Origin: Macrostomum lignano
Taxonomy: Eukaryota
Length of the DNA: 64,000 nucleotides
Direction of reading: 5' to 3'
NCBI GenBank assembly: GCA_002269645.1
Contig: NIVC01001039.1
Location: 62,001-126,000, forward strand
Shown here: positions 1-64,000 of the stretch, piece after piece
How the letters are laid out: each line of letters opens with the position of its first letter
Position numbering within the stretch: position 1 is the first letter of the stretch
Notes under the pieces: generated by a model
Seen by the model: the letters and a program-made list of their open reading frames with translations, nothing else
The model's database searches: none
What the model was told of the DNA's origin: nothing
Translations under genes and position numbers: made by a program

Positions 1-120
1 ACATCAAAGAAGAAAATAAAACTGATGATTAAATTTCTGTGAGTCCAAGTTCATCATTAACTCATCATTAATAAATTTTCAAGCAATTTGGCATTGTTTA
101 ATGAGCTTTTTGCTGGCTAG

Positions 121-234
121 CAAAGAATGACATCAATACACAGAGCCAGGGATCCTCCTGTGACAGCTGAGAGACGTGGCTCTGCTAGCTACATACCTCC
201 ACCCCCAAGCAAGAAAGATGTATTGCAGCAAAAG
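121..234 (+). CDS. REPS1: Internal exon of REPS1/2-like gene (QRMTSIHRARDPPVTAERRGSASYIPPPPSKKDVLQQK)
   Basis: AG at 119-120, GTAGGT donor at 235, 114 nt phase 0-0, in frame with the exon at 570. SYIPPPP resembles the Pro-rich segment after the first EH domain of REPS proteins. Confidence 0.65.
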
Positions 235-279
235 GTAGGTTTGCATAGGTGTGATTTACTTGCCTTTAGGTTTTTGTCT

Positions 280-410
280 ACTGGGGAATTGAAGATATTA
301 TCTAATGAGGAATTGGGATATTATCTTCTGAGGAATTGGGATATTATCTACTGAGGAATTGGGGGTATTATCTACTGAGGAATTAGGGATATTATCTACT
401 GGGGAAATCG
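280..410. repeat. Intronic minisatellite, ~23 bp (actgaggaattgggatattatct)
   Basis: gagg recurs at 307, 330 and 353. Confidence 0.8.
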
Positions 411-569
411 GATACTTAAGAGCTTCAGAAGAAACTGTCATTCTGACTCATTCAGACTACAGATAAATTAAAATTGCCTTTTTTCCTCTACTGCCTTCGT
501 CCCGCTCAGTAGAAAAGCGCGCAAATTGTAACTATTATTTAACTCACATTTAAAAACGCCCCCCCTAAG

Positions 570-1904
570 GTCGCCGGCACCGCCACGCCTGGAGACGCCA
601 GGGCGGCCAGTCTGGACCGCTCGGCGCTACCGCCGCCGCAGCCGAAGCCAAAAACGAAGCCCAAACTGAAGCCGGGCTCCTCTAGCGCCGACGCCGACGA
701 TGCACCCAGAGTTGTCGACGCTGCCGAGGCCGGCGGCGGAGTAGTCCGGCGCCACTCGGACGAAGACGCCGATCCCGGGGCCGGCGGCGGCGGCACCGAC
801 CAGTCTGGGCGCGGCAGCGGCGGCGGCTGGGCTCACTTCTCGGACGTCGACTCGGACACTGGCCTCATCAGCGGCTCGGCCGCTGGCCGCGAGCCTTTGG
901 CCGGCTCGGCCGCTGCCGCAGCATCCACTGGCGGCCGCGGCGCCTCTCGCCGACGTCATCGTCGGGCCGCCTCGTCGTCCTCGGCAGAAGGCGGCGTCGG
1001 GGGATCCAAAAACGACGACGGCGACGATGTCGATGACGACGATTCGACGTCGGATTCGGACGACTCCGACAGCCAGGCTGGCGACGCGCCCGACGGCCGG
1101 CACAAGTACGTTGAGGGCAACGGCGGCGGCGCTGGCGGCTTCGAGGATGAAGAGGACAGCTCGGACCCGCTGGCCATGACCCGCGAGCAGCGCGAGTACT
1201 ACGCCAACCAATTCCTCACCCTGTGCCCCAGCCTCACCGGCCGCATCACCGGCCCAGTGGCCAAGCAGTTCTTTGAGAAGTCCCGCCTGCCCCCGCCCGA
1301 GCTGTCCCGCATCTGGACCCTGTCCGACCGCGACATGGACGGCCAGCTCAACCTGGCCGAGTTCTCCACCGCGATGCACCTGGTCGTGCTGAGGCGCAAC
1401 AATGTGCCGATACCCGACAGGCCGCCCCCTGTTGCTGCCGGCTACGAGCCGCTGTCCGACCAGGACGAGGCTTCGCCGCCTCCGGCGATGCCGCCGCCAC
1501 CGCCAATTCACCAGCAGCAGCCGCCGCCAGAGCCGTCAGTCTTTGGCGGAATTCCTCCAACCGGTGTTGGCGTGCTTCATCCGACCCCTAGGAAACCGAC
1601 AGCGCATCAGCAGCAGCATCTCCTGCAACAGCACGCCGACCCGTCCGCTCCGACTGTGCCGCCACGAGCTGCCAACTATCAGCTGGCGTCCTCCGCTGCT
1701 GCCGCCGCCGCTGCTGCCGACGCAGCCGCTGTTGCCTCCGGCCAGCCGCCTAATCGGGAACGCCTGCTAGCGGCGGTGAAGGCTCAGAAAGAGAAGAATC
1801 ACACCCTGGTTAGGCTCAACAATGAACTGGCTGTCGAGCTCAAGGAGGTCACCGAGCAAAGGATTGCCTTGGAATTGGAGTTGGAACGGCTGAAACCGCT
1901 TTAA
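570..1904 (+). CDS. REPS1: Terminal exon of RalBP1-associated Eps domain protein (EH domain plus C-terminal coiled coil)
   Basis: AG at 568-569; frame open from 570 to TAA at 1904. EH domain MTREQREYYANQF...SRLPPPELSRIWTLSDRDMDGQLNLAEFSTAMHLV. The tail KEKNHTLVRLNNELAVELKEVTEQRIALELELERLKPL matches the REPS RalBP1-binding coil. The 5' part of the gene lies upstream of the window. Confidence 0.88.
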   Translation, partial: VAGTATPGDARAASLDRSALPPPQPKPKTKPKLKPGSSSADADDAPRVVDAAEAGGGVVRRHSDEDADPGAGGGGTDQSGRGSGGGWAHFSDVDSDTGLISGSAAGREPLAGSAAAAASTGGRGASRRRHRRAASSSSAEGGVGGSKNDDGDDVDDDDSTSDSDDSDSQAGDAPDGRHKYVEGNGGGAGGFEDEEDSSDPLAMTREQREYYANQFLTLCPSLTGRITGPVAKQFFEKSRLPPPELSRIWTLSDRDMDGQLNLAEFSTAMHLVVLRRNNVPIPDRPPPVAAGYEPLSDQDEASPPPAMPPPPPIHQQQPPPEPSVFGGIPPTGVGVLHPTPRKPTAHQQQHLLQQHADPSAPTVPPRAANYQLASSAAAAAAAADAAAVASGQPPNRERLLAAVKAQKEKNHTLVRLNNELAVELKEVTEQRIALELELERLKPL

Positions 1905-2087
1905 CAGTCCCTAGTCCTTAGTCTCCCGTCACTACTCACTGCCTCAGTTATTTTTTGCCTGACAACCAGATTATTAGTGCGGCATAACTAGATACTAGAT
2001 CAATTGATTCTTATTGTACAGTTTGTAGCTGCTGTCTGAAAATTATATTTTCTTTCTGGAATTCTTCCTAGTGTGACGGACGAACTA

Positions 2088-2772
2088 CGGTTGGAATTCT
2101 GCTTTGATTTCCGGTAGGAATTCTGCTCGATTTCTGGTTTGAATTCTGCTTGATTTCCGGTTGGAATTCTGCTTTGATTTCCGGTTGGAATTCTGCTTTG
2201 ATTTCCGTCTACTTGATTATCGGTTGGAATTCTGCTTGATTTCCGTCTACTTGATTATCGGTTGGAATTCTACTTGATTACCGGTTGGAATTCTGCTTGA
2301 TTTCCGGTTGTAATTCTGATTGATTTCCGGTTGGAATTCTGCTTTGATTTCCGTCTACTTGATTATCGGTTGGAATTCTACTTGATTACCGGTTGGAATT
2401 CTGCTTGATTTCCGGTTGGAATTCTGATTGATTTCCGGTTGGAATTCTGATTGATTTCCGGTTGGAATTCTGCTTGATTTCCGGTTGGAATTCTGATTGA
2501 TTTCCGGTTGGAATTCTGATTGATTTCCGGTTGGAATTCTGCTTGATTTCCGGTTGGAATTCTACTTGATTTCCGGTTGGAATTCTGATTGATTTCCGGT
2601 TGGAATTCTGCTTGATTTCCGGTTGGAATTCTACTTGATTTCCGGTTGGAATTCTGATTGATTTCCGGTTGGAATTCTGATTGATTTCCGGTTGGAATTC
2701 TACTTGATTTCCGTTTGGAATTCTGCTTGATTTCCGGTTGGAATTATGCTTGATTTCCGGTTGGAATTCTGC
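2088..2772. repeat. Minisatellite, 23 bp (ttccggttggaattctgcttgat)
   Basis: Direct tandem copies, period 23 (ccgg at 2412 and 2435). Confidence 0.95.
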
Positions 2773-3429
2773 TTTATTGATTCGTTGTCTTGCTGCTAAT
2801 CATAGATTTTGAAAAATATTTGCCTCTGTAGCGGTAAACTTGTTGGAAAACTCTGACTGTATCTGTCTGATTTATCTGGTCTAGCTAATCATAAAAGTGC
2901 AAGCTGTCTTTTTAGATCCGAATGAAAATCGTGCTCTTGGTATTCACCGTGTGCACCTGGCCATATGGCCATGCTTTAGTCAGATTTTTCTCCATCCCTT
3001 GTCTTCAAACTTGCAATGCCAGTCTGTAAATTATTATTTATATTATCTTGTTGAATAAATGCGTTCACCTAATCAGCTTATTAATCTCACGTTTTAATGA
3101 GTTTTTTGAACTGATAAATATTTTGTCATCAATTGTACTGACTGTACCCCACACCTGATCTCACGTTTGTTATTAATTTGAAGGCCTATTTTATTTTGAT
3201 ATCCGTTGATTGTTGCATTAATTACCCTGTCATCAAGTTATAAGTGTTATTGCTGCAACCAGCCACCTTTAGCTGTCTTGCAAACAATTCAGCGCATTGC
3301 CTTCAATAATTTGTCTTTTGTCTGCTTTTGCAAACCCTAGTGCGCAGTTCTCCATGACTAATTGTGGGCAGTGCGCTGGCACCTGTTCATTTGTAGAATA
3401 AATTTGGGTCTCATGAGTTTTATGGGATT

Positions 3430-4125
3430 CTAATAGTACTGTATAGGGAATTATTATGCCATTCTAATAGTACTGTATAGGGAATTATTATGCCATTCTA
3501 ATAGTACTGTATAGGGAATTATTATGCCATTCTAATAGTACTGTATAGGGAATTATTATGCCATTCTAATAGTACTGTATAGGGAATTATTATGCCATTC
3601 TAATAGTACTGTATAGGGAATTATTATGCCATTCTAATAGTACTGTATAGGGAATTATTATGCCATTCTAATAGTACTGTTACTGTATAGGGAATTATTA
3701 TGCCATTCTAATAGTACTGTATAGGGAATTATTATGCCATTCTAATAGTACTGTATAGGGAATTATTATGCCATTCTAATAGTACTGTATAGGGAATTAT
3801 TATGCCATTCTAATAGTACTGTATAGGGAATTATTATGCCATTCTAATAGTACTGTATAGGGAATTATTATGCCATTCTAATAGTACTGTATAGGGAATT
3901 ATTATGCCATTCTAATAGTACTGTATAGGGAATTATTATGCCATTCTAATAGTACTGTATAGGGAATTATTATGCCATTCTAATAGTACTGTATAGGGAA
4001 TTATTATGCCATTCTAATAGTACTGTATAGGGAATTATTATGCCATTTTGATAGTACTGGATAGGGTATTATTATGCCATTGTACTAGTACTGTATAGGG
4101 TATTATTATGCCATTCTAATAGTAC
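3430..4125. repeat. Minisatellite, 34 bp (ctaatagtactgtatagggaattattatgccatt)
   Basis: About 20 near-identical copies, period 34. Confidence 0.95.
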
Positions 4126-5149
4126 TAAAAGTACTTTAGTATGGAGAATCTTCGTTCCATACTCCAGTCCAAATTTTAGATTGTTAACTGATTTCTGACT
4201 GGCAGGCTAACAAACTAACCATTGATTTTTTGTGCAGTTGAAATTTATTTTGTTCTGCAAACTACTGAATCACACGTTCTCAGTAGTCACTATTGCACTC
4301 GATTCAATTAATAATTAATAATCAATTGCCCGACACTCAAATCTCCCAGCTACAGTCACCGTACTCTCTCTCTTCCTTCTCTGTGTTTCATAATAATATT
4401 CCCAAGTGTAAGATTTTGGACCAGGATAAATTCAGATTCTCGATTGTACGCGGCGGTAGCGGCTTTCGCACCTTATTTATTATCCTCATCAATGCAAGCA
4501 CTCTCTCGTTAAGATTTAATTGAACTTATTACATGCTTATTATATTACAGTACTATGGTACAAATATATACATATAGAGCTCAGATAGAGACTATAATTA
4601 TAACCCTTGGAATGTTGCGCAGACCTGTGCGAAGTCTGCAAAGCTTACTTTAGGCGTTCACAAATAGCGTAACTGTTATTGCTTTGACAAACTTTTATTT
4701 ATTTTGATTCTTCGTAATAAGAAAAACTGTCTGCTCTACTTATGAGTAGCATCCATTGTATGGGATGCTTGACCTTCAAGGCTTTCTGTATCAGCGTGTG
4801 TCGCCAATGCTGCTTCTTAGTGAGTTACAATTTAGCGCAAGTGGAACTCTACATCTAGCAGAAATTGTAAAATTTCTAGCTCTTTGCAAGTATATCTTCA
4901 ACTTTAAAAGATTGACTAGCAATCTAGTGCCCCCTTCGGGGCGCGCAATATGCAAGGAGCAAAAATCATTCATGGAAAACAGTTAAAAAAGCACATTTTC
5001 TTAAGAATTCTTCAGTTTTAAAATCACCTTATTCGAGTAAAATTGTCACGGTCAAAGTCAAAGATGTTTGTTTGCTATGAATCTCTTTTTTTCAAAAAAT
5101 TAACAGACGACAAAATGAAGCTTTCACAATGATAACAGACATTCCCCCT

Positions 5150-5650
5150 AAACAGAAAACATCCCAAGACAGCAAGCATCCCCCAGCTGATAGCAAGCAT
5201 GCCGCAGATAACAAGTATCTCCCAGATAGCAAGCACCGCCCTCCAAGAGTAAGCAACCGCATATCATCCCCTGATAACAAGCATCCCCCCCCAGATAGCA
5301 AGCATTCCCTGATAGCAAGCATCCCCCAGATAGCAAGCATTCCCTGATAGCAAGCATCCCCCAGATAGCAAGCATTCCCAAGATAGCAAGCATCCCCTGG
5401 TAGCAAGCATCCCCTGATAGCAAGCATCCCCAGATAGCAAGCATTCCCCAGATAGCAAGCATCCCCCAGATAGCAAGTATCCCCCAGATAGCAAGCATCC
5501 CCCAGATAGCAAGCATCCCCAAGATAGCAAGCATCCCCCAGATAGCAAGTATCCCCCAGATAGCAAGCATCCCCCTGATAGTAAGCACCCCCTGATAGCA
5601 AGCATCCCCTGATAGCAAGCATCCCCCCAGATAGCAAGCATCCCTGGATA
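5150..5650. repeat. Minisatellite, ~20 bp (cccagatagcaagcatc core)
   Basis: Tandem copies. The ORFs called here are repeat translations. Confidence 0.92.
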
Positions 5651-6469
5651 GAAAGAATCCCATACATGTAGCTAGTACCCCTCTCTCCCAAATAGCAAGT
5701 ACACCCCCCCCCTAGAGAGCCTAAGATATCAGCATCCCCAGTGAGCTTTGGCAATCAAAGACTCCCTTGTAAGCCATGGTTTAAACTCTAACTCTCCCTT
5801 TGACCTGCCTTTGGCTTGGTGCACCAACAACTTCCAATTGATCCTTGGCATCTCAGCAACCGGCCTCCATGAGTCAGCCCAGGTGGCACGAAGTACTTTA
5901 GAAGTACTTAACTAAGTCTTATCGCAGCAAAAGTAAATTTTATTACTGTGTAGTTTTTAAATAAATATATAAATAAATATTTTAATTAAATATTTTTAAG
6001 TAAAATTAATAAAGAGATTTAAGTGACACGCGCACCTGAGAACAAGAAGAATACGAGCTATGAATGGACCTACAATTTGCCAGAGGGAGTAGTTTTGGAG
6101 TGCAAGCAAGCTTCGTAAAAGTCAAGGTACGAGTGGTACATGTACCTGATCGGTGGCTGTAGACTGTTTGGCTGTCAAATGCATAAAAATTATGGCCGTT
6201 CAACAAACTGTCCTGTCAACCTCCCGAGAATTTCGCTTTAATATGTCTCATAGTTTAATGTGAGTTCTTAGAGTAGAGGTTTGCGTTTTTTTCTTGTGAG
6301 ATTTTAATTTTGACCAATTAGGCTTACCTTAAGTCCCACAATCACTGCTAATCGCAAAGAACTTTTGGAACTCTTAATTTTAGCTTTAACTTCGAATGCA
6401 TTATGTTCTTGACTTTGTCCTGCGAATTATTATAAATATCTAATGATAGCAACACTTACTTTATTGGAT

Positions 6470-6795
6470 TCCCTTCCCATATAAACTATCAGAGGGTGTC
6501 CTTAAAGGGGCCGTTTTACATGTACTCTTCCTATACATGTGCAAACTATAATGCTAGCTTATTGATGACACTATTTGTTTGCATTAATCTAATCTAACTT
6601 ATTTTGTTACACAAAGAAACAACCATCTCATACATCCCTTCCCATATAAACTATCAGAGGGTGCCCTTAAAGGGGCCGTTTTACATGTACTCCTCCTATA
6701 CATGTGCAAACCATAATGCTAGCTTATTGATGACACTATTTGTTTGCATTAATCTAATCTAACTTATTTTGTTACACAAAGTAACAACCATCTCG
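6470..6795. repeat. 165-bp tandem duplication; each copy has a degenerate histone stem-loop on the minus strand
   Basis: tcccttcccatataaac at 6470 and 6635. Reverse complement of 6497-6512 is GGCCCCTTTAAGGACA and of 6662-6677 is GGCCCCTTTAAGGGCA, each preceded by AAAAC. Confidence 0.85.
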
Positions 6796-7320
6796 GATAA
6801 AAGGAGATTAACTAGGCTCACAAATCTTTCTTTGAAATTTTAGTCTTACAACTTAAGCTCCGTCTATTTTAGACCTAGCCCAGTTTTACGAGAAAAACTA
6901 TTTAAACAATACACAGATAATAGAGACCTAACTATATAATCATACTTCAATTCTTAAGCCTGGCTCGTTTATTCGAAGGAAGAATGCAGTTTGAGCGGGT
7001 CTTTAGCTTGCTTTCTTGCTTTTTGTTCTTTTTCTTGTCCAGACTCCACTCCAGACCAAACCTACAGCCAGAGTTGTCACGTTCATATCAATTCTGCTTT
7101 ATCCTGCTTTGTCTGTTGAAATTTGCGTTGTTCGGTTGGTTCATTTCAACTTCTTTCGTTCGAGTTTGTAGCTTTCTTAGGATTAGCAGGCTGCTATAGA
7201 ACAAATAAAACTTGCAGTTCTACTTAGAGTAGAAGTGCGCATAAAAAATGATAGAAATTTAACATAATTTTATCAGCCAATAAGAATACGATTCATAAAT
7301 TATGATAATAGAAACTGCGC

Positions 7321-7328
7321 TATATAAA
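7321..7328 (+). promoter_or_regulatory. TATA box of the H3 gene
   Basis: tatataaa ~90 nt upstream of the H3 ATG. Confidence 0.55.
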
Positions 7329-7404
7329 CACGCGTTTTCTCATCACCCCGCCATTCACCATCCCCTTGTTGGCAGAGAACTATTAAATTCATTTCGCTTT
7401 GTAG

Positions 7405-7827
<423 letters not shown>

Positions 7828-7935
7828 ACTTTCCAATCGTATCGCAACGTATCCCGGTGATCCTTCGATTGGTTAGCTTCGTCTCGACATCGGCATATAA
7901 CAAAAGTCCGTCCATAGCAAACTGAACGCTAAAAC

Positions 7936-7951
7936 GGCCCTTTTCAGGGCC
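7936..7951 (+). terminator. Histone mRNA 3' stem-loop (SLBP site)
   Basis: AAAAC-GGCCCT-TTTC-AGGGCC-ACCAC: perfect 6-bp stem with 4-nt loop, ~110 nt after the H3 stop. Confidence 0.95.
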
Positions 7952-8268
7952 ACCACACTAAATTGATGTTAAAATCGCCTGCTTAGTTTAGTCAACTCAA
8001 AACCCCCTGCCTAAATTTGTATAGAACAGCTGCTGAGCTGCAATTATTCTGTTTACTCAAAACAGGCAATGTGCTACATTATTGTATGTTCGTACAGAAA
8101 AATTTACGGAATGTCTGAATAAAAACTTTAGGTAGAGCTCGGGATCTTAGCTTCATGCACATTAGAGTATTTATTGTAAGTTACATTACTTACATTGAAG
8201 TTTGTTTAGGATTAAATTCTGTACTTCGTGAACCTCTTGCTAGTTGACATTTTGTACGGTAATAAAAC

Positions 8269-8284
8269 GGTCCTTTTAAGGCCC
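8269..8284 (+). other. Second, degenerate histone stem-loop
   Basis: AAAAC-GGTCCT-TTTA-AGGCCC: one stem mismatch; no intact histone ORF directly upstream. Confidence 0.6.
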
Positions 8285-8659
8285 GTGAAGGAATTGCTAT
8301 TCACAATATACTAAATCTCTAATTAATAGCTGAATTTAGGAGGGCTGGGCCCGCTGGAGGTTAAGGAAGTTAAAGTAAACATTGTCATGTCATGGTGTAC
8401 GCTCATTTTTCAACGCTTCGAAGTCAATTTAATAAGGCTACTAAAAATTCAATCATGAAACAATGTGCTTGAGCTTGTGCAATATAGACTAAGGTAGACA
8501 ATAATTATTTTTTCACTAGTGGCGGAGCCACTCGCTTCATGCAGCACTTTTTAATATCAATTTGGTTGATTAGCCAGGTGTTAAGACGCTGGTCTTGTCC
8601 ATCGTCGAACCTTCACAACGTAGAAAACTTAGACAGCAGCCACATTCACAAGATCGAAA

Positions 8660-9874
8660 GGGGATGTCAACTTAAGCACCAGAATGAAGCCCGAAGTTCA
8701 GCTCCGGCCCAAACCGACTGCAATCGATAACTTGTCGGCCCAGACGACTAGAATCGCCGAGACATCCCATCCGGCTCCCTTCCTTGGGGTCCCAGGGGAT
8801 AAAGGGGATAAAATGGGGATCTCATGTCAACTTAAGGCTCTGGAATGGAGCCCGAAGTTCAGCTCCGGCCCAAACCGACTGCAATCGATAACTTTTCGGC
8901 CCAGACGACTAGAATCGCCGAGACATCCCATCCGGCTCCCTTCCTTGGGGTCCCAGGGGATAAAATGGGGATCTCATGTCGACTTACGGCTCTGGAATGG
9001 AGCCCGAAGTTCAGCTCCGGCCCAAACCGACTGCAATCGATAACTTGTCGGCCCAGACGACTAGAATCGCCGAGACATCCCATCCGGCTCCCTTCCTTGG
9101 GGTCCCAGGGGATAAAGGGGATAAAATGGGGATCTCATGTCAACTTAAGGCTCTGGAATGGAGCCCGAAGTTCAGCTCCGGCCCAAACCGACTGCAATCG
9201 ATAACTTTTCGGCCCAGACGACTAGAATCGCCGAGACATCCCATCCGGCTCCCTTCCTTGGGGTCCCAGGGGATAAAATGGGGATCTCATGTCGACTTAA
9301 GGCTCTGGAATGGAGCCCGAAGTTCAGCTCCGGCCCAAACCGACTGCAATCGATAACTTGTCGGCCCAGACGACTAGAATCGCCGAGACATCCCATCCGG
9401 CTCCCTTCCTTGGGGTCCCAGGGGATAAAGGGGATAAAATGGGGATCTCATGTCAACTTAAGGCTCTGGAATGGAGCCCGAAGTTCAGCTCCGGCCCAAA
9501 CCGACTGCAATCGATAACTTTTCGGCCCAGACGACTAGAATCGCCGAGACATCCCATCCGGCTCCCTTCCTTGGGGTCCCAGGGGATAAAATGGGGATCT
9601 CATGTCGACTTAAGGCTCTGGAATGGAGCCCGAAGTTTAGCTCCGGCCCAAACCGACTGCAATCGATAACTTGTCGGCCCAGACGACTAGAATCGCCGAG
9701 ACATCCCATCCGGCTCCCTTCCTTGGGGTCCCAGGGGATAAAGGGGATAAAATGGGGATCTCATGTCAACTTAAGGCTCTGGAATGGAGCCCGAAGTTCA
9801 GCTCCGGCCCAAACCGACTGCAATCGATAACTTGTCGGCCCAGACGATTAGAATCGCCGAGACATCCCATCCGG
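8660..9874. repeat. Tandem array of 8 TIR-core copies, alternating 161/152 bp (313-bp higher-order dimer)
   Basis: Equivalent positions at 8684, 8845, 8997, 9158, 9310, 9471, 9623 and 9784. A 9-bp ggggataaa indel and SNPs (cttg/cttt, tgtcaac/tgtcgac) alternate between units. Confidence 0.95.
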
Positions 9875-10174
9875 TTTCAAGTGATGAAGCTCTATTCAAT
9901 TCGAATATCGCATTAGCGTGTGTATTTTATTTCAGCTATTATATATTGTTTGCATTGTAATATTTCCGTCGTTTATTTTTCCGGATTTTAGAGAATGTTT
10001 TCGCGGTTTTGATTTGACCACTTTTGGGCGAGAGATTTTCGATACTGTGCGTCAAGTATTTGTAGCATTATTTTAAGTGATATATTAATGAAGTTAAGGT
10101 TTTGGTCAGTTTTTCTTTCTTAGTTTTATGACAGGTGCAGATTTGTTGCAGATTGCGTTTTATACTTGCTAGTA

Positions 10175-10396
10175 ATGTCCGATTTTACTTGCTCTCAATG
10201 TGGTCATCAATTCAGCAAAGCAGCCAATTTGAACCGACATCTCGAAACGACTAGATGTGGTCGCTGCTCATCTGAATCGTCTGGAGCCTTCGCGCCTCCG
10301 AGAAACGCACGAGAGGCGCTTCAGTTTCTTGCGGTCGGTGGTAAGTATGTGAAAGTTTTTTTTGAACCCAAACCTTTTTCCACGAACCGCAAATGA
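10175..10396 (+). CDS. N-terminal zinc-finger segment of the transposon protein (out of frame with the main ORF)
   Basis: ATG at 10175; CSQCGHQFSKAANLNRHLETTRC fits C-x2-C-x12-H-x5-C. Removing one T from the T8 run at 10356-10363 joins it to the transposase frame. Confidence 0.75.
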   Translation: MSDFTCSQCGHQFSKAANLNRHLETTRCGRCSSESSGAFAPPRNAREALQFLAVGGKYVKVFFEPKPFSTNRK

Positions 10397-12740
10397 GAAG
10401 GAGTTCAAACGTATTTGCGGTCTTAGCTATAGTGATTTCGATAGCTTCTCAGAAATGTTACCAGAAGTATCTCGCCTTCGTATTTTGACAAAGCCGTCTC
10501 GAATATTTTTGTACCTGAAGAAGCTTCGCCAAGGTTGCAGCTTTCAATCATTAGCTTTCGATTTCAACATTTCTGCCCAAAGAGCATGCAACATTTTTTG
10601 GGAGATTGCCAAGGAGCAGTACCTACGGGATCCATATCAACCGAGGTCGATAGCGTCGACTCCGATTCAGACTCTGCTTGAGGAAAATGTAGTACGCGAT
10701 CAATTTATTCTCGGTGTATTTCACACACTACTCAAAGGCAAGAAGCTTGTTCTTCTAGTGGGTGATCATACTTACTTTTATCTCCCTAAGAGCAGCTCAC
10801 ACCACACGCAAATTCGAACTTACTTTTCCGGCAAGAAAATGAATGTGAACAAAAAAATGGCGGTTGTCAACAGTAGAGGAAAAATTATCTACACCGCTCC
10901 CCTTACCGCCGCTATCTCGCCAACAATGGGCGATGGGAATTTGACTGCAATGCAAGTTGACATGGAGGCTGAAGGACTAATAGAGCCCACTTTGTTGCGC
11001 ATTCTGTGCTCTGTACAGAAAGATTATCACGTTATAGGCATTTTCGACAAAGGTTACAGCCACCAGCTTTGTTCACCAACTTCGGTTAACTTCCGCGACT
11101 TTATAGAGACTAATAGTAAAGGCTGCACGACGCTTCTATTTCCGACCAGTCCAGGTGACCGAGTTCTAAACGAGCAGTTTGAATTTGTAAATAATGAGGC
11201 TCCTGTTGGTGACCGATCAATACCAGGAAAGCTTACATCAATCGAAGCAAATACAAGTCGCTGCGCTACGCTTTTCCGTTATCTCGTAGAATGTAGCTTT
11301 GCTGCAATCAAGCAGGACAAATGCATAAATGAGCGACAGGAGCCGTACCAATGGCTACATGCCCCAGAGTTTACCGAACGCAGCCGGCTCGATGTTGTTA
11401 TTGAAAACTCCATGGCAAAATTCAACCGTTCGCATCCAGGATTTCAAGCTACAAGGAGTCTGCCGCCGTCATGGTCAGATTGCTCCATTTTCGAATACGG
11501 ACGGAACTTTGCTAAACGTCTTTTCATTGCGAATGAGCTAGACGAAATTGAGCAACTTGAGTACAATTGCGATTTGACTCGAATACCAACGAGTTCTACC
11601 CGAAAATGGACAGCAGTGGATCCCCTGGACCCTGAAAGTTCAGGGTTCCCCAGCGTTGACGAAAGAAATCTGGAAGAGCTTAGCATCGGCCCATACCACG
11701 TTCTTCAGTCAAAACGCTACATCGAAAACGTCAGAGTTCATGAGGTACTCAGTAGCTACGCTGGAGACTCGTGGCGCGATTTCGAATTGTTGATTTCTGA
11801 ACTGCCAAGCCATTTAAAATGCTGGAAGTTTCATCAGCGAGCGCCACCAAAGGGGTGGAGCAGTAAGTTTGGAGAATGGAGGCCATCTTGGATATATTTA
11901 GCCGTTCTTCATTCCCGTCATCGGTCAAAAACTTACCGAGTTGTCCTTCGTATTTGCGAAACTGCAAGCGGTAACCGATTCGGATTTCGTGACTCGGGGC
12001 TGCTGCGTCTGCATGGCTACTTTTCATCCTCAAAGGCCGGAAGCAGGACAGCAGGGTGTGACAGTCATGTTATGGCTGTGGTTAGAATGCTAGGCTGTTA
12101 TGCATATCACCCCGAAAGCTACAACATGTGCAGCAGCAGCTTCCGATTTATTGACAGTGCTTTGCCAAAAGCACTGATTGCCAATCTTTACAATGATCAA
12201 TCTGGTGGTCATCCAGCTCCAAATGCACCTCGCAGAGACAGTGCTGAATCGCAGCAAGATGAACAGAGGCACAGTTCAAATGCTACTGGTTCATTGAATT
12301 CGCCGAAGAAGTTATTTGGGTTGCCAAATAATGGCCTGCAGTGCTACGCAAATGCAGCAGTGCAATTGTTTCTCTGCCTGCATTCTAATGGATGCATTTT
12401 AAAAGAGACTAGCAACGACCAAGTCCATCGAGAGCTGCTTCGTCTTCTGACGGAGATGCAACAGCGGTCTGCAACAGTCACTCCACTGTTAACGGCAGTT
12501 CGGTTGCAACATCCAGATTCATTTCAAACAAATCAGCGCCATTGCGTCAACGAATTTGTTCAAACGCTTCTAATACATCTGGAATTTCTGTCATCAGATG
12601 CTTTCACAGAATTTTCACTCATTCAAACTTGTCGAGATTGCCAGCGCACAAGTGCTGAAGTTCCTGTTGGCACAATCGATAACAGAGTGATTTGCATTCC
12701 TCTCTGTCAATTTGAGCGCTCAATGCAATTGTCAGTTTAG
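10362..12740 (+). CDS. Transposase (HTH + DDE_Tnp_4-like core + degenerate SWIM-like region) fused to the Cys-box half of a USP/UCH peptidase C19
   Basis: HTH: RIFLYLKKLRQGCSFQSLAFDFNISAQRACNIF. Catalytic candidates: D in GDHT (10764), D in FDKG (11046), E in RYLVE (11289). USP Cys box GLPNNGLQCYANAAVQL (Cys 12342), QRHCVNEF motif and CRDC. Confidence 0.88.
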   Translation: MNPNLFPRTANEKEFKRICGLSYSDFDSFSEMLPEVSRLRILTKPSRIFLYLKKLRQGCSFQSLAFDFNISAQRACNIFWEIAKEQYLRDPYQPRSIASTPIQTLLEENVVRDQFILGVFHTLLKGKKLVLLVGDHTYFYLPKSSSHHTQIRTYFSGKKMNVNKKMAVVNSRGKIIYTAPLTAAISPTMGDGNLTAMQVDMEAEGLIEPTLLRILCSVQKDYHVIGIFDKGYSHQLCSPTSVNFRDFIETNSKGCTTLLFPTSPGDRVLNEQFEFVNNEAPVGDRSIPGKLTSIEANTSRCATLFRYLVECSFAAIKQDKCINERQEPYQWLHAPEFTERSRLDVVIENSMAKFNRSHPGFQATRSLPPSWSDCSIFEYGRNFAKRLFIANELDEIEQLEYNCDLTRIPTSSTRKWTAVDPLDPESSGFPSVDERNLEELSIGPYHVLQSKRYIENVRVHEVLSSYAGDSWRDFELLISELPSHLKCWKFHQRAPPKGWSSKFGEWRPSWIYLAVLHSRHRSKTYRVVLRICETASGNRFGFRDSGLLRLHGYFSSSKAGSRTAGCDSHVMAVVRMLGCYAYHPESYNMCSSSFRFIDSALPKALIANLYNDQSGGHPAPNAPRRDSAESQQDEQRHSSNATGSLNSPKKLFGLPNNGLQCYANAAVQLFLCLHSNGCILKETSNDQVHRELLRLLTEMQQRSATVTPLLTAVRLQHPDSFQTNQRHCVNEFVQTLLIHLEFLSSDAFTEFSLIQTCRDCQRTSAEVPVGTIDNRVICIPLCQFERSMQLSV

Positions 12741-13117
12741 ACAAAATCTTCTGCGCTTTTGTCGCTCCTCAAGTAGTGAAATGTTCGGACGCCAATTGCC
12801 TGGGCGATTGTAATCAAGAGATCGTAGTAACACCTGGAAAGTTTACCCTGATTTATCTTGATCGTGCTAGTATGGATGGCCACCTAAAGCTTCAAACTCC
12901 TGTAAGCTTTTCTGCAAGGTCAGCGGGTGTTTCTACACTTGGTAAGCCAGTGGCCACAATATCACACCATGGAAACCGACTGAAATCGGGACATTTCACA
13001 GCAAGCGTACTGAGCTGTGTGTGGACGAGAATTGACGACATGAAAGTTACGTCAGACTATAACCCGTTCGTACGTGAGCCTGAGTGCATCGTGCTCGTTG
13101 CACTTTTAAACTCGTAA
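12716..13117 (+). CDS. His-box half of the USP domain (-1 frame relative to the main ORF)
   Basis: Frame open from 12716: ALNAIVSLDKIFCAFVAPQVVKCSDANC...TLIYLDR...ATISHHGNRLKSGHFTAS...WTRIDDMKV (His 12992, Asp-Asp 13034-13039). Confidence 0.85.
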   Translation, partial: ALNAIVSLDKIFCAFVAPQVVKCSDANCLGDCNQEIVVTPGKFTLIYLDRASMDGHLKLQTPVSFSARSAGVSTLGKPVATISHHGNRLKSGHFTASVLSCVWTRIDDMKVTSDYNPFVREPECIVLVALLNS

Positions 13118-13464
13118 AAGCATTTTTAGCGAAAATACAATTGTTTTAAGCGAGTGTACTGTACGTTTTGTATTGCAGATTTTAAAGGACATGCAGATTA
13201 AGAAACAATGTCATCTCACGCATTCTTTACGTACCATAGGTTACATGTGAAGATAATTCAGACTGACATCAAATAACAAAAGCTTTGCATTAGTTCTTTC
13301 AATTTCTTTTAGACTCACAATTAGCTAAAAACTGGAAGTATTTTTTACTGAATCAAAGAACTTAAACCCAAAAACCGTTTCTTAGGACTGAGAAACTTTT
13401 GCAATTATGATTTTACTAAGCTATGCGTGAGAGGCGTTACTTTATTTGCTTAAAAACGTGTGCT

Positions 13465-13610
13465 GCTTTGCATGACATGCTTTGTTTTTATTACTTTGAT
13501 AACTTGTACAGCTTTGCATGACATGCTTTGTTTTTATTACTTTGATAACTTGTACAGCTTTGCATGATATGCTTTGTATCTATTACGTCATAACTTGTAC
13601 AGCCTTGCGT
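13465..13610. repeat. Short tandem duplication (~44 bp) in the 3' region of the transposon
   Basis: ctttgcatgacatgctttgtttttattactttgataacttgtacag in about 2.5 copies. Confidence 0.8.
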
Positions 13611-14239
13611 GATATTCTTTATTTTACCAATATACATGGTTTCGGTTTATCGTCAAAAGTTCTGCTTACTAATAACCAAATGAATTTACCAGTTAATTTT
13701 TTCAAACTGAGTTTCCAGATCGGCATTTTTAACACTGTTTCGATACGAACAAATCATTTTTATTACTTAACAATCAATATATAATAGCTGAAATAAAATA
13801 CATCCGCTAATGCGATATTCGAATTGAATAGAGCTTCGTCACTTGAAACCGGATGGGATGTCTCGGCGATTCTAGTCGTCTGGGCCGACAAGTTATCGAT
13901 TTCAGTCGGTTTGGGCCGGAGCTGAACTTCGGGCTCCATTCTGGTGCTTAAGTTGACATCCCCTTTCGCAACGCAGAAAACTACACTGCATGGTTCTTGT
14001 TACATCCTATAATCTACATTAAACCTATAAAATGATTGATTTATGATTGTAAAATTAGATAGCTGCTCGAATTCTGAGCTGGTACCTTTGTTGCTGCAAA
14101 TGATCGAACTCCGCTGGAAACTTTCCCGGCTGGCAAAGTTCGTAGACCAAATTCATATAGCGTTTTTAGTAGGGCAAATGCTTGTCATTGGTTCTGTGCT
14201 GCTTTTACCTGCCTATTTGTGGATGTACTAGCTTTCCAC

Positions 14240-15720
14240 CAGTGGGTTGATACGGGACTGATACCTGTCCATCAGTGGGTATGCTAACTGTCCATCAGTG
14301 GGTGTGATACCTGTCCATCAGTGGGTATGCTAACTGTCCATCAGTGGGTGTGATACCTGTCCATCAGTGGGTATGCTAACTGTCCATCAGTGGGTGTGAT
14401 ACCTGTCCATCAGTGGGTATGCTAACTGTTCATCAGTGGGTATGCTAACTGTCCATCAGTGGGTATGCTAACTGTCCATCAGTGGGTATGCTAACTGTCC
14501 ATCAGTGGGTATGCTAACTGTCCATCAGTGGGTATGCTAACTGTTCATCAGTGGGTATGCTAACTGTTCATCAGTGGGTATGCTAACTGTTCATCAGTGG
14601 GTATGCTAACTGTTCATCAGTGGGTATGCTACCTGTTCATCAGTGGGTATGCTGACTGTTCATCAGTGGGTATGCTAACTGTCCATCAGTGGGTATGCTG
14701 ACTGTTCATCAGTGGGTATGCTAACTGTCCATCAGTGGGTATGCTAACTGTTCATCAGTGGGTATGCTACCTGTTCATCAGTGGGTATGCTACCTGTTCA
14801 TCAGTGGGTATGCTACCTGTTCATCAGTGGGTATGCTACCTGTCCATCAGTGGGTATGCTAACTGTCCATCAGTGGGTATGCTAACTGTTCATCAGTGGG
14901 TATGCTACCTGTTCATCAGTGGGTATGCTACCTGTTCATCAGTGGGTATGCTACCTGTTCATCAGTGGGTATGCTACCTATCCATCAGTGGGTATGCTAC
15001 CTGTCCATCAGTGGGTGTGATACCTGTCCATCAGTGGGTATGCTACCTGTTCATCAGTGGGTATGCTACCTGTCCATCAGTGGGTGTGGTACCTGCCCAT
15101 CAGGTGTGCTACGTACCTGCCCATCAGGTGTGCTACGTACCTGCCCATCAGGTGTGCTACGTACCTGCCCATCAGGTGTGCTACGTTACGTACCTGCCCA
15201 CCAGTGGGTGTGATATCTGTTTATTAGTGGGTGTGATACCTGTCCATCAGTGGGTGTGACACCTGTCTATCAGCATGTGTGCTACCTATCTATCAGTATG
15301 TGCTACCTGTCCATCAGACTGTGTGCTACCTGTCTATCAGCGTGTGCTACCTGTCTATCAGCATGTGCTACCTGTCTATCAGCATGTGCCACCTGTCTAT
15401 CAGCATGTGCCACCTGTCTATCAGTATGTGCTACCTGTCTATCAGTATGTGCTACCTGTCTATCAGTATGTGCTACGTGTCTGTCAGTATGTGCTACCTG
15501 TTCTATCAGTATGTGCTACCTGTCCAATGTCCATCAGTGGGTGTGATACCTGTCCATCAGTATGTGCTACCTGTCCATCAGTATGTGTGTTACCTGTCCT
15601 TCAGTGGGTGTGATACCTGTCCATCAGTATGTGTGTTACCTGTCCATCAGTGGGTGTGATACCTGTCTATTAGTATGTGCTACCTGTCTATCAGTATGTG
15701 CTGCTACCTGTCCAGTAGCA
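14240..15720. repeat. Minisatellite, 23 bp (catcagtgggtatgctaactgtc), drifting into 21-bp variants
   Basis: Long tandem array with gradual change of unit. Confidence 0.95.
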
Positions 15721-16459
15721 TGTGTGCCATTTCCAGTTGCACACAAAGTTGTTAAAAGAACAGAAACAAAGAATGGAAGGCGAAGCATTTCCGAGAATAA
15801 ACTTGAAAAGAAGATATAAGCAACGGTAAAAACGCATGTTACGCATGTAATTTGCAGAAGTGGGAGGTGATTATTAAGACAAAAAACACACAGGGGATTG
15901 CTGTAGAAAGGACAAATGCGACTTAGAATTGGTGCAAGTTGGCAAACGACAAACTGAATATAATAGTACGCATAAAGTATTTTCTTGTAGCAAAACAATG
16001 CCAAGTGAAATATGAATATAAGCAAAAATGAAATAAGGCAGAGAATAGATAAACTGCGATACAGGCGATCACTGTTCGCTCAGAGGCTATTGCGAGAATA
16101 TAAATGGTGATAATAAATAAATCTAATTAATGCAACGGTAAACTAAATAGCAAATTTTATAGACTGGGACATTTAAATGCTAAGATGAATAATGTTTCTA
16201 TACCTCTCAGAAAGTCACTTAATATAGTATTTAATGTAAACTAAGCATTACTTCAAGCGCATTTTGCACTTTTGTTATTGTCGTAAATATTTAATATTTA
16301 TCTATATTTAATAGACGCTGGCGCAGTATGGAGTTCAGTGTATGCAAAGTTTTCTAGGGCCTGGACTCTTTCAGGGGCGCTAGGAGTTTAGAGTATTTAT
16401 TAAAATTGAAAAAGCAGATGCGAACTTGAATCACAAGCCAGAGAGCATAGCTCCCAGCT

Positions 16460-16920
16460 TGGGAATGGGAAAGGGATGGGGAATACTATAGGGACTGGGA
16501 TGTATCAGGGATGGGATTAGGAATGGGGAATGGGGTGGGATTAGGGAGTGGGGAATGGGATTCATTGGGGATGGTATTGGGAATGGGGAATGGGATGGGA
16601 TTAGGAATGGGGAATGGGATGCATTGGGGATGGTATTGGGAATGGGGAATGGGGTGGGATTAGGGAGCAGGGAATGGGATGCATTGGGGATGGTATTGGG
16701 AATGGGGAATGGGGTGGGATTAGGGAGTGGGGAATGGGATGCATTGGGGATGGTATTGGGAATGGGGAATGGTGGGATTAGGGAGTGGGGAGTGGGATGC
16801 ATTAGGGATGGGAATGGGATTAGGGATGGAGAATGGAATGAGATTAGGAATGAATAATCACATTAGATTGGTAATTGGGAATGGGATAGGACTGGGGATG
16901 GGAAATGGGATGGATTGAAA
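16460..16920. repeat. G-rich tandem repeat (gggaatggggaatggggtgggatta-type)
   Basis: Repeated GGG tracts with a ~60-bp higher-order period. Confidence 0.9.
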
Positions 16921-17493
16921 TGGCATGGAATGGGGACGTCATTGATGAGACGGAGACAATGAATAGGATGGGATTACGGGAATAGATGTAAGTTGGATGA
17001 ACTGCTCAAATAAGATGAGTCTTGCTTGCTACAATGTGAGCTACAGGCATCTCTGAATCCACCGAGTAACGTTGACGCGACACCATTGTTTAAGCTGTAG
17101 AGAGTAAGATTTGGAATACTAAAATGAGAAGGCAGAGCCGATAAAAAGGCTGACTGGCTGGCAAGTTGTGCTTCACAAAGACGCTCATAGCGTAAGAGTA
17201 CACTTACTAGGCTACAGCAGTTTAGAATTGAAACGGGAAGCCGGCAGGATAAATTCGCCTATAAAATTTTAAAATGAATGCAACAACAATAGTAAATTGA
17301 GCTTTTGTATGCAGGTAGGCATAATATAACACTGATTTTCGAAAAATAGGATCGGATATACACAAAAAATTATTCTAAAATTGGCTTAATAAAAAAACGA
17401 AACGAAACCGGTAGACGTGAAGAATGAGTTGAAAAGCAGGTATGTAAAGCGTAATTAAGAAGTGTTTCAACTGTGGCACAGAGCAAAGCTGGT

Positions 17494-18468
17494 TCAGCGA
17501 CTGGGAGCCTCTTTGGCCAAGGAGGACAGAAATCCCAGCAGCTGGCGGTGGCTGTCGCCCCTGCTAGCCCGGACCAGATCTCTGTGCAGCAGCCTGTTAG
17601 TGCGGGCCAGCTCCCACAGCCGCTGGCCGTGCTGCTCTGGCGACACGGCCTGTTGAAACCGGCGATTATTGCAGTACATCTGCCACTGCGGCCGCTGGTG
17701 CTGCCGATGCTGGTAAGAGTTGACGAACTCCTGTCTGCGAACAAATTGCTGCTGCTGGAAGCAACCACGCTGTGGCTGATGGTGGAACTGCTGCTTCTGG
17801 CGATTGTAATAATTATAAGCACCGCCGGGTGCATAGCCATAGCCGGGACACCTGGAGTTGCCGGCAAAGCTGCTGCCGAAGCAGTGCGTCAGATTTGTAC
17901 GACGGTTGGCGCCGATGCCACCTCGACCGCCGCGACAACCAGGCCCGGCGTAGCTCGGTTTGTCAGCACTAGAGTCCGAAGCCTCCACCGCTGCCTCTGC
18001 GTTCACCTCAGCCGGCTCCGCTGGAAATTCTGTTGATGTTTCTTCTGGCCGCTCAACAAAAGCCTCATCAGCCTGCAGCTGCTCATTGGCTGGCTCGGCC
18101 TCCGTTTCAACTGCAGCTTTGAACTCTTCTTTTACAGACTTCTGGTCCGCTTTCTCGGCTGATTTCCGGTCCAAACTTCCGGCCGCTGAACGCGACAACG
18201 AGCCGACAGTCTGCGGCGGCCGATTCTCGATGAACTCCAGCAGCCGTTCGATCTCGTCTGCCCCGCGGTGGCCGGCCACCTGGTTGGCTGGGAAGGACCG
18301 CCTGACCCCAGCCTCCTTCTTCTCTTTGCGCCGCTTTGCATAGCTAACCGTATTGTTGTTGGCGTCGAATAGTAGCGTCTTGGTTGGAATGCTAGAGATC
18401 ACCAGCTTGAGAAATGAGCCGTCCTGCTGCAGATCGCAAGAAGAGCCGCTGGCCGCTTTGTTTGCCAT
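17494..18468 (-). CDS. Intronless hypothetical protein, 324 aa (basic, acidic and Q/H-rich low-complexity blocks)
   Basis: ATG in accATGg context, non-repetitive GC-rich ORF with codon style like neighbouring exons. No family recognised. Confidence 0.7.
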   Translation of the reverse strand: MANKAASGSSCDLQQDGSFLKLVISSIPTKTLLFDANNNTVSYAKRRKEKKEAGVRRSFPANQVAGHRGADEIERLLEFIENRPPQTVGSLSRSAAGSLDRKSAEKADQKSVKEEFKAAVETEAEPANEQLQADEAFVERPEETSTEFPAEPAEVNAEAAVEASDSSADKPSYAGPGCRGGRGGIGANRRTNLTHCFGSSFAGNSRCPGYGYAPGGAYNYYNRQKQQFHHQPQRGCFQQQQFVRRQEFVNSYQHRQHQRPQWQMYCNNRRFQQAVSPEQHGQRLWELARTNRLLHRDLVRASRGDSHRQLLGFLSSLAKEAPSR

Positions 18469-18704
18469 GGTCCAATATTATAGCTGGTAGCGAAAGTTGA
18501 AACCGAAATGCTGTAAGAATTTTCATTTTGACCTTTGACATTCATTATAGGCGTAGCACAAGGAATAAGGTTTATTTCATAAAAAAATCATTGTACTTTT
18601 TTTACCTACAATAGCCTAGGATTCTAAGAGCATTTGTGCATTTCTCATAGCATACCCAGAACACAGTGAAGAATACTATTTTATGGCTTCTAGTGATTTT
18701 GAGC

Positions 18705-21700
18705 GGATTACAAATAGTATTACATGGACATGTATGCAAAATATATAAATAAACTTTTTTTTAAAAAACTAGTAAATATTTATTACTAGTCAAAACAATG
18801 ACAAAATTGTATTTTTTATTACTTGAAATTTAATATAGGCCTATAACCTTAAAAGAAATTATATATATTCAAGATTATAATAGTCAAGATTATTCCCTGT
18901 GTATACTAGATTAAAAAGTAATTATTTTCTGGTTTGTATACTAGAAATCTAAATCTAAAATCTGCTAAAAGTTTTAATTTTTATGTACTTTGATTAACCT
19001 TTATTCATATCTAACCTAATCTATACAAGTTAATATTGTATGTTTAACATTTTTTTACTTGTAAGTTGAATCTCAAAAAAATTCAATTATATTTAAGTAT
19101 ATAAATTTTGTCTCCATTTGTTTGTGCATTGACAGTCTTATGACCCAAAAAGATGTCTCTATTCAATTTATTAAATGTTAAGCTAAAGGTCTTTTTTTGT
19201 ACATATTACATGCAGCATTTTTATATATTTGCTACATGCTTCAATGAATTAACAATTTAAATTTAACTTGTATTAGATAATAAAAGATATTCATTTTTCT
19301 ATTAACAAACTGAATACATATGGCAATGCCTTAGTTTTCAACATTGGACTGAACAGCTATATATAGCCTTTAGATATGCTATACAATAAGTGCAAATAAG
19401 CTTTTGGTTCAATATCTGCTTATAAGGTAGGTGTAATCATTTATTAGTTATAAGATACAAACATAGTTTCAAATAACTTATATTATATTGCCTTACAGAT
19501 GCATTAAGTTTTTATATATAATTTTAGATTGGCAATTAGGGAATACAAAATCTAAAGTTCTGCCAATCTTGGGATTTTTAGGATTGGGGTATCCCAGACT
19601 TTGAAAATCCTAAGATTATTGGGATCAGGATATCCTAGACTTTTCCTATCCCAGGATCTCAACAAATTGGGCTGGGATCATAGGATTGAGAAAGTGTCTA
19701 ATTTTTTTTGGTGCAATTTTGGCTTATGAAGCCATCTAATCTGATTTCAAATGGCTTTTAAACATATAAATAGAATAGAATAAAATATTTTGCAAACAAG
19801 AAACTGATAGTGAGCTCTAAATTAGTGTGATATATAGACTAGCATATAGACAAGCTTTTTTATATGCCAGTATCAGCTCAGGAAAATCACACCTGGTTGT
19901 GATAAAACTTGGGGAATGATAGCTTAGACCTATGGCATGAGATACTAATAACAAGATAGGAGATCAGACCTCACACTCCTAGGGGCACCCACCCTAGATG
20001 GAGAATTGGTAGCTTTGGTTATAGTCTAATAGCAAGGTTTAACAAATTGGTTGAAATATATTTTGTGACAAAGTTGTATAATATCTATGTAAAAAATGTA
20101 TATTCACAATAATGGCAAAAACACACTTAATATAACACATTGAAAAATTCAATTTGGATGCATAGCATAGGACTTGGTTGAGATTGTGTAACTATACTGT
20201 TAACTTTAATAGAGACTGGTACTAACTAGAATACCTAAAAATTGATTATGTCTAACTGCTTTGTGTTCTTTAAACTCTAACTGACTTAGTATAGATATTG
20301 AATTATAAGTGATATAAATTTTATTTTTATCCAATAAGAGCTAGCCTAGATATAAACAGGCTGACTTGCTAATGTAGCAACTTGAAGTCAAATCTTAGTT
20401 ATGTATTTTTTATAAAAAGCTTTTAACACAGAGCATTATCATATAAAGGAAGCACCATGTAAAGCATAAAAGACTAAAATATTACTATACTGGTTGAAAA
20501 AAAGATTATTGCATTAGCTGAGACATGGATTATTGCACTAGTAGAAAAAAGGATTTATTGCACTAGCTAAAAAAGGATTATTACTTTTAATAAGAAAATG
20601 ACTATTATACTATTTGAAGAAATTGCTATATTCACTTTTTTTTCTAGGGGGATTCTTGCTATATAGGGGATAGGCTAAGGATGCTTGCAATCTAAGTGGG
20701 GATGCTTTTTATTAGGGGGGATACTTGCTATCTAGAAGAATTGCTAAGATGTTGAGGCTTATAAAGGATTGCTAAAATTTCTAGGCTTACTAGGGAATCT
20801 TTGAGATTTCAAGATTTACTAGGAGAATTGCTGAGGTGTCAAGGCCTATTAGATGAATTATTAAATGAGATATCAAGGCTTACTAAGGGAATAACTAAGA
20901 TGTTAAGGCTTACTAGGGGAATCAATGAGATGTCAAGGATTATTAGGCCTTAAGAGAATTGCTAAGGCTTTGAGACCTATTAGAGGAATTGCTATTACTA
21001 AGTTAAGGCTTTTTAGAATGGTTTAAATATCAAAGCAAATAGGATTTCCTAAATATTTTTTGTCTTTTGCTTATTGGATATCTTATTATAGGGGGATAAC
21101 ATGGATAGTCTATATACTAATTTTGTGTTGTTTGTCTATCTGTCTTTCTATTTGTCTATCTATCTTAATTTTTTTGAATTTTCTGGCCAATTTTTATGAA
21201 GTTTTATGATCTTTTGCAATTCTCATTGTAGGCTTGCAATTTAATTGTGGCATTGATCAATATTATCATTTACCAACTAGTCTAATAGATGATCAATGAA
21301 AGAGTAAAGGTTATAAAGCTAGCTTAAAATTTATCAACACTTAAACTGTTTCAATCTTGTTTGTATTATATTATCTTATGACATACATAGGGCCTAGAGA
21401 AAGTAGGCCTAGTGTAGTTGCAGATAAAGACAGTAGCTTAATTTTTTAGAGCCATTTCAATGAAAATATAATATAGTTTAGGCCTACTTTTATTGTAATA
21501 AAAGCCAGAAAAATAGACCTAGGCCTACTTTTAAAAGTTTTTTTCCTTTTTAAGACAAAACATTTGGCAATCTTGCAGTTTGTTTTACATAATTATTTTA
21601 AGTTTATTTAAACTTTTACAAATTAGGCCCTATTATTGGCACATTAGATTGACTTAATTACACAAAAGAAACTGCAGGATTGCCACATTTTTCTCTTTTT

Positions 21701-22229
21701 TTGAGTGTATTCTTGCCTAAAATTTTATATAATTTTATTCCAAAGTTTTTTATTGCAAAAATCTATTTAGGGCTAGGCCTAGTTTAAGTTTTCACTAAAT
21801 TTGCTTTTTATATATATACTAGCAAATCATGAGACCCTTACTGAAGTCCTTACTAATGTTAAATCTGTCTAGACTAGATTGGGATCTATAGGCCTAATAA
21901 AAAAGAAAGTTTGATATAAAATGGCATTAGATTAAGTTTTTACTTTACTTTAAATTTGAATAACATATACCTTATCCTTAGTTACTACTCCTTTGGAGGA
22001 TCTCCTCTTCACTATATAATGGATGGTAGGTCTTTATTATTGACAATACTGTTATACATACAAAAAATTTATTCAGAGTTTAGACTTAGGGCCTAGGCCC
22101 ATGCCACATTGTCAATTGACATTGTTATTAGGCCCTACATCATTAGGCCTAATTAACCTAGCTCTATAATAATGTAATGTTTAAATGACTAAAAACAAGA
22201 CAGTACAGTAGTACTAGTATACAATAGGC
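18705..22229. other. AT-rich tract with no CpG found by eye; probably decayed repeats
   Basis: No CG dinucleotide seen over ~3.5 kb; abundant ctag, aggcct and tata. Confidence 0.8.
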
Positions 22230-22754
22230 GGCACTGCCGCAGGCTTCGACCAAGGCCCTAGCTTTGTATCCGCCATAAACTACAAATAGATTGTAAGACT
22301 GTCGAATATGATGACATGACACAACAAATGAATGAATGATGTATTTGAATGCTTGATAACAATGTATAACGATAGGTTTGCGCGACTTGAAGTAATGATG
22401 CAATAACACTAGGCTAGCAAAGTAAAAATTCTTTTCTGCTATTAAAAATGGCCTGTACAAGACGACATGCTTCGATTGATCCCGCTGCGGCCCACCGGCG
22501 CTAAGACCGCGGCGTCGGCTCTGATCAAATTATCTTTTTTGTACAAACAATTGCTTAAAGATTTCTTTAATCAACATACATTTATGCAATAAAACAAACC
22601 TATATACAAAAAACAATTGTTTTTACTTTTTGCTACAGATTTAATTACCTATTTATAGTTACATTAAAATTAACTTTTTTAATTTAAAAAACCTTACATA
22701 AACCCTTTAGTTTAAGCTATTCTAAGAAAATTAGCTGAATGTCAGGACTCAGGA

Positions 22755-25307
22755 CCCTAGATGAAGTTCTGTTCACTCATTCTTGGCAGATCTGTTCTTA
22801 CTTAAATTTCTTAACAGATCTGTGAATTTTGGTTAACATTCTTAACAGATCTGTTTTTACTTAAATCTCTTAGCAGATCTGTATCTGCTTTTGTCTTACA
22901 AGATCTTACTGCAAATCTTTGCAAGCCATTTTTTATTGTTTGGTACGTTAAAAACTTTCGTGATTTTTTAGAAAATACTTCTTAGGTAAAGAGAAAACAA
23001 AATTTCCAACTGTATATCAGAAAAAAGACTTTCATATATTTTCACATTTTTCTGCTGGATCTTGTCAGATCAGTTCTTGCAGATCTGTACAGACCAGTTT
23101 TGAAAAGTGTCTGAATTGTTTTTTCCACAAAATATTTAACTTAATAGTAATTACGTTTGTTTAATGATTTTTATTTATTTTAGTTGTTCTTTTGGCAGCC
23201 AACAGTAAATGAATTTGTTTAAATATTATTTCCGCAGTTCTGAACATAGTGCACCCATATGGTTGGAATTCTCGCTCTTGCAATTTATCCATCCATCTCA
23301 GTTCTTTCTTTTGACTTAGCCGAATACGTAATTTTTAATTCCTTAAATTGTTTCATAGTGTGGTATCACTATTTTTTAGCCATAATAACTTTGTTGATTG
23401 AGTATAGCTATGGCTTTAAATGAAGAGCAGATCGCGTCATCAATTAAAAAAAAGTTTGACATAATTGACAGACTGACTATAAAATGTATGCTATATATAT
23501 ATCTATATCTATATATATATCTAGGCTTGTCTCCTACTCCCAGGCCTATAAGTATGAGTAGGCCTAGGCCTATGACTTTGTTCTATGCTTTAATAAAAAC
23601 AGAATGCATGTCTAGACCTAGCGATATTGTCCATTAATAATTCATTATTCCATTACCATTAATAATTCAGAAATTCAGTTACATAGATCAGTATTTTTGT
23701 AGTCTTTTGCATTTCATTAGGCCCTATATTATATTTATACATACATACCTAGTTCTAGCCCCTAGGCTAGGGCTAGGCTAGTTCTAGTGACCTAGCTAGT
23801 AAGTAAATCTTAATTAAATAGGTCTACTTTGTTTTTGTTTGTTTTATAAATGCTTATCTAGATTTATAAATAGGTAGACTGACATATCTATAAAACTTGG
23901 TTTTAATCCCTCCTTGATTTTAAACACTTAGGTTAAGAGTGTAATGTCTACTTTTAGTAAATAGTGTTATAACTAGGCTTATCATTTTTATTTTAAAATA
24001 AAATAGGCCCTATTCTACTAAAAATTGTAATTGCTATATAGGGTATAGTTTTTATGAATTATAATTAAACCTGGATGCTTAAATATAGGCTTATGGTTGT
24101 TAGAAAGTTATCTTAAGCCTTGACCTACTATTTGAAGAATATATATAGGCATATTAAAATCTAAAAGTATTTATGCTAGATAGGCCTAGATGAATAATAT
24201 GAAAAATATAGAGTAGAAGAAAAACATAGGTCTAAATTTAATTAGACCATAGAACTTTTACAAAAGTTATTATTCTAACTATTTAAAAATATAACAACAA
24301 TATTTGTTTTATATTTTAGTTATTTTGAATTGAATATTAATGTTTATAATCCCAGAACTTTACTACAATTTTCCCTTTCATTCATGCTACTTTACATGGT
24401 CAATATGGCATTACTACTTATGGGTTCCAAGCTTGTCTTTATACCAAGTGGCAAAGTGGCAAGCATCCTATGATTGCTAAAAGAAAAAATGAAGCCAGCC
24501 TAAAGTAAAAATGCAACATGATAAAGAGCCCTAAATTATTACTAAGAGCTCTTATAGACCTACTTTTATTGATAACAAAGTAAGCTTTCTAGCAATATTG
24601 ACTTTAAAATCTTTCAGTACTGGACTCTTTCAGTTTCAATTATTTGCAAACCAATTTAATTGTACATTGTAGTAAAAGATGCACCTGGTTTTTTTTCAAA
24701 TGTTTCTGCTTCTATTTTTTAGTTGCTAAAAGTATTGCTCACCCTAATTTCATTAGTCCATTGTACCATTAGTATTTCTTCTATTGAATGTGTGCTTAAC
24801 TTTTGTTTTGAAGTTGACTTATTTTTTGCTTGTGCTATTTCCCTTGTGCATACAAGTTTTATTTCATGAGCATATGTGTATTTGTTTACATTTTCACAAA
24901 TAAATATGTCTACTTTATTTTGATTGTTCAATGACATTTGCTTTTGTTCTGGCAGCTTACTAGCACAATACTAAAAGTGCAGAATCAAATAAGAAAGTCC
25001 TGTCATAACTCGTGTTCTTTATTGGAATTAGATTAGTGCATTGGGGTTTTATAAATGGATTACTAAACAGATCTGGGAAGATTTGATAAGACGGACAATG
25101 CATTCAATTGGTAAAGCTTAATACATCTTACAAGATCTGCCCAGATCTTCTAAGATCTGCTTGTGCAGACCGTGCAAGATCTTCCTGCAGATCTTGTAAG
25201 TTCTGCCTATATATTTAAATAGTGCAGATCTGTTACGTTCTTGCAAGAACGTAGCGAGAAGCTCCAGACAGATCTGCTAAGAAATGGCATGACGATTTCA
25301 TCTAGGG
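22755..25307. mobile_element. Non-autonomous CACTA/EnSpm(CMC)-like element
   Basis: TIR CCCTAGATGAA ... TTCATCTAGGG, 2-bp TSD GA (22753-54 and 25308-09), subterminal cagatctg/aagatctt repeats at both ends, decayed interior. Confidence 0.75.
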
Positions 25308-25834
25308 GAGTTAAGCAGACTTTTTACCTCATGGACCAGCTTCAGCTAGATAAAGAATCTAGCTCATGGCTGCGAGTCAGATGAGAGGGGGAAGGAGAGG
25401 GAATAGAAGAGTTAAATGAAAATGCATGCCCTGATTAGGGTTCATCTTTGGTATCCAAAAATTAAATCTTGAACTCTTGAGAATAAGATTTTAACTTCCC
25501 GTTACGTCTGAAATGTTTATTCACAATGCAGTTTCTTGCATTCATTTTTTGTGGTATTGATTCGTAAGAATATTTGGTAAAATATCATATATAAAAATCA
25601 GCAACCCTGCTTTTACTTGACTCGTACAGGAATGAATTACAGGTAGCTGCAGGGGGTCCGGGCATCGATGCAGCGTGCAGCGAGGAGGCGCGTTACATTG
25701 CCGCCAATTTCGCTACCCTGGGCGAATTAGAACCATCGGCGTGCGCATTTAATGATGATGTTGATAAGGATAATAATTAAAAAGAATAAAAAGAATAATA
25801 AAAAAGTTAGAAACGAAGAATTGGGGTCTATGAC

Positions 25835-26040
25835 ATTTGCTAGCAGGTAATCTGCTAGCCGAAGTTTGCTAGCCGAAATCTGCTAGCCGAGGTTTGCTAG
25901 CCGAAATTTGCTAGCTGAAGTTTGCCAGCAGGAATTTTGCTAGCAAGGATTTAGCTAGCCGAAATCTGCTATCGAGAATCCACCAAAACCGGCAAGCAGC
26001 AATTTGGCTAGCCGAACTCAGGCAGTTGTAGTTAGCTAGA
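25835..26040. repeat. Short degenerate tandem repeat (tgctagccgaa core)
   Basis: About 10 copies of the core; possibly a truncated MITE end. Confidence 0.7.
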
Positions 26041-26949
26041 GACAATTTTGCTTGTCCAATTTCCCAAGAATTTCACTAAATCCTCTATAGCGTCGCTCCA
26101 CTTTTACCAATCCTCTTCAAATTGGACACAATCAATTTTCAACTATTTTGACACAATCGTATAAAGTTTAGAGTCTCGAAGTTAATTCTGAACGGTACTG
26201 TGTACTTTTAAAGTTAGTCTGCTTTTCGTAAGCGAGACAGCCACCCCAACCTCCGCCTCTCTCTCCTTCCTGGCCACTGGACAGATGTGTGTGAAAGGCC
26301 GTTTAAAATTAACTAACTTTCATGCAGCTGGCATTAAGTTTGCTCCACGTACAGCGATTGACTTCAAACTTGATACAATTCTTCATTGACTCATTATCTA
26401 GCTAAATATACATGTAGTCTCAACTTTGTACCTCAATTAGGACAGAAACTGTAGGCAAGTGAAGTTTGTCTGCTTTTTCTGTTGTGCCTCTCATCGGACT
26501 CATCCAGCTCATTCCCCCAGAGCAAGGATCAGGTGATAGGGCTTAATGTACATAGCAAATGTACAGTGCATGTTTTGGAATAACTTTATTAGAGTATTCT
26601 GTCCCCCACAATGACAGACTTTCCAAGCACTTGAACTGATGCTGATGCTTTTAGTTATAAAATATTTGGGATTTTTTACCCACTTCGATCTCTGAATTTT
26701 TTAGCCAAAACCACGCATTACCATTGCCAGAAAACAAGCAATCTTTTGACACCGGTTGCAACAAGTTCGGTCAGCATATTTTCTTTATATCTGGGTCACG
26801 TGTACATGTACACGCATGTATAGCTGCGAACGAAAAACTGAGTTTAAAGATCGTAATGTGTTACGTACTTTTTAGTAAGTGACGTGCGCAAGAATTTTAA
26901 TTGAAGTAACCTGGATGCGAAACTCTAACTGAGGCACCAATATCTGATT

Positions 26950-27660
26950 TCTTGGTGGGCGCCCCTGTCTCTTGATGGGCGCCCCTGTCTCTTGATGGGC
27001 GCCCCTGTCTATTTGGTGGACGCCCCTGTCTATTTGGTGGGCGCCCCCGTCTCTTGGTGGGTGCCCCTGTCTCTTGGTAGGCGCCCCCGTCTCTTGGTGG
27101 GCGCCCCTGTCTCTTGGTGGGCGCCTCCGTCTCTTGGTAGGCGCCACTGTCTCTTGGTAGGCGCCACTGTCTCTTGGTAGGCGCTCCTGTCTCTTGGTGG
27201 GCGCCCCCGTCTCTTGGTGGGCGCTCCTGTCTCTTGGTGGGCGCTCCTGTCTCTTGGTGGGCGCCCCTGTCTCTTGGTGGACGCCCCTGTCTCTTGGTGG
27301 GCGCCCCCGTCTCTTGGTGGGTGCCCCTGTCTCTTGGTGGGTGCCCCTGTCTCTTGGTAGGCGCCCCCGTCTCTTGGTGGGCGCCCCTGTCTCTTGGTGG
27401 GCGCCACTGTCTCTTGGTGGGCGCCCCCCTGTCTCTTGGTAGGCGCCCCTGTCTCTTGGTGGGCGCCCCTGTCTCTTGATGGCGCCCTGTCTCTTGGTGG
27501 ACGCCCCTGTCTCTTGGTGGACGCCCCTGTCTCTTGGTGGGCGCCCCTGTCTCTTGGTAGGCGCCACTGTCTCTTGGTGGGCGCCCCTGTCTCTTGGTAG
27601 GCGCCACTGTCTCTTGGTAGGCGCCACTGTCTCTTGGTAGGCGCCACTGTCTCTTGGTAG
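26950..27660. repeat. Minisatellite, 21 bp (ggcgcccctgtctcttggtgg/tag)
   Basis: Tandem array. The long ORFs here are repeat translations. Confidence 0.95.
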
Positions 27661-28065
27661 GCGTCCCTCTGCGTGCGCCGCCGCGCTCACTAGAACACAA
27701 TGGTTGTTCCACTCTAGATTCCAAGCTAGAACTGCTAAACGATCAGCAGAGTAGAAGAGCTGAGTCATGATTGGCTGTCCAATTCCTTTCATAGAAAACT
27801 GCAGCAGGCGTGCAGAAACAAGTGCGGACATGTGGGCGGAATTGATGCAGCCGGCTCAATAATCAAGTAAAAATGCAGCCGCTCATTCCTCGCCCATGAT
27901 CTGGCCCATGGCAACCGGTCCATCTGCATTGTCTTGTCTCGTTTTATGCCGAAGCAAATTTAAATTTGGAAATTTCTCTCCCAGCTCTTTTCGTTACCCG
28001 CCTGCTGCATGCTTTTACTATAGGAAACAATTCTTTTGTTGTTTGTTTTGTAAAAAGCTGCAATC

Positions 28066-28136
28066 ATGTCGACATCGACGCCGTCACCCACTCCGAGCAC
28101 TTCGCTGACCATGCGGCAGATCCAGCAGGCCACTCA
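28066..28136 (+). CDS. Possible first coding exon of an unresolved gene (MSTSTPSPTPSTSLTMRQIQQAT)
   Basis: GC-rich ATG-initiated segment ending at a GTGAGT donor (28137) and followed by an intron-type minisatellite. No downstream exon could be assigned. Confidence 0.35.
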
Positions 28137-28249
28137 GTGAGTGCCGGTCTTTTTGCGAACACTGTGCAATGCACCTGTGCCATTTCCATTTCTTGTTGCT
28201 ATGCTGTTTTTTTACGCTCCGTAGCTGCTCAAATACCAATGTGCTGCTC

Positions 28250-28935
28250 ACACACCAGTGTAGCTGCTCACACACCAGTGTAGCTGCTCACACAGCAGTG
28301 TAGCTGCTCACACAGCAGTGTAGCTGCTCACACAGCAGTGTAGCTGCTCACACAGCAGTGTAGCTGCTCACACAGCAGTGTAGCTGCTCACACACCCCCC
28401 AATGTAGCTGCTCACACACCAGTGTAGCTGCTCACACACCAGTGTAGCTGCTCACACAGCAGTGTAGCTGCTCACACAGCAGTGTAGCTGCTCACACACC
28501 AATGTAGCTGCTCACACACCAATGTAGCTGCTCACACACCACTGTAGCTGCTCACACACCACTGTAGCTGCTCACACAGCAGTGTAGCTGCTCACACACC
28601 ACTGTAGCTGCTCACACACCAGTGTAGCTGCTCACACAGCAGTGTAGCTGCTCACACACCACTGTAGCTGCTCACACACCAGTGTAGCTGCTCACACACC
28701 AGTGTAGCTGCTCACACAGCAGTGTAGCTGCTCACACACCAATGTAGCTGCTCACACACCAGTGTAGCTGCTCACACACCAGTGTAGCTGCTCACACACC
28801 AGTGTAGCTGCTCACACACCAGTGTAGCTGCTCACACACCAATGTAGCTGCTCACACACCAGTGTAGCTGCTCACACACCAGTGTAGCTGCTCACACACC
28901 AGTGTAGCTGCTCACACACCAGTGTAGCTGCTCTC
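28250..28935. repeat. Minisatellite, 20 bp (tgtagctgctcacacaccag)
   Basis: Tandem array. Confidence 0.95.
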
Positions 28936-29369
28936 ACCTGTGCCATTGCAGTATTGTATATATTATAAAAGTATTTCTATATGTTGAAATTTTGAGCAAA
29001 TGTCGAAACCATTGAGAAGACTATTTGCTTTGAGACTGAATCACAATGGGGGGCTCAGACTCATGGCAGATTGTATTATCTTTTGGCCTACAAAATCAGA
29101 CAAAGAGAATACATTTTTCCTGAGCATATGGTTCCGACAGTTGAATATGCTCTCTTTGCAGCTTCACATTTTTTGCACACGCGAAGGCTCAGTTCCGCCG
29201 TTTGCAGCTATGAATAAACGAGGCTGAGAAGGACAATAGAAATTGAATACAGAATGCAGGACTACACAGGTAGCTGCGTATTAGGAACATTGACATGGAG
29301 GTTGTAGAGAGACAAAGTGGAGTTCAACAGGAAGAGATTGGGAGTGAATGAGAAAATGAGAATAGAGAT

Positions 29370-29800
29370 AAGGGAGTCGTAATATGGAGAAGAGAGATGG
29401 AACTGAGAATAGATATAAGTGAGCTGAGAAATGGAGAAGAGAAATGAAGATGAGAGTAGAGATTAGAGGAATGAGATAGGAGATGAAATATGTAAAGGAG
29501 AGTAGAGATAAAGGGAATGAGATAGGAGATGAAATATGTAAAGGAGAGTAGAGATAAAGGGAATGAGATAGGAGATGAAATTTGTAAAGAAGAGTAGAGA
29601 TAAGGGGAATGAGATTGGAGATGAAATATGTAAAGGAGAGTAGAGATAAGAGGAATGAGATAGGAGATGAAATATGTAAGTAAATGAGAGTAGAGATAAG
29701 GGGAATGAGATAGGCGATGAAATATGTAAAGGAGAGTAGAGATAAGGGGAATGAGATAGGCGATGAAATATGTAAAGGAGAGTAGAGATAAGGGAGCCGA
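29370..29800. repeat. Purine-rich tandem repeat, ~45 bp (gagtagagataaggggaatgagataggagatgaaatatgtaaagga)
   Basis: Tandem copies degrading leftwards. Confidence 0.9.
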
Positions 29801-31498
29801 GATACAGTGTATAGAAAAGTGAGAATGTTGATTATTAAGGGTTGTAATAGCCTTAATTTTCTATTAGTTTCATAAGTTTCATTAGTTTCATCATGTCAGG
29901 CAGAAGCTGCGGGCACTCTGCAGAGATGGAAGACACTGCAGCTACAGACTCTTCACTTTCTCAGGCACTCTATATAGCGGCAGCTACAGGGAGAGATGGA
30001 GGAGTGAGAAGAGGTGATGAGAGTAAGGATGCTGAATGTACTCAAACTAGCTTAAACAAAGTATCGGTTTTAATCTAATTAGAAGGCCCAAACAGAAGCC
30101 ATACAGATGTAGTAGTACAGAATCTTGCTTTTCTACACAATTGCCTTTTTTCTCTGCAAAGTCCCCGGAAAAAGATGAACTTTTCTGAAAAAAGTTTACT
30201 CTGAATTGTGATGGGTTTCGACCTTCGGGCTCCTTGTTAGGGAAGCCTTCCAGCCTCAGGCTCAGAAATAAATCAATTAGAGACCTGGCCCCCCACTCCT
30301 GTCAGATGGTCAGCCCCATGGTAGCTTGATCGTGTGGCGAGCAGTCTAGGTCCTATAGACTCCTATCGTAGCTAAGAGAGGGACAGCGAGAGACGAGCAG
30401 GGAGAATTTTGAAAGTAGAAATTAGCTAATCCGCAGATCAACTAACTTGCTGCCACCAGCCCGTGCGCCCTGGCTCACCACACCGGGACTCTCGAAATCG
30501 GGCTTCCGACTAGAAGGGGCTTTGCACTTACCTGCCAACTAGTGTCTTTTTGCTGTCAATCTCGAAGTCATAGCCGATGATAAGGGACACTGCTGGGACT
30601 AGATCGCGTTGGCCGTGCAGGTACAGAGGGGACTTGTGCAGGGGATTCTTGCGGTGGCGAGTCTATGGGGTAGCTACATGTACTATTACATTGCTAAATA
30701 CGAAGATATGTACTTTTAGCCTTCAACGCGCCAACTAGCCTCTCATAGCGCTGATGATAGGCTAACTCGAACTTCAGAGACCGCATGATTCATTTACCCG
30801 AGCCGCTTGGCTACCCTAGAGTGCACAAAGTACATCTCTGGCGCCGATTCTGCACTTTTGGCAGTTTTGCTCACTGATTTGTTAGATTGGTCGACTGAGA
30901 ACTGCCTTGCCATTGGTCCACTGTGACCGGCGCCTACTAGCTTAGCTACTCATCTGAGCCATCGGCGAACAAAGAAATAAAGCCGACAAAGATAACTGTT
31001 AGATTTAACCTTCTCCTTAGTTCTCTTCACACTTCAGATCGAATTGGAGTCTTAGACTACTAGCAGTATTATTGAATGATTTCTGCCTCAGCAACAGCAC
31101 TACTGAACAAAATGAGCAAAAGTGTGCGCCTAATTCAGCTACTGCAACAGGGGACAGAAAAGGGATCACCCAATCAAGCAAGTCTAGGTAGCCTCTCACC
31201 CAACCAATCAGAAACTCAACAGCAGGAGACCAGGTATTCCACAGTGACCGAATCGGCTCGATGCTCTGCAGCTGTAGACTCGGGATGATGCTGTCACAAT
31301 CTTCGCTGTTAGCTAGCAGGTGATGCTCTTAACTGGATGTTCGCTGCTGTCGACCGGGGGACTCGTCCTTGATGATGATGGGGGAAGTTGCAATCCGGGG
31401 ATCAAGAAACGACGGTCGTGCTCCGGGAACCAGAAGTTGCGCGCTGGGCCCGAGCCAAAGTAAGAAGAAGTTGAGTCCGAGCGGGCCAAAAACTCCGG

Positions 31499-31631
31499 TT
31501 TAAATAGCCGCCAACTGGACCGCAGTTTGTTATAACGGAACACGTCGATTCTGATTGGCCGAGCCGTTTTGTTAAAGTGAGCGCCGAATTTTCTGATTGG
31601 CTAAGCTCGTTGCCACCCAGAATCACGTGAC
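31499..31631 (-). promoter_or_regulatory. Leftward Pol II promoter-like cluster: E-box, two CCAAT boxes, TATA-like element
   Basis: ATCACGTGAC at 31622-31631; CCAATCAGAA twice on the minus strand (ATTGG at 31554 and 31596); TATTTAAA on the minus strand at 31499-31506. Confidence 0.5.
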
Positions 31632-34443
31632 CGAGAGATCCTATCAGTTCCCACAGGGTCGTAAAAAGATGACAGGTGCGGCCATAAATCACTCAAAATC
31701 GCAACAAAATGATTTATGACTTTTCGCGTAGGATTGACAGAAATTAATGAAAAAATATACATTAGAAAGCTCTTATTAAATAGAAAGTGAAGATAATGAA
31801 GAGAAATCGCTAATCGCTAATCCCAAGGTACTTTTAGGGGTAAAACGCATAGCTGTCAAAGCTGTCACACGCTTGAGTGAATCCGAACAATAGGCTCTGA
31901 CCTCATAAATCTTGATGGCCTGTCAAAATGATGAGAAAAAAGCTACCGCCCGCATCCTCTCAGACCATCTGGCGCCCGCTTCAACACTGAGTGAGGCGCA
32001 GGTGGCTGTCAGATCAGCTTCGAAAGCGATGATTTATGACCCAAAAAGCTGCGCCTATGTTATTATGACTACTAGTATGGCCAGACATTATATCTAGTAT
32101 AGATTCTATGAAAATTCGCAGAAAAAGGATAAAAATGCCCACTGCCCACTGTTAGTAGGCAAGTAAGTTTAGAGCCCATGTGCTAGCGCGGGATTTGGGA
32201 AAAAGTGCGTCCTCATCAATTGAGAGAAGTAAACATTACAGACTGCAATTAAGCACGTACATTCAGTGCATGCATTCTTAGCCATTGTATGCGCAGAGCT
32301 ACGCAAGATCACAATAAACGGCACGCACACTTATTGTCTCCATTTAGTTTGGCAAATTTACACAATTGGGCCTCCTTTTGGTCATGGGGATCTTTAATGC
32401 CCCCCGCAGCCATGCATTGCTATATTGTTGCACAATATGGCTTGTGTCTTTTCATTGACGCTTTGCCCCGGCTTATTATTGTCGCCAGAAAAGAGTATAC
32501 AAAAATACATGTAATATGCTTCTATAGTAACGCCAAACCAAAATTTCCGGTACGTCATTTTATACCAAGGGTTTTTGACAGAGCTGGAACCATGCAGCAC
32601 ACGCGGTTACAGTTGCAAAAGACGGCCGCAGAGTCTGAGAAAGCTGATGACAGGCTTTTACATGTATATAAATGTATAGTAATATGGGTGAAAACTTTTG
32701 CAGTGCCTCCTCGTATGCATGAAATAACATAACATATGCATGTACATTTTATTATACATATACATGTTTGACCATTTAATTCTTTATTATCACTGCGGAC
32801 ATATGATCTCGTGCACCCTGACTTCCCCTGGATGGTTTCCCCTTTCAGATAAAGCAATGATATCAAATTTCAACGGAGGTATAAGTGCCTCCCAACGTAC
32901 GATCCCCTCAAGCCCAGGGAGGCAGCTGTTTGATCCCAGCTCTGCCCCTGCATGACTTGCAGGCGCTTGAGCTGATCCATCCAGGCTGCTGGTGCCTGCC
33001 CCTCCCGCCTGTTCTGCGAGCGCTTGCGCGCAAGGGGCCTCCCCTCTTCGTCTTAATTGCACTACGTGTACACTGAAACACTGGAAAAATAGTTGGTAAT
33101 TCAACACTTGTTGTTTTCCTTTCATCCAACTCCAACTTCTAAGAATAAAAGGCTTTGATTATTCCTAGAAAATCCAGCATAGGATAAAAGAGAATTTTAT
33201 CAAATTGTATTTTAATATCGAAACCAGACCCATGGATTTCCTAAAACAAATTTTAAATTTTTAAACGAGCAATAAAAAAGAAACTCTGGGTGTTATAACC
33301 AAGATTCAAGTTTTAAGTTTTAATTTACAAGTTATACAGAGTTTAACGCGATAATAGAGATATTTAGTTACATAATTTAGTAATTGTTTGTTTAAAACAT
33401 TGCTAAGGTAAAGTTTACATTTTCTTCTTTTAAAAGCAACCGATCTGTGCGTTTTTTCTACGAAGGACTTGATGTACGTAATTTAATATTTATTAACTAT
33501 TAGCGTCTTAATCTTAATCTAGCCCTATTCTACTAAAGATCTGTAGATTTGCTTTGCTAAAGAGTTGTACTTCATATTTATATTGGGTCAACTTAACGGT
33601 TTATATTGAGAAGAGCAAAAAAGGCATACCTGTTCCCTGTATTTGGCTGTATATTATTTAAATTCAGTCCATTGTCGGTCGCTTATGAGCAGTAGAATAA
33701 CGTGTTGTTGGGCCCTTTAGGCTGTAGTTTTAATATGACTTCAAATCCTAGAATTTTTATTGTTTCGTTTAAAATGAAGTAGTATTTTTGCTACCTGCTT
33801 CAGCTTTTCTTGAATAAGATTAACGTGAAACCAATACTGGAAACAAACGTAATGACTTATACTATCACGGCCACGGCACGAATATAGAGTAGACTATTGA
33901 AAACTTAAGATTTTATATATCTAATATTAACTTAGACACAAGAATTTTTAATGCGATATTTCATACGTTTCATACAGATAGCGAAGACTAAGAGATAAAT
34001 TGTATGCAAGTTTAAGTGTGTAAAGTGTAAGCCTATTTCATAGAGTATATTTCGTATTTTGCTGCACAATAAAGTCTCATTGTCACTTTGATCTTAATTG
34101 AATCATAATATGCCTAAATCACCAAAATTACTTACATTACTTGAATCAAAAATGGCAGAAATTTCGTGAATTAAAAATTAGTTTCAATTAATAATACTAA
34201 ATTGTAGTGATGGAATTAGTATGCTGATTGGTTTTATTTATATATATTACTGACTTTTTGGCTTAAGATTTTTTTACTTAAAGTACTATTATCCATATGA
34301 CAAAAATGGGTAGCATCTTGGCTGCCTTGGATAGATTCACAAATTTATCTATGGATGGTTATGCATTTTTGTTTGACTGAGAGTGTTGCATAAAATAATT
34401 AACAATGCTGTAAACAATTTACAGGGTCGCTAAAAAACTAAAA

Positions 34444-37400
34444 ATGGGCCGCAAGAAGAGCGACAAGTCGGCCCGAAGTGAAGAACAGGAGGACAAGGTG
34501 AACGGTGAGTTGCAGAAAGTGAGTTCTTTAATACCAGTCCTGAAGCTATAAAATCAAAAGCTGCAACTCATTCACCCATCATTCAGAGTCCTACCAGCCA
34601 ACTGGAAACTTCCAGTCAGACTTCGTTGAGCTGTGCAAAGAAATGAAAATGTACCGGCCGCCACCCGTGTTCTTGCGACCCAAGAGGCCTTCTTCGCCTA
34701 TTCAGGTTAGCAGTGTTGAAGTTTTGCTGGCTGAACTGATGCCCGTCTGAGTGTACACGACTGACGATAAGGAAGTCAAGACCTCTGTACACCATGTACA
34801 CCATGCGTACAGTATTGGCGCTTGCATGTGCTCAGGAGCCAGCGGAATTGGCAGAATTGCCTCAGCGCTGGTTGTGGGGTGATGTCGCGATGCTGTACAC
34901 GAAATACTCGATTTGTGTTATTGTGTTTCCCTTAACTTGGCTCTAAATAGACAAGAATGTCTCAAGAACAACTCAAGCAGAATGAAGGACGGGAATTGCC
35001 ATAACAAATTTTGTGCTGAAAAATGAGAACCTCCTATCTCCGTAATGTATTTTTTGGTAAAACCTGCAACCTATAATTTTCCAAGAAACGTAGTGTCTCG
35101 TCCTTCTACTTGAGTGGTCCTTGGGATGTCTATGGCCAAACCAGTAGCTACTTTCTACCGTACACAGGGCGCATTACGACGTAAAAATATACGAGTATAT
35201 ACAAGGCGAAGCCGGAGCCAATAAGCGTGGCCTAAGCCGGTTGCGGCCATAGAAAAGTGTAAAGCAACTGAGACCCGAAAAGGGCCGTTTTATGAAAGTG
35301 AAATTTATTTAGTTACATGCAGTTTCGCTTGAAATGTTGTTTCAGAACGAGCAGCAAACTCAGGCGCCAACCAACCGGAAGGCCAAGGAGGACAAGAAGG
35401 CCTCCATGGCCCAGCAAATGTTTGAACCGGAAGAGGAGACGCCGGAAGAAAAGGGTGAGCAAAATACTACTTGTTATTGAGTTTGCGAGATCAAGGACAC
35501 AATTTGAACCCATAATGGGCCTCGGTTTATGAGAGACACCGGAGTCCCACCTGTTGTAGGGGGTATCCCACCTGTTTGAGTCTCACCTGTTTCAGGGGAA
35601 TCCCACCTGTTTAAGTCCCACCTGTCGGAGGGGACAGCCACATGTTGCAGAGATCCTGGAGTAACATTGCATGCAATTTAAATTAAGCTAATTGAGTTCT
35701 CATTGGTTCCGCCTCCCCGTGCTCAAGACCCTGACGTGCTGGAAGAATGCAGCAGCCACCAGGCTGTTGACGATGCAGGTAAACAGAGACAACTTTATTG
35801 GACATCCACGAGCAAGATGAGGGAGCATTACAGGCCTGCTTCCAGTAGTTTTTTATTCATAGCCAATGCAAGCCAAAGATTTAAAGTGAAATCTTCTTTA
35901 CCCACAGATACTAAAACTAGATGGGCCACTTAGGCATAAGTGCATAGTAGTAAAACAACTTTCTACTTCCAGTTCAGTAGAAAACAGGAATATATAAGCT
36001 GTTTTATAAAAAATAAAGCAAGCCACGCTTGTAGACGTAAACAAATATCTAATTGGTTCAGCCGTAATGTACATTAGCCAGCGCGCCACTGAAATGTAAA
36101 TAAATGTACACGCGACTATAAAACCGAGGAAGGCAATAAAAATTGAGTGGGGTAGAAGAGGTCTTGTTGAAGGGTTCGGCTAGGGTGAGGGGCCAATAAA
36201 CGGGTCTTGCCTAAAATACATTAAAATGCTTCTACGAGAAATAAACTTACTACTGAACGGAAGTAGCTTACACGCCAATTGCTTGTAGGATGAGTGGCTC
36301 ATCTAGATATTACAGTATCTGTTGTTTTTGCCTTCACCGCGAATCAGTCACTAAAATGTATATTCACGTCACCGAAATCATTCTCACAAATAATCGAGTA
36401 TGGCAGCATGTATCCAAGCGTAACACTTACTGACATGAAGTTTTCAACAGATTTTTTACAATTCACTACTGACGCATACTACTTATAGCTCGTAGTCACC
36501 AAAGCCTGCAGACTTCGAGAGTGAATTTTGGAATGCATCGAATTTTTACTCAAACCCAAGTTTTCTCGAATTCCTTGACTAGCATTTGTAAAATAATTTT
36601 CATCATTGTAGCGACCATTAAATAAAGTTAAAACCCCAACCATTCTACTGAAGAGTAGCACATTTTGAATACGGCCTACATACCGAAATTTTCCTTGCCT
36701 AACAGCCGTTATCGAGCAGCTGGGCTTCAAGCCGAAGACGTTCACAGTGAAGTACTACTTGGACTTGATGAAGCCCTGCGTCCACATCGACTTGGAGAAT
36801 CCGGACAAGCCGGACACCGTGTCCGAGGTGCACGCCAAAAACTGGAAGCTGGAGTTGCCCATGCTTAAAACTCTCGGCCGCTGTTTTGAGAAGCTGAATC
36901 GGCTGCACACCATTGTGTGAGATTTCTGTAGCTCTGGTGCCACTCTGCAGGGGTCTGACCTGTGCCACTCTGCAGGGGTCTGACCTGTGCCACTCTGCAG
37001 GGGTCTGACCTGTGCCACTCTGCAGGGGTCTGACCTGTGCCACTCTGCAGGGGTCTGACCTGTGCCACTCTGCAGGGGTCTGACCTGTGCCACTCTGCAG
37101 GGGTCTGACCTGTGCCACTCTGCAGGGGTCTGACCTGTGCCACTCTGCAGGGGTCTGACCTGTGCCACTCTGGTCTGACCTGTGCCACTCTGCAGGGGTC
37201 TGACCTGTGCCACTCTGGTCTGACCTGTGCCACTCTGCAGGGGTCTGACCTGTGCCACTCTGGTCTGACCTGTGCCACTCTGCAGGGGTCTGACCTGTGC
37301 CACTCTGCAGGGGTCTGACCTGTGCCACTCTGCAGGGGTCTGACCTGTGCCACTCTGCCACTCCACAGGGGTCTGACCTGTACCATTCCTCAGGGGTCTG

Positions 37401-40400
37401 ACCTGTGCCATTCCTCAGGGGTCTGACCTGTGCCACTTCAGCAGACTCAGGGAACTTCATCTCATCAACTAATTTGATTTTGCAGATTCTGGCGAGTGGC
37501 CGCCAGCGCTGAAGTCATCGCCGAGTTGGCGGAGCTGCTCCGCCAGCTGGACTCTGTGCGCTGTCTGTCGCTCGAAGCAAATGGTCACGTGACTGACGAG
37601 AACTATGCCGACCTGATTCGGGTGGACAGCAAGTGAGTGCAGGAGCTCGGCTTTTCTGATTGCAGGTTTAGGATTTCTGATTGCATATTTGGGATTTCTG
37701 ATTGCATATTTGGGATTTCTGATTGCATATTTGAAATTTCTAATTGCATATTTGAGATTTCTGATTTGCATATTTGAGATTTCTGATTGCAGATTTAGGA
37801 TTTCTGATTGCAGATTTGGGATTTCTGATTGCATATTTGGGATCTGATTGCAGATTTGGGATCTGATTGCAGATTTGGGATTTCTGATAGCAGATTTGGG
37901 ATTTCTGATTGCATATTTGGGATCTGATTGCAGATTTGGGAACTGATTGCAGATTTGGGATCTGATTGCAGATTTGGGATTTCTGATGGAAGATTTGGGA
38001 TTTCTGATGGAAGATTTGGGATCTGATTGCAGATTTGGTATTTCTAATTGCAGATTTGGGATTTCTGATTGCATATTTGGGATTTCTGATTGCATATTTG
38101 GGATCTGATTACAGATTTGGGATTTCTGATGGAAGATTTGGGATCTGATTGCAGATTTGGGATTTCTGATGGAAGATTTGGGATTTCTGATGGAAGATTT
38201 GGGATCTGATTGCAGATTTGGGATTTCTAATTGCAGATTTAGGATTTCTGATTGCATATTTGGGATTTTTGATTGCATATTTGGGATCTGATTACAGATT
38301 TGGGATTTCTGATGGAAGATTTGGGATCTGATTGCAGATTTGGGATTTCTGATGGAAGATTTGGGATTTCTTATTGCAGATTTGGGATTTCTGTTTGCAG
38401 ATTTGCAATCATTGCAACCCTCCCTGTGATCATTGCAACCCTCCCTGTGATCATTGCAAACCTCCCTGTGATCATTGCAAACCTCCCTGTGATCATTGCA
38501 AACCTCCCTGTGATCATTGCAAACCTCCCTGTGATCATTGCAAACCTCCCTGTGATCATTGCAAACCTCCCTGTGATCATTGCAAACCTCCCTGTGATCA
38601 TTGCAACCCTCCCTGTGATCATTGCAAATCTCCCTGTGATCATTGCAAACCTCCCTGTGATCATTGCAACCCTTCTGCTAACAGCTAACAAGTTTATGAT
38701 TTATAGCTCCTATACTTGAACATACAATGCTGATGATCGTTTTGATATACGAGAATTTTCTATAGCAATGCATCTCCATCCTCGTCCAGCCTCACCAAGC
38801 TGCAGCTCCGCTTCAACCAGATCACGGATGCTGGTGCAGCGAGAATTAGCGAGCAGCTCAGCGGACTGCGCGACCCGCCATCGAAGCTGGTGTCGCTGGA
38901 CCTGTCCTCCAACTGCGTGCAGGACGGCGGGGCCACGGCTCTGGCTCAGGTCTGCAGCTTTGCAACCCTTTTGAGATCATTTGCAACCCTCTATGAGATC
39001 ATTGCAACCCTTCTGGGATCATTGCAGCCCTCCCTGTGATCAGTACAACCCTCCCTGTGAACAGTAAAACCCAGCTCCCTGTGATCATTACAACCCTCCC
39101 TGTGAACAGTACAACCCTCCCTGTGAACAGTACAACCCTCCCTGTGATCAGTAAAACCCTCCCTGTGATCAGTAAAACCCTCCCTGTGATCAGTAAAACC
39201 CTCCCTGTGATCAGTACAACCCTCCCTGTGAACAGTACAACCCTCCCTGTGATCAGTAAAACCCTCCCTGTGATCAGTACAACCCTCCCTGTGATCAGTA
39301 AAACCCTCCCTGTGATCAGTACAACCCTCCCTGTGATCAGTAAAACCCTCCCTGTGATCAGTAAAACCCTCCCTGTGATCAGTAAAACCCTCCCTGTGAT
39401 CAGTACAACCCTCCCTGTGATCAGTAAAACCCTCCCTGTGATCAGTACAACCCTCCCTGTGATCAGTACAACCCTCCCTGTGAACAGTACAACCCTCCCT
39501 GTGAACAGTACAACCCTCCCTGTGAACAGTAAAACCCTCCCTGTGACCAGTACAACCCTCCCTGTGATCAGTACAACCCTCCCTGTGAACAGTACAACCC
39601 TCCCTGTGATCAGTAAAACCCTCCCTGTGACCAGTACAGTAAAACCCTCCCTGTGATCAGTAAAACCCTCCCTGTGATCAGTAAAACCCTCCCTGTGATC
39701 AGTAAAACCCTCCCTGTGATCAGTACAACCCTCCCTGTGAACAGTACAACCCTCCCTGTGATCAGTAAAACCCTCCCTGTGATCAGTACAACCCTCCCTG
39801 TGATCAGTAAAACCCTCCCTGTGATCAGTACAACCCTCCCTGTGATCAGTAAAACCCTCCCTGTGATCAGTAAAACCCTCCCTGTGATCAGTAAAACCCT
39901 CCCTGTGATCAGTACAACCCTCCCTGTGATCAGTAAAACCCTCCCTGTGATCAGTACAACCCTCCCTGTGATCAGTACAACCCTCCCTGTGAACAGTACA
40001 ACCCTCCCTGTGAACAGTACAACCCTCCCTGTGAACAGTAAAACCCTCCCTGTGACCAGTACAACCCTCCCTGTGATCAGTACAACCCTCCCTGTGAACA
40101 GTACAACCCTCCCTGTGATCAGTAAAACCCTCCCTGTGACCAGTACAACCCTTTTTAAACAGTAAAACCCTCCCTGTGATCAGTAAAACCCTCCCTGTGA
40201 TCAGCACAACCCTCCCTGTGATCAGCACAACCCTCCCTGTGATCAGCACAACCCTCCCTGTGATCAGTACAACCCTCCCTGTGAACACTACAACCCTCCC
40301 TGTGATCAGTACAACCCTCCCTGTGAACAGTACAACCCTCCCTGTGATCAGTACAACCCTCCCTGTGATCAGTACAACCCTCCCTGTGATCAGTACAACC

Positions 40401-43400
40401 CTCCCTGTGAACAGTACAACCCTCCCTGTGATCAGTACAACCCTCCCTTATGATCATTGGACTCCCATTCAGCCACTGAAATCTCATTTTACAGAGCTAC
40501 GTAAAAGCATTTCCTGGCTGCCCAATGCTTGCATGCAAAGCCAATACAAACAATGGCATCCCTCTTGACAGGCTCTGCGCACCAACCGCACCCTGATCCA
40601 CCTGTCGCTGAGCAACAATCGCGTGTCAGACCGGGGCGCCACCGCCCTCGCCGAGTCCTGCTCCAGGTTCTACCTGACGCACGAGGAGACTGTCGAACGC
40701 CGCAGGCTTCTGTCAACCGCAGCGGAGAGACGCACAGGACTCAGCGTGAGTGACTTGAGCAGCGGTGACGCGAGCCAGTTCACCGCTTCGCATGCCACCC
40801 TGCTCACTCAGTCAGTTTTCTCTGGAAGCACCGCCACCCGATTAGTGAGTTATTTGAGCCGTGCCAATATCGCTGCGAGTTCGATCGCTGCAAAGCAGAC
40901 TTTAACGACGCAACTCTCCCCCTCACTCACACTCGAAAATTTGTTAAAACGCATCGTTTTAAGTCGGCCGAGGTGAGGCTGTCGAACCAGAGGCGCCAGT
41001 TCAGTGTTCTATGTGTATTTTATGTCTCCTTATGTACATGTACATTGTAAACTGCTATTCTAAACTTGAGTTCTAACTGGCTAAACTGAACTCTTCACTT
41101 TTTTATCTTCTCCACGATTCGAACAATATCTGCATTTTCACTGTTTTCTTATTTACGGTTAACCATCCGGTTGGTTTTATGGCCTTCATAAACACAACTC
41201 CAGGGTCCAATAAGCTGCCCTCGTCCAGGACTAATAAGCTACCCTCTCCAGGGTCCAATAATTATCTACCCTGATCCAGGGTCCAATAAGCTACTCTCAT
41301 CCAGGGTCCAATAAGCTACCCTCATCCAGGATCCAATAAGCTACCCTCATCCAGGGTTCAATAAGTTACCCTTATCCAGGGTCCAATAGGCTACCCTCAT
41401 CCGGGGTCCAATAAGCTACTCTTATCCAGGATCCAATAAGCTACTCTTATCCAGGGTCCAATAAGCTACTCTCATCCAGGGTCCAATAAGCTACTCTTAT
41501 CCAGAGTCCAATAAGCTGCCCTCATCCAGGGTCCAATAGGCTACCTTCATCCAGGGTCCAATAAGCTACTCTTATCCAGGGTCCAATAAGCTACTCATCC
41601 AGGGTCCAATAAGCTGCCCTCATCCAGGGTCCAATAAGCTACCCCCATCCAGGGTCCAATAAGCTACTCTTATCCAGGGTCCAATAAGCTGCCCTCATCC
41701 AGAGTCCAATAAGCTACCCTGATCCAGGGTCCAATAAGCTACTCTCATCCAGAGTCCAATAAGCTACCCTCATCCAGGGTCCAATAAGCTACCCCCATCC
41801 AGGGTCCTATAAGCTACCCTCATCCAGGGTACAATAAGTTACTCTTATCCAGGATCCAATAAGCTACTCTTATCCGGGGTCCAATAAGCTACCCTCATCC
41901 AGGGTCCAATAAGCTACCCTCATCCAGGGTCCAATAAGCGACCCTAATCCAGGGTCCGAAAAGCCGGCATTATCCAGGATCCAATAAGCTACGAAGTACC
42001 CTCCCTCATCCAGGGTTCAATAAGCTACCCTCATCCAGGGTCCAATAATTAAGCTACCCTCTTCCAAAGACAAAAAGTGCTCAGACGCTCCCGTCCTCCA
42101 GGGTTCCAATCATGGACCGCAAGAGCTAGCAGAGGTTGAGTTAAAAAACATTTACACGAGTATAACCGAATTTTAATTTTGGCACACGTTATTTGTTCGA
42201 TTTTCTATGCCTGCAACAGCTAACAATTAGCAATTGTCTGTTTCAATTTCTATTTTAATCTCTTTACAGGTACATGAAGTGATTGATTTTTCTTAAATTT
42301 CTTGCAGCCAGAAAGCTGTCAGAGTCGGCCCTCGTCATCAGCAGTGACGGTCAGTAGCGCAACCAGAAATTTTTCAAGGGGGGGGGCGGATTCTGAGGGT
42401 AAAGTCACGGGAGGGGGGGCGGCGGAGGGGTGGCTCTGTTTTTGGCGAAAATTCGCTTGGTCCCCCTTTGATTTTTTTTCGGTCCCCCGCCTAAGGGGGG
42501 GCGACCGCCCCCCCCCCCCGCCCCCCCCTGGTTGCGCCACTGGTGACGGTAGCTATAATTTAGTACAATATAATAACATGACAGTGGCGCCCTGTTTTGT
42601 TGCTTAACTATCTGCTTGAGGAACTATAGACATAATTCATTTTTAAGTTGCAATACAGTTTCTGTTGCATTTTAATTGCTATAAATGCTAATTGATAAAT
42701 AATTATTTGTTTTTAACACACTTGCTAATATGCATTTGCGATGAAAATAAGCCTAATTTGTTTTGTATTTAATTTTAGTTTGAAACTATAAAAAAGTAGA
42801 GTAAACAATTCAGTTAGCAACTATAATAGCGCAGCAAAGAAGAGTACATAAGCATTTTATAAAAATAAAGCCAGCTAAAATGACTTCGATAAGTTTAGAA
42901 GCCCAAGCTTGCAGGCGTAAACAATTTGCTAATTGGTTCAGCAATAATGTACATTAGCCAGTCCACTGAAATGTACATGGCAGCTTTGGGCTGGAATTCC
43001 GAGAAAGGCAATAAAAATTGGTGCGGAGCGGGTCGGCGGCGGGGGGGGGGGTAGTGTGGAAAGGCGCGGTTGGAGTGTTTAAGCGGGAGCACGAGAATTT
43101 CCTACAGGATGTTTTTCCGCCTAGGTTTCCCCCGCGAGATTTTCCCGCAGCGAGGAAAACCTCAGCGGGAAAACTTCTTGCTGGAAAATGTCATAGACCC
43201 GTTTAAGCTTGGGGGTAAGAGCCAATGAGCCTCGGCCTTTTGCCTTCTTAATTGCTCTTGCAGACTAAAACTTTACATCTGTTTGTGAACATAATTCTTT
43301 TAATTTGAGAGTAATTACGAGATTAATGAGAAAACAAATTACTTTAACAAAAGTTCATTGCGTCCTGGATTTGCAGAGGCGACAAGTGAAGTTCACTTTG

Positions 43401-46400
43401 AACTTTTCTTCGGAGTTGCCCTCCGAGAATGAGGCCTTGGTAACGAGAGGAAAATTAGAAACAAAAAATCCCTTAAAATTTCACTTTTGATTTACTTATT
43501 GAAAAACAAGACTAAACAAATGCATGACGCAAGTACTCTTTGTTATTCTGCATTGTTTGACAGGGCTAAACGATATTTATTTTTGCGCAGCGATTTAAAG
43601 CTATCACTAAGCTTAATTATAAGCTAACTGCATGAGCTTGCTGGAATCTAGTAGTCCATTCATTAAAAATCCATGGCCCGTCCTTTCGCCTCTCGAGCAG
43701 CCCCCGCCCAGTCGCCGCGGCGCCGCCGACCGGCCAGTCAGTGTCCGGTCCGGCCAGGAGAAGCTCGGACGGACAGGCGGCACCGGCAAAACGCCTGGAA
43801 AAGGAAAGAAGGTACGCGTGATGTTAGGCACATGTTAGTGAGCTCTTTTATTATTATATTACTTGCCCTTCTAGATTTTTGTAATCAGAGTTCCTGACAC
43901 GTACTTCAAGTACAATGCTGAGAGTACTTGATGTACTTTCGTTTAGATGTGAACCGTGTCCCTGTCTCAGATTATCATCTCACTACCATGTTTATAATCT
44001 CTCTCCCTCCCATCTCGATCTTCCTCCCACCTCAGTCTCATTTCCATCCCATCTCGATCTCACCTACATCCCATTTCTCTCGATCTCATCTACTATCCAT
44101 CTCGATCTCATCTCAGTCACATCTACCTTTCATCTCTGTCTCATCTCCCCTACTCTACCTTAATTGCAGGACGACAAAGCAAAGCCAGAAGAGAAGGCCA
44201 AGAACAAAGCTCAAAAAGAAGATTCTAAAGCCAAAGGAAAAGGTGAAAAGTTATTCTGAGATGTCGTCATTAATTTAATTCATTATTTTAGCTGTAGTAA
44301 CGTAGAATATTTATTCTTTATCTTCCCAATTTCTCGCACAATTTCCTTATCCTTTACTGTAAGTAGCGTAGTCAATAAAATTTAATCGCTACTAATTTTT
44401 AACTTGTGCAACTTTTAAATGTTTCTACTGCTTGTAAAGTTGAAATGGAAAAGGTTTGTTATAATTGCGCATTAAATCAGCCCCGAAATTTTTCGACCTC
44501 ATTGGCTAATTTCTCCTAATTAAAGAAGACAGAACAGCTTTCCAATTTTACATGTGCACGTATACACCGAATCCGCAGGTGCTCAAGCCTCGGAGAAGGA
44601 TTCGAAAAGTTCAGCAGCCACTCTGAAGTCCGGCAAAGGAAAGGGCGGCAACAACAGCAGCAGCAGCGGTGGCGGCCGCGTGAAAGTCTCAACGCCCCTG
44701 CAGCTGGACCAGGAGGTGAGCGGCTGATCTGTTTCTACTACTGAACTGTCTGTTCAGTAGCAAGTTAAGAAAATAGTTGCTATAAATATCAGTTTGCTAT
44801 AAAAGTTTCAAGAGACGACGTCCAAGTATGGGGCTGGATAGCTCAGCGGTTAGTAGTGCGATTTAGTACCTGAGTTCGATTCCCTGTGCAGCCACTTTGA
44901 TTTGGGGCTTGTGCACAAAAATTTACTTGCTGGGCGCTTGTAGAGCGAGCGATTTTGGCTCCGGCCCACGACAGTCAACATCGGGAAGTCTGGAAGTTCA
45001 AGAGAGAAAAGACGCATTTTCGACAGATGGGTCAAAAGTACCAGAGACTTTTTTAGGATCCAGGATCTTTATTGAACGCAATGCAAGTTTAAAATTTGTT
45101 CTGTTCGCCGCAATTCCAACAGGAGTCGCAGCCGCCCGACTCTGACCATCCACTGCTCGAGCGAGTGGACACGGCCTACGCGCCTGGATACCTGCTAGTC
45201 CCTGGCAACCACGTGCTGGCACTGCTCAATCTATCGAGTGCGTCCACTTTAATCCAGATGCACTTTTGTACTGGGCGATGCTTTAAGCGTCCTCATGGAC
45301 AGCTTGAAGTAGGGGGATAAGCTACACTTGATTTTCTTAGAACCGAGCTGAAGGTCGCTAATTAAGGATCGTCTATGGACTTAATTCAGCGCTATGCGAT
45401 CTCTAGTATAGCTTTTTGCGGCCCATTTGGGCCTACGCGCATTTATTTTAATCCAAGATACGTTTGCCAATGTAACGGAGCTTTTGTCTATGGTAGCAAG
45501 GCTGGCACAGCGGCATTTAATTTGGTCCAACAAGCATCAATTTGGTCCATACATAGCGCATTTGCAACTGCTGAGAATTGTGGACCATATATGCTAGGCT
45601 GTTGAACAAATGCCATTGGCTTGTGATCGAAGCACTCGACAGAGTACTTCGCACCCAAAGTACATTGCAAGGTTGCTGAATGTAAAAGAAAATATGGTAT
45701 GCAGCATCCATCAGTGCGTTGAAACTCTGCCGGCAGAGATTGCCTGCGAAAGGATGACTATCGCCAAGGCAAGTTGTGAGAGCCTCAGGTCCAGCTGCTA
45801 CTCAATGCAGTTGAGACGAAGCCTTTGTTGATATTGCAGAACATGCAGCAGAAGATGAAGGAACAGTTGCAGTTGGTTATCAGATTTTGACTATTACCAG
45901 AGCTCTGGAAAAGCGACTGAAAATTGTTGGTATAGAGACGCTGACATTCCAGCAGTACGCAACAACCTGCAGACGGTTGCGAGAAGGCAAGAATTTCCCG
46001 AATGGCTCACGAGTGTTTGGACCAAATTGATGCTTGTTGGACCAAATTAGATGTCAACTGGTCCTGTCAACTGGTTAATTGGCCTCGTTTCGAGTTCTCA
46101 GGCTTCGTTTTAGTGAGGCTTGGCCATAGACGCTTATGTGATGGGGCTTCCGACATCTGTAGATTAAGTATACAATGATCTATACCAATAATCTTTGCCT
46201 GTTCTTTTGGTGTCTATGGCAAAAAACTTTGGACGCGTTTATCTAAGGCTTGAGAACCGCGTCCTCATCCTTTCTCTGCCATTTGCCTTCTGCCATAAAG
46301 GTTATATACTTCTTTAAACGTTCTATATTGGCTTCCAGCTCTCATTTCTAAGAAAATCGAGTGTAAGACAATAAGTATAAAACTATTAACGCTTCAAATG

Positions 46401-48098
46401 AAATATGGAATTACAGAAAATATGAAATTTAAATTAAACAGCTTGGAATTAACTGAGTGCTAATATATGGCATTCGGTGTCAAAATTCAGGATAAGTTGG
46501 TATCTCATCATCATGCCACGCGCTGACACAAAAAACCCTGCTCAATCTTTATCTGGCTTGCATGCAGGAAACCAGATCACGGACAAAGGCGTGCTGCAGT
46601 GGAAGACGGCCATTAGTTACCAGCTGGCCTACATGAGCAAGCAGAAGGTGAACGGCACGGGACTGATGAAGCTTCTGCTACAGGTGAGACGGAAGCTGTA
46701 AAGTCCCCCACTATGATCTTATCCTGAAATTTTTTTGAAATTTTATTCGAATTTGATTTTAAGTTTCAAGCCGACTTTCACCGACTCTCAGTTCTCTGTC
46801 TACTTTTAGTTCAGTAGCAATGAAGAATACATAAGCTATTTTATAAAAATAAAGCCAGCTGAAATGACTTCGATAAGTTTGAAACCCAAGCTTGCAGGCG
46901 TAAACAAACTTGCTAATTGGCGTTCAGCCATAATGTACATTAGCCAGTTCACTGAAATGTACATTGCAGCTTTAGGCTGGAGCATTGAAGAAGGCAATAA
47001 AATTGCATGGGCGGTGGGGCACCTGGGGTGGTCTACCCCCGATTCGCTGAATCCCAATTTGCCGATTCCTGGTTCGCCGAAATTCCCGAGTCGCCGATTC
47101 CGGATTTGCTGAAATTCCTTATTTGCCAAATTCCTGATTTGCCGAAATTCCTCATTTGCCGAATCCCGACTTGCCGATTTCCTGGTTCGCCGGAATTTCT
47201 GATTTGCCGAAATTCCTCATTTGCCGAATCCCGATTCGCCGATTCCTGGTTCGCCGGAATTCCTGATTTGCCGAATTCACTATTCGGCCAATTCGAAATG
47301 GAAATTTTCGAAAATTCGAAATTTCTTAAGTATTAAGTATTAGTAAGTATTAGATAGTATTAGTATTTATAGTAAGTCACTTTAGAAATAGTAGAGTAAA
47401 TGATAACAAGCAAAAATGTACAAAAAGTTCAAACAAAGAATGGCCTATCTATTAGCTAGCACAGGCCACAGGCATTACCAGATATTCGACGTAGTACGAA
47501 TTGGCCGAATAGTGAATTCGGCAAATCAGGAATTCCGGCGAACCAGGAATCGGCGAATCGGGATTCGGCAAATCAGGAAATTCGGCGAATCAGGAAATCG
47601 GCAAGTCGGGATTCGGCAAATCAGGAAATTCGGCGAATCAGGAAATCGGCAAGTCGGGATTCGGCAAATCAGGAAATTCGGCAAATAAGGAATTTCGGCA
47701 AATCGGGAATAGGCGACTCGGGAATTTCAGCGAACCAGGAATCGGCGAATCAGGATTCGGCGAATCGGGGGTAGACCCCTGGGGTAGAGATTCTGTGTAA
47801 AAAGACGCGATTTTTGTAGAGCCAATGAATAAGCCGTGTCTTTATAAAAATGCTTGAAAATGTTTCATACTACTGAGCTGGTAGTAGCTTACAGGCAAAT
47901 ATGCTGCTGAGGGTCTCGATCATCTAGCTGTAGTAGTACTAGTTATCCATGTTCAATCAAATGCCAGCAATTGCCTCTCCCTTGCAGGGAAATCCATTCT
48001 CGACCGAGTCTGAGAGCTACAGAATTCTCCAGCAGGCGATGAGCAGCAGAGATCCGGTTGGCAGTTCCAGCAACACTTCCGGAAATGTTGATCAGTGA
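34444..48098 (+). CDS. LRRC71: Leucine-rich repeat-containing protein 71-like; exons 34444-34504, 34587-34705, 35346-35454, 36706-36916, 37486-37632, 38790-38949 (alt acceptor 38766), 40572-40745, [42308-42349 optional], 43701-43811, 44170-44242, 44579-44715, 45123-45237, 46568-46683, 47988-48098
   Basis: All junctions are GT-AG and phase-consistent. Motifs ESYQPTGNFQSDFVELC, KNWKLELPML, ALRTNRTLIHLSLSNNRVSDRGATALAE, LTHEETVERRRLL, HPLLE...VPGNHVLALLNLSRNQITDKG and SSRDP match my recollection of LRRC71. Confidence 0.88.
35965..36306 (+). repeat. Unclassified dispersed repeat, copy A (LRRC71 intron 3)
   Basis: Shares cagttcagtag...ttttataaaaataaagc...ctaattggttcagc..taatgtacattagccag...ggcaataaaaattg...tagcttaca...catctag with the copies at 42.8 and 46.8-47.9 kb. 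Confidence 0.75.
36935..37440. repeat. Intronic minisatellite, 25 bp (gtgccactctgcaggggtctgacct)
   Basis: Period 25, with a few shortened units. Confidence 0.95.
37655..38400. repeat. Intronic minisatellite, 18/21 bp (gatttgggatttctgattgca)
   Basis: Tandem array in LRRC71 intron 5. Confidence 0.95.
38405..38670. repeat. Intronic minisatellite, 21 bp (tgatcattgcaaacctccctg)
   Basis: Tandem array just upstream of exon 6. Confidence 0.95.
39025..40450. repeat. Intronic minisatellite, 21 bp (tgatcagtacaaccctccctg)
   Basis: Tandem array; the unit is related to the 38405-38670 array. Confidence 0.95.
41195..42060. repeat. Intronic minisatellite, 25 bp (catccagggtccaataagctaccct)
   Basis: Tandem array in LRRC71 intron 7. 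Confidence 0.95.
42352..42542. mobile_element. hAT-type MITE, 191 bp
   Basis: 15-bp TIR cagtagcgcaaccag / ctggttgcgccactg (1 mismatch); perfect 8-bp TSD GTGACGGT at 42344-51 and 42543-50. Confidence 0.92.
42809..43230 (+). repeat. Unclassified dispersed repeat, copy B
   Basis: High similarity to 46805-47020 (ataaaaataaagccagct.aaatgacttcgataagttt...cccaagcttgcaggcgtaaacaa). Confidence 0.75.
44832..44894 (+). mobile_element. tRNA-derived SINE head (shortened tRNA-like sequence)
   Basis: A box TAGCTCAGCGG at 44839, B box GAGTTCGATTCC at 44872, acceptor-stem-like ends GGCTGGA/TGCAGCCA. Only 63 nt, with no anticodon arm. Confidence 0.65.
45508..46060 (+). mobile_element. Internally deleted Tc1/IS630-like relic
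   Basis: ~40-bp imperfect TIRs (taatttggtccaacaagcatcaatttggtcca and its reverse complement at 46018-46049). Broken frames give YIARLLNVKENMVCSI (HTH-like), LLLNAVETKPLLILQNMQQKMKEQL, TITRAL and IPAVRNNLQTVARRQEFPEW. Confidence 0.55.
46805..47927 (+). repeat. Unclassified dispersed repeat, copy C, split by a foldback MITE
   Basis: Homology to copy A resumes after 47785 (gagccaat...tactactgag...gtagcttaca...catctag). Confidence 0.75.
47030..47777. mobile_element. Foldback-type MITE, 748 bp, GG termini, 8-bp TSD (Merlin- or hAT-like; superfamily uncertain)
   Basis: Ends ggtctacccccgattcg / cgaatcgggggtagacc; TSD CCTGGGGT at 47022-29 and 47778-85; ~250-bp arms of inverted gccgaa/ttcggc subrepeats around an AT-rich spacer. 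Confidence 0.9.
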
Positions 48099-50972
48099 CT
48101 TGTTCGATTAGCAGACATGAAGATAGGACAAATGTACTTTTAAGTTATAATTTAAGTTTCCCTGCAGAAGCACTTCTTGTCACAAAAATCCATGACTTAT
48201 GTCACAGCGTCACTTTTTGCTTTTATTTTTGTTGCTTATGCACTACTAATTACATGTTTAAAGCTCTAAAAATGTATTGCAATAATTCTCACGAAAAGGC
48301 AATTTTATACTCTCTTTGTTGAATATCTTTATTGAACATTTAACTTTCCTCAAATTAATACACGTACTTTTCACTTTATTGTTATGATTTTTAAAAATAT
48401 ATATTTAATAAGGCTTCTCCGTGTACTTGCTGGTCTGGGAGATGCAGCTACAGTTGGCTTTAGCTGCATATTTTTTTCAAAAATGAATGCCAGAGAAATG
48501 GTTGTCATGGTCTCAATTTCCATGCATCAGAGCATAACTTCAACAGTTGCCTTAAAAACGGTACTTTAAAATTTATTAAATAATTGAAGCCTAGTAAATA
48601 ATGCATGAGCTTTAGCTATACAAATATGCACTTGTCGTGCATGCTTGTGCAGCTTTTACGGTTTTGGATTTCCTTATCGGTTCTTGCTGTCCATTGTTAA
48701 ACTGCCAATTTTTATCATACAGCTGCCTAACTGTGTACATGCACGTTTGCATAGCAGAGATACGGATAATATATACATGCAGTACATGTACATGCATGCA
48801 TGCTCGTACACTCAAAAGAATTAAAAAGTCGCCACCTTTGAGAGTGCGCAGTAAATTCTAGTTCAGTATTGACTTTTGAGTGACGCAACTTGCGCCACGA
48901 ACGCAGAGTTGGGCTGGGTGAAGGAGGGATTGGGAAGAGCGGAAGCCGAGGGCGATCAGCATAATTGGATGGATTGAAGCTTCCGCCCGATTTTCATGTT
49001 TTTTCAAGAATTCAATGTGCTTGTACATTTCAACTCCTAGTAGTGTTGATGAAATCTGCATCTGAATTAAAAGTATAACTGTATATTAAGCTTCTTGCAA
49101 TGCGAAGATAAAGATATGCAAAGGTTTTCTCAAAAGACTACTGCTACGAGCGTAAGCAGAAGGATGGGAATAAAACAATGGAAATTTTGGCGAAAAATTT
49201 ATTATGGAGAATGGAGGTTTTGGCTTGATCAGCACAAGAGGATCCAATGTTCATCTTTTGAGTTTTGACATGACTTGCTTTTCAGGAATCCAAGTTAATT
49301 TAAATAAATTGATATCGCATATATCAATTTAAATTATTTAAATATACGATATTTATATATACGATATAATTGTTACCAGAAATAAAATAAATGGCACAAC
49401 TTGATGCATTCGTTTTAGGAAAATTTGTTATCGTGCTTAGCTAATAAATAATCTACATATAAGTCTAGTAGTACTAATTTTATAGTCTGTGCACTCTGTA
49501 GTGCCTTCATTGAAGTAAAATAAAAGGCTTTAATTGTTTTGGGCTAATATAGGCCATATTATTGACAACAACCTAGTCTAGTCAATATTTTCTGACTTGT
49601 CTGATTTATTAAAAATTGTAGTTAAAAATCGATTGTGTTACACAATCATTCAATCAATTTGTGTAAACATATTTTCTAAGTTACACGTCAATAGGCTACA
49701 CGTGCACCAATTTTGAAATTGTCGCAAACATTTAAAATTCAACGACAGCTTATTATTTAATATTTTGAACATAATGAAAAATTTAAGCAACTATTGGGAT
49801 AAATAGTCGTTTTCTACCTACGAACTTTATTCCTGCTTACCCAGAGTATTTTTTATATTTATAACAAAATTTACCGTATAGTTGCTTACTGTTGATTGTT
49901 AGGGAAAAATTGTAATATAAGAAAGGCAGTTTTTTTCAAAAAATGTTTTCTTATTTTATCTAGCAGTTTAAACTGTTTCGAAAAGTGGGAGGCAGGAAAT
50001 AGCAGATATTTAATTTTGCTCTTCATGTGATCTTAATGAGCACTGGGTATATTGACTAATGTCTATATTTAACCGAATCGAATCACATTCTTATCATCGA
50101 TCTTTCTAGTTCCGTTCCGATCTAGCATTGAAGTTTCAGGACGAAGTTGAGCAAAGAGTAAACAAAGAAAACAATGTTAGGCTACCAGTTGTGTGTATGA
50201 TTGCGACTGTTCTCATATTTAGTTAGTTTACATCTGAGATGTAACATCTCAAACAAGTCAAATGCATCCTGCATATGTAGTCAAATTTTAGTGACAAAAA
50301 TACTGCTATACAATCTATAATTCTATTTATTTGAGTTTATGAAGGTCTGCATTAAAATTAGCGGCTAAATTTATTATACATGTCCTTTGTCTTTGACAAA
50401 ATTTAAAGAAATAAAATTTCTTTAAAAATATTAAAATAAAATATGAATATATATTTATCATTGAAGTAATATGGTCATTTAATCTATTGTGTTCTTGTTT
50501 GCTGGCAGATAAAAATGTTTGAAAAAAAGTAGACTATAGTCAAGTATATATATTGTAAAACTTTTTTTCCATAATGATATATTGTGATTAATATAGAAAG
50601 ATAAAAGTTATAGTGAAATATTATTTTTTATATATAATTTGGACTTTGGTTTATCATATTTTAAATAAATATAATAACATATATTATATTATATTTAAAA
50701 TTGATAAGAAAATAAGTTTAACTTTGACCATTTTACAAACAGTCTTTTTTAATAAATGACTTCAATAGTCTATATTGGGCACCAGTCTATTAATAAGCAT
50801 TAATCTATTAATAAGCATCATTAATAAACATTAAGATTTTTATTAACAAACTGCCATTAAGATTTTTTGAACTAATAGATTAACAAATTATTAGCATTAA
50901 TAATTTTGTAAGTTAACAACAAATTCATTGTTAATGTTAATGGTAATGTCAATGACCAAGTCTAAAGAGAAG

Positions 50973-51322
50973 TTTTTTTTATTAGAGGCAGGGGGTTTGT
51001 GTGCACCCTGGTGCACTTTAAGTGACATAGGCACACAACTGGTGAGAGGCATTACTGCCCATTCTGCCAACTCCCCTGAGCAGGCATACAAGCACACGGA
51101 TACGTACACAGGCACACACTCACAGGAGTATACAGCGCCCCTAACTTTATATTATTGTTAGGCTTGTACACTTCACTGCGCCTTGGAGGGTTGGCTCTCA
51201 AGGCCGTTATTTGCATGAGCAAAGCCAAGCTGAGATTCCAATTCAGCCCCAAATTAATGTGATTACACTTGGAATCGAGCCTGGGTCACTGGTACACCAG
51301 AGCAGCTGCGCTACTGCTAGGC
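50973..51322 (-). mobile_element. tRNA-derived SINE, near full length
   Basis: On the minus strand: A-box-like TAGCGCAGCTG (51313-51303), B box GGCTCGATTCC (51281-51271), 3' end cccctgcctctaataaaaaaaa. A homologous copy lies at 60.5-61.0 kb. Confidence 0.75.
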
Positions 51323-53039
51323 TTCTAAAGAGAAGTTACAACATTATGAATATATTTGAATTTACCTAAATGCCCAATTAATCTCTTTGTTTATAATAAT
51401 GATTATGCAAATGTAATAACTTCTTACTAATGAACTCTATAATGAATTAAAATTGTGAACTCTATTTCTTGCATATGAGCACCAATTGCTTTTTTCACTT
51501 CTTTCCCAATCTTTTGTAACTTTCTGTTATGTTTGCTAATGCTACTGAAACAACCTTATTCATATTTCATTATTGACTATTTAGCTTTCAAGTTTCAAAT
51601 AGATAAGTTAATTCTTTTACCATATGTTTACTTTTAGTAGTATTATATATACAAGTTTTTTAAATTAATATTTATTACTTTTTTTAGCTTGTAAATTGCT
51701 TGGATGACCTCTGTGTTTTACTAAAAAGATGGAAAAGCAAAGGTAGTGCATTATGAAGTTTGTTTTAGAAAAAGTGCAACATTTCTATATTTTCTATGTT
51801 AACTTTAATGGATTAATGCTTATTAACTCTTAACAAAACTAAGAGTTAATAAGTTAAGATTTTTTGTTTTAATGCTAACACTTTTTCCATTAATGGAAGT
51901 TAAGATTTTCATTAATAGTGCCCAACACTCAATAATTTTTTATTTATTGATTTTTTATTTTTATATTGAATGATTTATGAATTATGATTTATCTACTATT
52001 TATTTAATGGATAGGCCTAATTGATAGACTGATTAATAAAATATAAACAAAAAATTAATCTGTAGTTTAGAAAGATATTTAGAAGATATTTAGATGTTTT
52101 TATACTTTTAATATAGTCTATATAGATTTTCCAAAATGGTCTTTTGCCAAAATGGCTTTTACCAAAGTGGTCTTTCACTAAAATGGTTAGCACCCTTTTA
52201 ATAGACAAGTTAGACAAGTATAGCAGATAAACTAGCAATAGAGAAAATGACTATCAACCATTATAAAATACCTTTCTATATCCTATTTGATTTTTTCTTT
52301 ATTAAAATTAGTGCAAAGCTATTAGCAGTCCACTAATATTCTATTTTGTCTGCACTAGCTAAAATTTGGTAAAAAATTGTTTAAAATCTTATGGCTATGT
52401 CTATTGGTAAGATAAAAGAATCAATAAGTGAGTAGTGCCTAATAACTTGTTATCTTAGTTATTCAACTATTAAATAATCGAAAAAACAACAGTAATTGAC
52501 AAAATAGAATGTGATTTGATAACTATAAGTGGAGGGTGCCAATAGTAATTTAATAAATGAACCAAATAATCATCAATAATAGACTGTAGTGTCTAATAAA
52601 TATCTTAACTGAAATAAATTATTATGCAACTGATTGTTTTGCATTTGTTTATTTTATCTTATTTATTCTAGTAAAATTTTCTTTATTCAAAACAATGCTG
52701 AGTATGATTTTTTGACTTAAAAACCTAGGAGAATCAAAAATGTCTAAGAAGCTTAAATTATACAGCTAGACATGTTAGATATTGTTGCTTTTGCAAAAAG
52801 CTGGGTATTGAAATATGGTATTGGAATTAGTGTATTAACAATATTCAAAATTTGGGTATTCGAGTTTAAGGTATTGGGTAATTACTTTTTTATAGATTAC
52901 ATGTATTGAAGTATCACTTTTAACTAACTGTTAGCTAAAGAACTGTTCATATTGACAATGTGAAACTTTAGGCTTATAAAAGGGGCTAGTGGGAGTTTCC
53001 AAAACCAGCAAAATTGTGCCCACAATAATTTTGCTGCAG

Positions 53040-56000
53040 CCAATAGCAACAGCAACAGTCGCGGCCTCCAGTGTCGCAGCAGCAGCAGGCGATGCCTTTC
53101 GGGCTGCACAGTACCGCCACCACTGCCGCCGTCAGTGCCGCACTGTGCATGCAGTTCGCACAGTTGCTATGCACAGACTCCCGGCAGGCTACGGCTTCAG
53201 CATCAGCGGCCAGCGTCCGTGCGTTGTTAGCGCAGTTGTGCCTGGCAGCGCCGCGCAGCACGCCGGCCTGAAACCTGGCGATTACCTGCTGGGCGTCAAT
53301 GGCCAGCCAGTTGATGGGGCTGAGCACGAGCGAGTGGCTGCATTGATTGGCGCCAGCGGCGACTCTCTGGCGCTTCAGGTTGTGTCAGTGAGTTGGTCAA
53401 CTTTTGTAGGGAACGTAGAGGTTTTGATAATTCAGAGGGTCTAGGGAATTTAGCTTTAGCTGTTGGAATTTTGATGGTGTGAGCAATTTAAAGGGTGTAG
53501 GTAATTTAAAGCGTGTGGGGAATTCAAAGCGTGTGGGTGATTTAAAGGGTGTGGGGAATTTAAAGCGTGTGGAGAATTAAAGCGTGTGGGGAGTTTAAAT
53601 AGGTATAGGGATGGGGAATTTAAGGATGTGGGGGAATTTAAAGCGTGTGGGGAGTTTAAAGGGGTAAAGGGGTGGGGAATTTAAAGGATGTGGGGAATTT
53701 ATTGGGTGTGGGGAATTTGTAGGGTGTGGGGAATTTATAGGGTGTAGGGAAATTAAAGGCTGTGACTTAAAAAAAAATCAATGGCGGAACGGATTTTAGG
53801 GGCTGGGGGGAAGCTTCTAAGACGTAGGAAGCTTTTGGGCATTTGGGACTTTTTGAGAAAGTTGATGGCATTGCAATATTTCGAGCTCAGTCTGAGGTTC
53901 AAAACAAGGCTCAGTCTGAGGTTCGAAGCCCACTGTTACTTTGGACTTGGCGGCCCTCATCAATATGACAACAGAATTCGTGAGCACTACTCAGAGCGAG
54001 AACTCATTCTTAATCTGTGATGCCGAGCAGGCCGAGCCCAGCCTCCTAGGCGCCTGCTCAGACAATGATGAAGCGGAAATGCCGCATCAAAAGCTGGCAC
54101 AGCAACAGGCGCCGCCTCCGCCACCACCGCGGCATCAGCACTGCGGCGCCATCGGGCCGGAGCAGCGCTACGAAGACGCCGCCGCTGCCACTGCCCGGCT
54201 CTGTCGGGCGAGCTGGCGGGCCGCTGGCTGGTCATCCACGTCGCCAGCCTGCAGCTGCCGGTCCCGGCGCCCGCTGACCGGCTGCGCGTCGTTCGCTCGG
54301 CGATCGCCAGCGCCCGCGCCGCGGCCCGCCTGCAGCCGTCGTCGCCCTCGGCCTCGCCGTCCTCACTATCGCCGTCGTCTTCGACCTCGTCGACGAAGCC
54401 GACGCCGACTCCAGCAACTTCCGCGGCGGGCCAGCCGACCCTTCTGGAGGTGACGCCGCGCTCTGTCAGCCTCGCCGACGCCCGAGGCCGCTCGCTGCTC
54501 AGCCTGCCAGCAGACAGTCTGGCCTTCGTCTGCGCCTACAACGAGGACGCCCGCTACTTTGCTCTCCTCACCGTCGCTGGCGCGGTGCACATCTTCCGGG
54601 TCAGCGGCCGCCTAGCCGATCATCGGCGCCGCGGTCACGCTCGATGGACGGCGGCGTTCGGATTGAACTGCCAGCCGGACGAGTCCGCTGGCTGCTGCAC
54701 CCAGCTGCCTCAGGTGGCGGCTCCCATCGTGCACCGGCTGGTGCGCCTGTTCGCCGACAAGGAGGCCGCGGCGCCGCCCAGTCTGAGCTATCCGACCCCG
54801 CCGCCGTCTGGCCCGCCGGCTCTCAATCGACAGCAGCGCCAGCTTCGTCGACCGTCGGTTCCGATACACGTCGCCGACTCTTCATCGGGCACCCTGACTG
54901 GCCTGGCGGCATCGTTGAACTCAACAGTCAGGACGCTGGCCTCTGGAGAAGTTGTTCAAGGGCAGCAGCAAAAGACGGATGTCGCTCCGTCGACGCGATG
55001 GACAACTGGACTCAGTGCGCTCTCTTGTGAGGTACAGATTTACGCTCGTACCTGTTATTATATTGGTGACTGGGATTCCCCTAACTGGATTCCTCTAGCT
55101 GGGATTCTCCTAGCTATAATTCCCTAATTGGATTCCCCGAACTGGGATTTTCCTAGCAGGGATTTCCCTAACTGGATTCCCCTAGCTGGGATTCTCCTAG
55201 CTGATATTCTCCTAGCTGGGATTCCCCTAGCTGGATTCCTCTAGCTGGATTCCCCTAGCTGGGATTCTCCTAACTGGAATTCCCCTAACTGAATTCCTCT
55301 AGCTGGGATTCCCCTAGCTGGGATTCCCCTAGCTGGAATTCCCCTAGCTGGGATTCTCCTAACAGGATTCTCCTAACAGGATTCTCCTATCTGGGATTCC
55401 CCTAATTGGATTCCACTGTCAGGAATTTTCCTAACTGTGATTTCACTGACTGGGATTCTATTTAACTGGAGCTCCACTGACTTGAACTCCACTGAAGAAA
55501 CCAAATCTTAGCTGACAGAATGATATGAGGTAGTGTTATTATTGTAAAGCGGAGAAAACTGCCGCTTTTTTTGCGCATCAGGCAGCAAGTGTCCAATGCC
55601 GAAGAGCTAGTTTCCCTCATAGCTGACCTTTTAACTAATATGTCTCACTTAAAAAGCAATTACAAATTAACGCTAGGTAACTAATTAAGTAAAGCCAGCG
55701 GCCTCGCCTCTCCATACCGCAGAATCTGGCCAGCAGCGCCTCCTCCGATGACGCCGAATCGCCGCCAATCGTTGCCGACAATCAGCGCCGACGCAGCGGC
55801 GGCGACTTCGGCGTCGGTACGGGAATCGGCGCCAAATTCGTCCCGGCGCCGCCGCCGCTGCTGCGCCGCCGGCCCCAATCGGCGATGGCGTTCGGCTCCG
55901 GCGTCGTTGATGCGCCCGACGCCATCGACGATACAGCCGCCACTGGCGGTCCCTCCGACTGGTCGGCCGGGCTGGACCGCCTGCTGGCCGACCCGACTGG

Positions 56001-59000
56001 CGTCAAGCTGTTCGCCGAATTTCTGCGCGGCGAGTTCAGCGAAGAGAATGTCGCCTTCTGGCTGGCTGTTGAGCGGTATAGGGCGATTGAGGACCAGGAG
56101 GCAGTGAGTTCGGGGCTGGGGATGAGTAGTGGGATCGGGACTTCGCTAGTTGGGATCGGAACTTTGGTAGTTGGAATCAGGACTTTGATAGTTGGGATCA
56201 GGACTTTAGTAGTTGGGATCAGGACTTTGATAGTTGGGATCGGGACTTTGCTAGTTGGGATCGGGACTTCGATAGCTAGGATCGGGACTTTGGTAGTTGG
56301 GATCAGGACTTTAGTAGTTGGGATCAGGACTTTGATAGTTGGGATCAGGACTTTGATAGTTGGGGTCGGGACTTCGATAGTTGGGATCGGGACTTCCGTT
56401 AGTTGGGATTTGGACTTCCGTTAGTTGGGATCGAGACGTCGATAGTTGGGATCGAGACGTCGATAGTTGGGATCGAGACGTCGATAGTTGGGATCGGGAC
56501 GTCGATAGTTGGAATCGGGACGTCGATAGTTGGGATCGGGACGTCGATAGTTGGGATCGGGACGTCGATAGTTGGGATCGGGACGTCGATAGTAGGGATC
56601 GGGACGTCGATAGTAGGGATCGGGACTTTGGTATTTGGATCAAGACTTCCGTTAGTTGGGATCGGAACTTCCGTTAATTGGGATCGGGACTTCCATTAGT
56701 TTGGATGGGGACTTCGATAGTTGGGATTTAGACTCAAATAGTTGGGATCGGGAGTCAGAGAGTTAGGACCGGTGACTTATGAGTTCGGATTTTATGATCA
56801 GGGCTTAATAAATTGGGATCGGGAAACTCCGGCATGGAAACCCAGCAGTCACTGGAAAATAGTGTCGGATGCGCTGCTCCCATCCGCAGCTGTCAACCGA
56901 AGCCGCCCGCATAGTATACGACTTCATCGGCATCAACGCGCCGCAGTGCGTCAATCTGGACGGCGCCACGGTTGAGCAGCTTCGCGCCGATATTCTGGAC
57001 GCCAGTCGGCCGCCGCCAAGTCGACACGCGTTCGACAAGGCGCAGCGGCACATCTACGATCTGATGCGGATGGACAGCTACGCCAGGTTCCTCAAGTCCA
57101 GCTGCTACCGGGAGGCTGTGGCCGCGGCCGCAGCACAGCGACAACAGCGACCGTTGACTATCGGGGCCGAGACTCTCGACAACGGCGGCGGGGCCAAGCG
57201 GCGCGGCTTCTTGGCGAGCTTGGTTCGCGGTGAGCTGGCCTTGCCACGGTCCTTACTCTCAGAGTCCCGATCCCTACTCCCAGTCCTGATCCCTACTCTC
57301 AGAGTCCTGATCCCTACTCTCAGAGTCCTGATCCCTACTCTCAGTCCCGATCCCTACTCCCAGTCCTGATCCCTACTCTCAGTCCTGATCCCTACTCTCA
57401 GTCCTGATCCCTACTCTCAGTCCCGATCCCTACTTTCAGATTCCCAATCCCTGCTCTCGGAATCTTGATCCCTACTTCTTAGTTTTTAATCCCAAATTTG
57501 AGTCCTAATTTTATTTAAATTCCAATCGCTTCTTAGCGCTTATTTCGGAAGGCCCCTTTTACTAGGAATTAAAAATTGTGTAAATTTTTGGCTACTAAAA
57601 CTTATTAAACAATTGTTTATACAGGCCGCACGCTGAGACGCCACTCCGATCAGCAGCAGCAGCACGGATCTCGGTCACCGTCACCTCCGTCTGCATCAGC
57701 GCTGCCCACCGCTGCGGGCTGCTGCCGCGTTCAGCTGGCTGACGGCTCCTCGGCTCTGCTGGACGTTCGCGGCGCAGCCGGCCAGCAGCAGCGCAGCCTG
57801 CGCGAGGCCCTGCTAGATCTCTGCGAACGGCGCGGCCTCAACTTTGCCGCCGCTGAAGTCCGCGTGCTCAACGACGACGAGCCCGACGGTGTCAGCGGCA
57901 GCGGCGGTCTGGACGCTCCACTGTCGGCGTTCGCTGGCCGGCAAATCCGGATGGAACGGCGAGTTCTGTTCCGGCTAGAGCTGCCAGCCCCAGCCGGCCG
58001 GTGCGTCGGTGTCCGAGCTCGGCCAGCCAAATCGCTGCGTGACGTGCTGCGCCCGGTGTGCGGTCGGTACGGCCTCCGCCTGGACCGGCTCGTGGTCTGC
58101 CGCGAGTCCGGCTTCGTGCCGCTGGGCCTGGACGCTCCGGTTGACTGCGTTGACGGCCTCCGCCTGTGCGCCCTGCCCAAGGAGGACTTTGTCGGTGAGT
58201 TGTGCGGCGTCTGTGGAGCAGGCAGACAAGAATGTTGCTCCCTGTTTCCGGGGGCGCAGTGAGATCATGCTCTTTCCCTTATTAGATGGGGTCGTTCCTA
58301 ACCAAAGAGAAGTCTCCGATTTCGCTTTAAAATATTTCGCGTATGCAAAAAGCCGCCTATTATGATTTATTAACCGTTATAGTTACGTAACTTTAACCGC
58401 TGTGCTAAGCTAATCAATTAACCTAATTAATTAATCGTTAATCCTGTCACTATTTCGTTAACGCTTCGACCCAGCGGATTTATTTGGCCGTATTTGCTTG
58501 CAGATTTTCACCTCTTTGGCGACAACAGGGTGCCGCCGCGCCGACGGCAAAACCACCAGCAGAAGTCGGCCGCCAGTGCGGTCAAAAGATCTAGCATTGG
58601 CCATGCGGTGCACAGGCTGCTTAAAAGCTCCTTTGCCTAGGCCTGTCTCTTTCATGTGCCCATAGTCGTCTCTCATTGGCTGACAACCGGTGCTTGCACC
58701 CACCTCACTTCGTAGTCATCTCTCATTGGCTGATACCCGTGCTTGCACCCACCTCACTTCGTAGTCGTCTCTCATTGGCTGATACCTCGTGCTTGCACCC
58801 ACCTCACTTCGTAGTCGTCTCTCATTGGCTGATGCCTCGTGCTTGCACTTAGTGCTGTAATATTTAATGTTTTCTTCTTTTTTGTTTGTCCGCGATTTAA
58901 TAGCAGTATTTTTAGCAAAAAAGTGGTTACAAAAATTCAAGTCGACGCATTTTGTCTTAACTTTTCTTTTTACTAATAATGCATTTTTGTAACATCCTGT

Positions 59001-60453
59001 TGTTTTTACGAGCTTGCGCGGCTGATCGAATTATAATTTCCAAGCGTTTTATGAAATTTTTAGAGAGCCTATTTGCTAAGAATATAAAGCTAGAATTTTA
59101 TGATTGCTTTCATGCCTCCTACACGCAGCACGTTAAACTTTTTATGCTCTATTAGAATACGTTTCTACCTAAAAAGATCGCTGCTCCTCAGCTGCCCCAG
59201 TTCCTACCTGCCCCAGTACCCACCTACCCCAGTTCCCACCTGACCTAGTTCCTATCTGACCCAGTTCCCACATGAACCAGTTCCCATCTGACCTAGTTCC
59301 TACCTGCCCCAGTTCCCACCTGCCCCATTTCCCACCTGCCCCAGTTCCCACCTGACCCAGTTCCCACCTGCCCTAGTTCCTACCTGACCCAGTTCCCACA
59401 TGACCCAGTTCCCACCTGACCCAGTTCCTACCTGCCCCTTCCCACCTGCCCCAGTTCCCACCTGACCCAGTTCCCACCTGACCCATTTCCCACCTGCCCC
59501 AGTTCCCACCTGACCCAGTTCCCACCTGCCCTAGTTCCTACCTGACCCAGTTCCCACATGACCCAGTTCCCACCTGACTCAGTTCCCACCTGCCCTAGTT
59601 CCTACAAGACCCAGTTCCCACATGACCCAGTTCCCACCTGACACAGTTCCCACCTGACCTAGTTCCTACCTGCCCCAGTTCCCACCTGACCCAGTTCCCA
59701 CCTGACCCAGTTCCCATCTGACCCAGTTCCCACCTGCCCAAGATCCCACCTGACCCAGTTCCCTATCAGACATCAATGTTAAGATTTACTATCCAGTAAT
59801 GTGTTCTATTGCAATCTTACAGCAGCTTCACTATTTTATAATCCCCATTGCCTCAGCAATGATATTTTCGTGTATATTTTTAACTTACTACTAACAGTAA
59901 ATACGCGAGAATGTTTTCCCAATGCGAATTCAGTGAGTTTTTTAACAGGCTTCATTTAAAGCTGCCAGCTCAAAAGTTCGTCTAAGAGTGATTTAATTCT
60001 TTTATTCGTCAGCTTCTCTAGCGGCTCTGTTTCCATGGTTGTTACAAGTAATAGATTGGGTCGTTAGCTCATTTCAAAAAGATAAAAAATTTTAAATTCG
60101 ACAGGCTAAGTGCAAAGGACGTTTATTGGATTTCAATTAGCAGTTTCGCTAATGCACGAATCACGAGCCTTTAAAAGGGGGTTTTCTAAACTCTATTCCA
60201 TTTCTCAACTGATTGAGTACATCAGGCATCCATAACATAATTTTCAGACGATGAAGATAAACTCGCTGCAGCTGCTGATGAGCGGCCACGCTCGCCACCG
60301 CCGCCGCCTCCAAGGCGTTGGCAACTGCCGCCGCGGACGCCCTCGCCGCCGTCGGTATTCAAAGACGCTGACAGCGGGAGCGCCGCTGCTGCCCGAGCTC
60401 TGACACCGTCGCCAACTACGCACGAGCTGCTCATGCCTGTGCCGGACTCCTGA
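53040..60453 (+). CDS. RGS12: RGS12/loco-like protein; exons 53040-53387 (PDZ), 54031-55031 (PTB, apparent frameshift), 55723-56103 and 56890-57229 (RGS), 57625-58194 (two Ras-binding domains), terminal exon 58504-58640 or 60248-60453
   Basis: PDZ [75 protein letters not shown]...FDKAQRHIYDLMRMDSYARFLKS; RBD LFRLELP...VGVRARPAKSLRDVLRPV. Junctions are phase-consistent. The start exon was not identified. Confidence 0.85.
53480..53760. repeat. Degenerate G-rich intronic repeat (gggaatttaaagggtgtg)
   Basis: ~20-bp tandem units. Confidence 0.85.
55070..55480. repeat. Intronic minisatellite, ~15-16 bp (tagctgggattcccc)
   Basis: Tandem array. Confidence 0.9.
56125..56720. repeat. Intronic minisatellite, 21 bp (gatagttgggatcgggacttc)
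   Basis: Tandem array upstream of the second RGS exon. Confidence 0.95.
57255..57480. repeat. Intronic minisatellite, 19-21 bp (agagtcctgatccctactctc), reverse complement of the 56.1-56.7 kb unit
   Basis: Reverse complement GAGAGTAGGGATCAGGACTCT versus upstream GATAGTTGGGATCAGGACTTT: 18 of 21 identical. Confidence 0.9.
58670..58850. repeat. Tandem repeat, ~49 bp, about 3.5 copies
   Basis: ctctcattggctgatacccgtgcttgcacccacctcacttcgtagtcgt repeated. Confidence 0.9.
59190..59765. repeat. Minisatellite, 16 bp (cccagttcccacctga)
   Basis: Tandem array. Confidence 0.95.
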
Positions 60454-60495
60454 ACTCTACTGGGTTTCGGGGCACTTTTATTGGGCTACGAGTAC

Positions 60496-60978
60496 TTTAT
60501 TAGAGGCAGGGGGCTGTATGCAACCTGGCGCACTGTGAGCGACAATGTAAAAAACTTTTACCTAAACACAATGACAAGTCAAAACGGTCATTATTACACC
60601 ATTCGGTGACTCCACTGGCAGATTTTTCTAATTGATAAAAGCAGGCATACTGCTATGATTTTAAATTAAACTAATTAAAAATTTATGACTAAGATATAGA
60701 CTCGCCTATTCTCTTATCTGATTTTCAGTTCAACTGTCCCTCGCCACACGTAATCAATGTACATCATACTCTCTACGCAAATGACCAATCAGTTCACCCA
60801 CCCCATTCCTCGTCCAATCAAATCAAATTACACAATCACACAGGAGTGTACAGCGGCCCTGACTTCATTAGTCATTAGACATGTACACTTCACTGTGCCT
60901 TGGGAGCAGAGCCAAGCTGAGATTCCAATTTAGACCCAAATTAATTTAAACTGCACTTGGAATCGAGCCTGGGCCACG
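60496..60978 (-). mobile_element. tRNA-derived SINE, second copy (5'-truncated, longer middle)
   Basis: B box ggaatcgagcc at 60959-69 (plus strand); shares agccaagctgagattccaatt, gtacacttcactg and tttattagaggcaggggg with 50973-51322. Confidence 0.75.
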
Positions 60979-61347
60979 GCCCTCTTCTATTGGGCCAAGT
61001 GATTTATTGCATTTTTGTTAATATAATGCAGCACTTCTACTTTGCCAATTGTTTATCTGTGATCTACTTAATATTTTACTCTTGTTTTAAGCTGCCTTTA
61101 AAAACAGTTATTGGCTAATTTTGCCGTTTTGTCATATCATTATACTAATAGTAGTAACAGACAGGTGCTGTTTCTCTGTTTTTTGGTATATATATTTAAT
61201 AAATCTTTGTGAGTAAAAAGTGTCTGGCGTTCGAGTAATTATGTATGGGCTTATTTTGCTCTTTTAAATCATTTGCAATTGCATGAGATTTCCTGCATAC
61301 AGTCTAGTTAACAGTAATGGGACCGATTGCCAAACGAGTTGACAGCC

Positions 61348-62504
61348 CTACTGTCTGCAGCTGATGGCGGCCAGGGCGGCGGCTGGCAGCAGCAACCAGG
61401 AGAGGCCGGGCAGTCGCTCAGCGGAGTTGCACAGGTTTCCTTGGCAACAGTGCTGCCCGTTGCCACTGGAGTCTATGGCCTGAAGGCAGGCGCTGAGGCA
61501 CTGGCGGCTGACCAAGCTCGACACTTTGCTTTTCTGGAATTGGAGTTTCCGCGTCACAATTTTGTCTTTTCTTGCAATGCTGCGCTGATCACAAACTTAT
61601 CATCAGCAGAAGTATTCACATTATTTATTTCTTTGGACAGTTAAATTGGGACTCGTTAAACGCTTTTGACAAGATGAAATTTGTTTTCTCCGACTCAGCG
61701 CGATCGGCTTCCTCTCTCTCTCTCTCTCTCCCACTTTCTCTCTCTCGCTCTCGCTCTCTCTCCCACTTTCTCTCTCTCTCTCTCTTTCTCTATCTCTCTC
61801 TCTCTCCCTCTCTCTCCCTCTCTCTCCCCCTCTCTCTCTTTCTCTCTCTCTCTCCCTCTCTCTATCTCTATCTCTATCTCTATCTCTATCTATCTCTCTA
61901 TATCTCTCTCCCTCTCTCTTCAGTCATTTTTTAACGTGTCAGCGTCCGAGATTGGAGGTGCCTTCCTGTCCCCCCCTCTCTCTCTCTCCCTCTCTCTCAC
62001 TCTCTTTCTGTCTCACGCTCCCTCTCTCTCTTTGTTTCTCTCTCTTTAAAATTTATTATTTATTTAAATTCGAAATTTCGGAGAAACATTAACTAAATTG
62101 ACTTATCAGTCTTTTTTCAACGTGTCAGCGCCCAAGATTGGAGGTGCCCTCCTCTCTTCCCATTTCCCTCTCTCTCGGTCTCTCCCCTCTCTCCCTGTTC
62201 GGGCACAACATTAAAAAATGCCTCTTGTAGGTTTCCCCCTTGTTAGTTCCTCAGGTCATAAAAGAGAGCAAGCACTCACTCCGCAGTAGGTGCAGTTGGT
62301 CGCTGTGGACACTTCGCTCATTTTGAAAGTCTCGCTGCACAGCGTGCAGGTGTAGCAATTGATGGCCTCGGCAGTCAGCATGAAGGCTATGAGGAAGTTT
62401 GGTTGGTTAGTCGGTTTTATCGGATTTCATCGCGAAATTCCCGGTGTCCCCCAGCTCTGTCTCTTACCCCCGAGCAGCAGCAGGAGAACCAGTCCGAGTC
62501 GCAT
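61348..62504 (-). CDS. Ly6/uPAR (three-finger) GPI-anchored protein, 109 aa; exons 62504-62468, 62386-62280, 61533-61348
   Basis: Spliced product MRLGLVLLLLLGAFMLTAEA-INCYTCTLCSETFKMSEVSTATNCTYCGKSKVSSLVSRQCLSACLQAIDSSGNGQHCCQGNLCN-SAERLPGLSWLLLPAAALAAISCRQ: signal peptide, 10 Cys, CCxxxxCN and hydrophobic tail. GTAAGA and GTGAGT donors, CTAAC branch point, consistent phases. Confidence 0.9.
61710..62190. repeat. (CT)n microsatellite blocks with a duplicated ~50-bp spacer
   Basis: CT runs; aacgtgtcagcg.cc.agattggaggtgcc at ~61932 and ~62119; inside Ly6 intron 2. Confidence 0.9.
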
Positions 62505-62874
62505 TGTGCTTGCGGATCTGTGTTTAGATTTGGCAGCTCTTCGGAAAGTCTTCAGGATTGTGAACTTTGTTAGAATAGCAGGAACCGGAGCGCCTCCTCG
62601 TATATACACGAGGTTTGGCTCTGGGCGTGGCTGTGGAACTGCGCGTGCAAGCAGCTAGTGTGTGAAATTGTCCGCTGAGAACTGTGGGTGAAGTCTGCGA
62701 AAAACTCAACTCGATGTGAATTCCCCACGGTCCACTTTCCACGGTTGTACCATTTAATTGGCTATTATGCACGGTTTCTGCATGGGCGTAGTCGGCTTTC
62801 TTTAATGTGTGGTTGCCAGCAATATGGGACCCCAGCAACCTAGAGCGACAGTAACGGCAACCGCCAGAACCGAG

Positions 62875-63365
62875 GGGCGCCGGTAATGAGCGCCAGAATT
62901 GAGGGGTGCCAGTAATGACCGCTAAAATCTTGGGGTGACATCGTAATGAGCGCTAGAATCGAAGGGGCGCCAGTAATGAGCGCCAGAATATTGAGGCACC
63001 AGTAATGAGTACTAGAATCTTGGGGCGCCAGTAATGAGTACTAGAATCTTGGGGCGCCAGTAATGAGTGCCAGAATCTTAGGGCGCCAGTAATGAGTACT
63101 AGAATCTTGGGGCGCCAGTAATGAGTACTAGAATCTTGGGGCGCCAGTAATGAGTACTAGAATCTTGGGGCGCCAGTAATGAGTACTAGAATCTTGGGGC
63201 GCCAGTAATGAGTACTAGAATCTTGGGGCGCCAGTAATGAGCGCCAGAATCTTAGGGCGCCAGTATAGAGAGCGCTATAGAATCTTGGGGCGCCAGTAAT
63301 GAGTGCCAGAATCTTAGGGCGCCAACTAGTAATGAGTGCCAGAATCTTGGGGCGCCAGTAGTGAG
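62875..63365. repeat. Minisatellite, 29 bp (ggggcgccagtaatgagtactagaatctt)
   Basis: Tandem array, degenerate at the left end. Confidence 0.95.
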
Positions 63366-64000
63366 CGCCATAATTGCACCAAGGAGAAATTGTGTGCATA
63401 TTTGTATAACATTTCGTAAAACAGTTCTCCTCCTAAGCCCAGACCTCTGAGTCTGCTCTGAGGCTAACACCGTCCTCCCAGCCGACCCACTGAGCCCGGT
63501 AGGATCTGCTGACTATTAATTAGTCTACATGTAAAATCGCAAATCTGCCTGAAGTGCTGTGTTCTCTCTTCTTTGTTATTTCTTTCCGACGGGATCCTCA
63601 CCTCACCGAAGGCTGAGACCCGAAGTGACTGGTGACAGCACTACCAACGCTACTGAGAAGGCTTCCGATTGCAGAAGACGGAGAGCCTACAACACTGTGC
63701 TAGCGCAGCCAGAGAAGCACAGGTACAATATTTGGTGCCAGCGGTGGGATACTGAAGGCCTAACAAACCACCCAAGCGCAAATCAAATACAACAAAAGAG
63801 AAAATAGCCGTGTTCTGATAGGCTTAAATTAGTGTATAAATGGGGCGAAACCATCCTTTAACGCGATAATGTACGCGACCTTACTATTAGTAGCTAAGTA
63901 TGTATAAAAAGTCATATTTTTGTCATCAGGCCCGATTTTTATTTCATTATCATTCATTGTTATAATAAAATCTTAATTGATTTGCCTCTGAGATGGAAAA

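What the first reader, a model, noticed from the sequence alone, without database searches (positions are those of the whole stretch)
10175..13117. DNA transposon whose DDE transposase is fused to a complete USP-type deubiquitinase
Seen: inside one pair of TIRs, a reading frame of ~980 codons (after two 1-nt corrections) runs Zn finger - HTH - DDE core (D10764, D11046, E11289) - SWIM-like region - linker - USP domain. The transposase-to-Cys-box join is in a single uninterrupted ORF. The USP part has the oxyanion Asn and Cys (GLPNNGLQCYAN, Cys 12342), a QxxxxEF motif, two Cys pairs (CRDC, CSDANC), the His box (HHGNRLKSGHFT, His 12992) and WTRIDD. Established: peptidase C19 uses this Cys/His/Asp triad. 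Some transposons carry Ulp1 (C48) or OTU proteases, and ISL2EU elements typically pair the transposase with a YqaJ exonuclease. Inference: I am not aware of a described PHIS-group transposase with a C-terminal USP domain. It could deubiquitinate the transposase itself (escaping degradation) or chromatin and repair factors at insertion sites.
Basis: partly seen in the sequence, partly recalled or inferred. Interest (0 to 1): 0.92.

Follow-up and report, generated by a model that had tools for sequence, protein, structure and literature searches.

The report
Transposase fused to a deubiquitinase
A 5.3-kb cut-and-paste DNA transposon in an animal (probably Macrostomum flatworm) genome encodes a single protein joining a Harbinger/ISL2EU-type transposase to a complete ubiquitin-specific protease; this arrangement recurs across a whole clade of such transposons, and I found no description of it.

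Summary
After two 1-nt corrections, one 979-codon frame (10175-13117) reads C2HC zinc finger, HTH, DDE core, Cys/His module, linker and USP domain. All five catalytic coordinates check out. The C-terminus passes Pfam UCH (39.9 bits, cut-off 23.9) and folds as a USP (pLDDT 86; Foldseek USP18/USP2, probability 1.0).

The element is larger than reported, 8655-13968. Its roughly 208-bp terminal inverted repeats (TIRs) are expanded on the left into a 7.7-copy tandem array.

The fusion is not a one-off capture. The closest relative (46% identical, 976 aa composite) is collinear. Four distant lineages (955-1639 aa, mostly Tara Oceans contigs) carry transposase plus USP in intact ORFs with the Cys/His/Asp triad kept. 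In one family, USP dN/dS is 0.39-0.47 in the two deeper comparisons. Other lineages of the clade lack the USP, so it is accessory.

The transposase belongs to the PHIS superfamily but fails the tests for ISL2EU and canonical Harbinger. The Spy tests are mixed: the AAA|TTT flanks fit, but the DDE spacing does not.

The "SWIM-like" label got no tool support. No description was found in the PHIS surveys or the searched literature; Repbase and Dfam could not be checked. The DUB function is inferred.

The parts
8655..13968 (+). Whole transposon by the widest boundary, 5,314 bp. If the TIR starts at GGGG the element is 8660-13963, flanked by CGAAA and TTTCG.
   Evidence: The outermost 120 bp (8655-8774) match 13968-13849 in reverse complement at 98.3%. 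Flanks were read directly. No other copy lies in the window.
8664..9874 (+). Left-end tandem array: 7.7 copies of a 161-bp unit (313-bp higher-order repeat). Each unit contains the outer ~112 bp of the TIR.
   Evidence: TRF score 2352, 98% matches at period 313; self-BLAST. The same units occur in translated form in Macrostomum lignano gene models.
9763..9962 (+). Innermost left TIR arm: the last array unit plus ~88 bp of unique inner TIR.
   Evidence: Inverted repeat 9782-9962 / 13761-13941, 181 nt, 94%; BLAST 9763-9952 vs 13959-13771, 94.7%.
10175..10360 (+). ORF segment 1 (aa 1-62), containing the C2HC zinc finger (Cys6, Cys9, His22, Cys28; nt 10190-10258).
   Evidence: Translation; weak zf-C2H2 hit; the four ligands are invariant in the alignment with the P0001 composite and the finger recurs in P0003-P0007.
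10356..10363 (+). Frameshift 1: a T8 homopolymer that is one base off.
   Evidence: Frames read. P0001 is continuous through the homologous FLNPNLFP motif.
10362..12734 (+). ORF segment 2 (aa 63-853): HTH, DDE core, Cys/His module, linker and the N-terminal half of the USP, in one uninterrupted frame.
   Evidence: 792-aa ORF. It gave 126 homologues at E<=1e-3 in the exhaustive search.
10485..10601 (+). Helix-turn-helix (aa 104-142).
   Evidence: HTH_Tnp_4 at 23.8 bits against a cut-off of 27. The same domain was found in 27 of 57 more distant homologues.
10764..11291 (+). DDE catalytic core: D197 (10764), D291 (11046), E372 (11289), with the R-x3-E motif. Spacing is D(93)D(80)E.
   Evidence: Codons verified. 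D135, E310 and R306 of the ORF are invariant and D229 is nearly invariant in 14 relatives. Relatives P0006 and P0007 pass DDE_Tnp_4, as do 41 of 57 distant hits.
11823..12116 (+). It is degenerate here (SSSKAGSRTAGCDSHV).
   Evidence: Alignment A6. No SWIM support from Pfam or PDB profiles.
12117..12317 (+). Poorly conserved, polar linker between the transposase and the USP.
   Evidence: Low conservation in the pairwise alignment, columns ~650-715. AF2 pLDDT is below 50 for the first 11 residues of the USP construct.
12318..13114 (+). USP (peptidase C19) domain, aa 715-979. It holds the Cys box with Cys723 (12342), the QxxxxEF motif, zinc-ribbon Cys pairs CRDC and CSDANC, the His box with His939 (12992) and Asp953 (13034).
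   Evidence: Pfam UCH 39.9 bits. Family profile vs PDB: USP2 at 2.4e-19. AF2 pLDDT 86.4, pTM 0.86. Foldseek: USP18, USP2, USP4, USP15, TM ~0.7, probability 1.0.
12735..12736 (+). Frameshift 2, inside the USP domain between ...SMQLS and LDKIF...
   Evidence: Three-frame translation. Homology continues across it with P0014 and P0079.
12737..13117 (+). ORF segment 3 (aa 854-979 plus stop): the C-terminal half of the USP.
13761..13968 (-). Right TIR: a single unit plus the inner arm.

Best explanation
This is an autonomous-type, single-ORF cut-and-paste DNA transposon of the PHIS superfamily (PIF/Harbinger-ISL2EU-Spy; Pfam DDE_Tnp_4 and HTH_Tnp_4 lineage). It belongs to a distinct clade.

Shown:
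- TIRs of about 208 bp bound a 5.3-kb element. Its only gene encodes a C2HC zinc finger, an HTH, a DDE core, a Cys/His module, a roughly 65-aa flexible linker and a compact (~265 aa) USP deubiquitinase with an intact Cys/His/Asp triad.
- This copy carries two single-base frameshifts, so it is either a very recently inactivated copy or an intact one with assembly errors.
- The USP is a long-standing part of the transposase in this clade and is under purifying selection. It has been lost in some lineages, so it is accessory to the transposition chemistry.

Inferred:
- The zinc finger and HTH bind the TIRs, and the DDE core excises and reintegrates the element.
- The tethered USP removes ubiquitin in the immediate neighbourhood of the transpososome.
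- My preferred reading (about 45%) is that it counteracts host ubiquitin-dependent turnover or restriction of the transposase complex, as proposed for the OTU and VTD DUBs of Helitrons.
- Next (about 25%) is deubiquitination of chromatin or repair factors (H2A/H2B-Ub, PCNA-Ub) at excision or insertion sites.

The host is probably Macrostomum lignano or a close relative.
For: Anatomy.

USP identity: Pfam UCH above its cut-off; profile vs PDB gives USP2 at 2.4e-19 and 105 USP chains; AF2 pLDDT 86.4; Foldseek hits are all USPs with probability 1.0.

PHIS identity: the DDE triad and R-x3-E are invariant in 14 relatives; DDE_Tnp_4 is above cut-off in P0006 and P0007 and in 41 of 57 distant homologues, with HTH_Tnp_4 in 27 of 57.

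Recurrence of the fusion:
- The P0001 plus P0014 composite is 976 aa, collinear and 46% identical.
- P0009 (1048 aa, 20 cluster members), P0024 (955 aa), P0044 (1119 aa, 19 contigs in Tara Oceans and other ENA assemblies) and P0066 (1639 aa) have transposase plus UCH in single intact ORFs.
- The catalytic Cys, His and Asp/Asn are kept in all of them.

Selection: in the P0009 family, dN/dS is 0.15-0.16 for the transposase and 0.47, 0.39 and 0.73 for the USP. It is below 1 with Fisher p = 0.027 and 0.0028 for the two deeper pairs.

Co-inheritance: the clade is monophyletic (100% bootstrap) with USP-bearing lineages on both sides of its basal split. The USP tree recovers the same pairs, (P0024, P0066) and (window, P0014).

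Mobility: M. lignano gene models P0010 and P0016 contain the same TIR units (95-97% aa identity) joined to transposase remnants that share identical internal deletions. These are non-autonomous derivatives present at two or more loci.
Against: - Only one full copy could be examined, and it has two frameshifts.
- No DUB or transposition activity has been measured.
- The window protein itself does not reach any Pfam DDE model, and its HTH hit is just below the cut-off.
- The distant USP-bearing relatives come from metagenome contigs without recognisable TIRs, so their transposon status is inferred from homology and copy number.
- The P0003/4/5/6/11 lineages, and possibly P0022/P0027, lack the USP, so it is dispensable.
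- USP dN/dS is two to four times higher than that of the transposase, and one pair (0.73) is not significantly below 1.
- The trees are simple neighbour-joining trees with 70-75% support at key inner nodes, so 'ancestral with losses' versus 'several gains' is not settled.
Confidence: 0.78

Rival explanations
1. One-off capture or assembly chimera: a fragment of a host USP gene landed behind the transposase in this copy only.
For: Only one copy lies in the window. A frameshift sits inside the USP.
Against: The transposase-to-Cys-box join is one open frame. The 46%-identical relative family has the same join in frame (L002). Four distant lineages have the fusion in intact ORFs. The transposase and USP trees agree where resolved.
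Confidence: 0.03
2. A domesticated host gene (a transposase-derived USP protein) rather than a mobile element.
For: Long intact ORFs under purifying selection in the metagenomic relatives. No TIRs were found on those contigs.
Against: In the window the gene sits between 95-98% identical TIRs and is frameshifted. Deletion derivatives with the same TIR occur at other loci in M. lignano models. The P0009 and P0044 families occur as many near-identical variants or contigs of similar length, as repeats do.
Confidence: 0.05
3. The USP fold serves mainly as a ubiquitin-binding or targeting module, steering the transposase to ubiquitinated chromatin (for example H2A/H2B-Ub or stalled-fork PCNA-Ub). 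Catalysis would be secondary or absent.
For: Constraint on the USP is relaxed relative to the transposase. The compact fold has divergent loops (~20% identity to cellular USPs).
Against: The Cys, His and Asp/Asn of the triad and the oxyanion Asn are retained in every lineage at 16-35% overall identity. Pseudo-DUBs usually lose them.
Confidence: 0.1
4. A self-processing protease: the USP cleaves the polyprotein to release a free transposase.
For: The window linker contains ...QSGG|H..., which superficially resembles a Gly-Gly cleavage site.
Against: The GG is not conserved in the closest relative. There is no ubiquitin-like domain upstream of it (Pfam), and USPs need the ubiquitin fold for substrate recognition (established knowledge).
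Confidence: 0.04

Closest known systems
Spy transposons (PHIS superfamily; filed under ISL2EU in Repbase)
   Same: A single long ORF with an N-terminal DNA-binding region plus a DDE core. Long variable TIRs starting with GG. If the TIR starts at GGGG (8660), the element sits exactly between AAA and TTT with no duplication, which is the Spy hallmark (PMC4122938). Found in invertebrates.
   Different: Spy transposases are about 580-700 aa with no zinc finger and no protease. The DDE spacing here is D93D80E against D(79-80)D(44-62)E. The terminal motif GGANNNNG is not clearly met. Only one insertion was examined, so the target site is unproven. No phylogeny against reference Spy sequences was possible.
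ISL2EU transposons
   Same: The HTH_Tnp_4 / DDE_Tnp_4 lineage, TIRs beginning with GG, animal hosts.
   Different: ISL2EU elements have a THAP finger, a second ORF with a YqaJ exonuclease, AT duplications at AATT targets and 330-576 aa transposases. None of these features is present here.
PIF/Harbinger (including the Pangu and Nuwa groups)
   Same: The same DDE superfamily and the same R-x3-E motif.
   Different: There is no Myb/SANT second ORF and no 3-bp TWA, ANT, CWG or TNA duplication. This clade is separated from canonical DDE_Tnp_4 proteins with 100% bootstrap.
Helitron/Helentron elements carrying OTU, VTD or UCH domains
   Same: Transposon-encoded deubiquitinase domains with conserved catalytic residues. 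Activity has been demonstrated for VTD, and the proposed role is protecting transposition proteins from degradation (PMC9741609). UCH is listed among domains captured by Helitron-like elements (PMC11417382).
   Different: Those are rolling-circle elements with RepHel proteins, not DDE cut-and-paste elements. There the UCH is reported as a captured domain, not as a clade-wide fusion to the transposase.
Ulp1 (peptidase C48)-bearing DNA transposons (MULE/KI-MULE, CACTA, Ginger; also P0109 here)
   Same: A ubiquitin-like-modifier protease attached to a DDE transposon. P0109 is an HTH_Tnp_4 plus DDE_Tnp_4 protein with a C-terminal Peptidase_C48 domain in a neighbouring PHIS clade, which is a direct parallel.
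   Different: A different protease clan and fold (C48 versus C19) and presumably a different modifier (SUMO versus ubiquitin).
Cellular USPs (USP2, USP18, USP12/46, USP4/15, USP21)
   Same: The fold, Cys and His boxes, zinc-ribbon cysteines and catalytic triad.
   Different: Only 14-20% identity. This is a minimal ~265-aa core without the usual insertions or accessory domains, and it is fused to a transposase.

Membership tests
Peptidase C19 / USP deubiquitinases | Pfam UCH (PF00443) score above the curated cut-off | tested here: met
   39.9 bits against 23.9, aa 715-959. Relatives score 38.6-55 bits.
Peptidase C19 / USP deubiquitinases | Cys box with oxyanion Asn and catalytic Cys; His box with catalytic His; downstream Asp/Asn | tested here: met
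   GLPNNGLQCYAN (Cys723), HHGNRLKSGHF (His939), WTRIDD (Asp953). These align with the same residues in seven family members and with USP2 and USP12.
Peptidase C19 / USP deubiquitinases | USP fold (palm, thumb, fingers) | tested here: met
   AF2 pLDDT 86.4, pTM 0.86 with a 6-sequence alignment. The top 50 Foldseek PDB hits are all USPs, E down to 5e-17, TM 0.65-0.75. The single-sequence model was uninformative (pLDDT 34).
Peptidase C19 / USP deubiquitinases | Isopeptidase activity on ubiquitin or a ubiquitin-like modifier | not testable with these tools
   Needs Ub-AMC or Ub-PA assays.
PHIS superfamily DDE transposons | DDE triad in the D...K...D...D...P...R-x3-E pattern; homology to DDE_Tnp_4 and HTH_Tnp_4 | tested here: met
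   The triad and R-x3-E are invariant. The exhaustive search links the ORF to proteins of which 41 of 57 pass DDE_Tnp_4 and 27 of 57 HTH_Tnp_4. The window protein itself has no DDE_Tnp_4 hit and HTH at 23.8 bits against 27. About 30-40 extra residues lie between D2 and E.
PHIS superfamily DDE transposons | Terminal inverted repeats flanking the transposase gene | tested here: met
   8655-8774 vs 13968-13849 at 98.3%; inner arms at 94-95%.
ISL2EU | THAP domain in the transposase | tested here: not met
   No THAP hit. The finger is C2HC, C-x2-C-x12-H-x6-C.
ISL2EU | Second ORF with a YqaJ exonuclease | tested here: not met
   No other ORF of 90 aa or more lies between the TIRs and outside the tandem array.
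ISL2EU | AT target-site duplication at an A|AT|T target | tested here: not met
   Flanks are ...GATCGAAA / TTTCGCAAC... No AT duplication appears at any plausible boundary.
Spy | Insertion between AAA and TTT without duplication | tested here: inconclusive
   Compatible if the terminus is GGGG at 8660 (CGAAA|...|TTTCG). However, the same bases could belong to the TIR or form a 2-bp CG duplication. There is one copy only and no empty site.
Spy | Single transposase ORF; DDE spacing D(79-80)D(44-62)E; terminal GGANNNNG | tested here: not met
   Single ORF: yes. Spacing is D93D80E. The terminus GGGGATGT does not match GGANNNNG cleanly.
Spy / ISL2EU / Harbinger | Phylogenetic placement with reference (Repbase) transposases | not testable with these tools
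   No reference sequences were available. Supplements held none.
PIF/Harbinger | 3-bp TWA duplication and a Myb/SANT second ORF | tested here: not met
   No SWIM hit for 10 family members even at E<=10. PDB profile hits are only marginal, to NSD Cys-rich regions at E=0.017. In the window copy, three of the Cys positions that are conserved in relatives are Ser or Asp.

The most novel reading that the evidence does not exclude
A previously undescribed, ancient clade of PHIS cut-and-paste transposons exists in flatworms and in marine eukaryotes sampled by Tara Oceans. Its ancestral transposase carried an active USP deubiquitinase. These would be the first DDE transposase-USP fusions, with DUB activity required for efficient transposition by countering host ubiquitin-dependent control of transposases. 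The clade may also share Spy-like duplication-free integration at AAA|TTT.
Probability: 0.4. Interest if true: 0.75.

Novelty: new variant of a known kind. Interest (0 to 1): 0.64.

Why it matters
Unrelated transposon classes have each acquired a different ubiquitin or ubiquitin-like protease: OTU and VTD in Helitrons, Ulp1 in MULE, CACTA and Ginger elements, and now USP in a PHIS clade, with a Ulp1 fusion in a neighbouring one. That convergence suggests hosts use ubiquitin or SUMO conjugation to restrain DNA transposons. Little is known about such a layer of control.

A single-ORF cut-and-paste element with a covalently tethered, separable DUB is a much simpler test system than a Helitron. 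Wild-type, catalytic-Cys mutant and USP-deleted transposases can be compared directly in excision and integration assays.

Macrostomum lignano is a transgenic regeneration model, so the biology could be followed in vivo. If active, the clade would also add a new transposase scaffold to the Spy and PHIS gene-transfer toolbox.

Tried and rejected
- Intron instead of frameshift at 10341-10397: rejected. No donor/acceptor pair restores the frame, and P0001 is continuous there.
- Single-sequence AF2 of the USP: uninformative, pLDDT 34. Repeated with an alignment.
- Word-indexed protein search: found only P0001, and later P0016. The exhaustive search was needed.
- JGI metagenome scans: nothing found with the protein alignment or with a 30-nt TIR core.
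- TIRs or termini on metagenomic contigs of the P0044, P0009, P0024 and P0066 families: none found, so no target-site evidence comes from relatives.
- SWIM assignment: no support.
- Reference Spy or ISL2EU protein sequences from paper supplements: none held.
- Zisupton/KDZ as an alternative superfamily (recalled as SWIM- or protease-associated): dropped, because the DDE core is clearly of the DDE_Tnp_4 type.
- dN/dS between the window and its nearest relative: not attempted, because synonymous sites are saturated at 46% aa identity. The P0009 family was used instead.


Full report
**What is in the sequence**

The window is eukaryotic and animal-like. It carries an intronless histone H3 gene (7417-7827) followed by the histone 3' stem-loop (7931-7975, Rfam 34 bits), plus EH-domain and RGS-domain exons.

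Between 10175 and 13117 on the + strand there are three abutting reading-frame pieces. They run 10175-10360, 10362-12740 (a 792-codon ORF) and 12737-13117. One correction inside a T8 homopolymer (10356-10363) and one at 12735-12736 join them into 979 codons with no internal stop.

The first junction is not an intron. The closest homologue, P0001, reads ...VRQFLNPNLFP... in a single ORF across it.

**The element is larger than the finding's coordinates**

The reading frame lies between inverted repeats (9782-9962 / 13761-13941, 181 nt, 94%). The true termini are further out. The 120 bp at 8655-8774 match 13968-13849 at 98.3%.

Between 8664 and 9874, the outer ~112 bp of the terminal inverted repeat (TIR) is amplified into 7.7 tandem units. 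These are 161-bp units arranged in a 313-bp higher-order repeat with 98% matches. The right end has a single unit.

The sequence reads ...AAGAT CGAAA GGGGATGTCAAC ... GTTGACATCCCC TTTCG CAACGC.... The boundary is therefore ambiguous, with three readings:
- The TIR starts at CGAAA, with no duplication.
- It starts at AAAGGGG, with a 2-bp CG duplication.
- It starts at GGGG, with the element sitting precisely between AAA and TTT.

The third reading is the signature of Spy elements, whose TIRs also start with GG (PMC4122938; PMC4482050). One copy cannot decide between these. No second copy lies in the window.

**The C-terminal domain is a USP**

- Pfam UCH scores 39.9 bits against a cut-off of 23.9 over aa 715-959.
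- A profile of the homologous domains from six transposases hits 105 solved USP chains. The best are USP2 at 2.4e-19, then USP12, USP15, USP21, USP4, USP18 and others.
- AlphaFold2 with that six-sequence alignment gives pLDDT 86.4 and pTM 0.86. A single-sequence run had failed.
- The top 50 Foldseek matches in the PDB are all USP catalytic domains, with probability 1.0 and TM 0.65-0.75.
- The oxyanion Asn and Cys723, the QxxxxEF motif, His939 and Asp953 align with the catalytic residues of USPs.

**The N-terminal part is a PHIS-type transposase, but not a canonical one**

The window protein gives only a near-threshold HTH_Tnp_4 hit (23.8 bits against 27) and no DDE model hit.

The exhaustive HMMER search of 1.84 billion representatives returned 126 homologues. 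Close relatives P0006 and P0007 pass DDE_Tnp_4. Of 57 more distant hits, 41 pass DDE_Tnp_4 and 27 pass HTH_Tnp_4.

In a 14-sequence alignment, the DDE triad and the R-x3-E motif that unite IS5, Harbinger, ISL2EU and Spy are invariant or nearly so (motif from PMC4122938). The D2-E interval is 30-40 residues longer than usual, which explains the missed Pfam hit.

The N-terminal finger is C2HC and is conserved in relatives. It is not THAP.

In relatives it reads C..S..C..G.R..GCC.HV, and it is partly degenerate here. It matches neither Pfam SWIM nor solved SWIM domains.

Against published definitions, the element fails the ISL2EU tests: no THAP, no YqaJ ORF, no AT duplication. It also fails the Harbinger tests: no Myb ORF, no TWA duplication. 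It resembles Spy in having a single ORF and possibly in its target site, but not in DDE spacing or protein length.

A neighbour-joining tree puts the window protein in a 13-member clade. That clade separates from canonical DDE_Tnp_4 proteins with 100% bootstrap.

**The fusion is a family trait**

The nearest family comes from JGI metagenome 3300040801. Contig L001 covers aa 6-677 at 51% identity and stops in the linker. Contig L002 is a slightly deleted copy of the same family, 90-95% identical in DNA. It runs in frame from that linker into a complete USP (P0014, UCH 55 bits). The 976-aa composite is collinear with the 979-aa window protein at 46% identity. That breaks down to about 51% in the transposase and 35% in the USP, with an unconserved linker.

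Four much more distant lineages (23-27% identity for the three in the alignment) also have transposase plus UCH in single intact ORFs:
- P0009: 1048 aa, 20 cluster members falling into three subfamilies.
- P0024: 955 aa.
- P0044: 1119 aa, on 19 contigs, several of them from Tara Oceans assemblies.
- P0066: 1639 aa, with N-terminal C2H2 fingers.

These are documented. P0079 is a further USP-only fragment. All of them retain the catalytic Cys, His and Asp/Asn where those positions are covered.

In contrast, the P0003, P0004, P0005, P0006 and P0011 proteins end shortly after the Cys/His module. For P0003, P0005 and P0027, six-frame HMM searches of 690-840 bp downstream found no USP.

In the tree, USP-bearing lineages lie on both sides of the basal split. 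The USP-only tree recovers the same pairings, (P0024, P0066) at 99% and (window, P0014, P0079) at 76%. The simplest reading is an old acquisition with later losses. The inner nodes have only 70-75% support, so repeated gain is not excluded.

**Selection**

Three subfamilies of the P0009 family (3-7% aa divergence, all ORFs intact) were compared by Nei-Gojobori dN/dS. The transposase gives 0.15-0.16. The USP gives 0.47, 0.39 and 0.73. For the two deeper pairs the USP value is significantly below 1 (Fisher p = 0.027 and 0.0028).

The USP is therefore maintained by selection, but less tightly than the transposase. This fits an accessory role, or a role involved in host-element conflict.

**Host and mobility**

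The profile search returned a UniRef protein of Macrostomum lignano (P0016).

P0016 and the chimeric model P0010 contain translated TIR or array units that are 95-97% identical to the window's, over 31-86 aa. In both, these units are joined to transposase remnants that share the same internal deletions. P0016 also contains the opposite-strand TIR further on.

Two conclusions follow:
- The window very probably comes from M. lignano or a close congener (taxonomy).
- The family has TIR-bounded non-autonomous derivatives at other loci, as expected of a mobile element.

**How it most likely works**

Shown: the anatomy, the homologies, the conserved catalytic residues and the selective constraint.

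Inferred from established knowledge of DDE transposases: the finger and HTH recognise the TIRs, and the DDE core excises and reinserts the element.

Inferred for the USP: it is tethered by a flexible linker and acts next to the transpososome. I favour protection of the transposase complex from ubiquitin-dependent degradation or restriction (about 45%). Three observations point that way:
- Unrelated transposons have recruited different DUB folds: OTU and VTD in Helitrons, with VTD activity demonstrated (PMC9741609), and UCH listed in Helitron-like elements (PMC11417382).
- A sister PHIS clade carries a C-terminal Ulp1 (P0109).
- The domain is dispensable in some lineages.

Action on ubiquitinated chromatin or repair factors is the main alternative (about 25%). 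Ubiquitin-binding-only and self-processing roles are less likely, because the triad is conserved and no conserved ubiquitin-like or Gly-Gly site precedes the domain.

**Novelty**

The PHIS survey of 836 genomes (380 families) and its tables list no protease or ubiquitin-related domain. The Spy papers describe 580-700 aa transposases made up only of DNA-binding and DDE domains. Full-text searches for the combination found nothing. Repbase, Dfam and InterPro architectures could not be queried.

I therefore rate it a new variant of a known kind: a PHIS transposon clade with a USP-fused transposase. It is moderately to highly interesting, but not categorically new, because transposon-encoded deubiquitinases are already known in other classes.

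Noticed in passing
window 8664-9874 (and 13849-13968): The outer ~112 bp of the TIR is amplified at the left end only, into a 7.7-copy tandem array (161-bp units, 313-bp higher-order repeat, 98% identity). At least 1.5 such units are also present in an M. lignano gene model (P0010). TIR-derived satellite formation therefore seems to be a feature of the family.
   Followed up: partly
P0010 (UPI0007A1D47C) and P0016 (UniRef A0A1I8IYQ6, Macrostomum lignano): Annotated flatworm 'genes' (one named a DUF3480 protein, the other a 2393-aa model with THAP and PRP4 domains) contain translated TIR units plus internally deleted remnants of this transposase. They are probably gene models contaminated by non-autonomous copies of the element.
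   Followed up: partly
P0109 (930 aa, from the representative search): An HTH_Tnp_4 plus DDE_Tnp_4 transposase with a C-terminal Peptidase_C48 (Ulp1) domain, in the clade next to the USP-bearing one (two such proteins among 57 hits). This is a parallel fusion of a ubiquitin-like-modifier protease to a PHIS transposase.
   Followed up: partly
window 7417-7975: An intronless histone H3 gene (136 aa) with a canonical histone 3' stem-loop lies about 700 bp upstream of the transposon's left end.
   Followed up: no
window 14262-15714: A 23-bp minisatellite (about 63 copies, 88% matches, with 21-, 24- and 42-bp variants) begins about 300 bp beyond the right TIR.
   Followed up: no
window 5092-5754: Overlapping long ORFs on the minus strand encode Cys/Leu/Gly-rich periodic peptides. 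This is a tandem-repeat artefact rather than a gene.
   Followed up: no
window 897-1904; 55885-56424 and 56869-57369: GC-rich (about 58-61%) stretches carry an EH-domain ORF and two RGS-domain exons. These are ordinary host genes interspersed with AT-rich (29-35% GC) repeat-like stretches at 20-26 kb and 48-52 kb.
   Followed up: no
L003-L006 (P0044 family), L007 (P0009 family): In the distant USP-bearing families, a 454-580 aa ORF with C2H2 fingers lies immediately upstream of, or overlaps, the transposase-USP ORF. It probably belongs to the same protein, as in the single 1639-aa ORF of P0066. The full proteins there would be about 1,600 aa, against the compact 979 aa here.
   Followed up: partly
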